A DNA stretch of 64,000 nt, from NCBI GenBank assembly GCA_048940765.1, contig JBHLOG010000001.1, positions 6,806-70,805 on the forward strand. The letters run 5' to 3'. A program made the position numbers and the translations under genes. Position 1 is the first letter of the stretch. The number at the start of each line of letters is the position of its first letter. This document shows positions 1 to 64,000 of the stretch, in pieces. This DNA comes from Promethearchaeota archaeon. GTDB lineage: Archaea; Asgardarchaeota; Lokiarchaeia; Sigyniarchaeales; SOKP01. The notes under the pieces were generated by a model. The model did no database searches. It was not told the DNA's origin and saw nothing but the letters and a program-made list of their open reading frames with translations.

Positions 1-1122
1 TTCAAACCAGAAACTTTAATAGGAATTGATAAAGTTAGTTCTGACCACTTAATTAATAATGGAATAAAAACTTTAGGCGATCTAGCTGCATTATCACTAT
101 CAAATTTACCTGAGATAAAAGAGATACTCCCAACGATATTACAAAAATGGGTGAAAATCGCTCAAGTAATAAAAAAGAATGTACAAGAGCAACTAAAGAA
201 ACATAAAAAATTGCTAATGATTGGTTTAGATAATGGCGGTAAAACATCTATCCTCGCAGTAGTTCAAGATAAATTCTCAATTATTAAATCTCTTTTACCT
301 ACAAGGGGTGTAAAAAGAGAAAAATTAGATTTCTTTGGATATCCAATAATTAGCTGGGATCTTGGTGGGCAAGTTCAATATAGAGAGAAATTATATTTTA
401 ATAGACCTGAGCTTTTCTTTACTGAAGCGGATATTATGTTATATGTAGTTGATAGTCAAGATCCCGATAGAATTCCCGAAGCTGCAAACTATTTTAGAGA
501 GGTTTTAAAAGTTTTAGTAGATTTACATGAAAAACCCTCAGTTCTAGTCGTATTAAGTAAAAGTGATCAGGATGTCCGTAAAACACTGCAATGGCAACAA
601 AATGTGACGAATATAAAAAATAAATTTAATAGTATTGCAGATGAATTTGAAGAGTTCCCAGTCGATTATACAGATACAACGATTTTTCAGAGAGAAACAA
701 TCATGCAAATGTTTAGTGTTGCATTAAAAAAAGTATCTGATACATCTGAAATCATCGAACATATTCTTGAAGAATTTACGCACCAAGTAGAAGCTAAAGC
801 TTCAAGCTTAGTATCAATGGATGGACTAATTTTTGGAAGTTTTACAGGAACAGATACGGATGAAATGTTGGTCAATAATACGGCTTTATTACTACAAACT
901 CTTTCGAATTTTTATAATTCTATTGGTTTAATACGTGAAAAATCAATAAGATTAGATTTACCACTGAATGGATTCACAATTCGAGGTGAAAAATTATTTG
1001 AATACTCTGAATTACAAATACCAGTATATTTATGGATGCTTTCTGAGAACCCAAATTTAATAGAAGGAAGACTGGATTACTTTAAAGAACAACTACTCCC
1101 GTTAATTAATCTTTTCCTTTAA
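1..1122 (+). CDS. Arf/Sar-like small GTPase with C-terminal Roadblock/LC7-like domain (Rag/Gtr-like architecture); probably 5'-partial with an upstream helix-hairpin-helix-like segment
   Basis: G1 GLDNGGKTS, G3 WDLGGQ, G4 SKSD. About 150 aa of C-terminal alpha/beta region (ASSLVSMDGLIFGSF...). The track ORF starts at GTG 151, but frame 1 has no stop from nt 1 and reads IGIDKVSSDHLINNGIKTLGDLAALSLSNLPEI (HhH-like). Confidence 0.75.
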   Translation, partial: FKPETLIGIDKVSSDHLINNGIKTLGDLAALSLSNLPEIKEILPTILQKWVKIAQVIKKNVQEQLKKHKKLLMIGLDNGGKTSILAVVQDKFSIIKSLLPTRGVKREKLDFFGYPIISWDLGGQVQYREKLYFNRPELFFTEADIMLYVVDSQDPDRIPEAANYFREVLKVLVDLHEKPSVLVVLSKSDQDVRKTLQWQQNVTNIKNKFNSIADEFEEFPVDYTDTTIFQRETIMQMFSVALKKVSDTSEIIEHILEEFTHQVEAKASSLVSMDGLIFGSFTGTDTDEMLVNNTALLLQTLSNFYNSIGLIREKSIRLDLPLNGFTIRGEKLFEYSELQIPVYLWMLSENPNLIEGRLDYFKEQLLPLINLFL

Positions 1123-1191
1123 TTTATTGATTTAAATGTAGTATCAGAAAATTTGAACTTCACTTTTAAAAATCAATTAATATTTCAATAT

Positions 1192-1410
1192 TTATATCAA
1201 TTCCAGTTCTTTATTCGCCACTAATAAAAATTCATTACATTTATCTAACATTTCAATTGCATTATCTAGATTCATAACAACCGATTCCAATCCTTTTTCT
1301 TTTGCGATGTTTCGCCATTTTAAAAAATTTTCTTTATGTGAATCATTATGATCGGCCCAGTGTATGCATAATTTTGATAATTTTAATAGATCTTTATCTT
1401 GTTTATCCAT
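1192..1410 (-). CDS. small helical His/Cys-containing hypothetical protein downstream of cdhA
   Basis: 72-aa ORF with the motif CIHWADHNDSH and a distal Cys (DKCNE). No family recognised. Confidence 0.4.
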   Translation of the reverse strand: MDKQDKDLLKLSKLCIHWADHNDSHKENFLKWRNIAKEKGLESVVMNLDNAIEMLDKCNEFLLVANKELELI

Positions 1411-1593
1411 ATTATTTCATATTTTTAATATTATAATAGATAATAATTAAAGTACTCATTAAATTAAAGTTTCTTCTTTAGAAAAAGCAAAAGAATGGTT
1501 GATAAATTAAAAGTTTAAAAATCTTCACAAATTTTCGATTTATGACTATTAAATAAAAAGATATTACAAAAGAAAATAAAAAAATAAATTATA

Positions 1594-3939
1594 CTATGTT
1601 CGGCATAGTCTTTTCAATAGTGTTGGATCTACAATTTCTTTTGGTTCCCAGCCTTTTTCTTTGAGATACTCTTGGATCTCATCTTTCATATTAATTGGAA
1701 TGTCTGCTTCAACACGTATAAATTTCACTAAATCATTCGGAAATTGAACTCCTTTATACTTTCGTTCTAAGTCAATCCAATGAGATAATTTTATCATTCT
1801 CCCTTTTGAGTTATCAGCAGGTCTTATTGCTAACTTAGCTACTAAACAAATAGCCTGTTCAATACTTTCCGCAGTTGTTAATAAGTGTTCAGGACCGGGA
1901 CCAACTAAATGATCAGCAGAACCATCCCTGGCGTTAAATACTTTCCAAACATTTTCATCATCAGATCTACCAATATACATTCTTCTATATTCTGCAGAGT
2001 GTGGTCCACATACTGCTGGAACTCCTAATCCATTTGCCATACTTGCGATACTTGCAGCTTTCTGGGACATAGCACCCCATGCAACCCCTACAGCACCTAC
2101 ACGATTTAAGATATAATCTGCGATTTCCTCGAAATTACCACGCAAAGGCCTTCGAGCGAAGATATTAGCAACTTTAATTGCAGCTCCAGTAATATGGGGG
2201 TTACTTACACAACTTCCAACGTTTACTAAACCGCCTCGATCAAAATCACCAGGAAATCTATCATATAAGGTCTTTCCCTCTTCATCTTTTACTAGCCCAA
2301 TATCCATTGCTCCGCAACCAGAAACCACAACAATGTAATTTCTTGTTAAAAATTCTTCAGCCATTTTGTATAGTTCTTGAATTTCATGAGCATAACTCGC
2401 ACATCCGATAATTGCTACTATACCTGGAATTTCACCTAACACTATTGGAGCACCTACATTCCTTATCTCAGTGTCCATTATAGGTCCACGTCCTGCCCGG
2501 CAATTATATTTTTCATTCCGAATGTATTCTCTGCCTGCATATTGAAGTAAGGTTAATGGAGATACATTTTTCATACAATCTCCTTCACATCGCCCACATC
2601 CTAGACAATCATGGAAAACTTCGGCTAATACCGAAAAATCTCCATCTTTAACTAGTTTTACCCCTTCTACTAACGGTAAATCATTTGGACAATTTCGTTG
2701 ACAGTTTCCACATCCATTACAATTCATCGCCATATCAATGCACCCTTGCTCATCAGGAATTCCGCTTCTTGCCTTCCTAATCGGCTTTACTTTAATTGCT
2801 GTTTCAGCAGCAACTTCTCCAGCCTTAATCGGATCTAAAATAAGAACTCCTAGCTCTTTACCACTAACTAAATCATTGACAATTTCATTCACAGGATCAT
2901 TTGTTCGATCTGGAAGCCCTGCCATAATTTTTTCGTTTGTAGCAATATAAGGAGCACCAATTAATTTGGCTTGCTCAAATGTTCTTAGATTAACACATTG
3001 TTCGTCAACCATTACTACATCAGGTATTCCTGATCGAATCACGTGAAGTTGTCTTGACATTGATCCTACAATCTTAGCACCATCATAATATCTGGTTAAA
3101 TCATGAGCAGTACAACAAATCGCACCCACATCAACTTTATCTTCAACCCCTTTTTCTCTTATATAATCAACTAACTCTACTCCAGGTGCAACATTATGAC
3201 CAATCATCAAAATTACTGCTTTATTTGTGTCAAGTGTTCCCATACCAAGTTCTACAATAGGAACATTTGGATCTCCCATTGGAAATCCATATGCTGCAAT
3301 TTGAACAGCATCAGATATCTCCATACCAACGGAATCTGCTAAACCTGCTAAAAAACTTTTAGATTCGTAATCTAAATAATTTGATTCTTGACCAGTATGA
3401 CCCGCTGCTAAAAGGTGTGTAATTGTGAAATGTACCCACTCCATCGCTGTTTCCAAATCTTCTAAAGTTTCAGGTTTCATACCAACTACTAATCGCGTAT
3501 GAGGCATCTCTACAGCAATGTTATTGCCAAAATTAATCGGAACGTTGCCATATTTCTCTTTAAGCCAATGTAGTAGATGATCACCATGTGCTGAATGGCA
3601 GGCTGCACCTATACAGCAAGCAATTTCTACGATACGACTCTGTTGAGTCTCCATATTAATACCGCAAGCCCCTGTTCGCCCCTTGGAAAGATTACATTTA
3701 CCATATGTACAAAGACAGCACATATCACAGATAGGCATATAGAAAGGCTTGTATCGATCCATGAGCTTAAAAAACCAGTTTCTCAATGTAGGAATATGTG
3801 GCATAGGATGCGGGCCCATAGGTTCCCATTCTGTTTCATCTCCAAAAGAAACTTTTCCTGTAGTCAATTCGAATCCTTTAATTGTACCGAGAGGTCCTTT
3901 ATATTCTTCAATTTTTATTTTTGCCCCTTTTGGTTCCAA
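1594..3939 (-). CDS. cdhA: acetyl-CoA decarbonylase/synthase complex alpha subunit (archaeal Ni-CO dehydrogenase catalytic subunit)
   Basis: 781 aa. N-terminal Cys cluster region CDMCCLCTYGKCNL...GACGI. Inserted 2x[4Fe-4S] ferredoxin motifs CNGCGNCQRNCP and CLGCGRCEGDC. Length and layout are typical of CdhA. Confidence 0.9.
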   Translation of the reverse strand: MEPKGAKIKIEEYKGPLGTIKGFELTTGKVSFGDETEWEPMGPHPMPHIPTLRNWFFKLMDRYKPFYMPICDMCCLCTYGKCNLSKGRTGACGINMETQQSRIVEIACCIGAACHSAHGDHLLHWLKEKYGNVPINFGNNIAVEMPHTRLVVGMKPETLEDLETAMEWVHFTITHLLAAGHTGQESNYLDYESKSFLAGLADSVGMEISDAVQIAAYGFPMGDPNVPIVELGMGTLDTNKAVILMIGHNVAPGVELVDYIREKGVEDKVDVGAICCTAHDLTRYYDGAKIVGSMSRQLHVIRSGIPDVVMVDEQCVNLRTFEQAKLIGAPYIATNEKIMAGLPDRTNDPVNEIVNDLVSGKELGVLILDPIKAGEVAAETAIKVKPIRKARSGIPDEQGCIDMAMNCNGCGNCQRNCPNDLPLVEGVKLVKDGDFSVLAEVFHDCLGCGRCEGDCMKNVSPLTLLQYAGREYIRNEKYNCRAGRGPIMDTEIRNVGAPIVLGEIPGIVAIIGCASYAHEIQELYKMAEEFLTRNYIVVVSGCGAMDIGLVKDEEGKTLYDRFPGDFDRGGLVNVGSCVSNPHITGAAIKVANIFARRPLRGNFEEIADYILNRVGAVGVAWGAMSQKAASIASMANGLGVPAVCGPHSAEYRRMYIGRSDDENVWKVFNARDGSADHLVGPGPEHLLTTAESIEQAICLVAKLAIRPADNSKGRMIKLSHWIDLERKYKGVQFPNDLVKFIRVEADIPINMKDEIQEYLKEKGWEPKEIVDPTLLKRLCRT

Positions 3940-4120
3940 AGGTTTATCACATCAATACATATTTTATTTTTTTAATTAAGATAGAAATATAAATAATTTT
4001 ATCTTTGAATATATTTTAAATTTATTTTAGAGATTTATTTCTACAAATAAGAGATTTTGGAAAATTTAAAAGTTAATGTTTATATTCAAAAACTCAAAAT
4101 GGAATAGAGATTAAACAAAA

Positions 4121-4142
4121 AAAGTGTGAAACTTCACACTTT
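4121..4142 (-). terminator. 10-bp perfect hairpin followed by an oligo-U tract, downstream of the V4R gene
   Basis: aaagtgtgaa-ac-ttcacacttt. On the minus strand the stem runs into TTTTTTTG. Two further CAC-T6 tracts lie at 4143-4170. Confidence 0.6.
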
Positions 4143-4182
4143 GTAAAAAAGTGATTTAAAAAAGTGTTAGAAAAATTCAAAT

Positions 4183-4776
4183 TTAAAGAGTTGACAAAAA
4201 TGCTGCGACATTTTCGCTTGAATCTTCATCCACTAAGGCATCTTCGAGTTCTTCTCCTATAAATTCATATTTATAAACACATCTTTCGTTGCCTAATAAA
4301 ACACATTCAATTTCTTCTGCCGCAACATCAATTTGAAGCATTTCGAACATGCCACTAAAAATGCCTTGATAAAGTAAGCATAAGTTTTTTGCCATAATAT
4401 TATCTTTTTCTTCAGCTGCGAGGGGATCTGATACCGCAATTAAGATATGATCTTTTTTAAAGACGCATCTTAATTCTCCATAACCCATGAGTTCTAGAGC
4501 TTCAAGATGGCCAAAGACGACTTCTTTTTTTGTAGCCATAGTTTCTGGAAGCCAGTCTTTATTATGGAAAAATTTATCCATATAACTCCTCCCGAGCGTT
4601 TTTCCTACCCAGATTAATATGTCATCAGCGTTTGTACCTGCAAATTCGGAGAATTCAATCAAATCTATGGGTCTTAACATTAGTAAACGTAAATCCTTCT
4701 TTTTATCACCAAAAAACAATTGTCCTAATTTCTCATCGATCATTACTTGTAATTCTTTTTTAAGTCTCTTAGACAT
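4183..4776 (-). CDS. V4R (4-vinyl reductase / Bet3-TRAPP-like) domain protein
   Basis: C-terminal V4R pattern NLCLLYQGIFSGMFEML...EEIECVLLGNERCVYKYEF (C..G..G...E.C...G..C). Confidence 0.7.
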   Translation of the reverse strand: MSKRLKKELQVMIDEKLGQLFFGDKKKDLRLLMLRPIDLIEFSEFAGTNADDILIWVGKTLGRSYMDKFFHNKDWLPETMATKKEVVFGHLEALELMGYGELRCVFKKDHILIAVSDPLAAEEKDNIMAKNLCLLYQGIFSGMFEMLQIDVAAEEIECVLLGNERCVYKYEFIGEELEDALVDEDSSENVAAFLSTL

Positions 4777-4940
4777 TATTTATCCCAAATTAATTATAAA
4801 AAGAGAAATAATTAGTTTTTATTTCATATAATAGAAATTTAAATGGCTAGATATTTAAATTTAATGTTTAATGCATGAAAGCTTAATAATTTTCCAAGAT
4901 TGAGAGTTTTATTATTATGTGATGTATTTAGATCAACATA

Positions 4941-5951
4941 TTAAGAAGAGAGCAAATCAAATATCGCTGGAATTACATTGTCAATATTAAAATTAGTTTT
5001 TACTGATGTGAATAAGAAATTCCATTTTCGATTTTTTAATTTATTAAAATTATAAAAATCTGATATTTCTTCTTTTAATTTTAAAAGTTGTTCATCAAAA
5101 TTTTCTCGGGAGAACTTAACTAAATCGCTTTTATTTCCCAAAATGAGTAATGGAATTCCATTAAATTCATCTTTATTTAGTACATTCCAAAACTCACTTC
5201 TTGACTCCTCGAATCTTCTTTGATTCGCAATATCAATCATATAAATAATAATATTAGATTCTTGAATCCCAATCAACCATTTTGGTCTAAAATTTCTCTG
5301 TCCAGGCATATCCCAGATTGCTAATAATCCTTTTTCATCTACCGGAAGGTATTCAATATTAAATTTACGAGTTGGAGTGAAGTAATTATCATTGAATTCA
5401 CCAGTTTTTAATCGTCTTACTAAACTGGATTTTCCGACTTCATCAATTCCGAAGAGGAAAATTTTAAAAAACGCTTCCTTTTGAAAATAATAATCAAATT
5501 CAGTAGGTTTTTCAATTACTTCGTCACCAAATCGTCGAATGTCTATAAACATAGATATTAATAAGTTATCAACTTCTATTTCATCATCAAATGAATATCC
5601 ATTACCATTATTCAAAAGTTCATTTAACAATTCTTTAAAAATTTCCTTATAGTCATATGGGTTATCTTCATCATCAAAAATTAGCCCAATGATAATATTT
5701 CCATTGATACAAGAAGTGTATAAGTTTAAATCATTGATATATTGAGCAATAGGCTCATCAATCTGGTAATGATTAGAAGTTATTTGTTGTATAATATCTT
5801 TCTTATCATGTTCATCAATAATTTTTTTGATAAGTAATTTATCTTTAAGACTTATTATTTCATTGGGATAGTAAAATACATTAAGATCCTCTAAATCCTG
5901 AATTTTATTTCCTTTGAATAAAAAGATGTTTTGTAACAAATACAATTCCAA
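4941..5951 (-). CDS. small Ras-superfamily GTPase with a ~165-aa N-terminal longin/roadblock-like domain
   Basis: C-terminal half has G1 GIDEVGKSS, G3 WDMPGQ, G4 GNKSD, G5-like TSVK. The N-terminal alpha/beta region (NIIIGLIFDDEDNP...) is called longin-like only by inference. Confidence 0.75.
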   Translation of the reverse strand: MELYLLQNIFLFKGNKIQDLEDLNVFYYPNEIISLKDKLLIKKIIDEHDKKDIIQQITSNHYQIDEPIAQYINDLNLYTSCINGNIIIGLIFDDEDNPYDYKEIFKELLNELLNNGNGYSFDDEIEVDNLLISMFIDIRRFGDEVIEKPTEFDYYFQKEAFFKIFLFGIDEVGKSSLVRRLKTGEFNDNYFTPTRKFNIEYLPVDEKGLLAIWDMPGQRNFRPKWLIGIQESNIIIYMIDIANQRRFEESRSEFWNVLNKDEFNGIPLLILGNKSDLVKFSRENFDEQLLKLKEEISDFYNFNKLKNRKWNFLFTSVKTNFNIDNVIPAIFDLLSS

Positions 5952-6112
5952 AAGTCTTAATTCTTATATGTTTGAAAATAAAATTAACTTAAAAAAAGTT
6001 TGGAATCTTGCTGATATTACTTTTAAAGTTTTTGGTTTAACTTATAAAAGCTATTAACCGATAGTTATTTATAAAAGAACTCAATAAATAAATTCTAAAA
6101 TTAAATTAATAT

Positions 6113-7525
6113 TTATTCTTCTTCTTTTTCTTCTTCAATTTTATCTGGAATTTCTTCTTTTACTTCATCAGTTGGTTCTTCTTCCTTCTTTTCACTAGAT
6201 TCAGAGATAATTTCTTCAGAAGGTTTTGATTCAGGCTCAGCTCCGACGGGAGTTTCACAAATGGGGCATCTATTCCATCCAGGTCGTAAGCTATACCCAC
6301 ATTTTGCACACTCTTTCAAACTATCATCTTCTTTCCATTCCGGAATATCTAACCCCCCTTGTCTCTTTCTTGCTAATTCTTCTAATTCCTCTTCAGTCCA
6401 AACTTCCATTCCTTCGGGTAAGCCTGTTCCTCTTTCTGCGGAAAACTTTAAGAGTTCTTCTTCACTCCAAGAGGGTATATCTGACTGAGAAGTCATTCGT
6501 TTCTGTGCTTCTTCTGCCAATTCTTCAGCTGTCCATGTTTTGAGTTCTTGTCCACCAGGAGTTCTTACTGAGCTTGATACTTGAGTTTGTGGTTGTGCAC
6601 TAGTTGGAGGTTGTTGCGTTGGGATATTACAGCATTCAGCTGAAAATCTTAGTAGTGCTTCAAAACACCTAGAGTATTTATTTGGATCTTTCCCTTCGTC
6701 TGTGACTAGAATTAAAGTAGTTTGATCAGTAGTTTGTGGTATCGCTATGCTATATACAGCAATATCAGATGAAATTCGAGTTGATTCTAAACCTGAAGTA
6801 ATTCTTTCCATTGAGTTCATTAGTTCATTATCTTTCATTAAAAAATCACAAATAGGATCACCATGTCTCTGATATGCCTCATGATATTTTGCTAAATGAT
6901 TTTTTGTAATTGTAGAATCCAGTGAATTAATTATTGCTTCTATATAAGAAAAGATTTGAGACTTTGGACCTGCTTGCGACTCATCCAGTTTATAACCTCC
7001 TAAATCAACAACTCCCATAACCGGAGCAAATAATGGTTTTTCATTTTTCATTTTTCCAAAAAGAGTAGGTCTTGAAATAAGACACTTAACTTCTCCGTAA
7101 TAAGCTATTGAATTATCTAATAACTCTACTTTCTTGTCAAAAATTGTACGTGGAACGGATCGAAATATAACATCGACCCAGGGCATTTCTTTTACAGGAA
7201 TTATTGCAACACATAATTTTTCTATATATTCGCGTAGTTTTTTATTATAATTTTTTAATTCTTTTTTAATATCATCATATTGTTCATTTTTTAATTCTTC
7301 AGTTATCTTATTTTCAAGTTCTTTGAATTTTTCTTCATTTATTTTAAGATTCCCTCCAAATGATTTTATATCTCCAACAATATTATCTTTCATAATAGAA
7401 GTTGCACTTTCAATAGTTTTTTTCTGAAACTCGGTAAGTTCTTGTTCTTCACTAGAGACTAAAAAATCAGAGGGATTAAATTCAATCTTATTAATAAAAA
7501 CATCAAAAAGCTTCTTTTCTGACAA
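6113..7525 (-). CDS. hypothetical protein with P/Q-rich linker, three W-[TS]-x-EEL repeats, a C-terminal zinc ribbon and an acidic tail
   Basis: WTAEEL, WSEEEL and WTEEEL repeats. CAKCGYSLRPGWNRCPIC zinc ribbon. E/K-rich C-terminus. Confidence 0.6.
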   Translation of the reverse strand: MSEKKLFDVFINKIEFNPSDFLVSSEEQELTEFQKKTIESATSIMKDNIVGDIKSFGGNLKINEEKFKELENKITEELKNEQYDDIKKELKNYNKKLREYIEKLCVAIIPVKEMPWVDVIFRSVPRTIFDKKVELLDNSIAYYGEVKCLISRPTLFGKMKNEKPLFAPVMGVVDLGGYKLDESQAGPKSQIFSYIEAIINSLDSTITKNHLAKYHEAYQRHGDPICDFLMKDNELMNSMERITSGLESTRISSDIAVYSIAIPQTTDQTTLILVTDEGKDPNKYSRCFEALLRFSAECCNIPTQQPPTSAQPQTQVSSSVRTPGGQELKTWTAEELAEEAQKRMTSQSDIPSWSEEELLKFSAERGTGLPEGMEVWTEEELEELARKRQGGLDIPEWKEDDSLKECAKCGYSLRPGWNRCPICETPVGAEPESKPSEEIISESSEKKEEEPTDEVKEEIPDKIEEEKEEE

Positions 7526-7684
7526 TTCCTTTACCTTTATATCCTAAATTATTTTGAATAAAAGATATTTATAATTATACAAATAGAATGGATATAAAAA
7601 TTTATTTGAATTAAATATAATTTATAAGAAATAAGGATAAACGCATAAACATTTTTATTAAAAAAATTATAAGAATTTTAATCT

Positions 7685-8737
7685 ATGAACGATTCAAATG
7701 AGTTAGTAAGCAATTCAGTTAAAAATGTTAGAGTATGTTTTATTTCTAATATTCCTGAGAATGCAAAGGAGTATATTATTGAAAAATTAAGGCGTTTCGA
7801 TAATATCAAGCTTATTTTTCGAGGAGAAAGAAAAGAAAAAGATCTTTACAAGATTATTCCTCAGGCAGATATTTTGATAGGATGGCGTCCAACAAAGAAT
7901 TTATTATTCAAAGCTACAAAACTAAAACTATTTATCAATCCGGGAGCTGGGATTCACCATTTATTAGATATTTTTAGAGAAATCAATGAAAATAGGAAAG
8001 TTTTATTAAGCAATGGTCATGGAAATTCTTATTTCGTGGCTCAACATACCATAGCACTTTTACTAGCCGTCATGAATAAAATTATACCTCATCATGAGTG
8101 GATGCGTGAAGGAAAATGGCGAACAGGGGATGAAGATGCTGTTTCAATTCCATTAAGATATAAAAAAATTGGATTACTAGGATACGGGGCGATAAATCAA
8201 AAAGTTCACCGATTTTTAAGTGGATTTGATATCGAATTTTGTATTTTAAGAAAGCATTGGGAAAAACAAAAAGATCCATTACCAACAAAAGTAAAGAAGT
8301 ATGAATTTTCTCATTTACATCAATTTCTTAAAAATATAGATATACTCATAATTGCAGTACCTGAAACTTCATTAACTAGGAAATTGATTGGTAAAGAGGA
8401 GTTAGATCTTTTAGGGTCTAAAGGATTAGTAGTAAATGTTAGTAGAGGAGAAATCATTGATGAAGAAAGTTTATTCATAACATTGAGGGATAATATCATA
8501 CAAGGTGCTGCTATTGATGTCTGGTATAATTATTCTCCAGAAGAGAATGAGGAGGGTAAAAAATTCCCTTTTAATTTTCCTTTCCATACTTTAGATAATA
8601 TTGTACTTTCACCTCATAGGGGATATTCCCCTTTCAATGATTTACTAAGATGGGATGAAATAATTGAAAATATAACTCGAATGTCTCAAGGACGACAAGA
8701 TTTTCTTAATGTTGTAAACTTAGATGAAGGATATTGA
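7685..8737 (+). CDS. D-isomer-specific 2-hydroxyacid dehydrogenase family (NAD-binding)
   Basis: GLLGYGAINQKV Rossmann motif. VNVSRGEIIDEESL, AAIDVW and SPH motifs typical of the family. Confidence 0.75.
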   Translation: MNDSNELVSNSVKNVRVCFISNIPENAKEYIIEKLRRFDNIKLIFRGERKEKDLYKIIPQADILIGWRPTKNLLFKATKLKLFINPGAGIHHLLDIFREINENRKVLLSNGHGNSYFVAQHTIALLLAVMNKIIPHHEWMREGKWRTGDEDAVSIPLRYKKIGLLGYGAINQKVHRFLSGFDIEFCILRKHWEKQKDPLPTKVKKYEFSHLHQFLKNIDILIIAVPETSLTRKLIGKEELDLLGSKGLVVNVSRGEIIDEESLFITLRDNIIQGAAIDVWYNYSPEENEEGKKFPFNFPFHTLDNIVLSPHRGYSPFNDLLRWDEIIENITRMSQGRQDFLNVVNLDEGY

Positions 8738-8754
8738 AAAAATAGATAATGATT

Positions 8755-9963
8755 TTATGGCCAAGGTTGACCATAATAACACCAATAATTCCAAGACGAA
8801 TTATGAATCTGCACTAAATCCAACATAATATTAGATGCCATTGCAGAGAAATAGTTTGTAAGTAAAGGATAATCACCATTTTCTCTAATCGCAAAATGTA
8901 CATGAGAATTTGTATTTACATAGTGGAAATCAGCAAGATTCCATCCTAACATTATCCATTCCCCTTCGCTTATTAAAATCTTAGATATTTGTATATTAAC
9001 ATCATTAAAATCACTTGACCATAGCTCGAATATATATTCACATTGAATTTTCTCGTTAAATTTTAATGTTATATTGATAGCGTACTGATTTGGACCAATT
9101 CCACGATCTACAATAGTTATTGATTTTATTAAGCCTGGAGTAGCAGAATATATCCTTTTGTTATTTTTAAAATAAAGGTCAAATCCCAAATGTACTGATC
9201 CCCATGGACAGTTAGTTGTATTAGAGTAAGCTTTTTGTACATCATTAATATCAAGTTTTGAGCTAAATGTTGTATTCACATAATCCAATGGTGTATTTTC
9301 GTCGTAGCATAGATACGGCCATTCAGGATGCCATATATGTATTAATCCCATCATTCTATCAGAAGCAACTGGAGAATAATATCTATCAAGCCGGGTTCGT
9401 ATATTATTCTCAATAACATCAAAATGAATATGAGCTCCAGGGCCTCTTTGTAAAAATCTTGCAATTTCCTGACCGATTTCAACCCAATCTCCTATACTAA
9501 TGTTAATTAACCTTTGTTGATGTTCATGATCATTAATATCAGTGGTCCATGGTTCAAATCCGTAATTTACATAGACAGTGTGATTAAATCTTATACTTAC
9601 TCCAACCATGTATCTATTATCTGTCTCATTACCCCAATCCATCAATCTTATATCACTAACTTGCCCTGGAGCCGCAGCAAGAACTTTTGAATCATTATTT
9701 AAAGCAAAATCAAAACCCAAATGAGCCATAACAAAAGGGCAACTTTTTGTAGAAGACCATGCTCCATTAACTGTGTAAATATCTGATTCATTCTCAAAAA
9801 TAACGTCCATGTAATTTAAACGATTCCATTTATATCTATCTCCTGGATCAAAAAAATCATCCGCCCAGGGGGAATAATCTAAAAATTGAGGGATCAGGAA
9901 AAATCCCGATACACCAATAACTACAATAATTATTGTTATAATTAATGTACCTTTTTTTTTCAT
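8755..9963 (-). CDS. membrane-anchored protein with two tandem M23 (LytM/lysostaphin-like) metallopeptidase domains
   Basis: N-terminal TM helix. Domain 1 has HLGFD (HxxxD) and HIHFD (HxH). Domain 2 has HLGFD and HVHFA. Confidence 0.6.
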   Translation of the reverse strand: MKKKGTLIITIIIVVIGVSGFFLIPQFLDYSPWADDFFDPGDRYKWNRLNYMDVIFENESDIYTVNGAWSSTKSCPFVMAHLGFDFALNNDSKVLAAAPGQVSDIRLMDWGNETDNRYMVGVSIRFNHTVYVNYGFEPWTTDINDHEHQQRLINISIGDWVEIGQEIARFLQRGPGAHIHFDVIENNIRTRLDRYYSPVASDRMMGLIHIWHPEWPYLCYDENTPLDYVNTTFSSKLDINDVQKAYSNTTNCPWGSVHLGFDLYFKNNKRIYSATPGLIKSITIVDRGIGPNQYAINITLKFNEKIQCEYIFELWSSDFNDVNIQISKILISEGEWIMLGWNLADFHYVNTNSHVHFAIRENGDYPLLTNYFSAMASNIMLDLVQIHNSSWNYWCYYGQPWP

Positions 9964-10343
9964 AATAAATTGAAAGAAGAGAATTTTATTTAATTTAATT
10001 TTTACTTAAACAATTGATTATTTGAATTGAAAATTTGTTTAAGAATATATAAATAAATAAAAAAATTTTATATAATTTCCTAATATTGTTAGATTATTTT
10101 AACCTAAATTTGAATTAAGATAGAAATATTTTAACCACTTTTAATACTAATTAAAAGTTTTAAAATATCATTAAATTTGAGGAATTCAGCAATATTTTAA
10201 AAATTAATGTATTAATATTCATTTTGGAAGTGGAAAGAGATGACAAAACAGTATTACTTTAAATATGTTAATCCGATAAAAATAAACATTTATATATTAA
10301 TGTGTAATAAAATATCTTATAATAAAAATTGTGGTTTAAGGCG

Positions 10344-10359
10344 ACCATTTTAAAAAATG
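10344..10359. promoter_or_regulatory. 7-bp-arm palindrome about 60 nt upstream of the RHH gene (candidate operator)
   Basis: ccatttt-aa-aaaatgg. Confidence 0.25.
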
Positions 10360-10420
10360 GGTTAGATCATTTGCCGTTTTTTTAATTCGGCATATCTAAG
10401 TAATACAAAGAAGTGATAAT

Positions 10421-10711
10421 ATGAAAATTGTAACTGTTAACATTCCTGAATCTTATCTTGACAGTATAGAAAAATTGGTAGGGGAAAATGGGCTTTATCC
10501 ATCTCGATCTGAATTAATCAGAGTAGCTGTAAGAGATTTCTTACTTCGAGAATTAAAAATGGCTGACAATATAGCCAAATATAAAGAAAGTGAAACGGAG
10601 GATTTTGATGACGACCACTTTGTTAGAGTTCCTATTGAACGATTAAATGAGAAGGATGAGCCAGTCCGAGAATTTAAGACCTACAAGATTATCAAGCGCT
10701 TAGAATATTAG
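10421..10711 (+). CDS. ribbon-helix-helix (CopG/NikR-like) DNA-binding protein
   Basis: N-terminal MKIVTVNIPESYLDSIEKLV...YPSRSELIRVAVRDFL, the classic RHH beta-alpha-alpha signature. Confidence 0.8.
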   Translation: MKIVTVNIPESYLDSIEKLVGENGLYPSRSELIRVAVRDFLLRELKMADNIAKYKESETEDFDDDHFVRVPIERLNEKDEPVREFKTYKIIKRLEY

Positions 10712-10836
10712 AGAAGTAAGCCATAAGAGTAAATAGCGAAGAGGTAAGTCTCTTTTCCTTTTTTTTTTCTTTCATTTCTTTTTCGTGTTATTGTACGTCT
10801 TATTAAACTTACAATAACTAAGCTGTTATAATAATA

Positions 10837-11532
10837 TTAATCTTCACTATTCTCTTTCCTGTCTCCTATCGAACCTAATTTATCTATATATTCTTTTATG
10901 TCTATTTTTGAGAACCGATCAAGATCTCTCCTATGTCGTGTCGCATTTGTTCTGAATTCCAAATCATACCCATCCTTATCTTCCTTATAGCTCTCAAATA
11001 TTCTTTCTCAGAACTTTATTTTTTCATTTCTTAAAGCTTTTAAAGCTTCTCGGAAGCACTCAAGAACAGTATCAAGACTACGTTTATAACCTATAGTACC
11101 ATAAGGGACAAGATTCTCTTTATTTTCTACTAGATTTGTTAGTCTTTTTGGCAAATAGAAACAATATTCTTTCATTTCTTGAATATATTTCTTTATTGAA
11201 TCTTCAAGACTTCCCTTATCATCAAGATTATCTAAATTGAAATTCTTAAATTAAGTATCTACTACATTGCCAAAATGGTCGCCTAAATTCGGAACATAAT
11301 TGTCATCCAAAGAGGTAGACCTTATTAAATCAAAAAACGCAAATAATGATTTATACCCTAGATTAGAAGTCTTGGAACTTGGTAACCAATCAATAGCTTT
11401 ATCCTCTCCGCTTTGATTATATGCTTTGATATAGACATCATAAGCTTGATCTGTAAAAGTCGATGGATCATCCTCTAGCTTTTTCAATTTAGTCACTACT
11501 CTTAAAAATAGTTTCAATTTCAATATTAACAA
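10837..11532 (-). pseudogene. decayed gene of unknown function: three collinear same-frame ORF fragments separated by TAA and TGA
   Basis: The frame reads 93 codons, TAA (11251-11253), 80 codons, TGA (11008-11010), then 56 codons. A further fragment in another frame lies at about 11565-11815, beyond a T10 tract. Confidence 0.5.
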
Positions 11533-12200
11533 AAAAAAAATATATTTAAATATAGACTCTCTACATCATTCCTAACCACTTGTCTAAATAACGACTCGAT
11601 CGAAGTATAACCAAACATTCTTTCACCCACTTCTCGTTCTTCCAATGCGCTAGAGCGTCCTCGATAGCCTCATAATTCCCAGATTTGAACGCCTTCCACA
11701 TATTAAGAAATGTACTCTCCCGGTATTTTCGCTCGGCTGCATTATCTACTTCTTGATTCTCTCCACCTTTCTTGAGGCAAGCAAAGTATTCATACTTATT
11801 CTCAAAATCTCACCATATTATGCTATGAATAGTACAACTAATTCACTATAAAATAAAGGGTGGGATTACCGAATAATCAATTTATAAAGATTTAAATGGG
11901 TGAATTACTATGGAAAAAATTTCCAGCTTTTTTTATTCGTTTTCATAATTCTAAACGATACTTAAGTTTCCAGATTAACCATATGAAATGAATTTCAAGC
12001 TCTTTTGTGCCTTGTTCACCCACACTATCATCGCACTTTTTTTTCCTACTTAAAATTATAATGGAAAAATTTCAAATTTTTTTTAAAAAATTTGGAAATA
12101 GTTCAAATATAGTATAAACTATTACTAAACTTCAATAAATAAACCTATATATAAAATTACTTCCTTACTTCATTAAAATTCCCCTAAACGGTTTCTTTTT

Positions 12201-13172
12201 TTGATAGAAAATTTACTTGACAATTATTTTACTGAATTTACAGATATTATATGTAAAATTTCCGAAGTGTATCGTTATGAGGGCAAGTTTGATAAAGCAA
12301 TGGAATTATTTGATTCAATCAAACCATTATTCAATACACATGAATTTAAAGACGAAGATAAAGCTAGAATATTGATACTATTTGCTAATATTAGAATGGG
12401 TAATAAATTTCTAAAAGATTTTAACTACGATCAAGAAATAAGTATGCTTAAAGAAGCCCAAATATTAGCAGAGAATTCAAATGCTGAAAATATCCAAGCA
12501 GATGCTATTGATCTTTCGGGAAATTGCATTTATCAGACAGGAATTCTCAAAGGAGATTTTGAGGAAGCATTAACTTATTTTAATACAGCCCTATCTATAA
12601 GAGTTAAAATAAATGACAAGTTGGGTTTATCTAAATCTTATTTTCATTTAGGACTTTACCATGAGAATAAAAAGGATGCTGATGAAAATGATCATAAAAT
12701 CGCTTTAGATTACTATGAAAAAGGATTAAAAATAGCTGAAGAAGAAGACTTTAAACTTGAACAATCCTATTTTTTTCGTCATATTGCAGGAATCTATGCC
12801 TATATTAAAGAGGATCTAGATAATGGTTTATATTATTTTAAAAGATCAACACAATTACGGGAGGAGATTGGATTCATTTTTAATTTACAATTTGCATATT
12901 TTGCTGAAGCTTTTGTTTATTTTCTTAAGAAAGACATAGATAACGCTAGAGATTATTTTATGAAAGCTTACTTAACAGCTAAAAATGTCAGTCGAATTGA
13001 GGCCTTAAAAGTTCTTCTTTTTAGACGTGGTGATGAAATAGTAAGAGAGATAAACATAAAAGCTGCTTTAAATTATTTCAGTATTATGCTAGACGTAGCT
13101 AGAAAAGTTAATGATAATAAAGGAATAATAGAAATTGAATTAAAAATTAAAAAGTTATCAGAAAAGGAATAA
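12201..13172 (+). CDS. tetratricopeptide-repeat (TPR) protein
   Basis: Repeated A-x-x-Y-[FY]-x-x-[AG]-L helical motifs (ALTYFNTALSI, ALDYYEKGLKIAEE, ARDYFMKAYL). TTG start. Confidence 0.65.
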   Translation: MIENLLDNYFTEFTDIICKISEVYRYEGKFDKAMELFDSIKPLFNTHEFKDEDKARILILFANIRMGNKFLKDFNYDQEISMLKEAQILAENSNAENIQADAIDLSGNCIYQTGILKGDFEEALTYFNTALSIRVKINDKLGLSKSYFHLGLYHENKKDADENDHKIALDYYEKGLKIAEEEDFKLEQSYFFRHIAGIYAYIKEDLDNGLYYFKRSTQLREEIGFIFNLQFAYFAEAFVYFLKKDIDNARDYFMKAYLTAKNVSRIEALKVLLFRRGDEIVREINIKAALNYFSIMLDVARKVNDNKGIIEIELKIKKLSEKE

Positions 13173-13407
13173 TATGATATATTTTACTTCTTTTGTCAAG
13201 TATAACTTATAAGAGTTATAGGTAGTAAGTTTACTAAACTCTTTAAAATCGAGGAACCCTCGTTTCTCTGATAATGCATAGAGGGAATCAAACAAGATAT
13301 TAACAGCGATAGGAGTTATGCTTTCAAATTGCCTGATAAACTCTGCAAGGATAATTTACTTGGCCTCGAAGATAATATCTCTAAGTGTCTTAGACTTTGG
13401 AGCAAAA

Positions 13408-13443
13408 CCAAGCTCTTTATTTCTACCAAGCTCTTTATTTCTA
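13408..13443. repeat. perfect 18-bp tandem duplication inside a minus-strand gene remnant
   Basis: ccaagctctttatttcta x2. On the minus strand it encodes RNKELG twice. The same frame carries an in-frame TAA at 13356-13358. Confidence 0.7.
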
Positions 13444-13662
13444 TCGAGTATTGAAATTTGTAAAAATTAAGTTCTTATATATTTTTATTAATGTTAGCCA
13501 AAAATTATTTTATACTCTTTTTCTTTTTTTTTTAGAATCACTCAAATGAGTAAAAAATAAATACCAATAAAATAATATTTATAAAATCTAAAGTAAAAAA
13601 GATTAAGGGTAATCTTTATTTCTAAGAAAATTGAAAATACCAATAATTACAAACCAAAATTT

Positions 13663-14889
13663 ATGGAATTTGGTATTATCCATAAAGAAAATTTCAAAGA
13701 TATTTACGAAATTCCGTTAAAAAGATGGGATCCTTTATCCACAGTTAAGATAAAATCAGAATCTTTTGGTCTTCGTAAAGAACGTAGGAGATTTTATGGT
13801 CATTATTCGTATATATCTCCTATTAGAGGAACTAGACCCAAAGGATTTAAAAGCGACGTAGATGAAAAACAATTCTATGATTGTTCAAGGAAAGTTATAG
13901 CAAAATATCATGATGTTTTTTCATCGGTTATTGAAGGAAAGGTAGTTCATGATGATTGGGGAATGCCAATAGGAGATGGACATACTATCATCATTGCTCA
14001 AGATGAGATAAGGCGAGATAATCCATTCTCCGAAACCATACATCGAATAGATAGAATTCCTGATACATGTAAAGCAGTAACTTTGATAAATAGATATCCT
14101 TCAATGGCAAGGATTGTAGATAAAGATATTGAAGATCATATTAGAAAAAATCTTCCTGCACACCTTAAATTATCAAAAGGAATTAATTTAGTCACTGTCT
14201 CTCGTAATTTCTATCCATCTTTATGCTTTAATTTAATTCCGGAGGAAGTATTAGCAGGAATCTTTCTTTCAATGCGAGCAGCAATCCTCTATTGTATAGA
14301 AGAATCTATTAATCGAGATTATTATGATATACCTGTTATGCCATTTTTCAATATAGGCACAAAAGTTGGGGGTTCCCAACCTAGAATACATAGTCAAGTT
14401 TATATTGATTTAAATATGGATGGCCATGGAAGCCGATTAGAAGGATATCTTGAAGCTTTCAAAGAAATGGGGGATAACTGTCACTTATGTCAAACCACTC
14501 ATGGTGGAACTGACCGTATTATATTGGAAACTGAGTTTTGGACCTTCTATAATACCGGAAGCCCTGTAAGAAATTATCATATAAGATTTCATCCAAATGA
14601 ACATCTACGAAGATTTGCACAATTAAAAGCTAATCAAATTGAAGATCTCGCAAAGTCATTAAAAATGATTTTTCAAGCATTAGATGACTTAGGAATTGAT
14701 AAAAATCGTAATATCCTATTTAACGGTTGCCCATATGGTTATGATGCTGATTTTCATATGTTTGCAGATATTATTCCACATGAGGTAATAGGTGGTGCTG
14801 AAATGGCTGATGATATGCGAGTAGCAAGAAAATTGCCTCATATCGCTGCTAAAGAGATAAGAAATTCATTAGAGAAATATCTTGAATAA
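13663..14889 (+). CDS. GalT-like (galactose-1-phosphate uridylyltransferase / HIT superfamily) nucleotidyltransferase
   Basis: GGSQPRIHSQVYI aligns with GalT S-x-P-H-P-H-G-Q (nucleophile His and Gln kept, first His changed to Arg). CHLC zinc-like motif. Two-lobed length. Confidence 0.55.
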   Translation: MEFGIIHKENFKDIYEIPLKRWDPLSTVKIKSESFGLRKERRRFYGHYSYISPIRGTRPKGFKSDVDEKQFYDCSRKVIAKYHDVFSSVIEGKVVHDDWGMPIGDGHTIIIAQDEIRRDNPFSETIHRIDRIPDTCKAVTLINRYPSMARIVDKDIEDHIRKNLPAHLKLSKGINLVTVSRNFYPSLCFNLIPEEVLAGIFLSMRAAILYCIEESINRDYYDIPVMPFFNIGTKVGGSQPRIHSQVYIDLNMDGHGSRLEGYLEAFKEMGDNCHLCQTTHGGTDRIILETEFWTFYNTGSPVRNYHIRFHPNEHLRRFAQLKANQIEDLAKSLKMIFQALDDLGIDKNRNILFNGCPYGYDADFHMFADIIPHEVIGGAEMADDMRVARKLPHIAAKEIRNSLEKYLE

Positions 14890-14992
14890 AGATTTTTTCT
14901 TTCTAAAGGGATAACCTTTATAATTCAAATTGAATTAGATTTATATCTATTAAATATGTTATATAAATGAAAATTCTCTAGAGGATAATATA

Positions 14993-16141
14993 TTGAGAGA
15001 ATGGTCTGCGATAATCTTAGCTGGTGGTAAGGGAGAAAGGTTAATGCCCTTGACTTCAATACTCCCAAAACCACTTGTAAAAGTCACTAATGTCCCTATG
15101 ATTGATTATACAATAGCACATTTAGTATTCGCAAATATAAAACATATAATCCTTGCTTTAGCATATATGGGAAAGGAATTGGAAGATTACATCAAAAAGA
15201 CTTGGACTTCTGACAAATTGGGTGATGTAGAGTTAGAATGTTATATTCAAGAGAGTAAGGGTACTGCTGATGCTTATAGGCTTCTAACTGAACGTATAGA
15301 TTCAAATAATGTTGTTGTTTCAATGGCAGATATCGTAACTAATCTACCTATGAAGCGATTTATGGAATTCCACTCTAATAAAGAAGGACTTGCAACAATC
15401 TCAATGAAAACCGTTGAAAGCCATACTTCTCAATATGGAGTAGTTTTATTGGATAAAAATCGAAAAATTTACCTTTTTTTAGAAAAACCTGCCCCTATGG
15501 AATTATATTTGAGTAGTATGGCTCAAAGAGAAGATTTATTCCTACATACTAATATCATTAACACAGGGATTTATTGTTTTAATAATAAAATTGGAAATAT
15601 ACTCCATGAATCTGGTTTAATGGATTTTGGAGGAGAAGTATTTCCATATCTCCTTGAAAACAAATATGATCTATATGGATTTGTTGAAAACTATTATTGG
15701 ATGGATGCAGGAAATTCAACTACCTATTTATGGGTGAATTGGGATTTATTGCGTAAATATGCATGGCCAATTTTACCTAATGGTGTTGAATATGATGAAA
15801 TTTTTGTAATGGGAATTATAAATTCGGGTCAAAATATTACAATTGAAAAACCAACTTGTTTTGGAGAATTTGTTCAATTAGAAAATAGAGTCAAGATTAA
15901 AGAATTAACATCAATCGGGAATCATGTAACTATTGGAGAAGATACGATAATTGAAAAGAGTGTCATATGGGATGAGATCAAGATTGGTGCTGGGTGTATT
16001 ATTACAGAGAGTATAATATGTAACAACTGTGAAATTGGAGATAACGTTGTTTTAGAAAGAACAATAATAGCACCAAGCTGTAAAATTAGCAGTAATTCTC
16101 AAATTAGGGATAAAACCATAGAACTCGGAACAGAATTATAA
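14993..16141 (+). CDS. sugar-1-phosphate nucleotidyltransferase with C-terminal left-handed beta-helix
   Basis: AIILAGGKGERLMPLTSILPKPL signature. C-terminal hexapeptide-like I/V-G repeats. Confidence 0.85.
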   Translation: MREWSAIILAGGKGERLMPLTSILPKPLVKVTNVPMIDYTIAHLVFANIKHIILALAYMGKELEDYIKKTWTSDKLGDVELECYIQESKGTADAYRLLTERIDSNNVVVSMADIVTNLPMKRFMEFHSNKEGLATISMKTVESHTSQYGVVLLDKNRKIYLFLEKPAPMELYLSSMAQREDLFLHTNIINTGIYCFNNKIGNILHESGLMDFGGEVFPYLLENKYDLYGFVENYYWMDAGNSTTYLWVNWDLLRKYAWPILPNGVEYDEIFVMGIINSGQNITIEKPTCFGEFVQLENRVKIKELTSIGNHVTIGEDTIIEKSVIWDEIKIGAGCIITESIICNNCEIGDNVVLERTIIAPSCKISSNSQIRDKTIELGTEL

Positions 16142-16147
16142 GTTCAA

Positions 16148-17404
16148 TTGAATGATGCAATGAAATTACAAAAATACTCTATAGGTACGGGAGATAGATT
16201 TGGATGTCAAGGAAAAGCTCAATTAAAAGCAGTAATAGAAGCACAAAAAGAAGGTTTAGATATAGCAATTGTATGGAATAAATCCCACAGAGAACATTTA
16301 ATCACTAAAACAACCCCATCAGATGTATTGTATGAAGCTCAAAATGCAGTTGATGAGTTAAAATGGAACGGTAATTACTATATTGATGCTGATCATATCA
16401 GTCTTTCTAATGTCGATTCTTATATTGATTCGTGTAATTTTTTCACATTAGATCTTGCGGAATTTATAGGAAAAAAAGGTTCCGATGTGGATATCAATAG
16501 TTTTATCGAAAAACATAAAAAATATACAGAGAAAACATTTTTTCCAAGTTATAAAAAATTCTTTAAGATTAGTAAGGATCAATTAAAAATCATTGCAGAG
16601 AACTATCTTTTAGCAATAAAAGAAGCTGGTAAGATTTATCGCAAGATTAAAAAGAAAAAAAGTAATGAGAATTTCTTGATTGAAATCTCTATGGATGAAT
16701 CAAAGGAACCTCAAACTCCAACTGAAATATTTTTTATACTTGCTGCTATAGCTGACGAGAAAATCCCTATCAACACCTTTGCTCCTAAATTTTGCGGGAA
16801 TTTTTATAAAGGTGTTGATTTTGAAGGAAATATTAAGCAGTTTACAAAAGAATTTGAGATTCTTCAGGTTATTATTCAATTTGCCAAACAGCAATTCTCT
16901 TTAGGAGATAGTCTAAAATTAAGTATTCATTCTGGAAGTGATAAATTCTCTCTCTATAAGATTATTAATAAAATTATGAAAAAGTATAACACAGGTGTCC
17001 ATTTAAAGACATCTGGAACTACTTGGTTAGAGGAATTAATTGGCTTAACAATGTCTGGCGATGAGGGATTAACAATTAGTAAAGAAATCTATAATAAGGC
17101 GTATAATCGGTTTGATGAAGTTTGCAGACCATATATATCAGTGATTAACATAGATAAAACAAAATTACCTAATCCTAAAATCGTAGATAATTGGAATACA
17201 AAACAATTCGTTAGAGTTTTAAATCATGATATATCATGTAAGGATTATAATCCAAATTTTAGACAATTGCTCCATGTTAGTTATAAAATCGCAGCAGAAA
17301 TGGGCTCTCGATATATAAATGCTGTAAAAAAGTGTGAAGAATTTATAAATCCAAAAGTAATTGAAAATCTTTATAAAAGGCATATTAAGAAATTATTTCT
17401 TTAA
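16148..17404 (+). CDS. UxaE-like tagaturonate/fructuronate epimerase family protein (TIM barrel), tentative
   Basis: N-terminal SIGTGDRFGCQGKAQL resembles the GDRLG motif of the UxaE family. Size and sugar-gene context fit. Confidence 0.4.
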   Translation: MNDAMKLQKYSIGTGDRFGCQGKAQLKAVIEAQKEGLDIAIVWNKSHREHLITKTTPSDVLYEAQNAVDELKWNGNYYIDADHISLSNVDSYIDSCNFFTLDLAEFIGKKGSDVDINSFIEKHKKYTEKTFFPSYKKFFKISKDQLKIIAENYLLAIKEAGKIYRKIKKKKSNENFLIEISMDESKEPQTPTEIFFILAAIADEKIPINTFAPKFCGNFYKGVDFEGNIKQFTKEFEILQVIIQFAKQQFSLGDSLKLSIHSGSDKFSLYKIINKIMKKYNTGVHLKTSGTTWLEELIGLTMSGDEGLTISKEIYNKAYNRFDEVCRPYISVINIDKTKLPNPKIVDNWNTKQFVRVLNHDISCKDYNPNFRQLLHVSYKIAAEMGSRYINAVKKCEEFINPKVIENLYKRHIKKLFL

Positions 17405-17507
17405 AAAGATTTGACAAGAAATTTTGTTTAAAGCTTTAAAGATCAATAACTTATAAATAATAACCTTACTTTTCAAGATATATCTTTTCCAAGCATCTTT
17501 ATTTATA

Positions 17508-18533
17508 TTGGAACTTAAATTGAAAGAACTTTCAAACACAAAAAAGGAAATCATTTTAATTGGAATAATTCTTTTTGGCATAATTACTCCCTTATTAGTA
17601 ATACATTTTTTAATTAAACCCCTTAATACACAAGATAATCAAGGGAGTGATTTATTTGACTTAGAAAAAGTCGACAATCATCCTTTGTTTGTCATGAAAT
17701 ATAATACAAATTATAGTCTTGAAAATTTTTTATATTCAAATCAAAATTATCTTACAGAAGATATTTTAGATTTTAATTGGGCTTGTACTTGTTTTGCAAC
17801 GTTAGATAATAAAAGTAATATGCTATTTGGAAGAAATTTTGATTGGTCTCATAATCCTGCACTTCTTTTATACACAGATCCTCCTAATGGTTATAAGAGT
17901 ATATCTATGGTAGATTTAGGATTACTTAATCTGGATAATGAATTAGAAATGTCACAAAATCCTCAACTTCTTCTTAGAACTCCGTTTTTTCCTTTAGATG
18001 GAATGAATGAATATGGTTTGACTATTGCTTGTATGGCTATCCCTGATGCTGGAGATGTAAATGATCCAGAAAAACCTACTTTAGGAAGTTTAGAGTTTAT
18101 AAGAATAGCTCTAGATTATGCTAAAAGTATAGAGGAAGTTTTCGATTTATGGAATCAATTTAATATTGTATTTCCTCCGGGACCAGATTTACATTTTTTA
18201 ATCGCAGACGCTTACGGGAGTTCTGCCATAATTGAGTGGATTGAAGGAGAAATGAAAACTCTCAAAAATGAAAATTTATGGCAAGTGTCAACTAATTTTG
18301 TGATTTATAATAGTAGTGAAATTGAACAACAAAGTTGTAGCAGATATTATACGTGTGAAACTTTTTTGAGTGAAAATGAAGGTAATATTACGGAAGCGGA
18401 AGCTTTAAATCTTTTAGATATTGTATCTCAAAGCAGCACTCAATGGTCAGCAATTTATAACATGCAGAAAAAAACTGTTAAAATTATAATGGGGCAAAAT
18501 TATAATCTTCCTATTCATGAATTTGTATTATAG
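17508..18533 (+). CDS. membrane-anchored Ntn hydrolase (C45 / choloylglycine-hydrolase-like linear amide hydrolase)
   Basis: N-terminal TM helix. NWACTCFATLD...LFGRNFDW places the candidate nucleophile Cys in the usual context. Confidence 0.55.
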   Translation: MELKLKELSNTKKEIILIGIILFGIITPLLVIHFLIKPLNTQDNQGSDLFDLEKVDNHPLFVMKYNTNYSLENFLYSNQNYLTEDILDFNWACTCFATLDNKSNMLFGRNFDWSHNPALLLYTDPPNGYKSISMVDLGLLNLDNELEMSQNPQLLLRTPFFPLDGMNEYGLTIACMAIPDAGDVNDPEKPTLGSLEFIRIALDYAKSIEEVFDLWNQFNIVFPPGPDLHFLIADAYGSSAIIEWIEGEMKTLKNENLWQVSTNFVIYNSSEIEQQSCSRYYTCETFLSENEGNITEAEALNLLDIVSQSSTQWSAIYNMQKKTVKIIMGQNYNLPIHEFVL

Positions 18534-18574
18534 TTACTTAAGAACTTGTATCTCTTCAAAAATTGTTTTGAAAT

Positions 18575-19518
18575 TTAAAACTCATGTGAAATTATATCTC
18601 TCATTAAGTTGATTAACGTATTAAATTCATATTTATTTAAAAATGGCACCTCTGTACAAATTAGTATATAATAACGCGTTATCTCTTTAATGAGTGTAAA
18701 TTGTTTGAAAATAAAATATTTGCCAAATCGTTCTACTATAATATGATTTTCGGCTTCATCATCTATAGTCTCTATTCTTTCAAATTCATCATTTAATCTT
18801 AAGAAATAAGGTGATAATGCGTTCAGTAATTCTTTGATTTTATTATTCTTATAGTATGAACCAATGATCAACGAATTATATCTATTAATTCAGCACCCTC
18901 AACTCTACAAGTATTAACAAATTCTTGGATGGCTGTTTCTATTACTTCAGATCTCGGAAATAAACTTAAAAGAATTTCAGACATGGCATTTATAATCGTC
19001 GATAAATCAAAAATAGTGGTTTTATAAAAATTGAATCTTCTATAATCCTTAATTTACTTGATTTTATTCTTTAAAAACGAAATTGAATCATTTATTTTAA
19101 TTTGTATAGCTTCAGTTATATCTGAATCATTTTTGTGGAAAAAGATATGGATTGGGGGAAATAATTTCACTTCTGCCAATTTATTAATTACATCCTTTAA
19201 ATAAGTATAGGACTCTCCGATTCTATCATAATCTTGCACAACAACAACGTGAAGTAAAATATCCGTCCCCTGAAAAATCTGCTGAGTTTTTTCGAGATAT
19301 AGTTTCCGATAGCTTTCATGACCTCCAAGATCCCATTCCGCTACATTCATACCGAGAAATTCAAATGTCCTTATCTTAGCATTTCTAGTTGGTTTTATCA
19401 CTACAAATTTAGAAATTTCTCGTAGAAGTGTTAGAATTATAGAAGACTTCCCTGCATTATCCAAACCTACAAAAACTAATTTCTGAATATTCGAATTGTT
19501 CTCCTCTTGCAGCTCCAA
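18575..19518 (-). pseudogene. paralog of the 1-1122 GTPase-Roadblock gene, interrupted by an in-frame TAA and a -1 frameshift
   Basis: GTPase part (19518-19057) has GLDNAGKSS, WDLGGH, HKND. After TAA (19054-19056) the same frame continues ...FYKTTIFDLSTIINAMSEILL...EVIETAIQEFVNTCRVEGAELIDI. At about 18870 it shifts -1 into NSLIIGSYY... (track ORF 18575-18871). It is collinear with the paralog's VDYTDTTIFQRETIM...SEIIEHILEEFTHQVEAKASSLVSMDGLIFGSF. Confidence 0.7.
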
Positions 19519-19691
19519 AATTTACTGCTCATATAATATGTTTCAATAATTTAATAGATAATAAAGTGAATGAATATATATCTTTTCAAATCGCAATTTG
19601 GAGAAAAATCCTTAAAAAAATAATAAATAAAGGTTTTAAGAATTTCTAAGTCAGAATCATTTTTATCCTTTAAAGATTTTAATGATTTTGT

Positions 19692-20219
19692 ATGAAAAAT
19701 TTTTTAAATTATTGGAATGCCATATCATTTGCTTTTACAAAATATTGCAACATAAAACGGAAAGTGAATAATATTCCGTATATTATTCATCCAATTCGTA
19801 TTACTTCAATTTTACGAGCAGTGGGATACAATGAATTTGAACATGAAGATCTAATGATTGCATCATTATTTCATGATCTCTGTGAAGATACCAATACATC
19901 TTTAGAAGAGATTGATAAAAAGTTTGGAAAAAGAGTTGCTTCAATTGTTAGTGAACTAACTAAACCTAAAGGTACAAAAGGTCGTAAAAAAGACCAATGG
20001 TTTGAGGATTTTATTAATAATTCAAAGGAAGCAAAAATTATTAAAATGGCTGACAGGATAGATAATCTACTTGAAATGGTGGACGATTGGACAAAAAAAA
20101 AACAATTATCATATACTAACCAAGCAAAAATAATTTTGAAGTCTTGTGGGGATGCTAATAAAGAATTAGCCCATAAATTAGAAGAGATAATTAAGAAAAA
20201 TTTAGAGAATTCATTATAA
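19692..20219 (+). CDS. HD-domain (p)ppGpp-hydrolase-like protein (SpoT/MESH1-type small alarmone hydrolase)
   Basis: IIHPIRITSIL...ASLFHDLCEDT...FGKRVASIVSELTK...ADRIDNL matches the RelA/SpoT HD hydrolase motifs. Confidence 0.8.
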   Translation: MKNFLNYWNAISFAFTKYCNIKRKVNNIPYIIHPIRITSILRAVGYNEFEHEDLMIASLFHDLCEDTNTSLEEIDKKFGKRVASIVSELTKPKGTKGRKKDQWFEDFINNSKEAKIIKMADRIDNLLEMVDDWTKKKQLSYTNQAKIILKSCGDANKELAHKLEEIIKKNLENSL

Positions 20220-20312
20220 ATTATTAAGAATTAACTTTATTGTTTAAAAAAGCTCAAGATCTAAGGATCCCATTGATAAATCTTTTTAATTTTTAGAATT
20301 GTAATTAGACTT

Positions 20313-21590
20313 ATGGAAAATAATTTAGAATATAATTCTCAAAAAAAAAAGTCAAAAATTCATAAATCTTGGATTATAGCTTTATGTCTTTTAGCTTTTG
20401 GTACAACTCTTTATTCAGAAATAGAAGGGCAATGGAATTCTTCATTTGCACGTGTTATTGCAAATATGAGTTATTTTGGCGTTTCTACTATGGTAGCATT
20501 AGCAGGAATCTTTGGAACGATTTTCTATTTAGTATGGGGAGCAATTTCTGATAATTTGCGGACAAATCTTGGAAGAAGAATTCCAATAATTTTGATTGGT
20601 ATGCTATCAACGGCGGGATTAATGATATTCTTTATTTCAACAACTTATTTATTATTTATATTGGTGATTGGAGGTTTTCTTTTAGCAATTACTTCAAATA
20701 TGTTTCATGTTACAAACAAATCTTTAATTGGTGATTTAATTCCAATGGAAAAAAGGGGAAGAACTAATTCTATCTTGTTTATAGCAACAAATATGGGTTC
20801 CATGACAGTTTGGATACCTGCTATAATTTTTTTGCCTGAAGGGACAGAAACCTATTCTAGAGAAATCCATTCCATCTTTATTGGAGGAGGAGCTTTATTA
20901 TTAGTTATTATTGGAATTCTTGTAACTCTATTAGTTAAAGAACCTAAGATAAATACACCTGCTAACAACTGGCTTCATGATCTTAAGAAATTGCTAAATC
21001 GTAAAGAAATGATGCAACATGAAGATTTTCTCCGTTTATTTGTTGCTATGCTGTTTTTAATCATGAGTCAATATGCTTTTACTCCATTTTTACTGATATT
21101 ACTTCAAGAAATTTCGTTAAGCCTTATAGAAATTTTAATTTTTTTACCGATTATTGGAAGTGCTATTGGATTAGGGATATTTCTTCTAGGAAAATACGTC
21201 GATACAATAGGTCGAAAAAAAGTTGCTTTAATTAGTTTAATTATTTCTCCAATTGGTTGTTTTATTATAGCATTTTTGGGATTCAGTTACCAATTATTAT
21301 TAATAGGTTTTGGGATAATGATGCCTTTTAATATAGGATTATGGTTAGCAACAGATGCATGGACCTTGGATTTACTTCCTGAAGAATCACGAGGAAGATT
21401 TTTGGGAATAATAAATATAGGAAATGCCATTGCTAAAGCACCAGGTGTCCTTCTTGCAGGGTATTTAGCAGATATGTTTGGAATTTTATGGGTATTTTTT
21501 ATAACAGGTATTATTTTATGGATAGGTATTCCATTTTTCTTACGCGTTCCTGAAACTATCAAAAAGGAAAATGATAAAAGTGAGCAATAG
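20313..21590 (+). CDS. major facilitator superfamily transporter
   Basis: About 12 predicted TM helices. Loop motifs DNLRTNLGRRIP and GKYVDTIGRKK (MFS motif-A-like). Confidence 0.75.
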   Translation: MENNLEYNSQKKKSKIHKSWIIALCLLAFGTTLYSEIEGQWNSSFARVIANMSYFGVSTMVALAGIFGTIFYLVWGAISDNLRTNLGRRIPIILIGMLSTAGLMIFFISTTYLLFILVIGGFLLAITSNMFHVTNKSLIGDLIPMEKRGRTNSILFIATNMGSMTVWIPAIIFLPEGTETYSREIHSIFIGGGALLLVIIGILVTLLVKEPKINTPANNWLHDLKKLLNRKEMMQHEDFLRLFVAMLFLIMSQYAFTPFLLILLQEISLSLIEILIFLPIIGSAIGLGIFLLGKYVDTIGRKKVALISLIISPIGCFIIAFLGFSYQLLLIGFGIMMPFNIGLWLATDAWTLDLLPEESRGRFLGIINIGNAIAKAPGVLLAGYLADMFGILWVFFITGIILWIGIPFFLRVPETIKKENDKSEQ

Positions 21591-23076
21591 AAAGTATAAG
21601 ATTGTTTACATTGGAGCAGGTTCATATCGTTTTGTAATTCCCTGCACAATGAATATATTAGATTTCGCGAAAAATTTTAATCCCATTGAGTTATGGTTAG
21701 TAGATATTGATGTTTATTCACTATCATTGATAAAAGATGTAGTTTTGCGTATGGTTCAGCTCCATAAAAAAAAGATTGCGATCCATTCCACAATTGATAG
21801 AAAAAAAGCACTTCCTTCTGCAGATTATGTATTAATTTCAATATCTGTGGGTATCCAACGATCTGAATGGATGGATATTCATGTTCCATTGAAGTTTGGA
21901 ATACCACAAAATACAGGAGATACGGTTGGTCCAGGTGGGATATTTCGTGGTCTTAGAACGATACCTGTTATAGTTGAAATTTTAAAAGATATTAAAAATT
22001 TATGCCCTAATGCATTAGTTCTAAATTTTACAAACCCCCAGAGCACAACAATGCTCAGTATTTATCAAACAGCTCCTCATGTTCAATCGATAGGACTTTG
22101 TCATGAATTGTTTTATTTAGAGTCAAAAAAATTTAGAAAAGTTCTCAATTATTGTGGAATAGATACATCCACTAAAAATAAATTTCAAATTCTATATGGT
22201 GGACTAAATCATTTTTCTTGGATAACTAAATTTGAATATGGTGAAGAAGATTTATATCCAATATTGCGAGAAAAGGCTGATTTTATGTATAAATCCGGAA
22301 AGTTTGGTAGACCTTTTAATTTTTACCTCCTAAAAAAGACAGGGTATTTAACATATGTAGAGGATAGACATGTAGCTGAATTTTTACCACAATATTACAA
22401 TTATTTTAATCATTGGGATAAACCTTTTAATATTACTGCTTTGAGAAGCGTATTTAGAGTTCAATTAGAAAGAAAATTCATGTACTCATTGATTAAAGCT
22501 CTAAAAAGAAAACGATTTAGTTGGATTATTAAATTATTTTTACGCCCCACTGAGGGTATAGAAAAAGCACTATTAATGGCTAAATACAGAGAGAGGAATA
22601 TTTCAAGAATTCATGTATGTAATATAATAAATAATGGATCTATCTCATTTTTGCCAAATAATTGTGTAATTGAAACTCCTTGTTATTTCAAAAATGGAGA
22701 GATTCAAAAAGCAAAGATAGGAAATCTTACTGATCCAATTAAAAAATGGATTATTCCTCATGCAAAAAATCAGCAATTAGTTGTAGATGCTGCATTATCT
22801 GGGAATCCTGATGATTTAATTAAAGCATTACTAGCTGATCCCATGTGTATTTTTATAGAAGACGTAGAAAAAATAGAAGCTTTAATGAGGAATATGTTAT
22901 ATTATCAGAAGGACTGGTTGCCTAACTTCTCTGAATCAATCCTAAATTATAGCGATTTAAAAAAGATGAAATACTATATTGAAAAGAGTGAATTAAGTAA
23001 AAGAGACATTGCAAGAAAAGAAAAATTTCACGTAGATAAAAGTCTAAAAATAAAATCATGGCCCTTTATCAATTAA
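21571..23076 (+). CDS. glycoside hydrolase family 4 (NAD/Mn-dependent glycosidase)
   Basis: KIVYIGAGS Rossmann start, NFTNP and GLCHE motifs characteristic of GH4. Confidence 0.8.
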   Translation: MIKVSNRKYKIVYIGAGSYRFVIPCTMNILDFAKNFNPIELWLVDIDVYSLSLIKDVVLRMVQLHKKKIAIHSTIDRKKALPSADYVLISISVGIQRSEWMDIHVPLKFGIPQNTGDTVGPGGIFRGLRTIPVIVEILKDIKNLCPNALVLNFTNPQSTTMLSIYQTAPHVQSIGLCHELFYLESKKFRKVLNYCGIDTSTKNKFQILYGGLNHFSWITKFEYGEEDLYPILREKADFMYKSGKFGRPFNFYLLKKTGYLTYVEDRHVAEFLPQYYNYFNHWDKPFNITALRSVFRVQLERKFMYSLIKALKRKRFSWIIKLFLRPTEGIEKALLMAKYRERNISRIHVCNIINNGSISFLPNNCVIETPCYFKNGEIQKAKIGNLTDPIKKWIIPHAKNQQLVVDAALSGNPDDLIKALLADPMCIFIEDVEKIEALMRNMLYYQKDWLPNFSESILNYSDLKKMKYYIEKSELSKRDIARKEKFHVDKSLKIKSWPFIN

Positions 23077-23161
23077 GTATTAGAGAAATTTTATAATTTA
23101 GATATATTCTATAGGTTATTGAAGTATATTGTTAATGAAAAATGTTTGAGAGAGATTCTTC

Positions 23162-24079
23162 TTGAAATTAAAATTTAGTTGTGCTTGGCTTTATGCCATT
23201 TCAAAATATAATAAATATGCTGAGAATTTTAAACTTAAAGATGTGTTGATTGCTATAAAACAGATTAAAAAATTAGGATTTGATACAACTGAATTAGAAG
23301 TAATGCGGAAAAGAAATTTCGAAGAAATATATGAAAACAAGAAAAAAGTATTAGAGAACTTGGAAAAATTAAATTTAAAAGTAAACAACTTATGCGCTGT
23401 TTTTCCAGAATTAATGACAAAAGAATGGGAAAATTATATTGATTTATTCGAGAAATCTGCTGAATTAGCAGCATATTTTGGATGTGATACAATTCAAGTA
23501 GATTCTCATATGCCACCATTAGAATATATTACTGAACGCCCTTATGACGAAACAATAAAGTTTGATGTAGATATTAAAATAAAAGTGGAAGAAGGATCAA
23601 AGTCTTTTAATTGGAATAATCATTGGAACAATATCGTGAATTCTATTAAAAAGTGTGATTCTATTGCCTATAATAGGGGTTTAAAGCTATGTTTGGAACC
23701 AAGAGTTCATGAATCAATACCTAATACCGATGCAATATTACGATTATTCGATTGGGTTAATTCAGATAATTTTGGAGCGGTTTTAGATTGTGGCCATTTA
23801 CATGCTCAAAAGGAAAGCATTCCACTTTCTGTTGAAAAATTAGGAAATAAAATATTTTGTGTTCATGCTTCTGATAATGATGGTCGTGTTAACCTGCATT
23901 TGGGTATTGGTCGAGGTAATATCGATTGGGAAGGCACTCTAAGAGCGCTAAAAAAACATAAATTTAGAGGTTTTATTGCTGTAGATATTGGGATGTTACC
24001 TTCTGAATATGATTTAGACCAAGAAATTAATAATTCTATCATATATCTTAAAAATCTTGCTAGTAAAATTTTAGATTAG
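23162..24079 (+). CDS. sugar phosphate isomerase/epimerase (xylose-isomerase-like TIM barrel)
   Basis: LCLEPRVHE, DCGHLH and HASDNDG metal-ligand pattern. Confidence 0.7.
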   Translation: MKLKFSCAWLYAISKYNKYAENFKLKDVLIAIKQIKKLGFDTTELEVMRKRNFEEIYENKKKVLENLEKLNLKVNNLCAVFPELMTKEWENYIDLFEKSAELAAYFGCDTIQVDSHMPPLEYITERPYDETIKFDVDIKIKVEEGSKSFNWNNHWNNIVNSIKKCDSIAYNRGLKLCLEPRVHESIPNTDAILRLFDWVNSDNFGAVLDCGHLHAQKESIPLSVEKLGNKIFCVHASDNDGRVNLHLGIGRGNIDWEGTLRALKKHKFRGFIAVDIGMLPSEYDLDQEINNSIIYLKNLASKILD

Positions 24080-24128
24080 AATAAATAGGGTTAATTATGT
24101 ATTTAAAATCTATAAAGGTATTAGACTA

Positions 24129-25490
24129 ATGAAAAAATTATCAGGTATAGTAATAGGCGCTGGTAACCGGGGAGCAGATGCCTACGCATCATATGCTTTA
24201 GCTTTTCCTAAGGAACTAAAGATTGTGAGTGTTGCAGAACCAAATCCAATCAGACGTGAAAATTTAGCAGTCAGTCATAAAATCCCAAAAAATTATGAAT
24301 ATAATGATTGGAAAGAGATTTTAGAACAACCGAAATTTGCTGACATTGCAATAATCACTACACAAGATAAAATGCATTATGAACCAGCAATTAAGGCTAT
24401 GAAACAAGGTTATCATGTACTTTTAGAAAAACCAATGGCTACTACAGAGGCAGAATGCCGTAATTTAGCAAAAACTTCTGAAGAAGCAGGTGTTATTTTA
24501 CAAATATGCCATGTTCTTAGGTATACAAAATTATTCAGTACTCTAAAAGAGATTATTGATTCTGGAAAATTGGGAGAAATTATTAATATAAATTACTCTA
24601 TTAACCTTAGCCATTGGATTTATGCTCATAGCTTTGTTCGAGGGAGCTGGAGAAATCAATTAGAGACTTCTCCTATGATATTAGCTAAAGCTTGTCATGA
24701 TTTTGATATTCTTTATTGGTTTGCAGGTGCTGATCCCCTCAAAATTTCTTCTTTTGCCAGAACAAGTTATTTAACAAGTGAGAATCGTCCTGAGGGTGCT
24801 ACTGAAAGATGTACTGATGGATGTCCCTATTCAAATAGATGTCATTATAATGCTATAGATTCTTATCTTAAGACAGTTCAATTTCATAACGACCTTATTC
24901 AAACTGAAAAAAAAATGATTCGGTGGTTTATTAAACTGTGGAAAAATCATCCTAAAATTGCTAATTTATTGATACCTCAATTCAGAAAAAATACTCCATA
25001 TCGTGGCTGGCCAATTAATACAATCTCAGAAGATCTATCAGATGAGGGTATAATGAAAGCACTAAAAGAGGGACCTTATGGACGATGCGTATATGACTGT
25101 GATAACGATCAACCTTCAGCTCAAATAACTAATATTGAGTTTTCAAATCAAATAGTTGCTACATTAACAATGCATGGACACTCATATAAAGAGGGTCGAT
25201 TTATTCGAATTGATGGAACAAAGGCAAGTTTAATTGGAGAATTTACATTAATGGGAATGCCAATTACTTTATATAACCATCTAACTGGGAAATCAATTCA
25301 TTATAAAATAAAACTTACAAAAAATCCACACGAATATGAGGATTATCCTTTAATAAGAAGGTTTCTAGCAGCAGTACGTGGTGAAGAAAAACCTTTAACA
25401 TCTGCTCGTGAATCTCTACAAAGTCATCTCATGTCTTTTGCAGCAGATCGTTCCTTTAAAGAAGAGAAGATTATTCATATAAAAAATTAA
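24129..25490 (+). CDS. Gfo/Idh/MocA family oxidoreductase
   Basis: N-terminal IVIGAGNRG Rossmann motif, LLEKPMA motif, large C-terminal domain. Confidence 0.8.
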   Translation: MKKLSGIVIGAGNRGADAYASYALAFPKELKIVSVAEPNPIRRENLAVSHKIPKNYEYNDWKEILEQPKFADIAIITTQDKMHYEPAIKAMKQGYHVLLEKPMATTEAECRNLAKTSEEAGVILQICHVLRYTKLFSTLKEIIDSGKLGEIININYSINLSHWIYAHSFVRGSWRNQLETSPMILAKACHDFDILYWFAGADPLKISSFARTSYLTSENRPEGATERCTDGCPYSNRCHYNAIDSYLKTVQFHNDLIQTEKKMIRWFIKLWKNHPKIANLLIPQFRKNTPYRGWPINTISEDLSDEGIMKALKEGPYGRCVYDCDNDQPSAQITNIEFSNQIVATLTMHGHSYKEGRFIRIDGTKASLIGEFTLMGMPITLYNHLTGKSIHYKIKLTKNPHEYEDYPLIRRFLAAVRGEEKPLTSARESLQSHLMSFAADRSFKEEKIIHIKN

Positions 25491-25491
25491 A

Positions 25492-26574
25492 ATGTTGAAT
25501 ATTATGAGTCCATTCAAATTATCTTCTAAAGTGAAGAAAGGGTTAGGAAAAATTAATCGAAAAAACAACAACTTGAATTATTCTTTACAGCCCTTTGTTA
25601 AGAAATGGTTAAAGGGGCACCCACCTAGATTAACCTATTCATTAAAGCCACAGGAAATGAGTTTTGAATCATGGAGTCAACAAGTTAGAGAATTAATCAT
25701 TAAAAAGATACCAACTTTAAAACCGTTACCTCTTGAGGAACAACAGTTAATAATACATGGGGAAACAAATTCAAATGGAATTAAATTTATACAATTTTCC
25801 TTAATGGCAATTCCAGGATTAAGAGTACCGGCAATAATGTGTATTCCCGACCATATTGATCATAAAATACCTGCTTGTATTTGCATACATGGACATAACC
25901 AAAGTATTTATAATTCTGTTGGAATTAAAAAGTCCAAAAATGAAGAATATTTTGGATATGAGCTAGCTAAGTTAGGATTAATAACTCTTTCTTTTGATTG
26001 GATTGGAAGTGGGGTTCGAGAATCTTTTAAAAATAAGTTCCTTTTTTTTCTTAAGGATGAGGGGCAAAGAACTAATTGGTTGCGTTTCATAGGATTGGAT
26101 ATGTTAGGTTTACGTATAACTGAAGTAAAAGCATTGATTAATTATTTAGAAAATCAAGATGAAGTAGATCCTAAAAGAATAGGAATAATTGGTCATTCAG
26201 GAGGAGGAACCCTTTCTTTATTTGCCACATTTTTTGATGAGAGAATTAAAGTATGTGTTACTTCAGGATACTTTAGTACATGGGATCATTCTATTCTTGC
26301 TATGTATCATTGTGGTTGTAATTATATTGCGGATTTAAGAAAATATCTTGAATTATATGATATATATTCATCTCTAGCTCCATGTCCTTTAGCGATTACA
26401 ATAGGGAAAAAAGATAAGATTTTTCCCTATGAAGGTACTAAAATATCTATCCCAATAATCGAAAAAGCTTATCAGGAGGCTGGTCATTCAGAGAACTTAT
26501 TAATCCATATACAAAATAAAGGTCATAGATTTAGTGGAGAAAAGATATATCCATTCATTCTAAGCAATCTATAA
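25492..26574 (+). CDS. alpha/beta hydrolase (acetyl-xylan-esterase / dienelactone-hydrolase-like)
   Basis: GxSxG elbow IGHSGGG and a C-terminal His (NKGHRF). Starts 2 nt after the preceding gene. Confidence 0.65.
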   Translation: MLNIMSPFKLSSKVKKGLGKINRKNNNLNYSLQPFVKKWLKGHPPRLTYSLKPQEMSFESWSQQVRELIIKKIPTLKPLPLEEQQLIIHGETNSNGIKFIQFSLMAIPGLRVPAIMCIPDHIDHKIPACICIHGHNQSIYNSVGIKKSKNEEYFGYELAKLGLITLSFDWIGSGVRESFKNKFLFFLKDEGQRTNWLRFIGLDMLGLRITEVKALINYLENQDEVDPKRIGIIGHSGGGTLSLFATFFDERIKVCVTSGYFSTWDHSILAMYHCGCNYIADLRKYLELYDIYSSLAPCPLAITIGKKDKIFPYEGTKISIPIIEKAYQEAGHSENLLIHIQNKGHRFSGEKIYPFILSNL

Positions 26575-26683
26575 TTTTTTTTTACTAAAAACTCATACAG
26601 AATAAATAGTTATTAAAAATTATTGATTTCATATTTTATTGATGTATAACAATTAAAAATCTAAAAAAAAAGAAAAAAATTAG

Positions 26684-28087
26684 TTAAAGTTGAGATTCAT
26701 CAATTACAGGCATTTCTTCTGAAGCTAAGTTTTTTTGAATTTCACTATTAGGCAATTCGTATTCTTTTAAATTTCCGTTCATAAATTCTTCGTAAGCTAA
26801 CAAATCAAAAAAACCATGACCACTAAAGTTAAATAAGATGACTTTCTTTTCATTGTTTTCTTTAGCTTTCAATGCTTGTTCAATCGTTTCTTTTATTGCA
26901 TGTGCAGTTTCTGGAGCAGGAAGTATTCCTTCAGCTTTTGCAAATTGGAGTCCAGCACTAATTACTTCTGTTTGATGATGCATAGTAGTTTTAACAATTC
27001 CATTATTATTTAAAATTGAAATAATGGGAGCCATTCCATGATATCTTAATCCTCCTGCATGGATTGGGCTGGGGATAAAAGTATGTCCTAAAGTATGCAT
27101 CTTCACAATAGGTCCTTTCATTGCAGAGTCACCGTAATCCCATCTATACTCTCCTTTTGTTACACTTGGACATGCTCGAGGTTCCACACCAATTAATTCC
27201 ATATCTGGATTTGTTCCGTCTAATTTATCTTTGACAAATGGAATCATCAAACCAGCAAAGTTCGAACCGCCTCCAATACAGCCAATTACTACATCTGCTT
27301 TTTCAATACCAGCTTTAGCTAGTTGAATTTTTGCCTCTTGTCCTACAATAGTTTGATGTAAAAGCACGAAATTAACTACACTTCCAAGAGAATATTTTAT
27401 TCTATCACTCCTCATACTATGTTCTAATGCTTCAGATATTGCAATTCCTAAACTCCCTGGATGTTCTTGATCTTTCTCCAAAAATTTTTTTCCAGAATCA
27501 GTTAGATTGGAAGGACTTGGATACACTTCAGCATTAAAAGCCCTCATTAAGATTTTTCTCCCTGGTTTTTGAAAATAGCTTGCTCTTACCATATATACAG
27601 TACATTTTAGATCATAGAGACTACATCCATATGCTAAGGCAGAACCCCATTGCCCAGCCCCTGTTTCTGTGACTAATTCTTCTGTTCCTTCTTTTTTTGC
27701 ATAATATGCTTGGGTTATAGCAGTATTAGGTTTATGTGACCCCGTAGGAGAACATGATTCATTTTTATAAAAAATTTTAATTTTATCTCCTTCTATATCT
27801 AACTCTTTCTCTAATCCCAATGCTCGATGAAGTGGACTCGGTCGATAAGTTTTTGCAAAAATTTCCCTTAATTCCTTTGGAATAGGAATAAGAGGTTCCA
27901 ATGAGACTTCTTGCATTACACATTCTCTAGGAAAAATAGCAAATGCCATTTCCGGTGGAGCCGGTTTTCCATCAATTGGATTTATTAAGGGCGTCATAGG
28001 GGAGGGTAAATCTGGCAAAATATTTACCCAATTTTTTGGAATCTCATTTGGTTCCAGTAAAATTCTTCCAGTAAAATGATCTACCAT
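26684..28087 (-). CDS. trpB2: TrpB2-type tryptophan synthase beta-like PLP enzyme (stand-alone)
   Basis: EIPKNWVNILPDLP N-terminus, PLP-lysine motif PTGSHKPNTA, GGGSNFAG glycine loop, 467 aa. No trpA nearby. Confidence 0.85.
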   Translation of the reverse strand: MVDHFTGRILLEPNEIPKNWVNILPDLPSPMTPLINPIDGKPAPPEMAFAIFPRECVMQEVSLEPLIPIPKELREIFAKTYRPSPLHRALGLEKELDIEGDKIKIFYKNESCSPTGSHKPNTAITQAYYAKKEGTEELVTETGAGQWGSALAYGCSLYDLKCTVYMVRASYFQKPGRKILMRAFNAEVYPSPSNLTDSGKKFLEKDQEHPGSLGIAISEALEHSMRSDRIKYSLGSVVNFVLLHQTIVGQEAKIQLAKAGIEKADVVIGCIGGGSNFAGLMIPFVKDKLDGTNPDMELIGVEPRACPSVTKGEYRWDYGDSAMKGPIVKMHTLGHTFIPSPIHAGGLRYHGMAPIISILNNNGIVKTTMHHQTEVISAGLQFAKAEGILPAPETAHAIKETIEQALKAKENNEKKVILFNFSGHGFFDLLAYEEFMNGNLKEYELPNSEIQKNLASEEMPVIDESQL

Positions 28088-28247
28088 TTTTTTTACCTTC
28101 TATATTTACTTTTTCACATCTTAAGACGTGTATCATTAAAAAATTGGAAATCAATATGATTAATGCCCATTTAGAAAGAGGATTTAATATTTTAAAGGAA
28201 AATATTAAAAAGAAAAAATAAATCTAAAAAAACCAATGCAGTTGGCT

Positions 28248-28298
28248 CTATTGCCAACACCAAGGCCACTGCCAAGATTGAATTCTTAGAGTTGCCAT
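28248..28298 (-). promoter_or_regulatory. candidate Trp-rich leader peptide ORF (MATLRIQSWQWPWCWQ) about 160 nt upstream of trpB2
   Basis: ATG 28298-28296, TAG 28250-28248. Four TGG codons at alternate positions. GC-rich patch in an AT-rich spacer. Overlapping alternative hairpins and a T7 tract follow. Confidence 0.5.
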
Positions 28299-28474
28299 AA
28301 TATTTAATAAATAGTTATCTGAAAATATTTAAACATTATATAGTAAATTCAAATAAAAATCTTTTGAAGTTTTCTTGAAATAATTTAAATATTTCAATTA
28401 TCTAAAAATTGCTATAAATGAAAAATTTGAATAAATTAAAGTAAAAGCACGATTTCCATAATTTATATTGTGGT

Positions 28475-29068
28475 TTGGATATGAGGATTTTTATCTCAGA
28501 TATCATTGTTAAGAAGGATAGATATGGTTCTGATTACTACTGGATAGTTGGTCAGCTTCGTTGTGGTAAAAGGGTTATTATTGAGGATGTCTATTTTAAC
28601 CTTCAAAAGTATATTGATCATCGAATTGAAATGTTATTATCTTTTATGAGATCTCCTTATTTAGAATTACAGATGGGGATTCATAATGAAATATTCTTAT
28701 CAGAAGAATACTATTCAGTGGAACTTATTGATGAGTTGTTAAATACAAAGGGAGTCATTTTAAGCGGGAAAGAGAAAATTATAATATTAACTGGTGAATA
28801 TATTGATTCCTATACTATTCCTGAAAAATGGAAGTCGTTAATACAGCGAAAATCTTTTAAAATGTTATTTAAAGACCCATCTGCTCTTAAGACTGAAGAT
28901 GGAACGTATCTTTTGTACCCTTTTCATTCAAGGAAGCGATTTCCAATTGAGTCAATCTCTCAAAGAGTCACCATGGCAGGTAGTCTCAGATTGGAAGCTT
29001 GGTGTCTGAATGGTGAAGAATCTTTGGTAAATAGCTTGGAAGATAGTATTGAAAGAAAATTAATGTAA
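28475..29068 (+). CDS. hypothetical protein
   Basis: 197-aa ORF (TTG, or ATG 2 codons later). No recognisable motif. Confidence 0.45.
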   Translation: MDMRIFISDIIVKKDRYGSDYYWIVGQLRCGKRVIIEDVYFNLQKYIDHRIEMLLSFMRSPYLELQMGIHNEIFLSEEYYSVELIDELLNTKGVILSGKEKIIILTGEYIDSYTIPEKWKSLIQRKSFKMLFKDPSALKTEDGTYLLYPFHSRKRFPIESISQRVTMAGSLRLEAWCLNGEESLVNSLEDSIERKLM

Positions 29069-29324
29069 TTTTAATTTTATAGTAGTCGTTAAGATAATTA
29101 TGAGTGAAATATATCATTATATATGGAGAAATAAATGGTTGACGTCAGAAGCTAAGATAATTGAGGATTTTATCGAAGCTTATGAGCAAGCATTAGATAC
29201 CCTTAGGCGATGGAAGTAGTTAGGCATAAAACTTGAACAAAATCCAGGCATTATGGATGATTACGCAGAATTTTTCACTTATGATAGAGAAATTGCTCAG
29301 AAAGAAGGGTTTGATTAGAAGTTT

Positions 29325-30956
29325 TTATTTCTTTGCAAATGGTTCAAGGTCTATGGCTTCAAATATGTCATCTACCCCTTCAATAGTTCCTAAAAAGTGC
29401 CATTCCCCTTCTTCAACATTCTGACCTGACGCGTATCTCGAAGCCATATTGTATAATCTATTAAAGTTCTCATAATGTAAGGCGACTCGGTTTTCAGCGT
29501 AATCTCGTGCGGACCATGTTGTCATTAAGAATGGCCAATCGGAACTTTCTAACAGTAAAAGTTCTCGTGCCATCTGCTTTAAAATCTTAATAATGTTTGG
29601 ATCGTGCGAGCCCTTGTATTTTGCAATAATCTCTTCGCTCTTCGCTTCGCATTCGTAAATTCGCTCCCAAACCCACGTTGTCCACTCATTAAACCACACC
29701 CAGTGAGAACTTGCTTGACCCCATGAGCCTTCTATTACACTTACTACTTTATTCGGAGGATTAGATTCAACATATAGCCTTGAATTCGTTAATTCTACCT
29801 CTGGATCATCTTCAAGCCATCGAAGTACCCTTGCTAACCACCAATTTCCCTCAAACCACCAATGTCCAAATAATTCTGCATCATAAGGAGCTACAACAAT
29901 GCCGTTTCTCCCATTTCTATTTTGAAAATCTCTTAGAATATCTTTAATGAGATTTACATAATGACTTGCATTTTCATCTAGTTTACCAGGTATATCATCT
30001 GGCCAATATAACATCTTTTTACCGAGGTCGAGTTTTGCTTCTGTGACTTTCCAATATCTCAAGCCCCCAGGATAATGTTTTTTATGAAAGTCCAAGTATT
30101 CAGCACATCCTGGATATCCATGTTCTCCGCTCCATACTACAATCCCTGTTTTCTCATCGCGAGTAAAAAATCCAACAGGTCCAGGAGTAGAGGGATCAGT
30201 AGACACTAAATATGATTCATATTGAGACTTTTCGAATGAAGTTGGGATTTCTTCATATTGAGATTCAAATTGCTTCCATAGTTCAGCAAGTAAAGGAAAT
30301 CGGGCAGCATAGACACCTTGAGATTTTCCTCCTAAAAGTAAAGCAGTGTCAATAAAGAAGTATTTTAACCCATTTTTAGCAAGAAAGTATTCAATACCAG
30401 GACGATGATATTCTTCATCAGTTATAGGGTTTTTCCATCGATACCCTGGTCTATATGCACATTCAGGAAGCCAAGCACCTGTAGGAGTTCTACCGAAATG
30501 TCTTTTATAATTATCAACTGCCGTTTTAAATTGAGCATCAATTGAAGTATCCTTGGAAAGTAAGGGTGCATATCCATGAGTTGCTCCACATGTAATAATA
30601 TCAACAAGGTCCATATCCTGAAGATTTTTAAACGCTCCCACTACATCCCTATTATACCTATGAATAAAGTTATCTCTTACCCGTTCATAGAATTCTTGCC
30701 ACCATTTCGTTAATTTAATTCTCCCTTCTTCATATCTATTCCTTGTAAATTCTTCAAAATCATGTAGCGCCGCGTTATGTTTGTCCTCTAAATAACCTAA
30801 AAATCCCCCCGTAAATTTAGGATTTCGAAGCATTTCACATAAAATTGGAGTGAGACCAATAGTAAGTTTTGGATGATATCCGTCATCAACTAATTTATAT
30901 AATTCTATAAGAAGCGGAATATATGTTTCTGCAGCTGCTTCATTCACCCAATCCAT
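29325..30956 (-). CDS. GH57-family alpha-glucan branching-enzyme-like protein, main body (lacks the first conserved region)
   Basis: DWVNEAAAETYIPLL..., GATHGYAPLL and WLPECAY motifs typical of GH57 GlgB-like enzymes. Confidence 0.8.
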   Translation of the reverse strand: MDWVNEAAAETYIPLLIELYKLVDDGYHPKLTIGLTPILCEMLRNPKFTGGFLGYLEDKHNAALHDFEEFTRNRYEEGRIKLTKWWQEFYERVRDNFIHRYNRDVVGAFKNLQDMDLVDIITCGATHGYAPLLSKDTSIDAQFKTAVDNYKRHFGRTPTGAWLPECAYRPGYRWKNPITDEEYHRPGIEYFLAKNGLKYFFIDTALLLGGKSQGVYAARFPLLAELWKQFESQYEEIPTSFEKSQYESYLVSTDPSTPGPVGFFTRDEKTGIVVWSGEHGYPGCAEYLDFHKKHYPGGLRYWKVTEAKLDLGKKMLYWPDDIPGKLDENASHYVNLIKDILRDFQNRNGRNGIVVAPYDAELFGHWWFEGNWWLARVLRWLEDDPEVELTNSRLYVESNPPNKVVSVIEGSWGQASSHWVWFNEWTTWVWERIYECEAKSEEIIAKYKGSHDPNIIKILKQMARELLLLESSDWPFLMTTWSARDYAENRVALHYENFNRLYNMASRYASGQNVEEGEWHFLGTIEGVDDIFEAIDLEPFAKK

Positions 30957-30968
30957 TCCATGGGGCCA

Positions 30969-31001
30969 AATTTCGGATAATATGATAAATTCATATTATT
31001 C
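30969..31001 (-). other. 33-nt in-frame insertion (E-stop-YEFIILSEI) containing a 9-bp hairpin, between HG and WPHG of GH57
   Basis: Plus-strand ataatatga (30977-30985), loop taaat, tcatattat (30991-30999). GH57 homologs as I recall them have about 1 residue here (HGKWPFG). Confidence 0.6.
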
Positions 31002-31070
31002 TCCGTGACCAAGCACCCATGGTAAGTGTGAGTGTAATACTAAATTAAAAGATCCTAATATATCAGTCAT
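30996..31070 (-). CDS. detached N-terminal fragment of the GH57 gene (MTDILGSFNLVLHSHLPWVLGHGE-stop)
   Basis: Carries GH57 conserved region 1 (HSHLP). Same frame as the main ORF, separated from it by TAA at 30996-30998. Confidence 0.7.
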   Translation of the reverse strand: MTDILGSFNLVLHSHLPWVLGHGE

Positions 31071-31262
31071 ATTTTTTCCTAAGTTAAATATAATATTATT
31101 TATTACAAAATTCGTTATTATTCAATAATTATTCATATCTTAAATATTCAAGAGAATCCTAAAATATTTGAAAATCGTTAAAGTTATATATCTTTATTTA
31201 GCTTTTTATCATATATATTTTCCAATCAAAAATTAATTGTAAATTCAAAAAAGTAAGATTAG

Positions 31263-32651
31263 ATGGCTTACGTTCCAATAAAAAATCTTAATGATTTAAA
31301 TAAAAATGGAAGAATCATTGGTAGAGCTAACTATATCTTCACCCCAGAGATCTCAAGCTCTATTGGATCTATTCATGGTAGTCTATTTAAGCAAAATGAA
31401 TCAGTTGTTATGGGAAGAGATTATCATAACGATAGTAGAATGTTAAAACGAGCTTATACTTCGGGTATGATGTCTACTGGAATAAATCTCCTAAATCTAT
31501 CAGATTGCACCTTTCCACTACTACAATTCACAATCAGGCGATTTGGAGCAAGTGGGGGGGTCTATTTTTCAGGAGGTCATTTATACAGTGAGGATGTTGG
31601 TATAAGATTTTTAGATGCTGGAGGAATAGAATTATCTAAATTTGAAATTCAAAAAATTATTGATTCCTTCAATTCTTATCCTCGAGAAATAAGGAGAGTT
31701 GATCCTAACCAAATAGGTCAAATAACTGCTATACCTCAAACTGCAGATATTTATGTTAAATCGCTACAACAGTTTGTAGATAAAAAAAAGATAAAGCAAG
31801 CAGACTTAAAGATTGTTGTAGATTGCTCTTATGGACCTACTGGAAAAATAACTCCACTGTTAATTAATGATATAGGAGTTGAAGTTATAGCTTTAAATAC
31901 GCATTATCGTGAAAGATCTGCGAGTCCCGTTCCTAGTATTAATACAATACGAAATACAGCAGATATTGTTAAAGCATCTAATAGTCATCTTGGAGTATGT
32001 TTTGACGTAGATGGGTCAAGGATTCTTGTAATAGATGAAAACGGATTAGAAATAAATTTTGAAGATTTATTAATGCTTTTTGTAACTTTTGATAAAAGAA
32101 TTCAAAAATCTAAAGGTAATACTATTATTACAACACCGTCAGTTTCTCCTATCGTTAGAAATTTCATTGGGGATGCCGGTTTTCCTACTAAGAACGTGGA
32201 GAATTATCCTGGGGAAATTTCAAGGCAAATAAGAGAGGAACGTGCATGTTTTGCAGCAGCAGACACACTAAAGTTTTATTTCAGTGAATATGCACCATTC
32301 AGCGATGGGAATTTCATTTTACTTAAGATTCTTGATATAATGACTTCACAAAATGATTTACTTAGTTCATTAACAAGAGGTTTTCCTAAAGGAACAAAAA
32401 TTAATAAAACTATATCAGTTTCACAAGAATTAATTGATAATATACATAATCGATTAAGAGAAATGGTAGAAGAAAATAGTTATAAATACCAAGACATCAT
32501 AAATGAATTAAAAATAATTAGTGATGATGCATATACAGTTATTAAAGTAGCATTATATAGAAATGCAATACTTTTATCTACGGAATCAGAAGATAAGGAT
32601 AAAGCTCAAGAAATGATTGGGGAATTAGAAAAAATAATAGCAAAACTATGA
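31263..32651 (+). CDS. phosphoglucomutase/phosphomannomutase-family protein with degenerate catalytic motifs
   Basis: Family backbone VVMGRDYHNDSR...GGVYFSGGHLYSEDVGIRF, where TASHNP is replaced by SGGHLY (Ser to Gly). The metal loop DVDGSR replaces DGDGDR. Confidence 0.6.
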   Translation: MAYVPIKNLNDLNKNGRIIGRANYIFTPEISSSIGSIHGSLFKQNESVVMGRDYHNDSRMLKRAYTSGMMSTGINLLNLSDCTFPLLQFTIRRFGASGGVYFSGGHLYSEDVGIRFLDAGGIELSKFEIQKIIDSFNSYPREIRRVDPNQIGQITAIPQTADIYVKSLQQFVDKKKIKQADLKIVVDCSYGPTGKITPLLINDIGVEVIALNTHYRERSASPVPSINTIRNTADIVKASNSHLGVCFDVDGSRILVIDENGLEINFEDLLMLFVTFDKRIQKSKGNTIITTPSVSPIVRNFIGDAGFPTKNVENYPGEISRQIREERACFAAADTLKFYFSEYAPFSDGNFILLKILDIMTSQNDLLSSLTRGFPKGTKINKTISVSQELIDNIHNRLREMVEENSYKYQDIINELKIISDDAYTVIKVALYRNAILLSTESEDKDKAQEMIGELEKIIAKL

Positions 32652-32806
32652 AATGAATGTGAATCATTATCTTATGATTCCTAATTTAATTATTGAAAAA
32701 TTAAATATTTTTTTATATAATGAATTAAAAATTTAAAAAAAAAGGACTAATTATATAATAATATAATTTTAACTTTAGAATCAGAAAAAAAAGTGTTGAT
32801 TAAATT

Positions 32807-33466
32807 ATGGCTGTAGACATAAGTGCAATAATCATTTTAGTAACTTTATTTATTATCTTTGCGATATTTTTAGTATTTGATTTATTCGGTCGGAATGAGA
32901 AATATGGTTATCTTGCCTATATTGTTGCTGTAATTCCAATTAATTATTTTTGGGGTGTAGGTGGAGATCCACTAATTGCATATACTATTCTATTCATCTT
33001 ATGGATTATTACAATATTACGGGATACATTAGGAGTATATCGCAAAAAAGGTAAAGAAATAAATGAAATTCTTTTGTATCTCTTTTTGGCAATTATCATC
33101 CAATTAATTATTAGCGCCATCATGCCAGAAGTTAATTCAGATTTACAACTTAGAACAGAAAAGATATTGTATTTTTGGTTACCAAATGTTCATTCTGCAA
33201 TTTTTGAACAATCACTAGCCACAGGTTTCAAAATTACCGCTACAGGATTGGTATTTTTAGTTATTATTCCATTAATTCTTGATGTTAAAGACGAAGAAGC
33301 TCCCCTGCCTGTCATAATAATATTTGTCGTTTTATTTATTATCCCTTTCTTGTATCTCAGTTACGTCTGGGTTCCGGATGTAATGGGTGTATTGACATTT
33401 CTATTTTCAGTAGTACTTTTTGTTATACTCTTATTAATAACCAGGAGTGGGAAAGAGGCAAAATAA
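32807..33466 (+). CDS. polytopic membrane protein, unknown function
   Basis: About 6 hydrophobic helices. No motif recognised. Confidence 0.5.
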   Translation: MAVDISAIIILVTLFIIFAIFLVFDLFGRNEKYGYLAYIVAVIPINYFWGVGGDPLIAYTILFILWIITILRDTLGVYRKKGKEINEILLYLFLAIIIQLIISAIMPEVNSDLQLRTEKILYFWLPNVHSAIFEQSLATGFKITATGLVFLVIIPLILDVKDEEAPLPVIIIFVVLFIIPFLYLSYVWVPDVMGVLTFLFSVVLFVILLLITRSGKEAK

Positions 33467-33654
33467 TTAGAATTTAATAAAATCTTAAAATCCCTATTTC
33501 TTTTTTAATAAAATCTTTTTCAATTTCCCAATAAATTTCATATTTTTTTCAAAAATATTTAAGAAATAAAGAAATCATAATAGAAAAAAAAGCATGAAAA
33601 CTAATAAAAAAGAAAAAAATAGGATTTAGTTATTTATTTTTTCAATGAAGTTGC

Positions 33655-35376
33655 TTACTCAAAATATACAGGGAAAAAGTCATAAGTACCTTGAGCATTA
33701 TAGGAAATCCCTTTCACGTTATTAGGGTGAGCCCAGGCTGGTCCCTGACTACTAAAAGCAAAAACCCATGGCATATCCTTAAGTAACAATTCTTGCATTC
33801 TGTTATAGTATGATTCTCTTACAGCTCCGTCGGGCATCCCTAGGGCTGCTTCCATCAAAAGCTGAACGTTATCCCATGTATCAAATTCGTCTCTACCGGC
33901 TTTAGCTGCCTCTGTATAACCATTATATTGAGCACTATTAGAGGCTACTGATCTATTGGTGAACAATGGATTGATAAAATTGCAAGGATCGTTAAAGTCA
34001 GCACCCCAGCCGATAAATAATAATTGCACCTCATTCCTATCATGACCACCCAACTCATAGATTTTTTGGAGCACAATACTCCAAGTGCTCCCAGCATCGG
34101 TTACTCTAATTCCAATTTTTGCTAAATTGGCAATTAACATTATAAAAGTCTTTTCTCGAACATCATTACCTATGTTGTATGAATAGTTAAGGGTCAAGAA
34201 CGGAACACTTGCTGTTTGTGCAGTCCATTCATCGTCTTCACTCACATTAAAAGTTGTTCCAAATCCCATAGATTGTACTACCTCTCTTGCATATGTAAGG
34301 TTAAATATGGGAGCAGGTAATGACCCGTTGTGGTATTTAATACCCACACCAATGGGAGATTTCAATCTTGTACCATGACCATATCTGATAGTGTCGATTT
34401 GATATTCATAGTTATAAGCATAAGAAATTGCTTCTCTCCAAGTCCTATTTATCTGTATATTATTCATTGCCAAGTAATTAAGACCTGATGATACTCTATC
34501 TTCAGGTGCCCACAGGGTAAGACCTGAAGCTCCCTCAATGGAGCTCCACATCTCATCCATAGGTTGATATAAGTATTGAATATCACCAGCAAATAAGGCT
34601 GCGGTTCTAGCTTGTGCAGAAATAATTCCAACGTAGATTACTTTATCAAGTTTAGGTTTTCCCCTATGATAGTTGTCATAGGCTAACATGATAACCTCAA
34701 CATCCTCCTCATATGATTCATACATAAAAGGACCGGTTCCGACAATATCGCCATCAAGTTCAACAATACCGCCTGTTTCATTATAATACGTGTCGGTCAA
34801 TATTGATGAAGCTGCATAACATAATAAATCTTCGAAGGGTCCATAAACCCTATTTAATTCATAAATTACTTGATATTGAGAGACTGCATGAACTTCTTTT
34901 ATGATTGGAGTATGATCTGGCCATGAGTATAACTCATACACATCAGGTACGTATCCATTATTAAGCCCCGTGAAATTATACAACCATTGTTGTCTCTTCC
35001 AAGTAAAGACAACATCATCTGCGTCAAATGCAGAGCCATCATGGAATGTGACACCAGTTTTGAGATTAACTGTATAGTTAATAAAAGTTGAGTCCCATGT
35101 ACCCAGCGCTGTGGCAAGTCTAGGTATTTTCGGTAGAGCTGGGTCGGTCCAATCATAAGTTAATAATCCTTCTACAACCTGAACTATTACATTATTAGAC
35201 GCTTGATCCCAAGCATCCTGTGGATCAATGGTAAAGGGAAGATACATCTGTCCAACAGAAATAATTTGTTCACCTTCGCCTGGTGGTGCTGTCATGAAAT
35301 ATATTACGGCGCCAGTAGCACCAGCCGCAATTGCTACTATTACGATTATTCCTATAGCTAAAGTTTTTCTTTCCAT
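33655..35376 (-). CDS. ABC-transporter substrate-binding protein, family 5 (peptide/nickel/oligosaccharide type), TM-anchored
   Basis: N-terminal TM helix. IDPQDAWD...VEGLLTYD...PRLA...VTFHDGSAFDADDVVFTW is typical of SBP_bac_5. Confidence 0.8.
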   Translation of the reverse strand: MERKTLAIGIIVIVAIAAGATGAVIYFMTAPPGEGEQIISVGQMYLPFTIDPQDAWDQASNNVIVQVVEGLLTYDWTDPALPKIPRLATALGTWDSTFINYTVNLKTGVTFHDGSAFDADDVVFTWKRQQWLYNFTGLNNGYVPDVYELYSWPDHTPIIKEVHAVSQYQVIYELNRVYGPFEDLLCYAASSILTDTYYNETGGIVELDGDIVGTGPFMYESYEEDVEVIMLAYDNYHRGKPKLDKVIYVGIISAQARTAALFAGDIQYLYQPMDEMWSSIEGASGLTLWAPEDRVSSGLNYLAMNNIQINRTWREAISYAYNYEYQIDTIRYGHGTRLKSPIGVGIKYHNGSLPAPIFNLTYAREVVQSMGFGTTFNVSEDDEWTAQTASVPFLTLNYSYNIGNDVREKTFIMLIANLAKIGIRVTDAGSTWSIVLQKIYELGGHDRNEVQLLFIGWGADFNDPCNFINPLFTNRSVASNSAQYNGYTEAAKAGRDEFDTWDNVQLLMEAALGMPDGAVRESYYNRMQELLLKDMPWVFAFSSQGPAWAHPNNVKGISYNAQGTYDFFPVYFE

Positions 35377-36120
35377 ATTATATCACTTAGATAATTTCAT
35401 TTTTTTCTTGTTTTCAATTTTGTTTTTATTAAAATTTTGTGGTTAAGTGTAGTTTTTATTAAAATACCTTATAAGGGTTATTTAATCTTTTTTATTACTA
35501 TTTGAAATCCAAATATGTTATGTTTTCGTTTTGTGACAAGATAGATTGACACGAGAGTTATATTCGGATTTATAAATAAAGATAATACTTATGATATTAG
35601 AATATCTATTAAAGAGAATTTTAAACTTAATCTAAATCACTTAAAAGAATTATTAAAATTCTAAATGTCAATATTATATGTTAATATATTCTAGTATCAT
35701 TAGAACAATAAGATGAATTATAGAAGATTTAGAAAACTAAGTGAGGATATAATTGGTTTAAAGAGAAAGTTTTAGAGATTTATTCTTGATAAGTAGAAAT
35801 TTATTGTGGCGATAATTACAGTTTTAGTATGAATATTTTTTTGAATGATTTTTATAAGAAATATTTGGGATTATTGAGAGAGTAGATACTAACACGAATT
35901 TCTATTATTTGTTTATACCTAAATGTATTTTTAAATATTTGTGAAATATTTAGACTTAATAAAAATAAAATAATACATAAAAAGTCGGGAGGGAGCAAAG
36001 TAAAATAAATTAAAACGCTTTATTTTTCTAGAAGCTTTTTATTATTATTTTTATATTTAATTTTTGAATATCAAATTTATGATGAATTCAAATACAATAA
36101 TTGACGTGTAATATTATATC

Positions 36121-37119
36121 ATGGCAAAAAAAAAAGTTGATTCTGATGAAACAAACGGTAAAAAAATTTCTAAATCCGAATCAGCTTATACCTTGAAAGA
36201 TTTACCCGGTGTAGGAGAAGCGACCGTAAAAAAATTGATGGAAGCAGGAATTTTTTCTATAAGAACTCTTGCAATGTATCCATTAAATAAATTGATTGAT
36301 GAAGCAGGTATCGGTGAAAAAACGGCTGAAAAAATAATTAAAGTTGCCCAAGATATTGAAAAAATGGGTTTTAAATCAGCGGATAAAATTTGGGAAAAAA
36401 GAAAGATTTTGAATAAATTAACCACAGGTAGTCAGAATTTAGATGACTTATTATTCGGTGGTATCGAACCTGGAGCTTTAACAGAGCTTTTTGGTGAATA
36501 TCGAACTGGAAAAACACAGATAGTTCATCAATTATGTGTTAATGTACAATTATCATATGAAGAAGGTGGTCTTGAGGGGAATGCATTATACATTGATACA
36601 GAAGGAACTTTTAGGCCAGAACGATTAATACAAATGGCAATTGCTAAGGATTTGGATCAAAATGTGGTTTTGAAAAATATAACAGTTGGAAGAGCTTATA
36701 ACAGTGATCATCAGATGTTATTAGTAAAAGAAGCTCCAAAAATCATAAGTGAAAAAAATATAAAATTAGTAATTTTAGATTCCCTAATAGGTCATTTTCG
36801 TAGTGAATATATAGGGAGAGGAACTTTGGCTGAACGCCAACAAATGATAAATACACACATCCATGATTTATTACGATTATCCGAAACTTATGATGAATTA
36901 GCTGTTGTTTTTACAAATCAAGTATCAGCAAAGCCAGATGTGTTTTATGGTAATCCTTTAACGCACACTGGAGGACATGTAGTAGCTCATGGTGCAACCA
37001 TCAGAATATTCTTAAGAAAAGGGAAAGGCGAACAACGAATCGCTAAAATTGTGGATGCCCCACATATTCCTGAAAGTGATGCAATATTTTCTATTACAGA
37101 GGATGGAATAATAGATTAA
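36121..37119 (+). CDS. radA: DNA repair and recombination protein RadA
   Basis: N-terminal HhH (LKDLPGVGEATVKKLMEAGI), Walker A GEYRTGKTQ, Walker B LVILDS, 332 aa. Confidence 0.95.
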   Translation: MAKKKVDSDETNGKKISKSESAYTLKDLPGVGEATVKKLMEAGIFSIRTLAMYPLNKLIDEAGIGEKTAEKIIKVAQDIEKMGFKSADKIWEKRKILNKLTTGSQNLDDLLFGGIEPGALTELFGEYRTGKTQIVHQLCVNVQLSYEEGGLEGNALYIDTEGTFRPERLIQMAIAKDLDQNVVLKNITVGRAYNSDHQMLLVKEAPKIISEKNIKLVILDSLIGHFRSEYIGRGTLAERQQMINTHIHDLLRLSETYDELAVVFTNQVSAKPDVFYGNPLTHTGGHVVAHGATIRIFLRKGKGEQRIAKIVDAPHIPESDAIFSITEDGIID

Positions 37120-37165
37120 TATGTTGCGAATTTGGTTGCTCTTAAATTAATTGATAAAAAAGAGA

Positions 37166-37603
37166 TTAATACTCGAGATTAACATTTAATTCAATACCTT
37201 CTCTGATTGATTCTGAGATGATACAATATTGCTCAAAAAACTTTCTACATTGATCTATTCTTTTTCGCATTTTAGGATTATTAACTCTTGGAATTATATC
37301 AATGTCTATTTTTTTGATTCTCCATAACATCTTATCATTTCTAGCAATTGTGACTTCAGCTTTTCCTTCTAAATCTAATAAAGAAAGATTTTTTTTTTGT
37401 AAACAAAATTCAAGACTTGCGCTTAAGCAACCTAGAATCGATAAAGCTAATAATTTTGCTGGAGAAGGTCCTATTTTTTCTCTTGCTTTTTTTTGACTTT
37501 CGTCAATATATAAATGGTGCATATTGATTCCTCCAAGATTACACTTATATATCATCTCTTCTTCCTGTTTTAAGCTAACCTTAGTTTTTAATTCCTGAGA
37601 CAT
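37166..37603 (-). CDS. OsmC/Ohr-family protein (paralog 1)
   Basis: GPSPAKLLALSILGCLSASLEFC and FEQYCIISESI (the two conserved Cys positions). Confidence 0.7.
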   Translation of the reverse strand: MSQELKTKVSLKQEEEMIYKCNLGGINMHHLYIDESQKKAREKIGPSPAKLLALSILGCLSASLEFCLQKKNLSLLDLEGKAEVTIARNDKMLWRIKKIDIDIIPRVNNPKMRKRIDQCRKFFEQYCIISESIREGIELNVNLEY

Positions 37604-37643
37604 ATGAATTCATTACTATTTTATACTTTAATTTAAAAAAAGT

Positions 37644-38120
37644 TTAGAGATTAAGATTAACATTTACCTCGATTCCCGCTCTGACACTTTCTGTTACTAT
37701 ACAATATTGTTCGAAAAAGCTAATATTCTCTTTTACTTGTTTTAAACATTGCCGTGCTCTTTTAAGAGATTCAAGATCTTCTATTTTAGGTACAATATCA
37801 ACGTCAATCTTTTTAACTCTCCAAAATCCTTTCTCATTTCTAGCAATGGTAACCTCTGCATTCGCTTTTAAGTCATTTAAAGTGAAATTTCTTTTTTTTA
37901 AACAAAAAATAAAGCTTGCACTTAAACATCCTAAAACACCCAATGCGAGCAATCTTGATGGATTTGGTCCCAACATATCAACTTCTTCATGATGTTCTTC
38001 ATCAATATAACAATCTTTAACTTTCATAATGCCTAAATCACATTTGAAAATCATTTGAGATTCGGATTTATCAAGGGATATTCCAACACTTGTTTTCATT
38101 TCATTCGAAATAAGAACCAC
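37644..38120 (-). CDS. OsmC/Ohr-family protein (paralog 2)
   Basis: GPNPSRLLALGVLGCLSASFIFC and FEQYCIVTESV. Collinear with paralog 1. Confidence 0.7.
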   Translation of the reverse strand: MVLISNEMKTSVGISLDKSESQMIFKCDLGIMKVKDCYIDEEHHEEVDMLGPNPSRLLALGVLGCLSASFIFCLKKRNFTLNDLKANAEVTIARNEKGFWRVKKIDVDIVPKIEDLESLKRARQCLKQVKENISFFEQYCIVTESVRAGIEVNVNLNL

Positions 38121-38153
38121 CAGTTTAAGATTAAATTATAGATAATAAAAATA

Positions 38154-38681
38154 TTATTTATTAGAAGCTACATTTGTAAAAATTGTGAATAATTTTTCTT
38201 TTTTTAATTTATCATCTCTAAGTTCTTCAAGTAATTGATTTATTTTACGTAATTCAACTTTATAATATTTTAGATCCTCCTTAATTTCTGAATGAATCAC
38301 AGATAACTGAATAGAATCATCAATATCGCAGCTTTTTTTGAGAAATTTTAAACATTGATTAATTCTTTCGTAAATTAGGTTATCATCAAATAGTTTGTCA
38401 ACTATTATATTAATTTGCTTAATTACCCAATCTCCACCTTCCTTCTTTTTGATTTGTAATTGTACGTCAGGAAAGTCTAATTCCTCTCTATTATTTCTCA
38501 AACAGATTACTAAACTAGCATTTATACAATTGATATACGTTTTATCGTGTACATTTGGAGCAGAATTCGATAACGAGTTAAGATCTTCTTCACCAACTTC
38601 TTTGAGAATGCAATTAAATAAATTGGTATCGTTTAAATCACAACTAAATATTCTTTCTTCTTCCATATAGATTAAACTCAA
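38154..38681 (-). CDS. divergent OsmC-like paralog with a C-terminal coiled extension
   Basis: Same fold outline (NCINASLVICL...KKSCDIDDSI) but degenerate. First Cys context lost. Confidence 0.4.
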   Translation of the reverse strand: MSLIYMEEERIFSCDLNDTNLFNCILKEVGEEDLNSLSNSAPNVHDKTYINCINASLVICLRNNREELDFPDVQLQIKKKEGGDWVIKQINIIVDKLFDDNLIYERINQCLKFLKKSCDIDDSIQLSVIHSEIKEDLKYYKVELRKINQLLEELRDDKLKKEKLFTIFTNVASNK

Positions 38682-38739
38682 AAAATATTTAATATAGAAT
38701 AACTAATTCAGCTTCTTTCAAAAAGATTATATCTATTAA

Positions 38740-39348
38740 TTAAAAGTTAGAATTTTTATAGTTTTCTTCAATCTTTTTTAAAGCAAAGTGACGATGTAGA
38801 TGAAAGTATAAACCAATGAAGTACAGAAGAATCATATATGAATAATGGATAGCAAACAATAGTAGAAATAAAATCATTAATAGAAAAAAAAAAATTTCTG
38901 TGGCTACGCAAAATTTATTATTATAATATTTCTCGTCAAAAAAGGAAGCAGGTATTTTATATTTGGCTAAATATTTTGATAAATTTTCAAACTCGTCCTT
39001 TGAAATTAGAAATTTAAAACCTATTTGTTTATTTTGAAAATAAAAAAAATTTGTCCCCCAATCGAGTGTATCAATAAAAATGTGAATAGAATAATTAATA
39101 CCTCCAAAAAATAATGCTGTCCAATTTAATCCTAATCCAATAATAATAATGATTAAACTGGGAATAATTGAATGACTAATTAATAGTCTATGATTGTGAT
39201 CTTTAGCATATTTTGAAAAAAATACATCAAAATCACAAATAAATGATAAAAAAGCAATTAAAATGAATTCTAGCATTGTTAGTTTAAATATATAATGTAA
39301 AAGAGATGTTAAAGTAAGTCCAATTGCTATATGAGTATTAATATGCAT
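38740..39348 (-). CDS. membrane protein, possibly a YdjM/DUF457-like metal-dependent hydrolase
   Basis: MHINTHIAIGL N-terminus and His-rich loops (DHNHRLLISH). About 5 TM helices. Confidence 0.35.
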   Translation of the reverse strand: MHINTHIAIGLTLTSLLHYIFKLTMLEFILIAFLSFICDFDVFFSKYAKDHNHRLLISHSIIPSLIIIIIGLGLNWTALFFGGINYSIHIFIDTLDWGTNFFYFQNKQIGFKFLISKDEFENLSKYLAKYKIPASFFDEKYYNNKFCVATEIFFFLLMILFLLLFAIHYSYMILLYFIGLYFHLHRHFALKKIEENYKNSNF

Positions 39349-39366
39349 AATTAATAATGGAAAGAA

Positions 39367-40350
39367 TTAATTAATATATTTCTCTCTCTTAACCCTTTTT
39401 ACAACTGATTTTTTAGTTTCAAAACCAGCAGGTCCCTTTTTTTCAACTAGAAATGATGCGGCTGCTGATGCAAGATATGCGGCATTTTCAATTGATTCCC
39501 AAGATTTATTAGAATGAATAAATTCGTATAAGAATATTGAAAAGTAGACATCTCCAGCACCAGTTTCATCTAAAACCCGTCTAGGTTTAAAAGCAGGGAT
39601 TTTCAATATTCTTTCTCCTTTTTTAATAAGCATAGAACCTTTTTCACCTAACGTCATAATATAAATTCCGTTATTATCATAGATATTAAAATGATTCATT
39701 ACTTTTTCAAAATTAAAACTCTCTCTTGCAAGTAATTTCATTTCTTCCTCTGAACCTTTCAGTATCAATCTATTTCCTATTAAATCAATAACCTTTTTCA
39801 TGTTAGAAATGATATTTTCATCATAAATGTATGAAATTTTGCCATCTTTTGTGATTTTTCTAATAAAACCTTGTAAATCAATACCGATATAAGCATTAGG
39901 AAATTTTTTTAAAATTTGAGATACATAATCATTTGAAATTTCATTACATAAGGGAACAAGTACAATAATATCTGGAGGATTTTCAAGATATTTTGTTGGA
40001 ATATCCTTAAAATCAAGATTAGGGCTTTTTGATTTTAGAGTTAGTATCCTTGCATGATCAAAATATTCTAATACAAAATTGGTATTCTTTACTTGAGAAT
40101 ATGTAATTCCTTCTAAATCAATATTTCTATTATTTATTTTGGACAATAAAGAATGATTAAGATTAAGTTTACCGATATGTGAAATAATACTTATATCAAC
40201 GTCTTGGGTGTATGTTCTTAAAGCTAAGGAGCAATATGTCACACTTCCTCCAAGGCTAGGCTTATTTATTATCTTAAACCGTATTATATGATCGACGGCA
40301 AAATGTCCAACAAAAATTATGGAGGGGTGATTTTTGTTTTGTATATTCAT
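39367..40350 (-). CDS. PfkB-family carbohydrate/nucleoside kinase
   Basis: DETGAGDVYFS (TGAGD anion-hole motif) and an N-terminal GG dipeptide region. Confidence 0.75.
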   Translation of the reverse strand: MNIQNKNHPSIIFVGHFAVDHIIRFKIINKPSLGGSVTYCSLALRTYTQDVDISIISHIGKLNLNHSLLSKINNRNIDLEGITYSQVKNTNFVLEYFDHARILTLKSKSPNLDFKDIPTKYLENPPDIIVLVPLCNEISNDYVSQILKKFPNAYIGIDLQGFIRKITKDGKISYIYDENIISNMKKVIDLIGNRLILKGSEEEMKLLARESFNFEKVMNHFNIYDNNGIYIMTLGEKGSMLIKKGERILKIPAFKPRRVLDETGAGDVYFSIFLYEFIHSNKSWESIENAAYLASAAASFLVEKKGPAGFETKKSVVKRVKREKYIN

Positions 40351-41478
40351 TTAGGATGATTGTAATTCTTCAATAATTTTATTCTTTTCTTCTAGTGTTA
40401 TTTTTAACTTATTTATTTTATCCTGTAAATCTTCAATTAATCCTGACATTGGACCTTCAAGAGCGATAGGCTGAATTTCTTCTTTTGATTTTAATTCTGC
40501 AATCATTAGATCTTTCTCTTTTAACTGTTCTTGGAGAATATTCATTTTTTTTTGAGCTTCGGTAATTTTAATAGTCTCTGCAGCTTCTAGTGATTTTTTT
40601 TGTAAAGATGCTTGTATCTGTGAAATTTCTATTTTAAGTTGTTCATTTTCCTTTTTAAGTTCCTTTATATCCTCAGGTTCTAATTTGAATCCCCCATTTT
40701 GAATTGCCTGTTCAAGTTCAGATTTCTCTTTATTCAATTTATCCACTATTTTTTTGTATTTATTTAGATCAATTTGAAGATCTTGACACAATATTTCTAA
40801 AGTAGATGATGAGGGTTTTACTGATTGGGGTTTTATAACTGATGATTTTGGCGTTTCTACAGGAACTACGTAATCTATTGGTAGCTTTTTCATTTTTTCT
40901 AACAATTGTTCATTCAAAGCCTTATTTTCCTCAGTTAAGTCTTTAATTTTTGATTCTAAATCATCAATTTGTTTTTTCTTTTTAGATAATTCAGATTGTA
41001 AATTATCAATTAATTCTTTTGTGACTATAGATTCAGTTTCAGAAATAGGTTTATCCAGTGGTTTAGCTGGTGTAGAAATAGTTTGTATTTTCATTTTCAA
41101 TTTATTTATTTCATTGATCCTTAATCCTAATTCTTTTTCTTTCTCTGCTAGATTTTGCTCTAAACTTTTTACTTTATTGGTAAGGTCGATAGTTTTTTGC
41201 TGAACTTCGCTTACTTTAATTCCACCTTTCATTCCAGCTTGTTTTAACTCTCTTTTTAGTCTTTCATTCTCTTCAAGAGTATTTCGGACAATTTCTTCAG
41301 TTTTACTAAATAAATCTATGTTCATTTTAATTTTATTACGTAATTCTTCGTTCTCTTTTTCCACTTCTTTAATTCTTTCTAAAGTTTCTCCAATAGCACT
41401 AGACCTATCTTTTTCTACTTCCATTTTCTTTCTCCATAGACTGATGAAATCCTCAACTTTTTCATTATCTTCCGGCAT
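40351..41478 (-). CDS. K/E-rich coiled-coil protein
   Basis: 375 aa, heptad-like throughout. Its stop abuts the PfkB start. Confidence 0.5.
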   Translation of the reverse strand: MPEDNEKVEDFISLWRKKMEVEKDRSSAIGETLERIKEVEKENEELRNKIKMNIDLFSKTEEIVRNTLEENERLKRELKQAGMKGGIKVSEVQQKTIDLTNKVKSLEQNLAEKEKELGLRINEINKLKMKIQTISTPAKPLDKPISETESIVTKELIDNLQSELSKKKKQIDDLESKIKDLTEENKALNEQLLEKMKKLPIDYVVPVETPKSSVIKPQSVKPSSSTLEILCQDLQIDLNKYKKIVDKLNKEKSELEQAIQNGGFKLEPEDIKELKKENEQLKIEISQIQASLQKKSLEAAETIKITEAQKKMNILQEQLKEKDLMIAELKSKEEIQPIALEGPMSGLIEDLQDKINKLKITLEEKNKIIEELQSS

Positions 41479-41527
41479 TTTATTTCAAAACCTTTTCATT
41501 TCCTAATTATTGATGGATAAATATGAA

Positions 41528-42412
41528 TTATTTCATTAATACGCAAGATAAGTACCCAACACAATATCCACTAATATTTCCAGTTCTTTCGGAACTTGTA
41601 TAATATTTCAATAATTTTCCTTTGGTTGCATTTAAATTCTTACATATCATCATTAAAGAAGTTATAGTTTGAGGTCCACAAACTGTTGTTTTTGAAGCAG
41701 CTTCAAGTGTATTTTTTGGGTCACCCTTAATAAAAGCATCAATTACTTGTTGATCGCGTTCTTTAAATTTATCTAATTGTTTAGAATCATATACTTCTTT
41801 ATGGGTCATGTCAGAAGAGGCAACAATTACTACATCTTTATCATATGATTGAATTGCTTTCGCAATATCACTTGCTAATCTATTTAAGACATTAAAATCT
41901 TTATTTGATATTGTTATTGGAATAAATTTAACATCTTTCTCCTGAGCACAATATTTAATAAATGGTAATTGTACTTCGATATTATGCTCTCTTCCAAAAG
42001 GAAAACCAATAAATGCTGATTCATCTTTTTTTATAATTTCACTATTTTTTAGTATTTTTTCAGATAATTTTTCATCAATACTAATATTTCCTAGAGGTGT
42101 TTCCCATTCTCCCTCATCCATTAAACCTATTTTTCCATAACCAATATGATCTGTACCTAAAACTATAATTGTATCCGGAATTCTTTCTTTAAACAAATTT
42201 AAATAAGTAAAAGCTGCACAACATCCAGAATAGATGTATCCTGCATGAGGAGAAACACCACCAATGATGGATCTTTGTTCTTGATTCAGAGTTTTTAATT
42301 CCTCTCCGGGTCCAAATTCCTTATTAATAAACGATTCTTTTAATATATTTATTAAATCCGGTTTATAACGCGGATAAAAACTACCAGCTACAGCAGCTTT
42401 ACGAATAACCAT
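41528..42412 (-). CDS. MEMO1 / AmmeMemoRadiSam system protein B family
   Basis: AVAGSFYP, GGVSPHAGYIYSG and SSDMTH motifs. Confidence 0.85.
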   Translation of the reverse strand: MVIRKAAVAGSFYPRYKPDLINILKESFINKEFGPGEELKTLNQEQRSIIGGVSPHAGYIYSGCCAAFTYLNLFKERIPDTIIVLGTDHIGYGKIGLMDEGEWETPLGNISIDEKLSEKILKNSEIIKKDESAFIGFPFGREHNIEVQLPFIKYCAQEKDVKFIPITISNKDFNVLNRLASDIAKAIQSYDKDVVIVASSDMTHKEVYDSKQLDKFKERDQQVIDAFIKGDPKNTLEAASKTTVCGPQTITSLMMICKNLNATKGKLLKYYTSSERTGNISGYCVGYLSCVLMK

Positions 42413-42532
42413 TTTTTTAACACGAGTAATTTTTTGTTATGTTATTAAAATTATTAATATTGAAAATTATATAATATCATCTAATCATTGTAAAATTGAA
42501 AGATTTATTAAATTATTTTTAATATCTCTTTA

Positions 42533-43129
42533 GTGATGAACCAAGAAAACAATAAACAACTCTCTCTTGAAGATATTGAAGTACCAGATAAAATCCCTGC
42601 AAAATTTATAAACAATCGAGTTATTGTTTTCAACCCATTGTATGCTTCATATTTATATGTGAAGAAAGGGTTCTTTGGCTCACCTTTAGGAATTAATAAA
42701 CCCAGATTAGAATACTTTTCTAAACCAAGCGAGCTATCATTAATCGAAGCTTATTATTTACTAGAAAAGGACGAATTAACAATTTTTGATGTAAATGACA
42801 AGAAAAATTTAACACCTAAGGAATTTTATGAGATCGCTAAAAAAAATCATCATAAATTTGAAGAAAAATATGTTATATACAAAGATTTAAGGGATAGAGG
42901 ATACATTCCAAGACCAGGATTAAAATTTGGGGCAGACTTTGTTGTGTATCGTCTTGGTCCGGGACTTGAACATTCTCTTTTTATGGTCCATGTTCTACCT
43001 CATGACTCAGAGATCTCAGCTGTAGACATGGTAAGGGCTGGGCGATTAGCAACATCTGTGAGAAAGAAATTTGTAATCGCCAATCCTCTTACCTGTAGCT
43101 ATTATTTCTTTGAGTGGTTCAAACCATAA
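42533..43129 (+). CDS. endA: tRNA-splicing (BHB) endonuclease
   Basis: YKDLRDRGYIPRPGLKFGADFVVY...HSLFMVHVL catalytic-domain signature. About 198 aa (homotetramer-type size). ATG at 42536 is the likely start. Confidence 0.85.
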   Translation: MMNQENNKQLSLEDIEVPDKIPAKFINNRVIVFNPLYASYLYVKKGFFGSPLGINKPRLEYFSKPSELSLIEAYYLLEKDELTIFDVNDKKNLTPKEFYEIAKKNHHKFEEKYVIYKDLRDRGYIPRPGLKFGADFVVYRLGPGLEHSLFMVHVLPHDSEISAVDMVRAGRLATSVRKKFVIANPLTCSYYFFEWFKP

Positions 43130-43157
43130 AAAACAAGTATATTTTCAAAGAATTTAT

Positions 43158-44981
43158 TTATTTCAGTTTTAAAAATCTTAATTTTTGAATTAAATTGTTC
43201 TTAATTAGTTCAAGATGTTGAAAGTCATTATTCTCAATAGAGTGCCTTAAATTTAAAATTTCATTATAAATATCTTGATCTAGTAAATCTTCAATTAAAA
43301 TTCCTTGATCTATAAGTACTTTCCCTTCATTATAAATTAAAAGAATAATTTTAATCAAACCTAACATTTTTTTAACACTAGTGAAACTATCTATTTTATC
43401 AAATGCATTTTGATTTAAAAAACCATTTTTAATTAATTTCGCAATAAAGAGTATTAATTGTTGATTTTCTGGCAAATTTTTTTCTCCAATCAACTGAATA
43501 ATGTATTTTAGGTCTTGCTCTTTGGATAAAATCTCGTTTAATTGTTCTCGACATTCACTCCAGTCGATATCTATTTCTGGCCAATTAATATCGTTATCGT
43601 ACCACCAATTTTTTATTGATGAAGGATATGTTGAATAAGAATTCATCCAATTTATTGCAGGATAATGTTTTAAATAGGCTAAACTGGAGTCCAAAGCCCA
43701 AAACACTTGTACCAATCTCTTTGTTGTTGCTGTTACTGGTTCGCTAAAATCCCCCCCAGGTGGTGAAATTGTCCCAACAATTGTTAAAGATCCTCTTTTT
43801 TCTTTTCCTTTATAATCTACGCCATTTGTTTTTACAATACCAGCTCTTTCATAAAAACTTGATAGTTTTGAAGATAAATAAGCAGGATACCCTTCTTCTG
43901 CGGGCATTTCCTCTAATAATCCTGAAATTTCTCTTAAAGATTCAGCCCATCTTGATGTACTATCGGCTAAAACAGCAACATCATAACCCATATCTCGATA
44001 ATATTCTGCTATAGTAACTCCAGAAAATAAACTAGCTTCTCTAGCAGAAACAGGCATATTAGAAGTATTAGCTATTAAAATGATATGTTCTAATAAAGGT
44101 CGTCCTGTTTGAGGATTTATTATTTCAGAAAATTGCTTCAGAATATTAGCTATTTCATTCCCTGGTTCTCCACACCCTATATACACACAAACATCTACAT
44201 TACTCCACTTAGCTAAAGATTGTTGTATAACAGTTTTTCCAGTTCCAAATCCTCCTGGTATAGCAACTGTTCCCCCTTTTGCTATTGGAAATAGTAGATC
44301 TATAACGCGAATTCCAGTAATTAATGGTATTGTAGCATCTTCTTTTTTATTATAAGGGCGATTTACTGTCACTGGCCATTTTTGTAACATTGAAAATGAT
44401 TCTTCTGTTGAATTTATTCTCAACCTATAGATCTCATCTAAAATTGTATATTCTCCTTCTTTTGTGATAAATGAAAGAATTCCTGATTTATATGGAGGAA
44501 TCATAATCTTATGTTCTAAAAATGGGGTTTCTTGAACAAAACCAATAACATCTCCACAACTTACTTTTTCATTTAGCTTTTTTAATGGTGTAAAATACCA
44601 TTTTTTAGTTCTAGATAAAGGTGGAATTTTAAAACCTCGGGTTAATCTCCCAGAAGTGGTGTTTTCAAAAACCTTTTCTAATGGTCGCTGTATTCCATCA
44701 AAAACATGGGAGATTAAACCGGGAGCCAATTCCATTGAAAGAGGTTCGTTTAAACTTATAACTTTTTCATTCAATTTTACATTTGTTGTATTTTCAAAAC
44801 ACTGTGCAACGATATGATCAGGATATATTTGGATTACCTCTCCTAAAATCTCATGTTCTGATATTTTTATCAAATCATGAAGACGAATGTATTTTTCTAA
44901 CCCTTTAATTTCTATCAAGGAACCTATAATTGCTGAAATATAACCAGAGTTTATATCAATATTAGGCTCTATTGAATTCAT
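43158..44981 (-). CDS. atpA: A/V-type ATPase catalytic subunit A, second paralog (GER motif changed to GEP)
   Basis: Roughly two-thirds identical by eye to the 49823-51667 copy. Walker A GGFGTGKT is intact. GCGEPGNE (cca) versus GCGERGNE (cga) in copy 1. Confidence 0.85.
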   Translation of the reverse strand: MNSIEPNIDINSGYISAIIGSLIEIKGLEKYIRLHDLIKISEHEILGEVIQIYPDHIVAQCFENTTNVKLNEKVISLNEPLSMELAPGLISHVFDGIQRPLEKVFENTTSGRLTRGFKIPPLSRTKKWYFTPLKKLNEKVSCGDVIGFVQETPFLEHKIMIPPYKSGILSFITKEGEYTILDEIYRLRINSTEESFSMLQKWPVTVNRPYNKKEDATIPLITGIRVIDLLFPIAKGGTVAIPGGFGTGKTVIQQSLAKWSNVDVCVYIGCGEPGNEIANILKQFSEIINPQTGRPLLEHIILIANTSNMPVSAREASLFSGVTIAEYYRDMGYDVAVLADSTSRWAESLREISGLLEEMPAEEGYPAYLSSKLSSFYERAGIVKTNGVDYKGKEKRGSLTIVGTISPPGGDFSEPVTATTKRLVQVFWALDSSLAYLKHYPAINWMNSYSTYPSSIKNWWYDNDINWPEIDIDWSECREQLNEILSKEQDLKYIIQLIGEKNLPENQQLILFIAKLIKNGFLNQNAFDKIDSFTSVKKMLGLIKIILLIYNEGKVLIDQGILIEDLLDQDIYNEILNLRHSIENNDFQHLELIKNNLIQKLRFLKLK

Positions 44982-45005
44982 TTAATTTCTTCTAACCCTC
45001 AGATC

Positions 45006-45494
45006 TTAATATTTTACTTGCGCATTACAAAAAGGACATTTTTTAACGAAATTTGGTATGATATTTCCACAATTTTCACATTTGTTGATTATTGGCTTGC
45101 GATATCTGAAGTCAAGATTAACTGATCTTGGAATTTTGGGCTGAAATTGTCGCATTTCTTCTTCATATTGAGTGGTTATGCTTTTTTTTTGATACTCTGA
45201 TGTAGATTTTCTTTTTCTATTTGGAAACATTCTTGCATAGAGAGATCTTTTATTTTTTCTTAGAAAAGGACTAATTGTAACTAATAAAATAAAAATGAAT
45301 AATAATGTAGTTATGAAAGGATGAATTCCTAGGTGAATTAAAAAAAAATAGAGATAAATCATTATACCTAAATAAATTGCGAATACCACTAACCAGATAA
45401 TAAGCTTTTTCTTAATTCTCCTCCTTTCAATTATTTCATTCGACATAAACAAATCTAATTCTAATAATATTTTATTTTCTCTTAAATTATTCAA
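45006..45494 (-). CDS. membrane protein (2-3 TM) with a C-terminal zinc ribbon, embedded in the ATPase operon
   Basis: CENCGNIIPNFVKKCPFC. Overlaps the atpI stop by 8 nt. Confidence 0.55.
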   Translation of the reverse strand: MNNLRENKILLELDLFMSNEIIERRRIKKKLIIWLVVFAIYLGIMIYLYFFLIHLGIHPFITTLLFIFILLVTISPFLRKNKRSLYARMFPNRKRKSTSEYQKKSITTQYEEEMRQFQPKIPRSVNLDFRYRKPIINKCENCGNIIPNFVKKCPFCNAQVKY

Positions 45495-47775
45495 ATCTTT
45501 GAGTTAGATAATTCTTAGCTTTATCTATCTCTTCCTTTATTGTTTTCATTTCAAACTCTTTTTCAATTTCTTCAGAAATAATATCTTTTTCAGCTACTCT
45601 TTTAAATTTGATATTAGAATAATTATTATCTAAATAGAAGGGAAAATATTCGATACCACCTCCTCGATAGAACTTGAAAAAGAATTCATAGAAATGAAGT
45701 CTTATGGCATTGATAAATGCTAACAAACCTTCTAAGAGGATTATAACTATATTCCCAAATACTGAACCAATAATATTTATTATCTGTACTCCAATATTCT
45801 CCCCTTGGATCAATGTAGACATTGCATTTATGGCATATAACAAAGCAATATGAGCTAATGCTAAAGCTAATATTCGGATATAAGATGCAACATTACTCAT
45901 AACAGATAAGAATGTATCAAATGTTTCAATTGATCCTTCACCTAATAATCCGGTATAAGATTCACTTTTTAAATATGAAATTTTGAGTATTTTTCCGACA
46001 GGTTTCAAAAACCATAAGAGAAGAGCAGGGATTAGAACTAATAAAATTGGATAGGGAAATTTCAACCAACCATATATATCAAATCCAAATCCAAAAATTA
46101 AAATAGTTCCTCCTATTAATAATAGGATTTTTATGAATGAATCACTGAACGCTAAGTATTTTCTATGTTGTTTCCAATAATTTAAAAATTGTATGATCCA
46201 TCCTAAAGTTATATGAAATACTCCAATATATATGGCAAAATAAAATACTGAGAGAATATTACCTAATGGATTATATAATGTAATATTGAGGAAAGGGATT
46301 GTTACTGGTTCCAAGTGGAAGTAAACTGTTCCAAATATCTCGATTTCATGTTTCCCAAAAAATTCTCCGTATAAAAATCCTATAAGTACAGATGCCCATC
46401 CACAAAGAAAGATAATCCAGCTTATATTTATAGCATTTTTACTTTTGTTTTTAAGTACTCTGGTACCAATGAATCCTGCTATAATTAAGATCAAACCATG
46501 CCCAATATCTCCAAACATTAAACCAAAAAGCAATGGAAAAGTGATAGCAATAATAGGAGTAGGATCTATTTCAGAATAAGTAGGAATTCCATACATTTTT
46601 GTGATTGTTTCAAAAGGTCTTACAAGAAAGAAATTTTTCATGATTGTAGGAGTATTTTCTCTTAAATCTTCTTTTCCTTCATCTTTTTTGTTTGATTCAG
46701 TTTCTTCAATGCTTTCTTTTATTATTGGTTTCCCAATCTTTTTTATTAATTTTTCTTTTTCCGGTAAAGATTCATAACTTGGGCGACCTTTTGATACATC
46801 TTGTGCTTCAATTGATATATTTTCTTTAAATATATCAAATAACTTTTGTTTAACTTCTTCTTTTTTTGATAATGGGATGAAAAATTTTAGAAATAATCGA
46901 TTTGAAGGTAATTTTTCAAATTGTTGCTCAACCCAATTATATTCCTCAATGTTTTGAACAATTTCGTTAATACCAGCAAATTTTAAGAGATTTTCTTTAG
47001 TAATTCGATTTTGTTCTTTTTTATATCTTGATATTAAATTTTCAATAAAATTAATTTCCTTATCTATTCTTAAAAAGTTAATTCCCTCACTTGTTAGATA
47101 TTTTTTTAAAATTGGAACTTCTTCGGAATGGATTAAACGAATTCTTCCATTAAATTCATCTTGTTTATCTTTTGGGTAGATTATATAAAAACAGATTCGA
47201 TCATCTGATATTTGAAAAGTTTCATAAACATTAGGGAATTCAGAAAAATCAAAAAGATTTTGCAAATTAGTTAAATTCTTAGAAAATGTTGTAAAAACTC
47301 GTAAATAAAAATGTCTTAGTTTTTGTAAATTTTCAGTGTTTAAATTTATTTTCTTTAAAAATTTATAACTAACTTTTATAGAATTAAGATTATCAACTTC
47401 TATTTTACCTTTCGATATATAAGTATTTAACTCTATAGCCCTATTTGTATAAAAATCTATTTCCTCCAAAAGACTATTTATTAGTTCATGAAAATCTTGA
47501 GTAACAAATTCTACTTTTTCATTTTTTTTAGTTTTTAAATTTTGGAGGTCATATTCACTAATTTCAAGTTTTTTAAATAAATTATTTAAATTTTTTCTCA
47601 AATCTTTAATTTTTTCTCGAAACGGATCTTTTTCTTCTGACCCTTTCTCATATTTGGATTTTTTCTTTGATTTTATATGAACAGCGTTCATATTAGATAA
47701 TTCCATTATAAATTGATCTTTATAATTCTGGTTTATTTCTGCTCTCATCAAACAAAACTCGTCTTTTTTGACCAT
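45487..47775 (-). CDS. atpI: A/V-type ATPase subunit I (a-subunit homolog)
   Basis: 762 aa. Cytoplasmic coiled N-half and a polytopic C-half with the conserved Arg region (ASYIRILALALAH). Confidence 0.85.
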   Translation of the reverse strand: MVKKDEFCLMRAEINQNYKDQFIMELSNMNAVHIKSKKKSKYEKGSEEKDPFREKIKDLRKNLNNLFKKLEISEYDLQNLKTKKNEKVEFVTQDFHELINSLLEEIDFYTNRAIELNTYISKGKIEVDNLNSIKVSYKFLKKINLNTENLQKLRHFYLRVFTTFSKNLTNLQNLFDFSEFPNVYETFQISDDRICFYIIYPKDKQDEFNGRIRLIHSEEVPILKKYLTSEGINFLRIDKEINFIENLISRYKKEQNRITKENLLKFAGINEIVQNIEEYNWVEQQFEKLPSNRLFLKFFIPLSKKEEVKQKLFDIFKENISIEAQDVSKGRPSYESLPEKEKLIKKIGKPIIKESIEETESNKKDEGKEDLRENTPTIMKNFFLVRPFETITKMYGIPTYSEIDPTPIIAITFPLLFGLMFGDIGHGLILIIAGFIGTRVLKNKSKNAINISWIIFLCGWASVLIGFLYGEFFGKHEIEIFGTVYFHLEPVTIPFLNITLYNPLGNILSVFYFAIYIGVFHITLGWIIQFLNYWKQHRKYLAFSDSFIKILLLIGGTILIFGFGFDIYGWLKFPYPILLVLIPALLLWFLKPVGKILKISYLKSESYTGLLGEGSIETFDTFLSVMSNVASYIRILALALAHIALLYAINAMSTLIQGENIGVQIINIIGSVFGNIVIILLEGLLAFINAIRLHFYEFFFKFYRGGGIEYFPFYLDNNYSNIKFKRVAEKDIISEEIEKEFEMKTIKEEIDKAKNYLTQRFE

Positions 47776-47795
47776 GTCTCCAGACTCTACTGCGT

Positions 47796-48344
47796 TTATT
47801 TTTTAATAATTATATCTTTAGTTTTTTTTAATCTAATATAATTCTCTCTCTCAATTTCTTCCAATATTTCTTTAATTTGTTTTATATTCGATTTTAATTT
47901 CGGAATTATTAAATTTTTTAAACCATTTATCCTACGATTAATTTTTTTAAAATTTATGGCATATTTTAATATTAAATCTTCTATTTCAGAAAATTGTATT
48001 AATGAACTAAAGAAATCCTTTAAAGTATAAATTAAATCATCCAGATAATGACTTGTGTTTTCAAATGTATATGCTGGGAGTTTCTCTTCATGAATTAATT
48101 TATATTTAATTTGAGGAAATAGAATTCCTGCCTTCTTCAAGTGAAGTATTTCAATTGTAGGTTTATATTGAATTCTACTTAATTTACTAACTAAAATAAG
48201 TTCATTCTTACCCATCTCTTCATAAGTTAAATAAAGAAGATTCATTGATTCTTTAAATAAAGAGAGAAATTCTTTCCGATAAGAAGCATATTCTTTCCAT
48301 AATTTTCTGAGCTCGAAGATTAATTGTTCTCTTCTAAATTCCAA
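47796..48344 (-). CDS. atpD: A/V-type ATPase subunit D (true N-terminus probably extends to 48434)
   Basis: C-terminal NRRINGLKNLIIPKL...EEIERENYIRLKK. 30 upstream in-frame codons encode the conserved IKPSKINLISLKKRL..A.KG motif. Confidence 0.8.
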   Translation of the reverse strand: MEFRREQLIFELRKLWKEYASYRKEFLSLFKESMNLLYLTYEEMGKNELILVSKLSRIQYKPTIEILHLKKAGILFPQIKYKLIHEEKLPAYTFENTSHYLDDLIYTLKDFFSSLIQFSEIEDLILKYAINFKKINRRINGLKNLIIPKLKSNIKQIKEILEEIERENYIRLKKTKDIIIKK

Positions 48345-48434
48345 AAAGTTTTCTCCTTTATTTGCAAAACTTAATCTTTTTTTTAAAGAAATTAAATTTA
48401 TTTTTGAAGGCTTTATTTCTCTAAAACTTATAAT

Positions 48435-49826
48435 TTACACCTTTACTTGAAAATATTTATCAATAAATTTTTGATGAATCCTAATTAATTGAGTTTGATT
48501 CAAATTAGATAAGACATCCCAGGCAATATTTAATGTATCTTGAAAACTTCTGTTTTCATCTTCTTTTTGATTTAAGAATTTTTGTTCAAAATCATTCCCA
48601 AATTTTAAAATGTTTTTTTGTTCGAAATTCAGACCATCTTCCCCTACAATTGAAATAAGATCTTTAACCTCCATATATTCTGAATAGGAAGCTAATAACT
48701 GCGAACTGACATCCGCATGGTCCTCTCTTGTTTTACCTTTTCCAATCGCATCCTTCATTAATCGAGATATTGAAGCTAAAACTTCAAACGGAGGATAAAT
48801 GCCTTTTTTATGCAACATTCGACTTAGAACTAATTGTCCTTCAGTAATATAACCTGTAGTATCAGGCACTGGATCAGTAATATCATCATTCTTCATTGTA
48901 AGAATTGGAATTTGAGTTATCGAACCTTTTTTTCCTTTGATTTTTCCTGTTCTTTCATAAATAGAGGCAAAATCGGAATAAATGTATCCAGGATAACCTT
49001 TTCTGCTTGGGATTTCTTCCTTCGCAGAACTAAGTTCTCTTAATGCTTCTGCATAATTAGTAATATCAATTAAGATGATAAGAACATGCATATCTTTTTC
49101 AAAAGCAAAATATTCTGCTGTTGTTAAAGCTACTCTGGGAATAATTAATCTTTCAATTATAGGGTCATCTGCAAAATTAATGAAAGAAATAATATTTTGA
49201 AGTGTTCCACTTTCTTGAAAACGGTTCATAAAATAAATTGCCTCATCTTGAATAATTCCAATACCACAAAAAATAATTACAAATGGTTCTTCTGAAGTAA
49301 CTCTTGATTGTGTTGTTATTTGAGCGGCTAACTTATTATGTGGCATTCCTTGTGCACTGAAAATGGGTAATTTTTGACCTCTAATCAAAGTAAACAATCC
49401 ATCAATTACAGATACACCTGTTTGTATAACATCAACCGGATATTCTCTTGCGAAAGGGTTGATAGGGCTTCCATTTATATCTTTCTGAACATCAATTAAA
49501 ATATCTGAATCTAAAATTGCTTTTGTTTTAATATCAATTGGAGCACCTAGTGAATTGAATGTCTGACCAAACATATCTTTTGAAATCTTTACCTTAAAAG
49601 TATCTTCAGTAAATGTTATTTCTGCATTTTCAGAGGATATACCAGTTGTATCTTCAAATACTTCAACAACAATTATATCCTCACTTAGTTTCACCACTTG
49701 CCCAGTACGCATCTTATTATCATCTGTTTTAACTTTCACAATCTCGCCATACTGGGCATCATGATCGTTTTTAAGAAATAAAAGTGGTCCAATGATTTGT
49801 TGAATTTTTTTATATATCACACTCAT
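48435..49826 (-). CDS. atpB: A/V-type ATPase subunit B
   Basis: 463 aa. The degenerate P-loop region and [18 protein letters not shown] motifs are typical of B subunits. ATGA overlap with atpA. Confidence 0.9.
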
Positions 49827-51667
49827 GATTTTTTAAATATTTCATGTGTTAATTTTAAGGATGCAATTTCTTTAAGAAATTTTTTTTTTAACTCTTCTAT
49901 TTTAACAAAATCTTTATTTGGAATAGTTTGTTTAATTCTTAAAATATTATTTATAGCTTTAAGGCTCTTAATATCTTCAATTAGAAATCCTTGTTTCAAT
50001 AATTCATTACCTTCTTTATACACTAGAAGAATTATCTTAATCATTCCTAAAAGCTTTTTAAAATCTGTATAATTATCTATATCATCAAATGCATTTTGGA
50101 TTAAAAATCCGTCTTTAATTAATCTTGCAATAAATATTGTTAATTGCTGGTCTTCTGGGAGATTTTCCTCACCAATAAGTTGTGTAATGTATTTTAATTC
50201 GTTTTCTTGGGAGAGAATTTCATTAACTTGCATTCGACAATCGAACCAATCAATATCCATTTCTGACCAATGAATATCTCTTTCTAACCACCACTCTGAT
50301 ATATAATCGGGGTAATTAGAATATGAATTCAACCAATTAATAGCTGGATAATGTTTTGAATATGCTAATCCTGCATCTAAAGCCCAAATCCCTTGAACAA
50401 AATTTTTTGTTGTCGCTGTTACCGGCTCGCTAAAGTCGCCAGCAGGAGGAGAAATTGAGCCAATTATTGTTAAAGATCCAATTCTATCTTTTCCAGATTC
50501 ATCTTTACCAATTAATTTAACGTTACCTGCTCTTTCGTAAAAACCAGATAGTTTAGACGGTAAATATGCGGGATATCCCTCTTCAGCTGGCATTTCTTCC
50601 AATAGTCCAGAGATTTCCCTTAAAGATTCAGCCCATCTTGAGGTACTATCCGCTAAAACCGCAACATCATAACCCATATCCCTGTAATATTCAGCGATAG
50701 TAACTCCTGAAAATATACTAGCTTCTCTTGCTGAAACTGGCATATTAGAAGTATTTGCAATTAAAATTATTCGGTCTAATAAAGATTGACCAGTTCTAGG
50801 ATCATTTAACTCTGAAAATTGCTTCAAAACATCAGCAATCTCATTTCCTCGTTCTCCGCACCCCACAAATACAATTATATCCGCATCACACCACTTCGCC
50901 AGAGATTGCTGGATTACTGTCTTACCGGTTCCAAATCCTCCTGGAACTCCAATTGTACCTCCTTTTGTGATTGGAAAAAGTAAATCTATTACTCTTATTC
51001 CTGTTATTAATGGTTCATTGGAAATATTTCTCTCTTTAAATGGTCGAGCTTTAGTTACTGGCCATTTTTGTAACATCGAAAATGAATGTTCCCGATTATT
51101 TATATTCAATTTATAAATTGTATCATTAACAATATAATCCCCCTCATCTACTATATAAGTTAATTTCCCTGCAATGTTTGGGGGAACCATTATTTTATGT
51201 TCTATTGATGGAGTCTCTTGAACAGTTCCAATTATATCTCCTCCAGTCACTATATCATCCTTCTTTTTCTTAGGAATAAAATGCCATTTCTTCGTTCTTG
51301 ATATAGAATCGATTTCTAATCCTCTTTCTAAGGCTCCATTCTTAAAAAGGTCAAATGCTCTTTGAAGGGGTCGTTGGATTCCATCAAAAATATTTCCTAA
51401 TAGTCCTGGGGCTAATTCCATTGAAAGAGGTTCATTTAAGCTGATAACTGTTTCTTTAATCCGTAAATTATTAGTATTTTCAAAGCATTGCGCAACTATA
51501 AAATCTTCATAGATCTGAATTACCTCTCCTAAAATCTTATGTTTAGTAATTTGAATTAAATCATGGAGTTTAATAGTATCTTCAAGCCCTTTAATGTTAA
51601 TTAAAGAACCATTTATACTCGAAATATAACCAAATTGGGAAGTGGTTTCAGAACTGAATTTGCTCAT
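49823..51667 (-). CDS. atpA: A/V-type ATPase catalytic subunit A
   Basis: GGFGTGKT Walker A, GCGERGNE, non-homologous insert region, 614 aa. Confidence 0.92.
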
Positions 51668-52292
51668 ATAATCTTAAATACTCAGGTATTTTTTCTTTTT
51701 GATTTTGTATAAAATTTTCAAATTCCTTTTCTATTTTTTTAATTTCCGAATCATTTATAATTTTGGATATCTCCATTTGAACAAATGAAGAATTCTTATC
51801 TATTAAATTATCTATTGTATAATCATAAAAAATATTCCCCCCTACTAGTGATATCTTAAAACCACCAATGAATTCATGTTTATCTTGATTTATTTCAATG
51901 GTATTCTTAAAAATCCCTGATATATTATCGAAATTTTTAATAAAATATTTATAATCAATAGAATTAAATATTAATTCTATTCCTTGAGGTTTATCGATAT
52001 CGTTTTTAATTTTCTTTATCGATTCTAACAAGAAATTAATATATATATTATAGTTATTTTCAATTTTATCTTTGATAATATGAAGTAGCTTTATTCTGAG
52101 TTCTTTTATTAATCTATCTTTTGTTTTTAAAAATTTTTCTTTTCCCTTTAAAATTGTTGATGTTAATGATTGATTTAAATATAACATAAAACTTTCAATA
52201 AGATGGTTTTTTAATTTCATAGATCTTTCGCGACTTCTTTCTAAAAATCTGTTTTTAATTTCAGCTTTTTGAAATAAGGTTTTTTGATTCAA
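51648..52292 (-). CDS. atpE: A/V-type ATPase subunit E (peripheral stalk)
   Basis: Long N-terminal helix and a C-terminal globular GGFKISLVGGNIFYDYTIDNL motif. TTG start, or an upstream non-canonical start. Confidence 0.65.
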   Translation of the reverse strand: MNQKTLFQKAEIKNRFLERSRERSMKLKNHLIESFMLYLNQSLTSTILKGKEKFLKTKDRLIKELRIKLLHIIKDKIENNYNIYINFLLESIKKIKNDIDKPQGIELIFNSIDYKYFIKNFDNISGIFKNTIEINQDKHEFIGGFKISLVGGNIFYDYTIDNLIDKNSSFVQMEISKIINDSEIKKIEKEFENFIQNQKEKIPEYLRLYEQIQF

Positions 52293-52387
52293 ATCTTTGA
52301 TTTCTTTTTCAGCTTTTTCTATTAAATAAAAACCTAAATTGCCGATCTGTTTTTTTATTTCTTTATCTTCTGAAATTTCGACTCACC

Positions 52388-52717
52388 TTACTTTATTAAA
52401 ATTATACTACCTATTGCATCAATTATTTTATTTAATATGATATCATAATCTTCAATCTTTGGTTGAAAAATGTCTGGGAGAATAAAAATAAAGGGAATTC
52501 TAGTATTTTCTTTAAAATCCAATAAAAAATCTATAGTTCCACTTGATAAAGGTAATGCAACAATTATCATACCTATTGAGGGATTATTTGTTAGTTCTGT
52601 AAACTTTTTTAGGAATTCTTCTTCGTTCTCCACAATGGTCGCCTCTAATCCTAAAAGTCCTAGCATAGAAACTAGCTCCTTCTCACCTAAAATATGAATT
52701 TTTTGAGTTGCCATCAA
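52388..52717 (-). CDS. atpF: A/V-type ATPase subunit F
   Basis: 109 aa. KIHILGEKELVSMLGLLGLE is typical of subunit F. Confidence 0.75.
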   Translation of the reverse strand: MMATQKIHILGEKELVSMLGLLGLEATIVENEEEFLKKFTELTNNPSIGMIIVALPLSSGTIDFLLDFKENTRIPFIFILPDIFQPKIEDYDIILNKIIDAIGSIILIK

Positions 52718-53025
52718 AAGTCAATCCCTAATTTTTTGATAATTATTTTTTGTAATTTTGGTAGATTTTTTCTAAATCCCACTTCAATATTTTTAAGAGC
52801 TTCATCTAAGCTTTTTTCAAAAGTATTAGTCTGCGTGTCAATAGCTACTGCTAAATTACCCAAAGCAGTATTCACGAGAACATTTATTGTAGTAACAAAA
52901 TTTTCAAATTTATTATCTTGTTCTTGTCTAAAATCTTCAATTTCCTTTAAATTGACATTTTTAGAACTATCTATTAAATCTTCATAAACTTTTTGAATTT
53001 CTTCTATCCATTCGAATGTATCCAT
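52714..53025 (-). CDS. small helical protein in the ATPase operon (possible subunit H/G-type stalk component)
   Basis: 103 aa, helical. 4-nt overlap with atpF. Assignment is by position only. Confidence 0.35.
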   Translation of the reverse strand: MDTFEWIEEIQKVYEDLIDSSKNVNLKEIEDFRQEQDNKFENFVTTINVLVNTALGNLAVAIDTQTNTFEKSLDEALKNIEVGFRKNLPKLQKIIIKKLGIDF

Positions 53026-53072
53026 TATCTAACCGAATTATTATTAATTTTCATTTAATCTTTATAATTTTT

Positions 53073-54056
53073 TTATTTTAATCTTTTATATTTTTCATGA
53101 AGAATCTCAACTACTTTTGGCAAAATATATAAATGTATTTCTTTATCTTTCTTAATTAACACTTCAAGAATCTTAAAAATTGCCTGATAATCAATATTTT
53201 CAATGTGGATTACTAATCTGTTGAAAAAATGTTTTAAATATAACTTTTCAATTGACCATAATAAATGATCTTTATCAAGGCTAAACTTTAATAAAAGCGG
53301 TCTAGTTTCTTTTGTTTGGGTAAAATGTTGATTGATATTTAATATAAAATCATTAACATCTGTGAGATCCAATAAATTCAAAATATCATATTTAGTAAAA
53401 AATAGATAAGTGTTGACTAAAAATTGTGATAATAATTTTTTCTCAATATTATTTTTAATTCCTCTATGTATCAAATTTAAATTATAAATCTCTGAGATAT
53501 ACTTCAAATATAATGAAATTATATTTCTTTCTGTTGTAGATAATTTACTTATTTCCTTATTCAAATTTTCATAATAAAATTGATCTAGAAAAGCCTCTAA
53601 TACAAATATTTCATTTGTATTTTTAAAGTAAAGGATTCCTTCTCTTATTGCTCTGTTATATTTTGTTGTTTTCATACGAAGTTGTATTTGATCTAAAGAG
53701 GGAGCTTCAATCAATTCATCTATAAATTCAATATTATCCAAATATTTTTCTACTAATTTATTAACTAATATTGATTTATCTGGAATGCTCATACTTAGTA
53801 TAGTACCAAGAATAATGCGTTTAATATTCGTTATTTCATATTTAATTAAATAATTCTTTAAAAAAATACGCATATTCCTGGGAGAAATATAAAGAATCTT
53901 TCCAATCAATTTAATATAAGTATGAAACAATTGTTTTTCAATTTCTTCTATTGTATAAGAACTAACACTAAATCCTGGATAATATTTGCTTATAATTTCA
54001 GTCAGTTGTTTAATTTCGTTTATTTCCTCTAACTTTTTCAGAGTAACTTCATCCAT
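53073..54056 (-). CDS. atpC: A/V-type ATPase subunit C (d-subunit homolog); N-terminus probably extends upstream
   Basis: All-helical 327 aa in operon position. Upstream in-frame codons encode the NYAYTLIR motif (Y-x-Y-x-x-x-R) typical of the subunit C N-terminus. Confidence 0.65.
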   Translation of the reverse strand: MDEVTLKKLEEINEIKQLTEIISKYYPGFSVSSYTIEEIEKQLFHTYIKLIGKILYISPRNMRIFLKNYLIKYEITNIKRIILGTILSMSIPDKSILVNKLVEKYLDNIEFIDELIEAPSLDQIQLRMKTTKYNRAIREGILYFKNTNEIFVLEAFLDQFYYENLNKEISKLSTTERNIISLYLKYISEIYNLNLIHRGIKNNIEKKLLSQFLVNTYLFFTKYDILNLLDLTDVNDFILNINQHFTQTKETRPLLLKFSLDKDHLLWSIEKLYLKHFFNRLVIHIENIDYQAIFKILEVLIKKDKEIHLYILPKVVEILHEKYKRLK

Positions 54057-54179
54057 TATTAATTGCTTTAAAAAACCAATTCGGATAAGTGTATAGGCAT
54101 AATTATCGACAATTACACTACTCGTTATATATTCACCAATGATTGTGCTTTAACTTGGGATAAATCTTTAAGAAACTGA

Positions 54180-54545
54180 TCAAACAGGAGTGGGTATTTT
54201 CGTCCAAAGTAAGATTGCTATTATTAATCCATAGACTGCTAAGGCTTCACATAATACAACTACGAGAAATGCTTTAAAAAAGGCTTCTTCTCTTTCTGAG
54301 AGTGCGCTTATTGCTGCAGTTCCAACGGTCTTAATTGCTAAAGCACTCCCTAATACAGAAGCACCAACTGAAAGCGCTACTGCAATCGCTAAAGCAGCAG
54401 TAGTAATTGAAGCATAAGCTTCGTTAGTCGTAGGAGCCTGAGCAGCTACAAAAGCTACAATTCCATTCGATGTGAAAATTACTAGAATTATCAAGAAAAC
54501 TTGAAATATTGCAAGCAATAAAAAAAATTTTTGTTTACCATTCAT
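54180..54545 (-). CDS. atpK: A/V-type ATPase proteolipid subunit K (c) with an N-terminal extra hydrophobic segment
   Basis: Gly/Ala-rich helix and the ion-binding Glu in LCEALAVYGL. Confidence 0.8.
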   Translation of the reverse strand: MNGKQKFFLLLAIFQVFLIILVIFTSNGIVAFVAAQAPTTNEAYASITTAALAIAVALSVGASVLGSALAIKTVGTAAISALSEREEAFFKAFLVVVLCEALAVYGLIIAILLWTKIPTPV

Positions 54546-54791
54546 ATATATTACAACCTAGTTTTTAATTTAAAAAATTATGATTTTAAATGAGAAGAAT
54601 AAATTTTTGCGTATAAATCTTCTTATTATAAACTGTAAAGTTATATTTAATCTCTTGGTCAGAAAAATAAGAATAAATGAGAACCACTTAAAATTAAGGA
54701 TATTTTGCACTTGGTATTTTTAGTTATAAGAACTATATTGATAAAATAGAATATTTGAAATTATACGTTTAAACAATGTGATTGTCTCAAT

Positions 54792-55427
54792 TTATTGATA
54801 GAGTAAAACTCTAATCAAATCAGCAACATCGTGTATAGAATCTGCAAGATTTTCAAGTAAAATTATGCTATCTCTTAATCGCAAGAGTAATCTTATTTCT
54901 AATTCCTCATTGGAATATAAATATTCAAGGAATTGACGATAATTAGCATCTACTTCATTCTCTATCTCATGAATTATGGTTGTATTTTTGAATACTACAT
55001 CTGGTTTATCTCTAAGGCTTTTAATTGTTGATTTTAAAACATCGGTCATTTTTATTGTATTATTAATTAATTTTTCATATTGCTTTTTTATCTCTTCACT
55101 TTTTATCCCATCTAAATTGATTTTCGATAACATATCTACAAATTCAAGGGGAAAATTACATAAGTTATCCATTTTTAAAATCAATGCAACAAAATCGCCT
55201 AAACCAGCTCCTGATTCAGAATAATTTTGAATCAATTGAATTTTAATTGCATCTGCATCTTCTTCTGATAATTGCATTTTACTCTTTTTTTTCTCAAGAG
55301 AAGCTTTATGTTTCTCATAGTTTTCCGCCCATCTATTATAAAATACACCCATATTACTCACAATAGAGTATAGTATTCTGGAATGCTCTATTAACATTGA
55401 TATTATTTCGTCCTTCAATTTGTTCAT
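54792..55427 (-). CDS. DUF47 / PhoU-like helical protein
   Basis: 211-aa helical bundle. C-terminal E..D (LENLADSIHDVAD) pattern as in DUF47/PhoU. Confidence 0.5.
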   Translation of the reverse strand: MNKLKDEIISMLIEHSRILYSIVSNMGVFYNRWAENYEKHKASLEKKKSKMQLSEEDADAIKIQLIQNYSESGAGLGDFVALILKMDNLCNFPLEFVDMLSKINLDGIKSEEIKKQYEKLINNTIKMTDVLKSTIKSLRDKPDVVFKNTTIIHEIENEVDANYRQFLEYLYSNEELEIRLLLRLRDSIILLENLADSIHDVADLIRVLLYQ

Positions 55428-55634
55428 AATATTCCATTTAAATATTTAATTAACTCTTATTATTATAAATGATTAACCTAATAAAAATTTGCATTTAGAG
55501 AAATTTTAAAATAGTTTTAATTTAAATTTTATGTACTAATTATATAGAAATTAAAAAATTCTTTTCAGATTAAAGAAAATATAAAATTTTCTACTTTAGG
55601 TAAAGTAACTATAAAATAGTGCAATTAGTAAATA

Positions 55635-56296
55635 ATGCCCATTAAACAGAAAATACAACAATGGAGAGAATATTCAAAAATATCTGACTTAGCAATTATT
55701 GCTAGAAGAAAATTTTTTAATAATGCATTTGACGGAGCTTTAACTTGTGCGGGCATTGTAAGCGGTATTTTCATAATTTTTTTAACTGAACCCCTCACTT
55801 TTGAATCTCAAGACGTTCTTATAACAGGTTTTGCAACCGCTTTAGCAATAGGTATTTCAGGGCTTTGGGGTGCTTTTCTTTCTGAAGAGGCTGAACGAAA
55901 AAAAAAGTAAAGGATATGAAGAAGGATATGGCAGATTTAGATGAAGTAGGTGAAGAGATTGAGCTAATACCTAAAGAAAATAATAAGAATTTAAATAAAA
56001 AAAGAAAAGCTAAAACCTTATTAGAGAAGGCTGAAGGATTCGCCACTATTGTTGCTTCTTTGGTAGATGGAGGTGCTCCAGTACTTGGAAGTTCTCTTCC
56101 ACTAATTCCATTCTTATTTGGAGGAACATTAACTTTATTTCATTTCATCTTCTCTTATATTATACTTGCTGGTTTGCTAATATATTTAGGGATTTTTTTA
56201 GGCTCGATATCTGGTGGAGGGCGCTTAAGATATGCTTCTCACTTAGTTATTGCAGGCATAGTTACCCTTCTTATATCTTTACTGCTCGGTATCTAA
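55635..56296 (+). pseudogene. VIT1/CCC1-family transporter split into two ORFs by a frameshift at an A9 tract (or expressed by -1 slippage)
   Basis: ORFs 55635-55910 and 55916-56296. A-run at 55898-55906. Reading with 10 A gives EEAERKKKVKDMKKDMADLDEV, collinear with the paralog's ERAERKKIKDELRRAMVISEV. Confidence 0.65.
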
Positions 56297-56403
56297 AGCT
56301 CTAAGGTGTTTTAAAAATTTTAATTTTCAAAAATTTGAGTTGAGAGATAAAATATGAATAAATGGTAATTAATTATCTAATCAAAAATAAAATCAATAAA
56401 TAA

Positions 56404-57099
56404 ATGATCGAAAAATTAAAGATATACGCAAAAATTACAAATTTATGGGCTATAGCACGACGTTATTTTGTAAATAATTTTTATGATGGGATGTTAACTG
56501 TTTTGGGTGTCTTATTAGGCTTTTTTGTAATAATTCTTAAGGAAAGCCAGCCATCAATTGATAGTAATTTTGTAATTTTAACTGGTATGGGAAGTTCTAT
56601 TTCTATGTTTTTTTCTGGTATGACAGGATCTTATCTTTCTGAAAGAGCTGAACGAAAAAAAATAAAAGATGAATTAAGAAGGGCAATGGTTATAAGTGAA
56701 GTTGAGGAAGCATTAGAAGATGAGAAATCGAGTGTAATAGAGATCGAAAAAGCAATGCTGACGAAATTAAAACATATAATGAATCCGGATAAAAGAAAAA
56801 ATGAAAAAAAGCCTAAAACAATTCAAGAAAAAGCGCAAAGTTTTGCAAGTTTAGTGGTTTCATTTGTAAATGGAGGATCCCCATTTTTAGGAGGAGTAGT
56901 ACCATTAATTCCATTCTTATTTGTTACACATGCTCATTTTCTAACATTCATTTTATCTTTTCTTATAATTCTTTTTTGTATTATTTTACTTGGTATATTT
57001 TTAGGAATTGTATCTAAGGAGTCTATTTTAAAAAATATACTCCAAATGGCATTTGCGTTTCTATTGACTCTTGTTATCTCTATATTTTTATTAGGGTAA
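56404..57099 (+). CDS. VIT1/CCC1-family (vacuolar iron transporter-like) membrane protein
   Basis: ARRYFVNNFYDGMLTVLG..., SYLSERAERKK, and C-terminal TM helices. Confidence 0.6.
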   Translation: MIEKLKIYAKITNLWAIARRYFVNNFYDGMLTVLGVLLGFFVIILKESQPSIDSNFVILTGMGSSISMFFSGMTGSYLSERAERKKIKDELRRAMVISEVEEALEDEKSSVIEIEKAMLTKLKHIMNPDKRKNEKKPKTIQEKAQSFASLVVSFVNGGSPFLGGVVPLIPFLFVTHAHFLTFILSFLIILFCIILLGIFLGIVSKESILKNILQMAFAFLLTLVISIFLLG

Positions 57100-57173
57100 T
57101 AGATGATAAATTTTAATTTCTGAGTTTCATTTTTGTAATTATCATTTTAATAACCAAGAGAATGTAGATAAAA

Positions 57174-57965
57174 TTGAAGACGTGTGGTGTTGATATCGGT
57201 AGTCTTGAAACAAAAGTTGTTTTACTAGAAGATAAAAATATCATTGATTATCGAGTTGGGCGTTCGACATTTGATTTTAAACGTGTTGGTAATAATTTGT
57301 TCAATGAAATTCTTGAGCAAAACAATTTAAAAAAAAGTGATGTCTATGTCATGTCTACTGGATATGGAAGAAATACTATAGATATCGCAGATGATCGTAT
57401 TACTGAAATTACAGCACATGCACGTGGAGTGCAATATTTTTTTCCAGAGGCCCAATCTGTTATAGATATTGGGGGTCAAGATAGTAAAGCTATTTTAATT
57501 TCTAAAAAAACAGGTAACGTAATTGATTTTCAAATGAACGATAAGTGTGCTGCTGGAACTGGTCGTTTTATTGAGGTCATGGCAGGGGCGCTAGAGGTTC
57601 CCATTCAAGAGATTGGGGAATTAGCTCTTAAATCTAATAATCCTGCATCAATTAGTTCAACTTGTACTGTATTTGCTGAATCTGAAGTGATATCTCTTTT
57701 TGCTAAAGGGTCAAAAAAAGAGGATATTGCTGCGGGAATTCATAAATCAATAGCAAAAAGAGTTGCTGGAATGGCAAAACGGATAGGAGTTGCACCGATA
57801 TTAGTTTTTTGTGGGGGAGTAGCTAAAAATATAGGAGTTAAAAAATTTTTAGAACAAGAATTAGGATTTGAGATTGTTATACCAGTACTTAATGGGAAAA
57901 GTAGTGCTCAATTAACTGGAGCGATAGGCGCAGCGCTTATTGCTCAAGACCAAAAGAATAGTTAG
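57174..57965 (+). CDS. 2-hydroxyacyl-CoA dehydratase activator (BcrAD/BadFG/HgdC-type ATPase)
   Basis: GVDIGS, IDIGGQDSK, NDKCAAGTGRF (cluster-bridging Cys) and CGGVAKN motifs. Confidence 0.9.
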   Translation: MKTCGVDIGSLETKVVLLEDKNIIDYRVGRSTFDFKRVGNNLFNEILEQNNLKKSDVYVMSTGYGRNTIDIADDRITEITAHARGVQYFFPEAQSVIDIGGQDSKAILISKKTGNVIDFQMNDKCAAGTGRFIEVMAGALEVPIQEIGELALKSNNPASISSTCTVFAESEVISLFAKGSKKEDIAAGIHKSIAKRVAGMAKRIGVAPILVFCGGVAKNIGVKKFLEQELGFEIVIPVLNGKSSAQLTGAIGAALIAQDQKNS

Positions 57966-58072
57966 ATATCTTTTAAGAATATTTTAAAACTTTAATTTTA
58001 GGAAATTATAATAAATTTTATGTATAATTAACTCTTTTTTGATTAATAATTCATATTTTTTTCATTATTAAA

Positions 58073-59209
58073 ATGGATAATTTAGAACTTTTATCTGAAT
58101 ACACAACATTTCTACGAGAGAAAAAAGAAGAAGGAAAAAAAGTTATAGCATTTATTTCTCATGATAATATCCCGGAAGAATTACTAGATGCAGCAGGTTT
58201 TATCCCTTTAAGACTGTTATTTGCAGGAAACGATGATTTAATGGATGCTAGCCACGATTACTTACCTCCTTCCACATGTGCTTTTGTGCAATCTTGTATT
58301 GGATTGTTTTCTCTAAAACCTAGTCAATATGAATTTTTAGATTTGATTGATTACTTTATAGTTTCAAATCATTGTGTTTCAGACATTTGTTCCTCTGAAA
58401 TAATTTCTAAATATTTTGGAATACCTCGCTTGAATTTTTACGTCTCCTATACTATGAATAAGAATAGCTTGAAATATTTTAAATTAGAATTGATTGATTT
58501 TAAAAATCAGTTAGAAAAAATTAGTGAAAGTGAAATTAAAGATGAGGATCTTAAACAGAGTATTAAAAAGTATAATTTATTTAAGAAAAAGATTTTAGAA
58601 TTTAGTTTTTTAAATATTAAAGGATCTGAAAAATTAAAAGTCATTCAAAAGGCAATTTTATATGGACCTTTATTTCTCCCCCAATTAGATTCATATATTC
58701 AAAAATATAAGGCTGAGCAAATTCAAGATTCTAATAATTCAAAACATCTTTTAATAACAGGCGGTTCTATTTTTATAAATGATTACTTAATTGATTTAAT
58801 AGAAGAAGGAGGGGGGAATATTATTTTTTTCGATACTTGGGTAGGTGGTAACTATTATTCCCAAATCCTTGAAGATAAAATTTTTGATTCAATAGAAAAT
58901 CCTTATGATTTATTGGTTTATCGTTTTAAAAATAATATTTTTGGAGATCATTCTGTTCCCAATTTTTTAGAAAACAAAATATCCCAAATTGAAAATATTT
59001 ATCAGGATCATTTTAAAAAAACAGGAAGAAAATTAGGAATTATAAATCATATTATAAAATTCTGTGATCACATTTCTCTTATGGCAACACATTTGAAAAA
59101 CCGATTACAGGAAAAAGGAATCCAAGTTTTAAATTTGGAGAGAGATTATTCAAGGGCTATTCGAGGTCAACTTAATACACGTATAGAAGCATTTCTGGAG
59201 ATGATTTAA
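58073..59209 (+). CDS. 2-hydroxyacyl-CoA dehydratase / benzoyl-CoA reductase subunit family (HgdB/BcrC-like)
   Basis: Family-typical length and Cys positions (PSTCAFVQSC, KFCDH). Directly follows the activase. Confidence 0.65.
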   Translation: MDNLELLSEYTTFLREKKEEGKKVIAFISHDNIPEELLDAAGFIPLRLLFAGNDDLMDASHDYLPPSTCAFVQSCIGLFSLKPSQYEFLDLIDYFIVSNHCVSDICSSEIISKYFGIPRLNFYVSYTMNKNSLKYFKLELIDFKNQLEKISESEIKDEDLKQSIKKYNLFKKKILEFSFLNIKGSEKLKVIQKAILYGPLFLPQLDSYIQKYKAEQIQDSNNSKHLLITGGSIFINDYLIDLIEEGGGNIIFFDTWVGGNYYSQILEDKIFDSIENPYDLLVYRFKNNIFGDHSVPNFLENKISQIENIYQDHFKKTGRKLGIINHIIKFCDHISLMATHLKNRLQEKGIQVLNLERDYSRAIRGQLNTRIEAFLEMI

Positions 59210-59212
59210 AAA

Positions 59213-60571
59213 ATGAGTCTTATTGCTGATGAAATAGTACGTTTTAGTTCTGTACTTAGAATATCATATAATCTTTTAACAGGACGGGATTATTTAAAGC
59301 GAAAGAAATTTAGAGAAAAAAAGAAATTAATTTCAGTTGCATTACCTTTTTCTGATTTAATATATGGATTCCCTGATTTAGTTCCTGTATTTCCAATTAG
59401 AATGCATGAGTTTGAAATGCATAGATATTTAACCTATTTAGGTAGTGCATCAAATATTTTTGGCTGGAAAAATGTGTCAAAATTTTTAGGATTTATTAAA
59501 AATCTTGGTATTGGAGATATAAATAAAATTATAGATGAAATTATTGAAAATGTAATAGATACAGTAAATAATAAGTATAATGAGATGTACGAACTTGGAA
59601 TAGAAAGTGGTGTTCCAACTGATTTTTGTTATGGAATAAAATCTCTCTATGGAATGCATGTAAGTAAAGGAAAGAACGTAGAAGCTACATTAAATTATAC
59701 TATTCGATGCAGTGCTTGGAATAAATACCTAGAATCGTTAAAGACTGTTGCGCATCCAGCTAAACAGATTTGGATTGATGTTCCTCCAAGAAACATCGGG
59801 AATGCCATAGAATTACTAACAGAGAATCTTTATGATGCCGTGAGAGAATTAGAAAAAGTAAGTGGAAATACTTATGATAGAATTAGTCTACGAAATCATT
59901 TTCAAGTTGCTAACGATATAAGAAATTATTATAAAATTATTCTTTATGATATAAGCACATCTGGATTTTATCCTTGTAATCCTGCTACATTTAGTGAAAT
60001 ATTAGTAATACTAAATAATAGTTTTCAAGATTATAATTCTAATGCCATTCGATATCGAGATAACATGGCTTCTTTAGTAAAAGAAATGAAGGAAAGAATC
60101 ATAAATAAAATTGGTATGGATGTAAGTAATATGCCTCGGATTTTAATTACTCCTATGTTTGGTGGATGGGAACCAAAAAGCCATGAAATAATTTATGAAT
60201 TAGGAGGGCGAGCTTTATATGCTGATTGGGATATCTTATTACTTTTAGAAGATATTCCAATTACTAAAATATCTGATCCTGTTGAAGCCTATGCTCAATA
60301 TCTAATGAAGGCAACTACAAATGGTATTGGATGTGATAATGATACTTTGTCAGATTCATATTTGAGAGTAGCAAAAAAACTAAATGTTGATGGTCTTGTG
60401 TTTTTTCAACTTTTTGGTTGTCATTCAATATCTAATTGTTTTTCACTCTTAAAAGAGAAAATTCGGCGAGAACTTGAAATTCCTAGCATATCTCTTACAT
60501 TTAATAAAATAGGAGAAAATTTAGAGCAAGTACGCACAAGACTTGGTGCATTTATGGAAATGATGTCTTAA
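59213..60571 (+). CDS. 2-hydroxyacyl-CoA dehydratase subunit family (HgdA/BcrB-like)
   Basis: Starts 4 nt after the preceding gene. Conserved Cys contexts (FCYGIKS, LFGCHSIS). Confidence 0.6.
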   Translation: MSLIADEIVRFSSVLRISYNLLTGRDYLKRKKFREKKKLISVALPFSDLIYGFPDLVPVFPIRMHEFEMHRYLTYLGSASNIFGWKNVSKFLGFIKNLGIGDINKIIDEIIENVIDTVNNKYNEMYELGIESGVPTDFCYGIKSLYGMHVSKGKNVEATLNYTIRCSAWNKYLESLKTVAHPAKQIWIDVPPRNIGNAIELLTENLYDAVRELEKVSGNTYDRISLRNHFQVANDIRNYYKIILYDISTSGFYPCNPATFSEILVILNNSFQDYNSNAIRYRDNMASLVKEMKERIINKIGMDVSNMPRILITPMFGGWEPKSHEIIYELGGRALYADWDILLLLEDIPITKISDPVEAYAQYLMKATTNGIGCDNDTLSDSYLRVAKKLNVDGLVFFQLFGCHSISNCFSLLKEKIRRELEIPSISLTFNKIGENLEQVRTRLGAFMEMMS

Positions 60572-60643
60572 TTAATAATTTATTAAAATGATATCTCGTT
60601 AATATAACAAAAATTTATGTTTAGATTTTAAGGTTCGATATTC

Positions 60644-62107
60644 ATGTTATTCCATGACAAAAAAGAAGAAGTTGATTATGATCCTTATAAGGAATTCCAA
60701 GTGCTTTGTGGAATAGAAGAGGAATTTCTTATTATTAATAAGAAGGGAACTTTAGCAAAAGTTGCAGATGATATAATGGTAAAGTCTGCAGAGATACTTG
60801 AAAGAGATCAAAATTTTCTGAGTTCACTTCAAGTAAGAATTCGAGGGTTAGATGCTGAACCTTCACCATCACAAATTGAATATGTTACATTGCCATTACC
60901 TCCTGCTTCTTTAGAACAAGCTATTAAAGAAGGAAGAAAATTATTAATAGAAGCAGCAAATCAAATTGGAGTTAAAATACTTGCCCAAAGTCTTCATCCT
61001 GTGCAAAGTGATCCCAATCCTATATGTGGAACTCATATTAATGTATCAGTTCAGAAAAAAGGTAGTCTAATGACTCCTGAAGAAATAAAAGTAGTTAATA
61101 ATTACTTATGGGACTACCTTCCAGAAATAATTGGGATCTCAGCAAATTCATATTTATATCGGGGGAATGCAAACAATATTGCTAGCAACCGTTGCGCTAA
61201 TAGTACTGTTCTTAAACGAAATGGATTTGCAGTAATACAAATTCCTGAGAATCGTCCAGCTTTGATTCCAATGAGGTATTATGGTCGAATGAGATACAAA
61301 CTTAAAATAGGTTTTGAAGAAGATGAGTTTTCTAAAAAAGTCATTGCTAATGATCGTGGAGACCGCCTTGTAGATATAACTCCAAGGGGTCCATTTACAA
61401 ATATCAGTGATGATAATGATGAATTACCCTCAAGAAATCGAATTGAAGTTCGGATAGTCGATGTGCAATATAATACTGAAGATTTACTGGATATTGCATA
61501 TCTATGTTGTGTTTCTGCCCTTCATGCTATAAAACTTAACTCAAATGGAGAAATTAGTCAAGATCCATATCATTCAATAAATGTTGAAAATGCTATAGCA
61601 AATGGAACCAAAGCGGTTTTTAAGAGACCAAATGGAGGAATTGAGTCATTAGAAACCAGTATTTCAAGGTGGATTGAAGAAACTAAGAATTATCAAGATT
61701 ATTTAGGGATTAAAATAAAAAATTTACCTTATAAAAAACTTCAAATTGATCAATCTCAAAAAGAGCTTAATATTGAATATCAAACTCGAAAAATTGAGAA
61801 ATTAAGACAACAAGGAAGATCTTATGTTGTAATGGAATTAGTAGATCCGCGAATTGTAACTGATCGGCAAGGAAATCGTTATAAAATTAAAGCTGGAACA
61901 CAAGTTCAAGGCACTTTAGAAGCAAAATATAATTTTTCTTTTGATGATATTAATGGAATGGTTACTAATTTCAATGGGATCCGAGTTATAAATAATCTTG
62001 TTGTGCAGAATTTAAGAATACCATTAAAGGAAAATGATCGTGTATTAAGAGGACGATCTGAATCAGAGTCTCTAATTGATAGATTATTTGGAGACTTTTT
62101 CTTTTAA
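60644..62107 (+). CDS. glutamate-cysteine-ligase family 2 (YbdK-like carboxylate-amine ligase) with a C-terminal extension
   Basis: CGIEEEFLIINKKG and GTHINVS motifs, plus an extra ~130-aa C-terminal region. Confidence 0.55.
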   Translation: MLFHDKKEEVDYDPYKEFQVLCGIEEEFLIINKKGTLAKVADDIMVKSAEILERDQNFLSSLQVRIRGLDAEPSPSQIEYVTLPLPPASLEQAIKEGRKLLIEAANQIGVKILAQSLHPVQSDPNPICGTHINVSVQKKGSLMTPEEIKVVNNYLWDYLPEIIGISANSYLYRGNANNIASNRCANSTVLKRNGFAVIQIPENRPALIPMRYYGRMRYKLKIGFEEDEFSKKVIANDRGDRLVDITPRGPFTNISDDNDELPSRNRIEVRIVDVQYNTEDLLDIAYLCCVSALHAIKLNSNGEISQDPYHSINVENAIANGTKAVFKRPNGGIESLETSISRWIEETKNYQDYLGIKIKNLPYKKLQIDQSQKELNIEYQTRKIEKLRQQGRSYVVMELVDPRIVTDRQGNRYKIKAGTQVQGTLEAKYNFSFDDINGMVTNFNGIRVINNLVVQNLRIPLKENDRVLRGRSESESLIDRLFGDFFF

Positions 62108-62133
62108 CTAAAATAAATAAAAGCATTAAAAAG

Positions 62134-62499
62134 ATGGAAAAATCCAATAAAAAGAATAATTTGAGTCAAAATCTCTTCGTATATGGTACATTACAACATG
62201 GACAGAGTCGAAATTATATCCTTAAAGGAATAAAATATGAAAAAGCAACTCTGTTGAATTATAGAAAGGTAGAACCTATTTCCTTAGGATTCCCATTCAT
62301 TATTAAGGATAATAACTCTAACGTTAAAGGAGAGATATATTATGACGTTGGACAATTTGTTATTAATCAAATAGACATGATTGAAGGAGAAGGGAAATTA
62401 TATCATAGAATTTTAGTGAAAGTGAAGTTAGACGACGGAAGAGAAACAGAAGCCTATACATATTACCCCTCTGAGGTGCTAATTAAAAATTACACATAA
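62134..62499 (+). CDS. gamma-glutamylcyclotransferase (AIG2/GGACT-like)
   Basis: LFVYGTLQHGQSRNYIL signature and a catalytic Glu region (IEGEG). Confidence 0.8.
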   Translation: MEKSNKKNNLSQNLFVYGTLQHGQSRNYILKGIKYEKATLLNYRKVEPISLGFPFIIKDNNSNVKGEIYYDVGQFVINQIDMIEGEGKLYHRILVKVKLDDGRETEAYTYYPSEVLIKNYT

Positions 62500-62519
62500 A
62501 TTAGAGAAGGAGATAATGA

Positions 62520-63266
62520 ATGGTTGAAGAAGATTCGTTTAAAAATGAAAAGGTAAGCCAAATACTTCTCATCGATAATTATTCTCGAGGTTTTCCTACA
62601 GATAGAATAACACGAATAGAAACAATTATAAATGATTGCATAGCCCCAGTAGAGTTAAAAACAATTCATTTTACCCATTTTGAAAAAGAAATGGTAGAAG
62701 ATTATATTGGGATTATTCTCTCTGGATCGGAATTAAATGTCTCTAGTTTTTACTATGATGAGAAATTGAAAAAAAAATTTAAAGCTCAATTAGAAGCAAT
62801 CCAAGAAACTGATCAAATACCAATCCTTGCATTATGTTTTGGTTTTCACTTAGTTGCTTATACTTTCGGAGCACAAATAAGCAGGATGGGATTGTTTGGA
62901 TTAGGAGGGAGGATTATTTTTATTTTACTTAAAGAAACAGATGAACTAATAACTCAAAAAAATATTCCCGTTAATGTTCATCACCTTGATTTTGTATCTC
63001 CAAATGATTGTAAAATTCAAAAAAATTTTAATATTATCAGCATATCCAGAACTTTAGGATATAGAATGGTTCAATATATGAAACATTGTAATAAACCAAT
63101 TTTTGCCCTTCAATTTCATCCAGAAACTCATAATCCTTATTATTTTCATTCAAGCTTAGTTGATGAGAGGATCGAAGAAAAAACAAGAACTATAGGAGAA
63201 AAAATTATAAAAAATTTCATATGGATGTGTTCTTACAAAAAAACTATTAATCTTAAGAATAAATAA
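62520..63266 (+). CDS. class I glutamine amidotransferase-like / C26 gamma-glutamyl hydrolase-like protein
   Basis: Nucleophile elbow ILALCFGFHL and LQFHPE His-Glu motif. GGAGA about 8 nt upstream of the ATG. Confidence 0.7.
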   Translation: MVEEDSFKNEKVSQILLIDNYSRGFPTDRITRIETIINDCIAPVELKTIHFTHFEKEMVEDYIGIILSGSELNVSSFYYDEKLKKKFKAQLEAIQETDQIPILALCFGFHLVAYTFGAQISRMGLFGLGGRIIFILLKETDELITQKNIPVNVHHLDFVSPNDCKIQKNFNIISISRTLGYRMVQYMKHCNKPIFALQFHPETHNPYYFHSSLVDERIEEKTRTIGEKIIKNFIWMCSYKKTINLKNK

Positions 63267-63562
63267 TAAATTTTCCAAGTATAAATGATTAGAGGATCAA
63301 AAAATTTGATTAAATCCTAAATTAAAAGATTTTTACTTCTTTTCAAAAAAATTTAATATGATTATTTTTAGGATTGAAAAGTAGGATTCTCCAATCTTAT
63401 AAAATTTTATCCATAGCTTTAAAAATAAAATTATCTGATCAGATTTAAAATTAAAATTGAAGTTAGAGAAAACATATATATGAACTTTAATATCAATATT
63501 CGAATATTCAATTTATTTCATTATAGTAAATACTCAATTGGTTAATTATTAAAAAATTTAAG

Positions 63563-64000
63563 GTGAATTTCAACTTGGAAAAAATTTTTAATCTTAGTTT
63601 AAAAGCAAAAGAGAATATAATTATTGCCAAAAAAGAAAAATTAGTTGCTTTAGAATTAAAAAAATTAGCTAAAAATCTCTTAAGAAAAGTAAAAATGAGA
63701 GAGAAATTCGTTGAAAAAGAGATAAAATTGGCGGAAATAAGAAAGAATTTAGTTGACAATAATGAGAAATTATTAGAAAGTAAGATTAAATCTAAGGAAA
63801 TACTAAAATTTCCAGAGGAAGTAATAAAAAATGAAACGGACTTTATCAATTATCATGAGAAAGTTGCTAAAAATCAAGTTGAGTTAGCAAAAAATCATAA
63901 AGAAATAGCAAAGTTTGAAGAAAAATTAGCTAAAAGCAAAATAGAATTAGCAAATTCTAAAGTACATGCTGCGAACATTCGAATCAGATTAGGAAAACTC
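63563..64000 (+). CDS. K/E-rich coiled-coil protein, 3'-partial (runs off the window)
   Basis: GTG 63563 preceded by AAGG. 146 stop-free codons to the window end with repeated LAK/ELAK heptads. Track ORF 63508-63849(-) is its low-complexity antisense shadow. Confidence 0.5.
   Translation, partial: MNFNLEKIFNLSLKAKENIIIAKKEKLVALELKKLAKNLLRKVKMREKFVEKEIKLAEIRKNLVDNNEKLLESKIKSKEILKFPEEVIKNETDFINYHEKVAKNQVELAKNHKEIAKFEEKLAKSKIELANSKVHAANIRIRLGKL

Follow-up and report, generated by a model that had tools for sequence, protein, structure and literature searches.

A tryptophan-rich leader ORF with conserved RNA structure upstream of trpB2 and trpD operons in Lokiarchaeia: a candidate for ribosome-mediated attenuation

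Introduction

Whether an archaeon can control an amino-acid biosynthetic gene through a leader peptide is the question raised by a short reading frame upstream of trpB2 in a Lokiarchaeia genome. Leader-peptide attenuation is a textbook bacterial mechanism that needs coupled transcription and translation and, to our knowledge, is not established in archaea. The DNA analysed here (the window) is a stretch of 64,000 nucleotides; its source is an uncultured organism, represented by a metagenome-assembled genome. The original prediction, made from the letters of the window, described a Trp-rich mini-ORF with two alternative hairpins and a U7 tract, and read the arrangement as the logic of the bacterial trpL attenuator. 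The locus was followed up by sequence comparison, RNA folding and co-evolution analysis of related loci.

Features of the locus

The gene presumed to be regulated is a stand-alone trpB2 (Table 1). Its product scores 637 bits against NCBIfam NF009057 and 592 bits against TIGR01415, both above the cut-offs, and also exceeds the curated cut-off of the TrpB-like model PRK12391. The gene is convergent with its downstream neighbour and divergent from the upstream one. In the relatives, a GG(U/A) motif is found 8-13 nt before the ATG of the gene.

Direct reading of the minus strand places the start codon of the mini-ORF (ATG) at 28298-28296 and its stop codon (TAG) at 28250-28248, with trpB2 160 nt downstream on the same strand. 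The TGG codons lie at 28274-72, 28268-66, 28262-60 and 28256-54. The mini-ORF, its peptide, its four alternating TGG codons and its distance of about 160 nt from trpB2 are all as predicted. So is the locally GC-rich patch in which it lies: G+C content is 42-45% there and 10-18% in the flanks, and no tRNA was found in the patch. Within the window, TGGnnnTGGnnnTGG occurs at this place only, as two overlapping matches where 0.19 are expected, and no leader-like mini-ORF rich in a single amino acid was found elsewhere in the 64 kb.

A TATA-like element upstream of the ATG was originally said to fit a leaderless transcript. The element TTTAAATATT is present at 28333-28324, is kept in the closest relatives (L001, L002 and L004), and is a possible promoter of a near-leaderless transcript in the subclade of the window. 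As a general rule the leaderless reading does not hold. The 5' strand of a covarying helix (P0, below) lies 10-30 nt upstream of the start codon in most lineages, which places the transcript start further upstream; to judge from this helix, most lineages are probably not leaderless.

Table 1. Features of the trpB2 leader region, in order of position in the window
Feature	Position	Strand	Description	Basis
trpB2	26684-28087	-	Stand-alone gene, TrpB-like PLP enzyme, 467 aa; ATG at 28087; presumed regulated gene	
A-rich stretch and Shine-Dalgarno-like motif of trpB2	28095-28114	-	A-rich stretch 28114-28104; GAAGGU 28100-28095	Sequence, alignment
Hairpin P4	28115-28130	-	CACGUC UUAA GAUGUG	Compensatory replacements (C-G by U-A, A-U by U-A); G.U variants
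Two-part helix P3	28133-28166	-	CAUUAA..AUUG-AUUUC-CAAU..UUAAUG	RNAalifold
Hairpin P2	28183-28209	-	UUUAAUAUUUU / AAAAUAUUAAA	Folds; U-A to C-G in L007 and L008
U-run	28212-28223	-	AUUUAUUUUUUC; candidate archaeal termination signal, largely conserved across clade A	Alignment
U7 run	28226-28232	-	Abuts extended stem A; terminator-like geometry, this genome only	
Stem A	28232-28266	-	Core GUUGGC 28258-53 with GCCAAC 28246-41, stop codon in loop	Folds, RNAalifold
Box X	28233-28240	-	UGCAUUGG; family consensus YCAWNGG; 3' strand of outer stem A	Alignments, folds
Leader mini-ORF	28248-28298	-	16 codons plus stop, MATLRIQSWQWPWCWQ	Sequence; homologues in relatives
Four UGG (Trp) codons	28254-28274	-	Codons 9, 11, 13 and 15; presumed sensing codons	
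Helix P1	28264-28296	-	Start-proximal GGC.ACU with AGU.GCC over the Gln10-Trp11-Pro12 codons	RNAalifold
TATA-like element	28324-28333	-	TTTAAATATT; -35 to -26 from the leader ATG	Sequence

Conservation of the leader

Upstream regions were compared for 35 related trpB2 loci of Lokiarchaeia (Promethearchaeota), among which TrpB2 identity is 68-93%. A protein search for more distant TrpB2 homologues gave only relatives of at least 74% identity. In all 35 loci a leader ORF is present whose start codon falls at the aligned position; these ORFs comprise 13-23 codons, of which 2-5 encode Trp, with a W-x-W-x-W(-x-W) core. The first Trp is codon 8-11 in every trpB2 clade representative except L031 (codon 16), and the stop follows 0-3 codons after the last Trp in all of them except the L020 group (8 codons), so that the cognate codons are enriched toward the 3' end of the leader. 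In the subclade of L020, L023, L024 and L026 two Trp codons are left and the ORF continues through stem A. The peptides differ in their N-terminal half and at the x positions; the UGG codons are constant. Stops are absent from the leader frame in 14/14 clades; of the other two frames, one is open in 5/14 and one in 7/14.

The predicted Trp leader peptide in front of Trp-synthesis genes is thereby borne out, with ORF, frame, Trp codons and stop-spanning hairpin kept in 35/35 trpB2 loci; the comparison of trpB2-ortholog upstream regions, proposed with the prediction as a check, found both the W codons and stem A conserved. As judged from the sequences, the combination of mini-ORF, Trp codons and stem A is far beyond chance. 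A plus-strand Pro-rich mirror ORF (28236-28289) had been named as a possible alternative expressed element. It was rejected because its ATG is present in few relatives only, the start not being conserved.

The same leader was found before trpD-C-F-B(-A) operons in 5/5 distinct loci (L160, L161, L163, L165 and L167). These leaders share the ORF, stem A, P0, the U-rich stretch and P2/P3/P4 with those of trpB2, and their peptides include MPSEKLLGFRWQWPWRA and MATVEINPWSWQWPWRWR. A short same-strand leader ORF thus precedes the biosynthetic genes of one amino acid in 35/35 trpB2 and 5/5 trpD loci, at a leader-to-gene distance of 133-186 nt in both kinds of locus. The trpD-operon leaders were discovered through one match (L052) of a metagenome-wide scan, which also met a further trpB2 copy (L084). 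As a probe for such scans TGGCAGTGGCCTTGG was discarded: the 15-mer lacks specificity, almost every one of its 120 matches being unrelated GC-rich DNA. In the single Bathyarchaeota locus (L038), the in-operon trpB has no leader directly upstream. Some of the operons, L160 and L165 among them, encode an uncharacterised protein of 81-95 aa as the first cistron after the leader.

RNA structure of the leader domain

Stem A was predicted to pair GUUGGC 28258-28253 with GCCAAC 28246-28241 across the stop codon; it is present, conserved and supported by covariation. When 28200-28310 was folded, as had been suggested, the core of stem A came to -9.2 kcal/mol and the extended form to -13.5 kcal/mol, the outer extension consisting of G28260-C28238 and U28259.G28239, then GCC 28266-64 with GGU 28234-32. 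The fold of the whole interval has z = -1.6 to -1.9 relative to shuffles, which is not beyond chance. A hairpin at the position of stem A is found in 18/19 clade representatives, L031 being without it. Its sequence differs among them (GGCGUU/AACGCC, GGCAUU/AAUGCC, GCGCG/CGCGC), and the stop codon lies in its loop or 3' arm. When cognate arms were compared with non-cognate ones, 29/5000 permutations reached the observed value. Stem B, the predicted competitor in which GCCAA pairs with UUGG(U), also exists at its place in the sequence. It is weak (-3.4 kcal/mol) and confined to this genome, having a counterpart in 0/18 other clade representatives.

Helix P1 is paired in 100% of alignment cells in clade A and in 80% in other clades. 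P1 and outer stem A are mutually exclusive because both use GCC 28266-64. P1 and stem A contain the Trp codons, and a ribosome standing on these must therefore melt both helices.

Box X is followed directly, in other lineages, by the 3' strand of P0, a long-range helix that encloses the ORF in most lineages. Cognate P0 strands pair better than non-cognate ones in 5000/5000 permutations. The helix was recovered independently by RNAalifold, with compensatory changes at three pairs and 86% of cells paired. P0 covers a GG(U/A)UU motif located 12-14 nt before the leader start, and this burial fits a single co-transcriptional round of translation.

The downstream domain P2-P3-P4

[quoted passage not shown] Hairpin P2 is also present in the trpD leaders L160 and L165 and gave z = -4.8 in the co-evolution scan (0/2000 permutations). 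P3, which likewise co-evolves in that scan, is paired in 92% of cells over 31 sequences, as against 26-64% with slid partners, and shows the compensatory changes A-U to G-C, U-A to C-G and A-U to U-A. It has an invariant G and A at its flanks and near-invariant apex nucleotides, and is present in all trpD-operon leaders; no copy of the P3 motif was found elsewhere in the window or in the fetched loci, so that it is restricted to these leaders. At the position of P4 other clades carry hairpins of different sequence (CAUCA/UGAUG, CACC/GGUG, ACAUUUU/AAAAUGU).

Rfam gave no match at the gathering threshold in the window, and no relevant one up to E = 10 in 28060-28360. The hallmarks of a T-box riboswitch (Stem I specifier loop, tRNA-binding T-box sequence, membership of the Rfam family) do not apply to the leader, which has no Rfam match. 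P2-P3-P4 is a new structured RNA that has no Rfam family; it may serve as a second sensor, or may be the expression platform proper.

U-runs and the search for a switch

The U7 tract that was to complete the terminator is present at 28232-28226; L001-L014 have no conserved counterpart, and the tract is peculiar to this genome. A T-run of at least five follows the leader in 14/19 clades, compared with 41% of background intergenic windows (binomial p = 0.004), an enrichment that is modest, U-runs being common in AT-rich DNA. Between the last helix and the U-run there are 0 to about 27 nt, depending on the lineage. As read from the sequences, U4-U7 come immediately after P0 in roughly half of the lineages; in the others the U-run is 10-27 nt away. 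A terminator scan made no call at the leader.

Among the relatives, no antiterminator and terminator hairpins were found that are both conserved and mutually exclusive. The co-evolution scan gave only P0, P2 and P3, and the sole local competition is that of P1 with outer stem A. The specific switch of stem B and U7 is not supported, being weak and having no counterpart outside this genome; what survives of the trpL logic is the conserved Trp leader, its stop-spanning hairpin and the Trp-gene context.

The search for a conserved alternative pairing between the leader domain and the downstream domain also gave none. One candidate, Box X/P0b with the 5' arm of P3 (e-h, z = -2.7), was rejected for inconsistency of the paired nucleotides between sequences. 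In many predicted folds the U-run 28223-28212 pairs with the A-rich stretch 28114-28104, with A/G variation opposite U; comparison of the U-run with the A-rich/Shine-Dalgarno stretch found no cognate advantage and no covariation signal. Masking the leader, as a stalled ribosome would, left the predicted accessibility of the trpB2 ribosome-binding site unchanged (mean change 0.00 over 35 sequences), and an equilibrium translational switch was rejected on this ground. No co-evolving pairing was detected between leader and ribosome-binding site, the d-l pair having p = 0.03 before correction for 66 tests. Sequestration of the ribosome-binding site by the leader, with relief by a stalled ribosome, which characterises translational attenuators of the ermC or mycobacterial Cys sORF type, was accordingly not found.

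Proposed mechanism and alternatives

It is highly probable that the element is some form of Trp-sensing leader peptide. The preferred reading, which we hold to be slightly better than an even chance, is a cis-acting, ribosome-mediated Trp sensor before Trp-biosynthesis genes, one that most likely controls read-through of a U-rich termination zone. We infer that the mini-ORF is translated by the first-loading ribosome while transcription of the leader continues. With charged tRNA-Trp plentiful, this ribosome would pass the four UGG codons, terminate one codon later and leave. The leader domain would then fold, P1 and stem A forming with the Trp codons as parts of their strands; in most lineages the enclosing P0 would form too, burying the leader's own ribosome-binding site. 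Polymerase crossing the U-rich stretch 20-50 nt further on would tend to terminate, and little trpB2 or trpDCFBA mRNA would be made. With charged tRNA-Trp scarce, the ribosome would stall on the UGG codons and hold the helices open, termination in the U-rich zone would fail, and polymerase would continue through P2-P3-P4 into the gene. The stalled ribosome would itself be the anti-terminator, making a separate antiterminator hairpin unnecessary.

The output step as described, termination versus read-through, is put forward tentatively and with rather less confidence than an even chance would warrant. Archaea do show transcription polarity, attributed to FttA (PMC12548453), and translation can therefore influence termination in archaea. 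Against the preferred reading, we know of no established hairpin requirement for archaeal intrinsic termination, a ribosome following close behind polymerase, as in the bacterial geometry, would still cover the Trp codons at the first U-run, which makes the kinetics uncertain, and a trpB2 promoter between the U-run and P3 is conceivable.

The same stalling sensor at the Trp codons might instead have a post-transcriptional output, through the folding or accessibility of P2-P3-P4 and of the trpB2 or trpD ribosome-binding site, or through mRNA stability, and would then resemble ermC or the mycobacterial poly-Cys leaderless sORFs. P2-P3-P4 does lie directly before the Shine-Dalgarno-like motif in both kinds of locus, many single-sequence folds do pair the U-run with the A-rich stretch beside that motif, and terminator-free attenuators acting on translation are known in bacteria (10.1101/834739; PMC1262725). 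We nevertheless regard this output as unlikely, given the indifference of the ribosome-binding site to leader masking, the missing cognate advantage of the U-run/A-run pairing and the roughly 100 nt of independently folding RNA between stall site and ribosome-binding site. An improbable reading makes P2-P3-P4 the real regulator, either a riboswitch-like aptamer or an operator RNA bound by protein, with the mini-ORF an accessory that, for example, keeps polymerase coupled or the RNA unfolded. The near-invariant unpaired nucleotides of P3 (flanking G.A, apex UUG..U.C..U, 3' GA.AC) and its compensatory stem changes are what ligand- or protein-binding RNAs display, and the gene for the 81-95 aa protein in some operons might be counted in its favour. 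It does not account for the retention of UGG codons, of a start in frame and of a stop close by in every lineage; there is no Rfam match, and its ligand or binding protein is hypothetical.

Bacillus TRAP binds spaced triplet repeats, and three to five UGG triplets with a regular 6-nt period before Trp genes could be the site of a similar Trp-activated RNA-binding protein, the ORF being incidental. This is very improbable. TRAP-regulated leaders have nine to eleven (G/U)AG repeats and work without being translated; here the repeats are UGG, number only 2-5 and always lie in an open frame, with the start aligned and in phase, 14/14 clades free of stops in that frame and the stop close behind. 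Trp9 is invariant also where no conserved helix includes it, and we know of no TRAP homologue in Asgard archaea. The mini-ORF could also encode a functional Trp-rich micropeptide, or the leader be an independent small RNA, merely neighbouring Trp genes. At the peptide level the W-x-W-P-W core is kept, and in bacteria both the peptides and the RNAs of trp leaders can reportedly act in trans (PMC7298713, PMC7968998). Such independence is hardly to be expected of an element found without exception 133-186 nt ahead of a Trp-synthesis gene and on its strand, in two different gene contexts, and half of whose peptide can vary freely; trans action is, moreover, compatible with cis attenuation.

Comparison with known systems

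Full-text searches, whose journal coverage is incomplete, turned up no account of leader-peptide attenuation from archaea, Asgard archaea included. On balance it is probable that Lokiarchaeia have a ribosome-mediated amino-acid attenuation of their own, consisting of a Trp leader of about 230 nt (a peptide and two RNA domains) at no fewer than two transcription units (trpB2 and trpDCFBA), with an expression platform that is not the bacterial antiterminator/terminator pair. If this is true, no leader-peptide attenuator would have been described in Archaea before, and gene control by co-transcriptional translation would be at work in the prokaryotes most closely related to eukaryotes. The leader offers a testable case for communication between ribosome and RNA polymerase in archaea, for regulation of termination at U-runs or by FttA, and for amino-acid sensing in Asgard archaea, as well as a search image for leaders of other amino acids in archaeal genomes.

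E. coli trpL is likewise a short same-strand leader ORF upstream of Trp-biosynthesis genes, with 14 codons (16 in the window). It shares with the archaeal leader the Trp codons near the end of the ORF and within RNA helices, the stop a few codons on, U-runs downstream and a leader ribosome-binding site that is buried by later pairing. The differences are the archaeal host, Trp codons that alternate (W-x-W-x-W-x-W) where those of trpL are in tandem, the missing conserved counterpart of the 2:3 antiterminator and 3:4 terminator pair, the missing conserved GC-rich hairpin directly before the U-run, and the additional P2-P3-P4 domain and enclosing helix P0. In the E. coli pyrBI attenuator the translating ribosome itself prevents formation of the terminator helix and there is no separate antiterminator, which is the logic proposed for the Lokiarchaeia leader. 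The pyrBI system is bacterial and senses UTP through polymerase pausing, not through codon-specific amino-acid stalling.

Actinobacterial leader ORFs (Corynebacterium and Streptomyces trp, Mycobacterium cys) have runs of regulatory codons near the stop and occur at several units per pathway; Corynebacterium diphtheriae has leaders at both trpB1EDGC and trpB2A, and some actinobacterial leaders have no recognisable terminator (PMC1262725). They show no sequence similarity to the Lokiarchaeia leader, and the actinobacterial trp attenuators are bacterial and have GC-rich terminator and antiterminator hairpins followed by poly-U (PMC1262725). In the mycobacterial 'ribulon', ribosome pausing on leaderless short ORFs rich in Cys codons controls several Cys-metabolism loci, and a terminator hairpin is not required (10.1101/834739). 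The likeness lies in a short sensory ORF rich in one amino acid, leaderless there and possibly so in the subclade of the window. The stalled mycobacterial ribosome blocks a duplex that sequesters the ribosome-binding site (10.1101/834739); no such duplex was found in the Lokiarchaeia leader.

TnaC of the E. coli tna operon (PMC8429421) is also a short Trp-containing leader peptide, with the ribosome held near its stop codon. Its output is factor-dependent termination, for which archaeal FttA could be an analogue. TnaC senses free Trp through a conserved nascent peptide and switches on a catabolic operon; the Lokiarchaeia leader has several UGG codons, a variable N-terminus with only the W-x-W-x-W core conserved, and biosynthetic genes downstream. 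So far the leader is the best candidate for an archaeal amino-acid biosynthetic pathway under leader-peptide control of the bacterial type.

A probable leader peptide upstream of trpB2

The original prediction had read the region as a trpL-like attenuator in front of trpB2. All of its sequence elements, namely a minus-strand mini-ORF (ATGGCAACTCTAAGAATTCAATCTTGGCAGTGGCCTTGGTGTTGGCAATAG, product MATLRIQSWQWPWCWQ), four UGG codons, a hairpin across the stop codon (stem A), a U7 tract and a TATA-like box, were found in the sequence. The ORF region forms an island of 42-45% GC in a spacer of 10-18% GC, and TGGnnnTGGnnnTGG has no second site in the 64 kb window (expected matches 0.19). No Rfam family or tRNA was found at the leader region. 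The local fold alone is unremarkable (z = -1.6 to -1.9). Calculated energies are -9.2 kcal/mol for stem A and -13.5 for extended stem A; the alternative pairing of GCCAA with UUGG(U), stem B, also exists, but reaches only -3.4 kcal/mol.

The window is archaeal; it encodes RadA and A-type ATPase subunits. The two A-subunit-like genes flank genes for the B and I subunits. A matching Lokiarchaeia-type MAG contig (GCA_048937845.1) has a 195-aa gene annotated at the place of the divergent 197-aa ORF.

Coordinates of features, in the window unless a locus is named
Feature	Position	Strand	Remarks
Leader mini-ORF	28298-28248	-	
UGG codons	28274-72, 28268-66, 28262-60, 28256-54	-	
Stem A	28258-53 with 28246-41	-	GUUGGC/GCCAAC, spanning the stop codon
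U7	28232-26	-	
TATA-like box TTTAAATATT	28333-24	-	
U-run AUUUAUUUUUUC	28223-28212	-	largely conserved among close relatives
Domain II (P2-P3-P4)	28115-28209	-	between leader ORF and gene start
Domain II, L160	1360-1460		
trpB2	26684-28087	-	TrpB2-type enzyme; NF009057 637 bits, TIGR01415 592 bits, both above cut-offs
Divergent neighbour of leader	28475-29068	+	197-aa ORF; no Pfam or NCBIfam match
A/V-type ATPase, catalytic A-subunit-like paralogues	43161-44981, 49826-51667	-	both with ATP-synt_ab, ATP-synt_ab_Xtn, ATP-synt_VA_C
ATPase B subunit	48438-49826		
ATPase I subunit	45490-47775		
trp operon genes, L160	1771-7734		trpD-C-F-B(-A), as in L161, L163, L165, L167
First-cistron ORF, L160	1482-1769		
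First-cistron ORF, L165	3737-3982		

Conservation at trpB2 loci

Scanning a single genome for each species gave 37 trpB2 loci (TrpB2 identity 68-93%), labelled almost all as Promethearchaeota, i.e. Lokiarchaeia. A mini-ORF is present at the equivalent site in all 35 usable upstream regions. It has 13-23 codons, mostly 16-17, starts with ATG (GTG in two) and contains 2-5 Trp codons in a core W-x-W-x-W(-x-W). Among clade representatives the first Trp is codon 8-11, except in locus L031 (codon 16), and the last lies 0-3 codons from the stop, one subclade excepted. The N-terminal half of the peptide is variable (e.g. MATLRIQS, MVTEDILFC, MLTEKMTF), as are the x positions (Q/R/H; P/Q/R/H/S; C/R/H/L/Q), while UGG is invariant. 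Even Trp9, outside all conserved helices, follows this rule, as does the central G of Trp11, though it stands opposite a mismatch in P1. Selection therefore acts on the codons and not on RNA pairing alone. The Trp frame is open from the start to the last Trp in 14/14 independent clades (chance about 7e-6), the other frames in 5/14 and 7/14. With UGG in 35/35 loci and stem A in 18/19 clades, the expected conservation in relatives was borne out for the Trp codons and for this stem. The Pro-rich mirror ORF on the plus strand was rejected as the expressed element, as its start codon occurs in few relatives.

In one subclade (L020, L023, L024, L026) the leader is a variant that keeps just two Trp codons (e.g. 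MFAKINLSKCWHGLWRFKTLFQR), and its ORF runs through stem A and stops inside the 3' strand of P0. Two contigs with a Lokiarchaeia-type trpB2 and leader are labelled 'candidate division WOR-3 bacterium' (L017, JAGMEL010000010.1) and 'Nanopelagicaceae bacterium' (L024, DATKTW010000128.1); both are probably mis-binned archaeal DNA.

RNA structure

Domain I, the leader proper, comprises P0, P1, stem A and Box X. In P1, the start-proximal GG(C/U)(A/U)ACUG pairs with CAGUGGCC, the Gln-Trp-Pro codons. In stem A, the last Trp codons pair with the sequence immediately 3' of the stop. Of 19 clade representatives, 18 have the stem; the stop codon falls in its loop in 13 of them and in its 3' arm in five. 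The arms differ by clade (GUUGGC/GCCAAC, GGCGUU/AACGCC, GGCAUU/AAUGCC, GCGCG/CGCGC, GUGUU/AACGC), and cognate arms pair better than non-cognate ones, the observed value being reached in 29/5000 permutations. A conserved motif, Box X (YCAWNGG), provides the 3' strand when stem A is extended outward onto the Trp run; this extension and P1 compete for the same nucleotides.

Most lineages also have a long-range helix, P0, around the entire ORF, with strand pairs such as AUGGUUUA/UAAACCAU, UAGUCC/GGACUA, GGUUUAG/CUAAACC, AUAUGAU/AUCAUAU and UUCUGA/UCAGAA. The observed pairing of its strands was reached in 0/5000 permutations, the strands co-evolve (z = -5.4), 86% of cells are paired (30-52% in slid controls), and RNAalifold found it independently, with compensatory changes. 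A GG(U/A)UU motif, located in the 5' strand of P0 and 12-14 nt ahead of the leader start, resembles the Shine-Dalgarno-like motif of trpB2 itself; P0 lineages are therefore probably not leaderless, and the leader's ribosome-binding site would be buried once P0 forms. The proposed leaderless transcript is thus not supported as a general feature. P0 is not evident in the window's own subclade, where the TATA-like box, 25 nt ahead of the ATG, would fit a near-leaderless transcript.

The linker between Domain I and Domain II is U-rich: 14/19 clades have a T-run of at least five there, compared with 41% of background windows (p = 0.004). Compared with its close relative L013, locus L012 lacks 24 nt (~2870-2900) that include the T-run and the P2 5' arm, and is a natural linker deletion variant. 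In Domain II the P2 strands co-evolve (z = -4.8, U-A to C-G changes). In P3, 92% of cells are paired across 31 sequences; its unpaired bases are near-invariant, and its compensations are A-U to G-C, U-A to C-G and A-U to U-A. P4 has compensatory changes and G.U variants. This G.U-tolerant pattern argues for RNA helices and against DNA operators. An A-rich stretch, an SD-like motif and the gene start follow P4. Rfam holds no family for P2-P3-P4. Domain II could serve as a module that binds a ligand or a protein, and may act as a second sensor or as the true expression platform.

The same leader at trp operons

One match (L052) of an otherwise unspecific metagenome scan encodes MPSEKLLGFRWQWPWRA, followed by a small ORF and the start of a TrpD-like gene. 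The full contig, L160, has the leader, a 95-aa ORF, trpD-trpC-trpF-trpB, a flavodoxin-like gene and trpA. Four further Lokiarchaeia TrpD proteins were chosen on long contigs, and in all four loci (L161/162, L163/164, L165/166, L167/168) a Trp-rich leader precedes the first cistron by 145-186 nt (peptides MANEKIIPFRWHWSWRA, MATVEINPWSWQWPWRWR, MSIVKVAYFRWQWFWRA, MAIVKNFCWQWPWCWQ). As at trpB2, each has the stop-spanning hairpin, the helix enclosing the ORF, a run of U-rich sequence and the P3/P4 domain; Domain II is common to both kinds of leader. That separate transcription units of the same pathway share the element is a classical regulon argument, by which its predicted specificity for tryptophan is here regarded as settled.

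No trpE or trpG was found within the fetched stretches of L160, L161, L163, L165 and L167. Between trpB and trpA, L160 has a Flavodoxin_2/FMN_red gene, at whose position L167 and L168 encode an EF-hand protein. The first cistrons of L160 and L165 (81-95 aa) have no Pfam match and, by eye, a common motif ..YM.G.EK...ARFI..; they could encode a regulatory or RNA-binding protein.

Proposed mechanism

The element is likely a Trp-sensing leader peptide. Its design gathers multiple codons for the rarest amino acid close to the stop, no more than a few codons away, and these codons make up strands of P1 and stem A. If a ribosome lingered on them, Domain I would stay unfolded; one that finishes and leaves would let it fold. 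Closing of P0 or P1 over the initiation region would limit translation to the first, co-transcriptional ribosome, and a kinetic, co-transcriptional decision is favoured. Folded Domain I beside U-runs would favour termination (gene off), and under Trp-tRNA shortage the stalled ribosome would hold it open for polymerase read-through (gene on).

Termination versus read-through as the output is a tentative assignment, somewhat more apt to be wrong than right. In its favour, extended stem A adjoins U7 in the window, a terminator-like geometry, and in several other lineages, read by eye, P0 is directly followed by U4-U7. Against it, no conserved antiterminator/terminator pair was found in the co-evolution scan, the spacing from the last helix to the U-run varies, the timing of ribosome and polymerase is uncertain, and archaeal termination is not known to require hairpins. 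The predicted switch by stem B and U7 is not supported, stem B being weak. An equilibrium translational switch would be a rival output, for which no support was found. Termination responsive to translation has a basis in archaeal polarity, attributed to FttA, by which translation can affect termination in archaea (PMC12548453). Of the trpL-like reading, the leader-peptide sensor is retained, without the stem B/U7 switch or general leaderless status.

Comparison with known systems

T-box, TRAP and Rfam families were tested and do not describe the element. In the full-text literature, incompletely covered, no archaeal precedent for leader-peptide attenuation was found. Like trpL-type attenuators, the element has a leader ORF containing regulatory codons for the cognate amino acid; their defining alternative hairpins were looked for and not found, and an arrangement resembling a GC-rich terminator hairpin with U-run occurs only locally. 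The leader-peptide sensor reading is directly testable. Although not a member of these families, the element would work like bacterial trpL, actinobacterial trp (PMC1262725) and mycobacterial Cys leaders (10.1101/834739).

Follow-up and report, generated by a model that had tools for sequence, protein, structure and literature searches.

A predicted 30-nucleotide bulge-helix-bulge intron in the GH57 branching-enzyme gene of a Promethearchaeota archaeon, and similar mini-introns in other protein genes and a tRNA gene

The GH57 1,4-alpha-glucan branching-enzyme gene of the window (the whole stretch of 64,000 nucleotides that was analysed) is interrupted after codon 23 by a hairpin that contains a TAA stop codon, and this insert is very probably a relaxed bulge-helix-bulge (BHB) intron that would be spliced by EndA and RtcB. 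Three explanations had been offered in the first-pass annotation: the scar of an insertion that made the gene a pseudogene, a two-piece enzyme, and an excised RNA element. The last is favoured over the other two because the insert recurs in seven species with covariation, because the gene is under purifying selection, and because the same architecture is found in other protein genes and in a tRNA gene. Comparison of these genes places the GH57 intron in a family of 29-30-nt mini-introns that, in this Promethearchaeota (Lokiarchaeia) lineage, interrupt genes for tRNAs as well as for proteins. The locations of the features are listed in Table 1.

The host is a metagenome-assembled genome (MAG) of 4.04 Mb with 29% G+C, the relatives of which are labelled Promethearchaeota or Promethearchaeia, labels that correspond to Lokiarchaeia-type Asgard archaea. 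Translated on the minus strand from ATG 31070, the gene reads MTDILGSFNLVLHSHLPWVLGHG, then E-stop-YEFIILSE, I and WPHGMDWVNEAAAE, and is open downstream to 29325; translation of the region thus bears out the original reading, in which the TAA (30998-30996, minus strand) was in frame. The first of these segments is encoded by exon 1 and includes GH57 conserved region 1 (HSHLP), and the downstream ORF is recognised by the Pfam models Glyco_hydro_57 and BE_C. Removal of 30 nt moves the beginning of the GH57 match to profile position 2, compared with position 20 before, and gives a spliced product of 571 aa; the orthologues are 570-580 aa long and uninterrupted. The junction codon G/UU (slashes in codons and protein motifs mark splice junctions throughout) encodes valine to give HGVWPHGMDW, and intron-less orthologues read HGVWPHG or HGIWPHG. 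The insert had been described as a stop-bearing hairpin of 33 nt; it is a stop-bearing hairpin, but its length is 30 nt relative to the orthologues. Similarly, eleven codons were correctly counted between HG and WP, but one of the eleven (Ile/Val) is the protein's own and not part of the insert. A search of the insert region against Rfam found no matching family. A more distant GH57 paralogue, with 40% identity, is encoded on C174 of the same genome.

Table 1. Locations of the interrupted gene, its predicted intron, similar introns and EndA genes; coordinates are window positions unless a genome or contig is named.
Feature	Location	Strand	Basis or remarks
GH57 1,4-alpha-glucan branching-enzyme gene, pre-mRNA form	29325..31070	-	Pfam and orthologue comparison
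Exon 1 (ATG to GGA G; 23 codons + 1 nt)	31001..31070	-	conserved across all orthologues
Predicted BHB intron, 30 nt, AAUAAUAUGAAUUUAUCAUAUUAUCCGAAA	30971..31000	-	exact absence in 76 of 83 orthologues
Exon 2 (UU UGG CCC CAU GGA to stop codon)	29325..30970	-	orthologue comparison
Central helix H, 5' strand (exon ACGG)	31003..31006	-	pairs with CCGA, 3 of 4; covariation
Bulge B1 (AGA); predicted 5' cut between 31001 and 31000	31000..31002	-	geometry
Intron hairpin h', 9 bp + 5-nt loop AUUUA	30977..30999	-	pairing and covariation
Central helix H, 3' strand (intron CCGA)	30973..30976	-	pairing table
Bulge B2 (AAU); predicted 3' cut between 30971 and 30970	30970..30972	-	geometry, rnhB register
EndA paralogue, 198 aa, putative catalytic subunit	42533..43129	+	PF01974, 103 bits
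Second EndA paralogue, 205 aa	C115, about 26500-27100		PF01974, 74 bits
tRNA D-loop intron, 30 nt	own genome, C190:7422-7451	+	tRNA gene about 7405-7533; R2 match 7416-7452
RNase HII (rnhB) intron, 30 nt, splits catalytic DEAG/RG	own genome, C40:55100-55129	+	structural script
UppS intron, 30 nt, in-frame TAG, splits DG/NRRWA	own genome, C228:21974-22003	+	structural script
Thioredoxin introns, 30 nt, just before WCGPC	L043 (G071:C164:13499-13535), L056 (G062), L057 (G084)		
Adenylate kinase P-loop introns, 30 nt, GAG/KGT	L045 (G041:C13:31846-31882), L046 (G103:C135:4-40)		
aIF5A intron, 29 nt, hypusine loop GKHGHA/K	L079, G056:C13 about 10201-10238	minus of locus	

The branching-enzyme gene was found in 83 of the 135 family genomes searched. 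It is uninterrupted in 76 of the 83, where it reads HG(I/V)WPHG, and the other seven genes, from seven species, contain extra DNA of exactly 30 nt with one TAA each. Six of the seven inserts occupy the same site, five of them in this genus (G000, which is this genome, G028, G063, G081 and G095) and one in another genus (G049); that of G102 lies 15 nt further downstream, where it follows the motif's second CAYGGA (WPHG/MDW), at what will be called site B. The seven align without gaps, with 18-28 of 30 bases in common, and from their sequences are clearly homologous. The site-B insert is identical to that of this genome at 27 of 30 bases, including the entire 23-nt hairpin, and comparison of the two sites indicates that the intron has moved within the gene one or more times. 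The carrier MAGs derive from several independent studies, which rules out an artefact of assembly. Intron-bearing genes are dispersed over the gene tree, each next to an intron-less sister (support is 100/98 for the gene of this genome with that of G056, and 100/100 for G049 with G005), a distribution that requires either repeated loss or repeated gain.

Inactivation of the gene by a small palindromic DNA insertion that left a functionless element behind would fit the in-frame TAA and a downstream ORF without conserved region 1, and the distant paralogue on C174 could in principle compensate. The insert nevertheless persists in seven species with compensatory changes, exon 1 is fully conserved upstream of the stop, and the remainder of the gene has no further defect. 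The dN/dS ratio of intron-bearing genes is 0.03-0.10 (first 660 nt), similar to that of intron-less pairs, and is 0.057 (dS about 0.96) between two genes that both carry the intron; ratios as low as these indicate that the gene is not decaying. Similar inserts are present in the genes of adenylate kinase, aIF5A, RNase HII and UppS, and it is unlikely that all of these are pseudogenes. Inactivation of the GH57 gene is accordingly regarded as highly improbable.

A BHB motif is defined by two 3-nt bulges on opposite strands with a 4-bp helix between them and at least one flanking helix (hBHBh', HBh' or hBH). No canonical BHB motif could be drawn in the first-pass annotation, but a relaxed form can be: exon bases ACGG pair with intron bases CCGA at three of four positions, with the 3-nt bulges AGA and AAU on either side. 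The perfect 9-bp hairpin (AUAAUAUGA, loop AUUUA, UCAUAUUAU; 30999-30977), its CGG/CCG extension across the AGA bulge and the flanking copies of CCAUGG are all present as previously noted. The 91-nt region folds at -31.1 kcal/mol, compared with -19.7 +/- 2.8 kcal/mol for shuffled sequences (z = -4.1), and none of 200 shuffles folded as low. When the proposed structure is laid over the seven GH57 copies, 81.5% of cells are paired and five pairs have changed on both sides; the covariation score of 0.224 (0.120 when shuffled) was reached by none of 500 shuffles, and pairing falls to 32-48% when the partners are slid. For the hairpin alone, 90.5% of cells are paired and three pairs have changed on both sides. 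The pair between exon position -4 and intron position 28 covaries, being C-G in five genomes and U-A in two. These observations make a moderate case, drawn from seven related sequences only, that compensatory changes maintain the structure.

The central helix of the GH57 intron is the weakest of the family, with three of four pairs in this genome and two of four in four other copies; its outer pair is never formed (A.A or A.G) and its inner pair is G.A in four of the seven copies. In the sister introns of adk, rnhB, aIF5A and the tRNA, all four pairs of the central helix are formed. No outer exon helix is found directly beside the GH57 bulges, and the minimum-energy fold is a register slipped by 1 nt (CGGA/UCCG pairing with a GAA bulge), in which canonical cuts would excise 28 nt and disrupt the reading frame. 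About 5,800 of the approximately 8 million positions of a whole-genome scan (roughly 7e-4) pass structural thresholds set at 8 of 9 pairs or better for the hairpin and 3 of 4 or better for the central helix. Relaxed BHB-like shapes are frequent by chance (10.64898/2026.10.13.758758), so the case rests on the comparison between genomes and not on the shape. Five structural scans that filtered on stem, helix, stop and ORF detected the GH57, rnhB and uppS introns among an overwhelming number of false positives; control lengths of 28, 29, 31 and 32 nt yielded as many matches or more, and a filter on codon usage lost the true positives.

Cleavage of a canonical BHB motif occurs after the second base of each bulge. 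Applied to the GH57 insert, this rule removes 1 + 23 + 4 + 2 = 30 nt (window 31000-30971) and yields HGVWPHG; the cut register of bulges B1 and B2 was taken from rnhB, and that of B1 also from the site-B GH57 intron. Among 14 rnhB introns, the last two bases of the intron differ (AA, AU, AG or GU) but exon 2 begins with A or G in all of them, so that AG/R always encodes the arginine of the motif; a register shifted by one base would yield Lys, Ile, Arg or Val. At site B of G102, the rule gives GGA A/UG GAU and restores the methionine of WPHGMDW, which is present in every genus-g1 orthologue examined, whereas the shifted register gives valine. In the aIF5A insert of G056, the central helix (UGCA/UGCA) is perfect and the hairpin is shorter by one base, and the gene is out of frame unless spliced; the rule takes out 29 nt, and the resulting join, GCA AA/A GUC, encodes GKHGHAKVRVVCV, which is identical to the aIF5A encoded without an intron in this genome (C130:33939-34313). 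Canonical cuts restore the conserved motif in every host tested. Exact-pattern scans of metagenome contigs for the spliced GH57 junction and for a degenerate rnhB junction found no match.

The same codons bear on the possibility that the enzyme is made in two pieces, a 24-residue N-terminal peptide and the product of a 543-aa ORF from ATG 30956, which would assemble into an active enzyme. The downstream ORF does begin with ATG (MDWVNE...) and holds most of the GH57 and BE_C domains, but this ATG is merely the codon of the conserved methionine of WPHGMDW. In G049 the codon specifies threonine, so that there is no start codon, and in G102 the intron is situated at that very codon, where methionine arises only by splicing. 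Assembly from two pieces would also leave the covarying hairpin, the exact 30 nt and the other host genes unexplained, and is extremely unlikely.

Translational recoding is another way in which a stop and a hairpin within an ORF could still give one protein, as in phage T4 gene 60: the ribosome might hop over the hairpin, or read through the stop and leave a tolerated 10-residue loop in the enzyme. Bypassing of the gene 60 type acts at the ribosome and requires matched take-off and landing codons. GGA codons are found 30 nt apart at the borders of the insert in G028, G081 and G063, the GAA-TAA...GAA of this genome could represent take-off and landing codons, and a stable hairpin lies downstream of the putative take-off site. 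However, matched GGA codons occur in only three of the seven GH57 copies and are not conserved; G049, G095 and G102 have no matched take-off and landing codons, and the stop of G049 lies eight codons into the insert. The would-be insert peptides are mutually unrelated, and substitutions track RNA pairing rather than codon positions. The 29-nt length of the aIF5A insert is not a multiple of three, which makes read-through impossible there and excludes a tolerated loop for that member of the family, and the identical architecture is found in a tRNA gene, where translation is irrelevant. There is very little likelihood that the GH57 gene is recoded in either manner.

Inserts of the same architecture were sought with two covariance models: R1, made from the GH57 inserts alone and applied to 54 genomes of the genus, and R2, made from mRNA inserts only. 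The GH57 insert scores 60.1 bits with R1 and 55.1 bits with R2, scores that are not independent, since it was a training sequence of both. The top matches of R1 outside GH57 are 30-nt in-frame stop-bearing inserts in thioredoxin (VYTE/WCGPCK) and in the P-loop of adenylate kinase (GPPGAG/KGT); R2 added thioredoxin copies and the UppS intron copies of relatives, and a structure-based script found the inserts in the RNase HII and UppS genes of this genome. At least 14 genomes of the genus carry the rnhB insert, whose central H helix covaries too; G096 lacks it. The uppS insert is present in at least six genomes (this genome, G056, G072, G035, G070 and G089) and absent from at least three (G077, G079 and G061). 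Once spliced, the four products match their Pfam models along the full length (RNase_HII 1-199 of 199, Prenyltransf 1-219 of 219, ADK and Thioredoxin). A joined query of four proteins served for rnhB, uppS and trx and was ambiguous for adk, in which the first exon has 15 codons; the adk gene of this genome (C141:6956-7342) is free of stops across the part that was matched, beginning about 5 codons before the start codon.

The family has a common design, in which four exon bases pair with four intron bases, after which come a bulge of 3 nt that is A-rich in most cases, a hairpin of some 23 nt and a closing bulge, also of 3 nt. The hairpins are often topped by GA-AUUUM-UC, and the top GA-AUUUA-UC is common to the GH57, thioredoxin, aIF5A and tRNA D-loop introns. 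The pairing table of all hosts was made by script from ungapped 37-mers, MAFFT having misaligned the rnhB intron with gaps. Five other model matches (L060, L062, L063, L065 and L066) have no in-frame stop or a weak central helix, and were rejected as ordinary coding sequence. It had also been proposed that MITE-like copies of the GH57 insert might exist elsewhere in the genome, which was not upheld by a blastn-short search of the 4.04-Mb assembly: the GH57 copy was found, with no near-identical others, and matches of 19-21 nt on C262, C232 and C151 were dismissed as further copies because they look like chance.

Two MvhD/VhuD-like ORFs (GADGV...GxC..GN), on C139 (+) at about 22466 and on C29 (-) at about 4412-4428, have TGA at the position of an expected cysteine. 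They were considered as intron candidates and set aside as more likely selenoproteins; the TGA codons are probably selenocysteine codons and not introns.

The tRNA gene on C190, matched by R2, contains its insert in the D-loop, and the site reads CUAG CUA AUUCUAAGA AUUUA UCUUUGAAU CUGG AAU, which matches the GH57 insert in geometry and in loop. ARAGORN recognises a normal tRNA cloverleaf only after removal of the 30 nt, places a second intron in the anticodon arm, and calls the tRNA Gln under one treatment of the introns and Phe under another. The match of a model made from mRNA inserts to this site indicates that a bona fide tRNA intron is built like the GH57 insert. ARAGORN found 27 tRNA genes in the assembly, 18 of them with introns, and many multiply interrupted tRNA genes were probably missed; Asgard tRNA genes have been described in a preprint as heavily interrupted (10.64898/2026.10.13.758758). 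An SSU rRNA match was sought in the MAG and none was found.

The genome encodes both of the enzymes to which splicing is attributed. The endA gene reported earlier in the window is confirmed, a second EndA paralogue is encoded on C115, and the RtcB gene is located on contig C40 (566 bits). A histidine of the catalytic region is found in the window EndA only and is missing from the C115 paralogue; the sequences suggest that the former is the catalytic alpha subunit and the latter the structural beta subunit. [quoted passage not shown]

Splicing of the GH57 transcript is predicted to proceed as follows. Exon bases ACGG and intron bases CCGA would make up a short central helix, with the bulges AGA and AAU at its two ends, one on each strand, and the 9-bp hairpin as its cap. 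The two-subunit EndA, of which the window gene (42533-43129) would supply one subunit acting on the intron in trans, would cleave after the second base of each bulge, at G31001 and A30971, and RtcB would ligate the exons at the junction ...CACGGAG/UUUGGCCCC... to encode ...HLPWVLGHG-V-WPHGMDW... within the full-length enzyme of 571 aa. Translation of mRNA that remained unspliced would end at the TAA after 24 residues. From the comparison between genomes and the presence of the enzyme genes, we infer that excision by EndA and RtcB takes place in vivo.

The 30 nt might instead be removed precisely by another route, either by a nuclease other than EndA that acts on the hairpin or by DNA-level excision in part of the population. 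Consistent with such a route, the BHB motif of GH57 is relaxed and differs from the minimum-energy fold, the conserved GA-AUUUA-UC loop is a candidate binding site for a protein unrelated to EndA, and every intron-bearing gene has an intron-less sister gene. Yet the canonical BHB rule predicts the right junction in all hosts tested, including the 29-nt case, the same design is found as a tRNA intron, the EndA and RtcB genes are present, and no recombinase-type signals or target duplications are seen beyond the pseudo-symmetry of the BHB motif. Removal by another route is considered unlikely, and BHB splicing by EndA and RtcB remains the preferred explanation.

The nearest known system is the BHB intron in the cbf5 pre-mRNA of Crenarchaeota (Desulfurococcales and Sulfolobales), the splicing of which was shown experimentally (Watanabe 2002; Yokobori 2009, PMC2738675). 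In the literature searched, crenarchaeal cbf5 is the only confirmed case of BHB splicing of a protein-coding mRNA (PMC2738675), and no published report of BHB introns in Asgard protein genes was found. The cbf5 and GH57 introns are alike in being short, ORF-less and inside protein-coding sequence, in occurring in lineages with a hetero-oligomeric EndA of broad specificity, and in having a patchy distribution that implies gain and loss. The GH57 intron is different in its host, a branching-enzyme gene of Promethearchaeota (Asgard), in its membership of a family of 29-30-nt hairpins present in several protein genes and a tRNA gene, and in its occurrence at two sites of one gene; and whereas the splicing of cbf5 was established by experiment, that of GH57 is predicted from sequence. 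The two represent the same class of mechanism but not the same intron.

Archaeal tRNA introns resemble the GH57 intron in BHB geometry, length class and enzymes, and repeated gain is indicated for both; the D-loop intron of this genome shares with it the 9-bp stem, the 5-nt AUUUA loop and the A-rich bulges. Unlike tRNA introns, the GH57 intron is hosted by an mRNA, from which its removal must keep the reading frame, and conserved codons (CAY GGA), not tRNA stems, supply its exon half-motif. HAC1/XBP1 splicing of eukaryotes is also similar in that a very short intron within coding sequence, marked by RNA stem-loops, is removed by an endonuclease and an RNA ligase (RtcB in metazoa) and that its removal alters which protein is made. 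The XBP1 intron is 26 nt in length and is excised in the cytoplasm through cleavage by IRE1 and ligation of the RtcB type. The differences are that IRE1 is not EndA/TSEN, that its substrate consists of twin stem-loops rather than a BHB motif, and that HAC1/XBP1 splicing is a regulated stress response.

What the present analysis adds is the predicted intron of a metabolic gene in an Asgard archaeon, a family of introns common to protein and tRNA genes, and a change of position within one gene. A broader proposal, to which about even chances are given, is that Promethearchaeota (Lokiarchaeia) carry mobile, ORF-less mini-introns of about 30 nt that are common to tRNA genes and many protein genes, that settle at the most conserved codons, with an exon half-motif such as YGG-N-A, and that spread or relocate by reverse splicing or gene conversion. 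If the family is mobile, the 15-nt jump between the two CAYGGA sites of the GH57 gene may have been one mobility event, and two insertion sites within one gene offer a concrete handle on intron movement.

Introns of the same build interrupt the catalytic motifs of RNase HII, UppS, thioredoxin, adenylate kinase and aIF5A in this genus. Gene callers will label such genes as truncated or as pseudogenes, and metabolic reconstructions from Asgard MAGs will be biased as a result. Introns in coding sequence are tolerated, and seemingly propagated, by the lineage nearest to eukaryotes; their removal by an endonuclease and RtcB would resemble XBP1/HAC1 splicing. If the introns do constitute a mobile family, endonuclease-type splicing of mRNA would be routine among the archaea most closely related to eukaryotes, and might also be a step at which genes are regulated.

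Follow-up and report, generated by a model that had tools for sequence, protein, structure and literature searches.

Rotary ATPase heads carry three catalytic and three non-catalytic subunits, and both kinds predate the last universal common ancestor. In the genome of a Promethearchaeota archaeon of the Lokiarchaeia, the A-type ATPase operon closes with a second gene for the catalytic A subunit (here referred to as A2), in which the arginine that follows the catalytic glutamate is replaced by proline. The question is what role a catalytic-type subunit can have without this arginine in cells that also carry a canonical copy. Lokiarchaeia are closely related to eukaryotes and make their living close to the thermodynamic limit, and for this reason A2 bears on energy conservation in these cells. 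Full-text literature searches found no description of such a paralog.

A second A-subunit gene without the GER arginine

The window (the whole stretch of 64,000 nucleotides that was analyzed) carries the operon on the minus strand in the order K-C-(103 aa)-F-E-A-B-D-I-X-A2, where X is a membrane protein. This order and the open reading frames are as given in the preliminary description of the locus. The features referred to below are:

54180-54545, minus strand: subunit K (assigned by synteny, size and position only)
53073-54056, minus strand: subunit C (Pfam)
52714-53025, minus strand: 103-aa H/G-like stalk protein (synteny, size and position only)
52388-52717, minus strand: subunit F (Pfam)
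51648-52292, minus strand: subunit E (synteny, size and position only)
49823-51667, minus strand: canonical atpA, 614 aa, GER intact (Arg273 CGA at 50849-50851; Asn422 at 50402-50404)
48435-49826, minus strand: atpB, the sole non-catalytic B subunit in the genome (Pfam; genome-wide PF00006 search)
47796-48344, minus strand: atpD (PF01813), as read from a TTG
45487-47775, minus strand: atpI, subunit I/a (PF01496), stop at 45487-45489
45006-45446, minus strand: X, 146-aa membrane protein, ATG at 45446 (alignment, conserved start)
43158-44981, minus strand: A2, A-type ATPase catalytic subunit paralog, 607 aa, closes the operon (ORF, Pfam)
44232-44255, minus strand: Walker A/P-loop GGFGTGKT of A2, intact (read from the sequence)
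44163-44165, minus strand: Pro273 codon CCA of A2, in place of the invariant GER-loop Arg (motif GEPGNE at 44154-44171)
43944-43982, minus strand: Walker B region [13 protein letters not shown] of A2, same as in A (alignment to A)
43716-43718, minus strand: Arg422 of A2, an ancestral invariant residue that is kept (alignment of A subunits)
43458-43487, minus strand: GEKNLPENQQ, rotor-contact ("DELSEED-equivalent") loop of A2 (aligned to E. hirae 480-DSLSDND-486)

Judging by the stop-to-stop frames of its relatives (211-249 aa), the N-terminus of atpD probably extends upstream of the TTG. PF00006 is found in just three genes of the source genome, A, B and A2; a second B is absent, as had been claimed, and the lone B gene adjoins the canonical A and not A2. 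In genome G006, where the operon is split, I, X and A2 remain joined. No conserved ribosome-binding site precedes A2, where G-rich motifs occur irregularly and without conservation, while scans for promoters and terminators gave nothing beyond chance.

A2 has the full domain set of an A subunit. PF02874, PF16886, PF00006 and PF22919 all score above their cut-offs in a Pfam scan, and the architecture comprises an N-terminal beta-barrel, a barrel-sandwich "bulge", an alpha/beta nucleotide-binding domain and a V/A C-terminal domain, as in subunit A. An ungapped alignment of 594 aa with the canonical A shows 67% identity, and the protein matches P. horikoshii A with E = 4e-181. A 35-aa block ([36 protein letters not shown]) is the same in the two proteins, and its DNA differs at 15 of 108 nt. 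Both nucleotide-binding motifs of subunit A are present (GGFGTGKT and DVAVLAD(S)); both are kept in the A2 orthologues inspected, with GKS in the Walker A of two copies from genus g17. The R344 equivalent is intact and the adenine-stacking aromatic is also kept. The initial characterization of A2 as full length, close to A and with an intact Walker A is therefore upheld.

A2 departs from subunit A in the "GER loop", which reads GCGEPGNE (CCA) in A2 vs GCGERGNE (CGA) in A: the catalytic Glu272 is present and the phosphate-binding Arg is Pro273. This change had been noted, with the codon placed at about 44178-44180; its actual position is 44163-44165. The site corresponds to R264 in P. horikoshii (by offset) and to R262 in E. 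hirae (by motif equivalence and derived offsets). That the Arg following the catalytic Glu contacts the gamma-phosphate, as the preliminary description held, agrees with published data. E. hirae A-R262 touches the terminal phosphate (PMC6371843, PMC9336149), and synthesis, Pi binding and the transition state all require the homologous F1 residue, beta-Arg182 in E. coli (PMC3268026). In the beta-R182Q and R182K variants, ATP synthesis, Pi binding and most of the ATPase activity are gone and MgADP binding is kept; the transition state is lost in R182Q (PMC3268026). Judged from its sequence, A2 is a genuine full-length paralog that specifically lacks this gamma-phosphate/Pi-binding Arg, and "catalytically impaired or regulatory", the original suggestion, is still the best reading of it.

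Constraint, distribution and origin

In nine species pairs, dN/dS is about 0.13 for A2 (0.10-0.28) and about 0.11 for A (0.085-0.125), and A2 keeps 129 of the 151 universally conserved A columns. The A2/A rate ratios by domain are 1.11 (N-barrel), 0.96 (bulge), 1.38 (nucleotide-binding domain) and 1.28 (C-terminal domain); the N-terminal crown and the bulge are thus constrained as in A. Relaxed segments (residues 253-262 and 284-297) flank the GER loop in sequence, and D279 on the GER helix is changed to N. The entropy excess in A2 peaks at residues 493-509, the "DELSEED-equivalent" loop (defined for E. hirae A in PMC3772951), and only the extreme C-terminal tail is looser. Residue 501 is D/E in 79 of 80 diverse A subunits and in 21 of 22 A subunits of the source genus and its closest MAG relatives, vs K/R in 17 of 18 A2 of the source genus (E501K), with some exceptions elsewhere in the family. 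In most A2, the rotor-contact loop has accordingly lost the acidic, constrained character that it has in subunit A. The entropy comparison revealed no conspicuous new surface patch conserved specifically in A2, nor was a compensating basic residue particular to A2 seen near the GEP motif in sequence.

Of the 135 genomes of one Lokiarchaeia family, at least 81 carry a GEP copy, against 0 of 265 other Asgard genomes. All A2 orthologues examined have Pro (33 sequences of the final tree and 101 database clusters), while about 100 diverse A subunits have the GER Arg without exception. All four Pro codons (CCA, CCT, CCG and CCC) are used among the A2 of 80 genomes, and none of the A2 matches listed has an internal stop. 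Absence of A2 from its relatives had been named as the sign of a neutral duplicate; instead, A2 is widespread and under purifying selection. About 40% of the family genomes have no detectable A2. At least four genomes (G012, G098, G080 and G152) have no A2 after X and no GEP match genome-wide, and A2 is thus dispensable in some lineages. In G012, a relic of A2 was looked for and none was found; an unrelated 335-aa gene occupies the gap. In genus g17, A2 stands alone, far from the ATPase operon, with GEP still kept, and this unlinked position weakens the argument from co-transcription.

A2 shares about 30% identity with B, against 59-81% with the canonical A of the same genome, and it falls within the A sequences. 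It neither groups with B nor shares the degenerate P-loop of B, its own being perfect. In an unconstrained tree, A2 falls in three groups and the g12 A2 lies beside its own A, which suggested independent origins of GEP. However, a single A2 clade is not rejected by the AU test (p = 0.33 and 0.35), and the g12 A2 carries the other A2 signatures L318, L437, K501 and H299. Since the test allows one clade and these signatures are shared, a single origin is favored, with later homogenization or slow divergence in g12, and independent origins are disfavored. The g12 A2 and A are 81% identical, uniformly along the gene and not as a mosaic. Collectively, the data are consistent with a duplication near the base of one Lokiarchaeia family.

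Possible roles of A2

We lean, with no great margin of confidence, toward A2 being a selectively maintained "pseudo-catalytic" A paralog that co-assembles with A and B in the head. Because the A fold, P-loop, Walker B, catalytic Glu and adenine-stacking aromatic are retained, A2 is predicted to bind nucleotide, with MgADP bound better than MgATP. With the gamma-phosphate and Pi ligand gone, its site would support neither ATP synthesis nor useful hydrolysis. A relaxed, mostly charge-reversed rotor-contact loop is what would be expected if A2 were freed from torque transmission. The most likely location of A2 is an A position beside B in an A3B3-type head, a prediction based on the single B, D and F and on crown and bulge surfaces that are conserved as in A. 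Heads containing A2 would have fewer than three working sites. Hybrid F1 with one or two defective beta subunits is a laboratory analogue of such mixed heads. More speculatively, a head of this kind might be throttled in hydrolysis, and its other sites could go on making ATP at a raised ion/ATP ratio.

Alternatively, A2 might act outside the rotary head as a free nucleotide-binding protein. It could, for example, serve B or the stalks as an assembly chaperone or place-holder, sense the energy charge or seal detached membrane sectors as a cap. A stand-alone gene that retains GEP in g17, the dispensability of A2 in several lineages and the weak constraint on precisely the rotor-contact loop and C-terminal tail would all fit such a role. 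We nevertheless consider it unlikely. The N-terminal crown and the bulge, which form the head collar near the stalk attachment, evolve as slowly in A2 as in A, most universal A columns are retained and no new surface patch stands out; moreover, no A subunit is known to act alone. [quoted passage not shown] Such an isoform would account for the intact P-loop, catalytic Glu, Walker B and R344 equivalent as well as for the strong purifying selection. In addition, rotary catalysis is known to tolerate single mutations in the catalytic site: F1 with a point mutation in a catalytic residue keeps turning, 10^3-10^4 times slower (PMC5380711), and "dead" is for this reason possibly too strong a word for A2. 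Against this stand the loss of synthesis and Pi binding in the homologous beta-R182K/Q variants (PMC3268026), the uncharged Pro with no basic residue nearby in sequence to compensate, the relaxed constraint around the pocket and the torque loop, and the invariance of the Arg in about 100 other A subunits. On balance, a working isoform seems quite improbable. The remaining alternative, that A2 is a duplicate drifting neutrally or decaying, or an artefact of assembly or sequencing, draws on the origin of the window from a fragmented MAG. It is effectively refuted by the recurrence of the Arg-to-Pro change across 80 genomes that were assembled independently and across 101 protein clusters, with a synonymously varying Pro codon, by the lack of internal stops among the matches listed, by the low dN/dS and by the 15 differences within the block identical to A, which are all synonymous.

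An elaboration of the pseudo-catalytic reading concerns position 422. All 80 other A subunits compared have Arg here, as does every A2 examined. In the source genus, R422 has been lost from the canonical A and is kept in A2. Losses in the canonical A (genera g1 and g12) are found only in A2-bearing lineages, with only two independent events, and many A2-bearing genomes retain R422 in both copies. This sequence pattern hints that A and A2 may now work together. Position 104 was considered as a second reciprocal loss in A and was rejected, as some A2-less genomes show the same change. One could imagine a three-paralog head (A, A2 and B) caught in mid-evolution, in which complementary losses of invariant residues (R273 and the acidic 501 in A2; R422 in A) lead to growing mutual dependence and A2 takes a fixed non-working position, acting as a one-way latch or a gear change. 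We give this scenario little credence; if true, wasteful hydrolysis would be blocked, the ion/ATP ratio raised and ATP made at very low ion-motive force in energy-starved sediments. Among fungal V-ATPases, the proteolipid-ring paralogs Vma3, Vma11 and Vma16 reportedly depend on each other through complementary losses. They offer a possible parallel to the losses in A2 (R273 and the acidic 501) and in the canonical A (R422), although R422 was lost independently only twice.

How does A2 compare with known subunits? The canonical subunit A (AtpA/NtpA; P. horikoshii 1VDZ/3M4Y, T. thermophilus 3W3A, E. hirae 3VR2) has the same four-domain architecture and length, and it shares with A2 the P-loop, catalytic Glu, Walker B and adenine-stacking aromatic; A2 matches A subunits of solved structure at E-values as low as 1e-181. 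In A2, in contrast, Pro replaces the GER Arg throughout, the "DELSEED-equivalent" loop usually begins with Lys instead of an acidic residue, and the gene has no adjacent B of its own, being encoded after atpI and X or standing alone. The B (A/V-type) and alpha (F-type) subunits are likewise duplicated P-loop paralogs that lost turnover and were kept in or for the hexameric head (PMC10656485; bioRxiv 10.64898/2026.10.01.756066), as may be the case for A2. Unlike these, A2 is a young, family-level duplicate of A that groups with A and is present in addition to B, and it lost the Arg rather than the P-loop or the Glu, whereas the P-loop of B is degenerate. The E. coli beta-R182Q/K variants lack the same homologous Arg (PMC3268026); however, they are engineered, while A2 is natural and long maintained beside a wild-type copy.

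A2 would represent a natural, long-maintained third head-type subunit without one specific catalytic Arg. If confirmed, it would provide a new mode of regulating or re-gearing ATP synthase and a live example of the conversion of a catalytic into a non-catalytic subunit, and its role would be directly testable with recombinant proteins. All database copies of A2 that have a functional name are annotated "V-type ATP synthase subunit A". This annotation as an ordinary subunit can mislead metabolic reconstructions, and it might lie behind the second ATPase reported from Loki MAGs.

The zinc-ribbon membrane protein X

X consists of an N-terminal two-helix transmembrane hairpin, a basic disordered linker and a C-terminal CxxC-x10-CxxC zinc ribbon (45027-45080), whose Cys123, 126, 137 and 140 are invariant among homologues. 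In an AF2 model, pLDDT is about 90 for the hairpin and about 82 for the ribbon. The 38 homologues are all unnamed and without a Pfam family, and those with a named source come from Asgard MAGs (Lokiarchaeia, Promethearchaeota and one labelled Hodarchaeota). A sub-threshold Zn_Ribbon_1 match occurs in 37 of 39 family members. Homology of X to a known ATPase accessory was considered and rejected: a Pfam search opened to E = 10 gave generic zinc-ribbon matches only, none of them above threshold.

The preliminary description had read X as a 162-aa TTG frame that overlaps the atpI stop by 8 nt, and had argued for co-translation. That frame is merely the longest open one. Orthologues show no conservation 5' of ATG 45446, which is also the start that agrees with most gene calls elsewhere (139-146 aa), leaving a gap of about 40 nt between the atpI stop and X; co-translation thus rested on a start codon that orthologues do not support. 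The proposed coupling of A2 to X fares no better. X follows atpI with no A2 behind it in the four A2-less genomes named above, A2 is located elsewhere in the genome in G068, which has X after atpI, and A2 is unlinked in g17. Because X follows atpI in genomes lacking A2 at that site, it is no A2-specific partner. The same synteny after atpI is found in families f1 and f2, and a genome of a sister family has a similar ORF there; X is a Lokiarchaeia operon accessory positioned after atpI.

A second A subunit with proline at position 273

The window carries a complete A-type ATPase operon on the minus strand, with the order K, C, a 103-aa stalk-like protein, F, E, A, B, D and I. It is followed by the gene for a small zinc-ribbon membrane protein (X) and by a second A-like gene, A2.

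43158-44981, minus strand: A2, second A-like gene, 3′ of I and X
44163-44165, minus strand: codon 273 of A2, CCA (Pro)
50849-50851, minus strand: codon 273 of canonical A, CGA (Arg)
50402-50404, minus strand: Asn422 of canonical atpA, a position where Arg is invariant in ~80 diverse A subunits

All four A-subunit domains were found in A2 with Pfam, and the protein aligns gap-free to canonical A over 594 residues (67% identity). A 35-aa block is the same in both, yet 15 of its 108 nucleotides differ, and A2 is therefore no assembly echo of A. The preliminary description reported GCGEPGNE in A2 where A has GCGERGNE; this is correct, with the Pro codon lying ~15 nt from the coordinate it gave. 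Its statement that a second B subunit is missing also holds, since A, B and A2 are the sole alpha/beta-family genes in the genome, which spans 4.0 Mb in 280 contigs. The GC content is ~29%, and relatives are labelled Promethearchaeota or Lokiarchaeia MAGs.

A survey of relatives, which the preliminary description had proposed, revealed that GEP copies are widespread in the window's Lokiarchaeia family (f1) and are under purifying selection. Almost all of 24 other species of the window's genus have a second A copy beside A and B, and every such copy carries GEP. Of 400 Asgard genomes, 80 matched a DNA pattern for CGEPGNE; these all belong to f1, where they cover seven genera, and the 265 Asgard genomes outside f1 gave no match. 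A control pattern was essentially silent. One further genome has the variant CCGEPGSE. When 5.8 billion proteins were searched by word targeting, 101 distinct GEP clusters were recovered; most of those with a name are annotated as "V-type ATP synthase subunit A" and originate in Lokiarchaeia-type MAGs or in marine sediment. GCGERGNE is present without exception in ~100 diverse A subunits of bacteria and archaea. On these comparative data, the reality of Pro273 can be regarded as settled. Across the GEP genomes all four Pro codons are in use. In nine pairs of close species, Nei-Gojobori dN/dS ranges over 0.10-0.28 for A2 (median ~0.13) and 0.085-0.125 for canonical A. Because GEP is fixed across the f1 copies, all Pro codons are used and dN/dS is low, A2 is judged to be a functional protein in which selection maintains Pro273.

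Evolutionary history of A2

Within the window's genus, all A2 sequences fall in a single clade (SH-aLRT 99) that branches in parallel with A. In an unconstrained tree of the whole family, A2 falls into three groups and the A2 of genus g12 adjoins its own A; a single-A2-clade constraint survives the AU test (p = 0.33 and 0.35). The g12 pair is 81% identical, uniformly over the gene length, compared with 59-70% elsewhere, and g12 A2 has the remaining A2 signatures as well. The phylogenetic data favor one duplication near the family base; the g12 copies were then probably homogenised or diverged more slowly. Four f1 genomes (G012, G098, G080 and G152) have no A2 behind X, and a genome-wide GEP search was also empty in all four. 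Full-text searches of the literature found no description of the A2 paralog. A published survey assigns to one Loki MAG both an A-type and a eukaryote-like V-type ATPase (PMC7997004), a call that might stem from the two A paralogs.

Expected effect of the lost arginine

A2 keeps 129 of the 151 universal A columns, and the sole universally invariant column that is switched in all A2 is R273P. A2 still has the P-loop, Glu272, Walker B, R344 and the adenine-stacking Tyr440; what it specifically lacks is the phosphate-binding arginine. D279, in the same helix six residues past the lost Arg, is usually Asn. The A2/A divergence ratio is 1.11 for the N-terminal barrel and 0.96 for the bulge insertion, i.e., the same rate as A, and 1.38, 1.28 and 1.43 for the nucleotide-binding domain, C-terminal domain and tail. 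In the sliding-entropy profile, the excess variability clusters in the helix that follows the P-loop (253-262), in the loop behind the GER helix (284-297), at 450-460 and 493-509, and in the C-terminal tail. Residues 501-507 align residue for residue to Enterococcus hirae 480-DSLSDND-486, a stretch that the authors of PMC3772951 equate with the DELSEED rotor-contact loop of F1. Position 501 is acidic (D/E) in 79/80 diverse A subunits and in 21/22 A subunits from the window's genus plus the MAGs closest to it; in A2 of the window's genus it is K/R in 17/18, with few exceptions elsewhere in the family. Hence, A2 is under relaxed constraint in the torque loop and near the catalytic pocket, and the assembly surfaces are constrained as in A.

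In E. coli F1, beta-Arg182 follows the catalytic Glu-181, and from the motif we take it to be the equivalent of the lost GER arginine. The R182Q and R182K variants show no ATP synthesis, low ATPase activity and abolished Pi binding, R182Q also abolishes transition-state formation, and MgADP binding stays intact (PMC3268026). The E. hirae V1 residue A-R262 is counted among those that bind ATP and interact with its terminal phosphate (PMC6371843, PMC9336149). Since mutants of the homologous arginine keep MgADP and lose Pi binding and synthesis, A2 would be expected to bind nucleotide without useful turnover. It would probably occupy an A position beside B, giving heads with fewer working sites. 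Speculatively, such heads might resist ATP hydrolysis and might synthesise ATP with a higher ion/ATP ratio, an advantage, if true, in energy-limited sediments.

Other readings of A2 can be weighed against this model. Purifying selection acts on A2, an old paralog, and a neutral duplicate is effectively excluded. A slow yet working isoform is a rival; rotation persists in F1 with catalytic-site alanine mutations, 10^3-10^4 times slower (PMC5380711). Alternatively, A2 might act outside the head. In genus g17, A2 stands alone in an unrelated neighbourhood common to two species; it has the motif CCGEPGNE and the P-loop GKS, and evolves at a higher rate (the two copies share 65% identity). Position 422 may bear on A and A2 working in one complex. 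It is Arg in 80/80 other A subunits and all A2 examined, Asn (or Ser) in the canonical A of the core of the window's genus, and His in g12. Canonical A without R422 was seen only in A2-carrying lineages; R422 is kept in the four f1 genomes that have neither A2 behind X nor a GEP match, and in the sister-family and outgroup A subunits examined. It is also present in A of many A2-bearing genomes, and the independent losses are two only. The loss may fit complementary degeneration of A and A2 in a shared complex, as a suggestive pattern only.

L157:9072-10925 and L158:1154-3031: g17 A2 in the two species, with alpha/beta-hydrolase and GH3 glycosidase neighbours, far from the ATPase operon

The zinc-ribbon protein X and other loci

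45006-45446, minus strand: X, 146 aa, start ATG 45446; homologues at L053:4261-4683 and L052:12875-13345

X was previously described as overlapping atpI and as coupled to A2, and neither view is upheld. The TTG frame behind the overlap is merely the longest open one. In the orthologue alignment there is no conservation 5′ of ATG 45446, and gene calls in other records are mostly 139-146 aa; X is therefore 146 aa long, with a spacer of ~40 nt after the atpI stop. Its basic N-terminus leads into a two-helix TM hairpin, after which come a conserved RSLYSRMFP segment, a disordered linker of basic character and the zinc-ribbon motif NL.F.YRKP..KC.NCG...P.F.K.CP.C, with four invariant Cys. Against Pfam, X matched no known family, only generic zinc ribbons, all sub-threshold. 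Homologues are unnamed, and those with a named source come from Asgard MAGs (Lokiarchaeia, Promethearchaeota and one labelled Hodarchaeota); some g22 members have a second, C-terminal zinc ribbon. X lies 3′ of atpI in all family genomes examined, with or without A2 behind it, and an X-like ORF follows atpI in one sister-family genome and precedes K in another. Because X follows atpI irrespective of A2, it appears to be an operon accessory of this order rather than an A2-specific partner.

A 198-aa gene (42533-43129, plus strand) is convergent with A2, a position kept in most relatives; by eye, its product resembles tRNA-splicing endonuclease (GADFVVY...H...K pattern). The single-contig assembly G006 (L045, L046) has a split operon: E'-A-B-D maps to ~2.19 Mb, I-X-A2-EndA to ~3.06 Mb, and the A-B-D locus as retrieved lacks K, C, H and F. 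The split reflects a genuine rearrangement or else mis-joining in the MAG. G031, from sister family f4 (L047, L048), has two A-B-D sets on separate contigs, both GER, with A copies only ~48-57% identical to the window's A; these represent either a second full ATPase or contamination of the bin. Measured from stop to stop, the atpD, atpE and atpC frames of relatives (window 47796-48434, 51648-52385 and 53073-54149) exceed by ~30 codons the length predicted from the first ATG/GTG/TTG start, e.g., 211-249 aa versus 182 aa for atpD.
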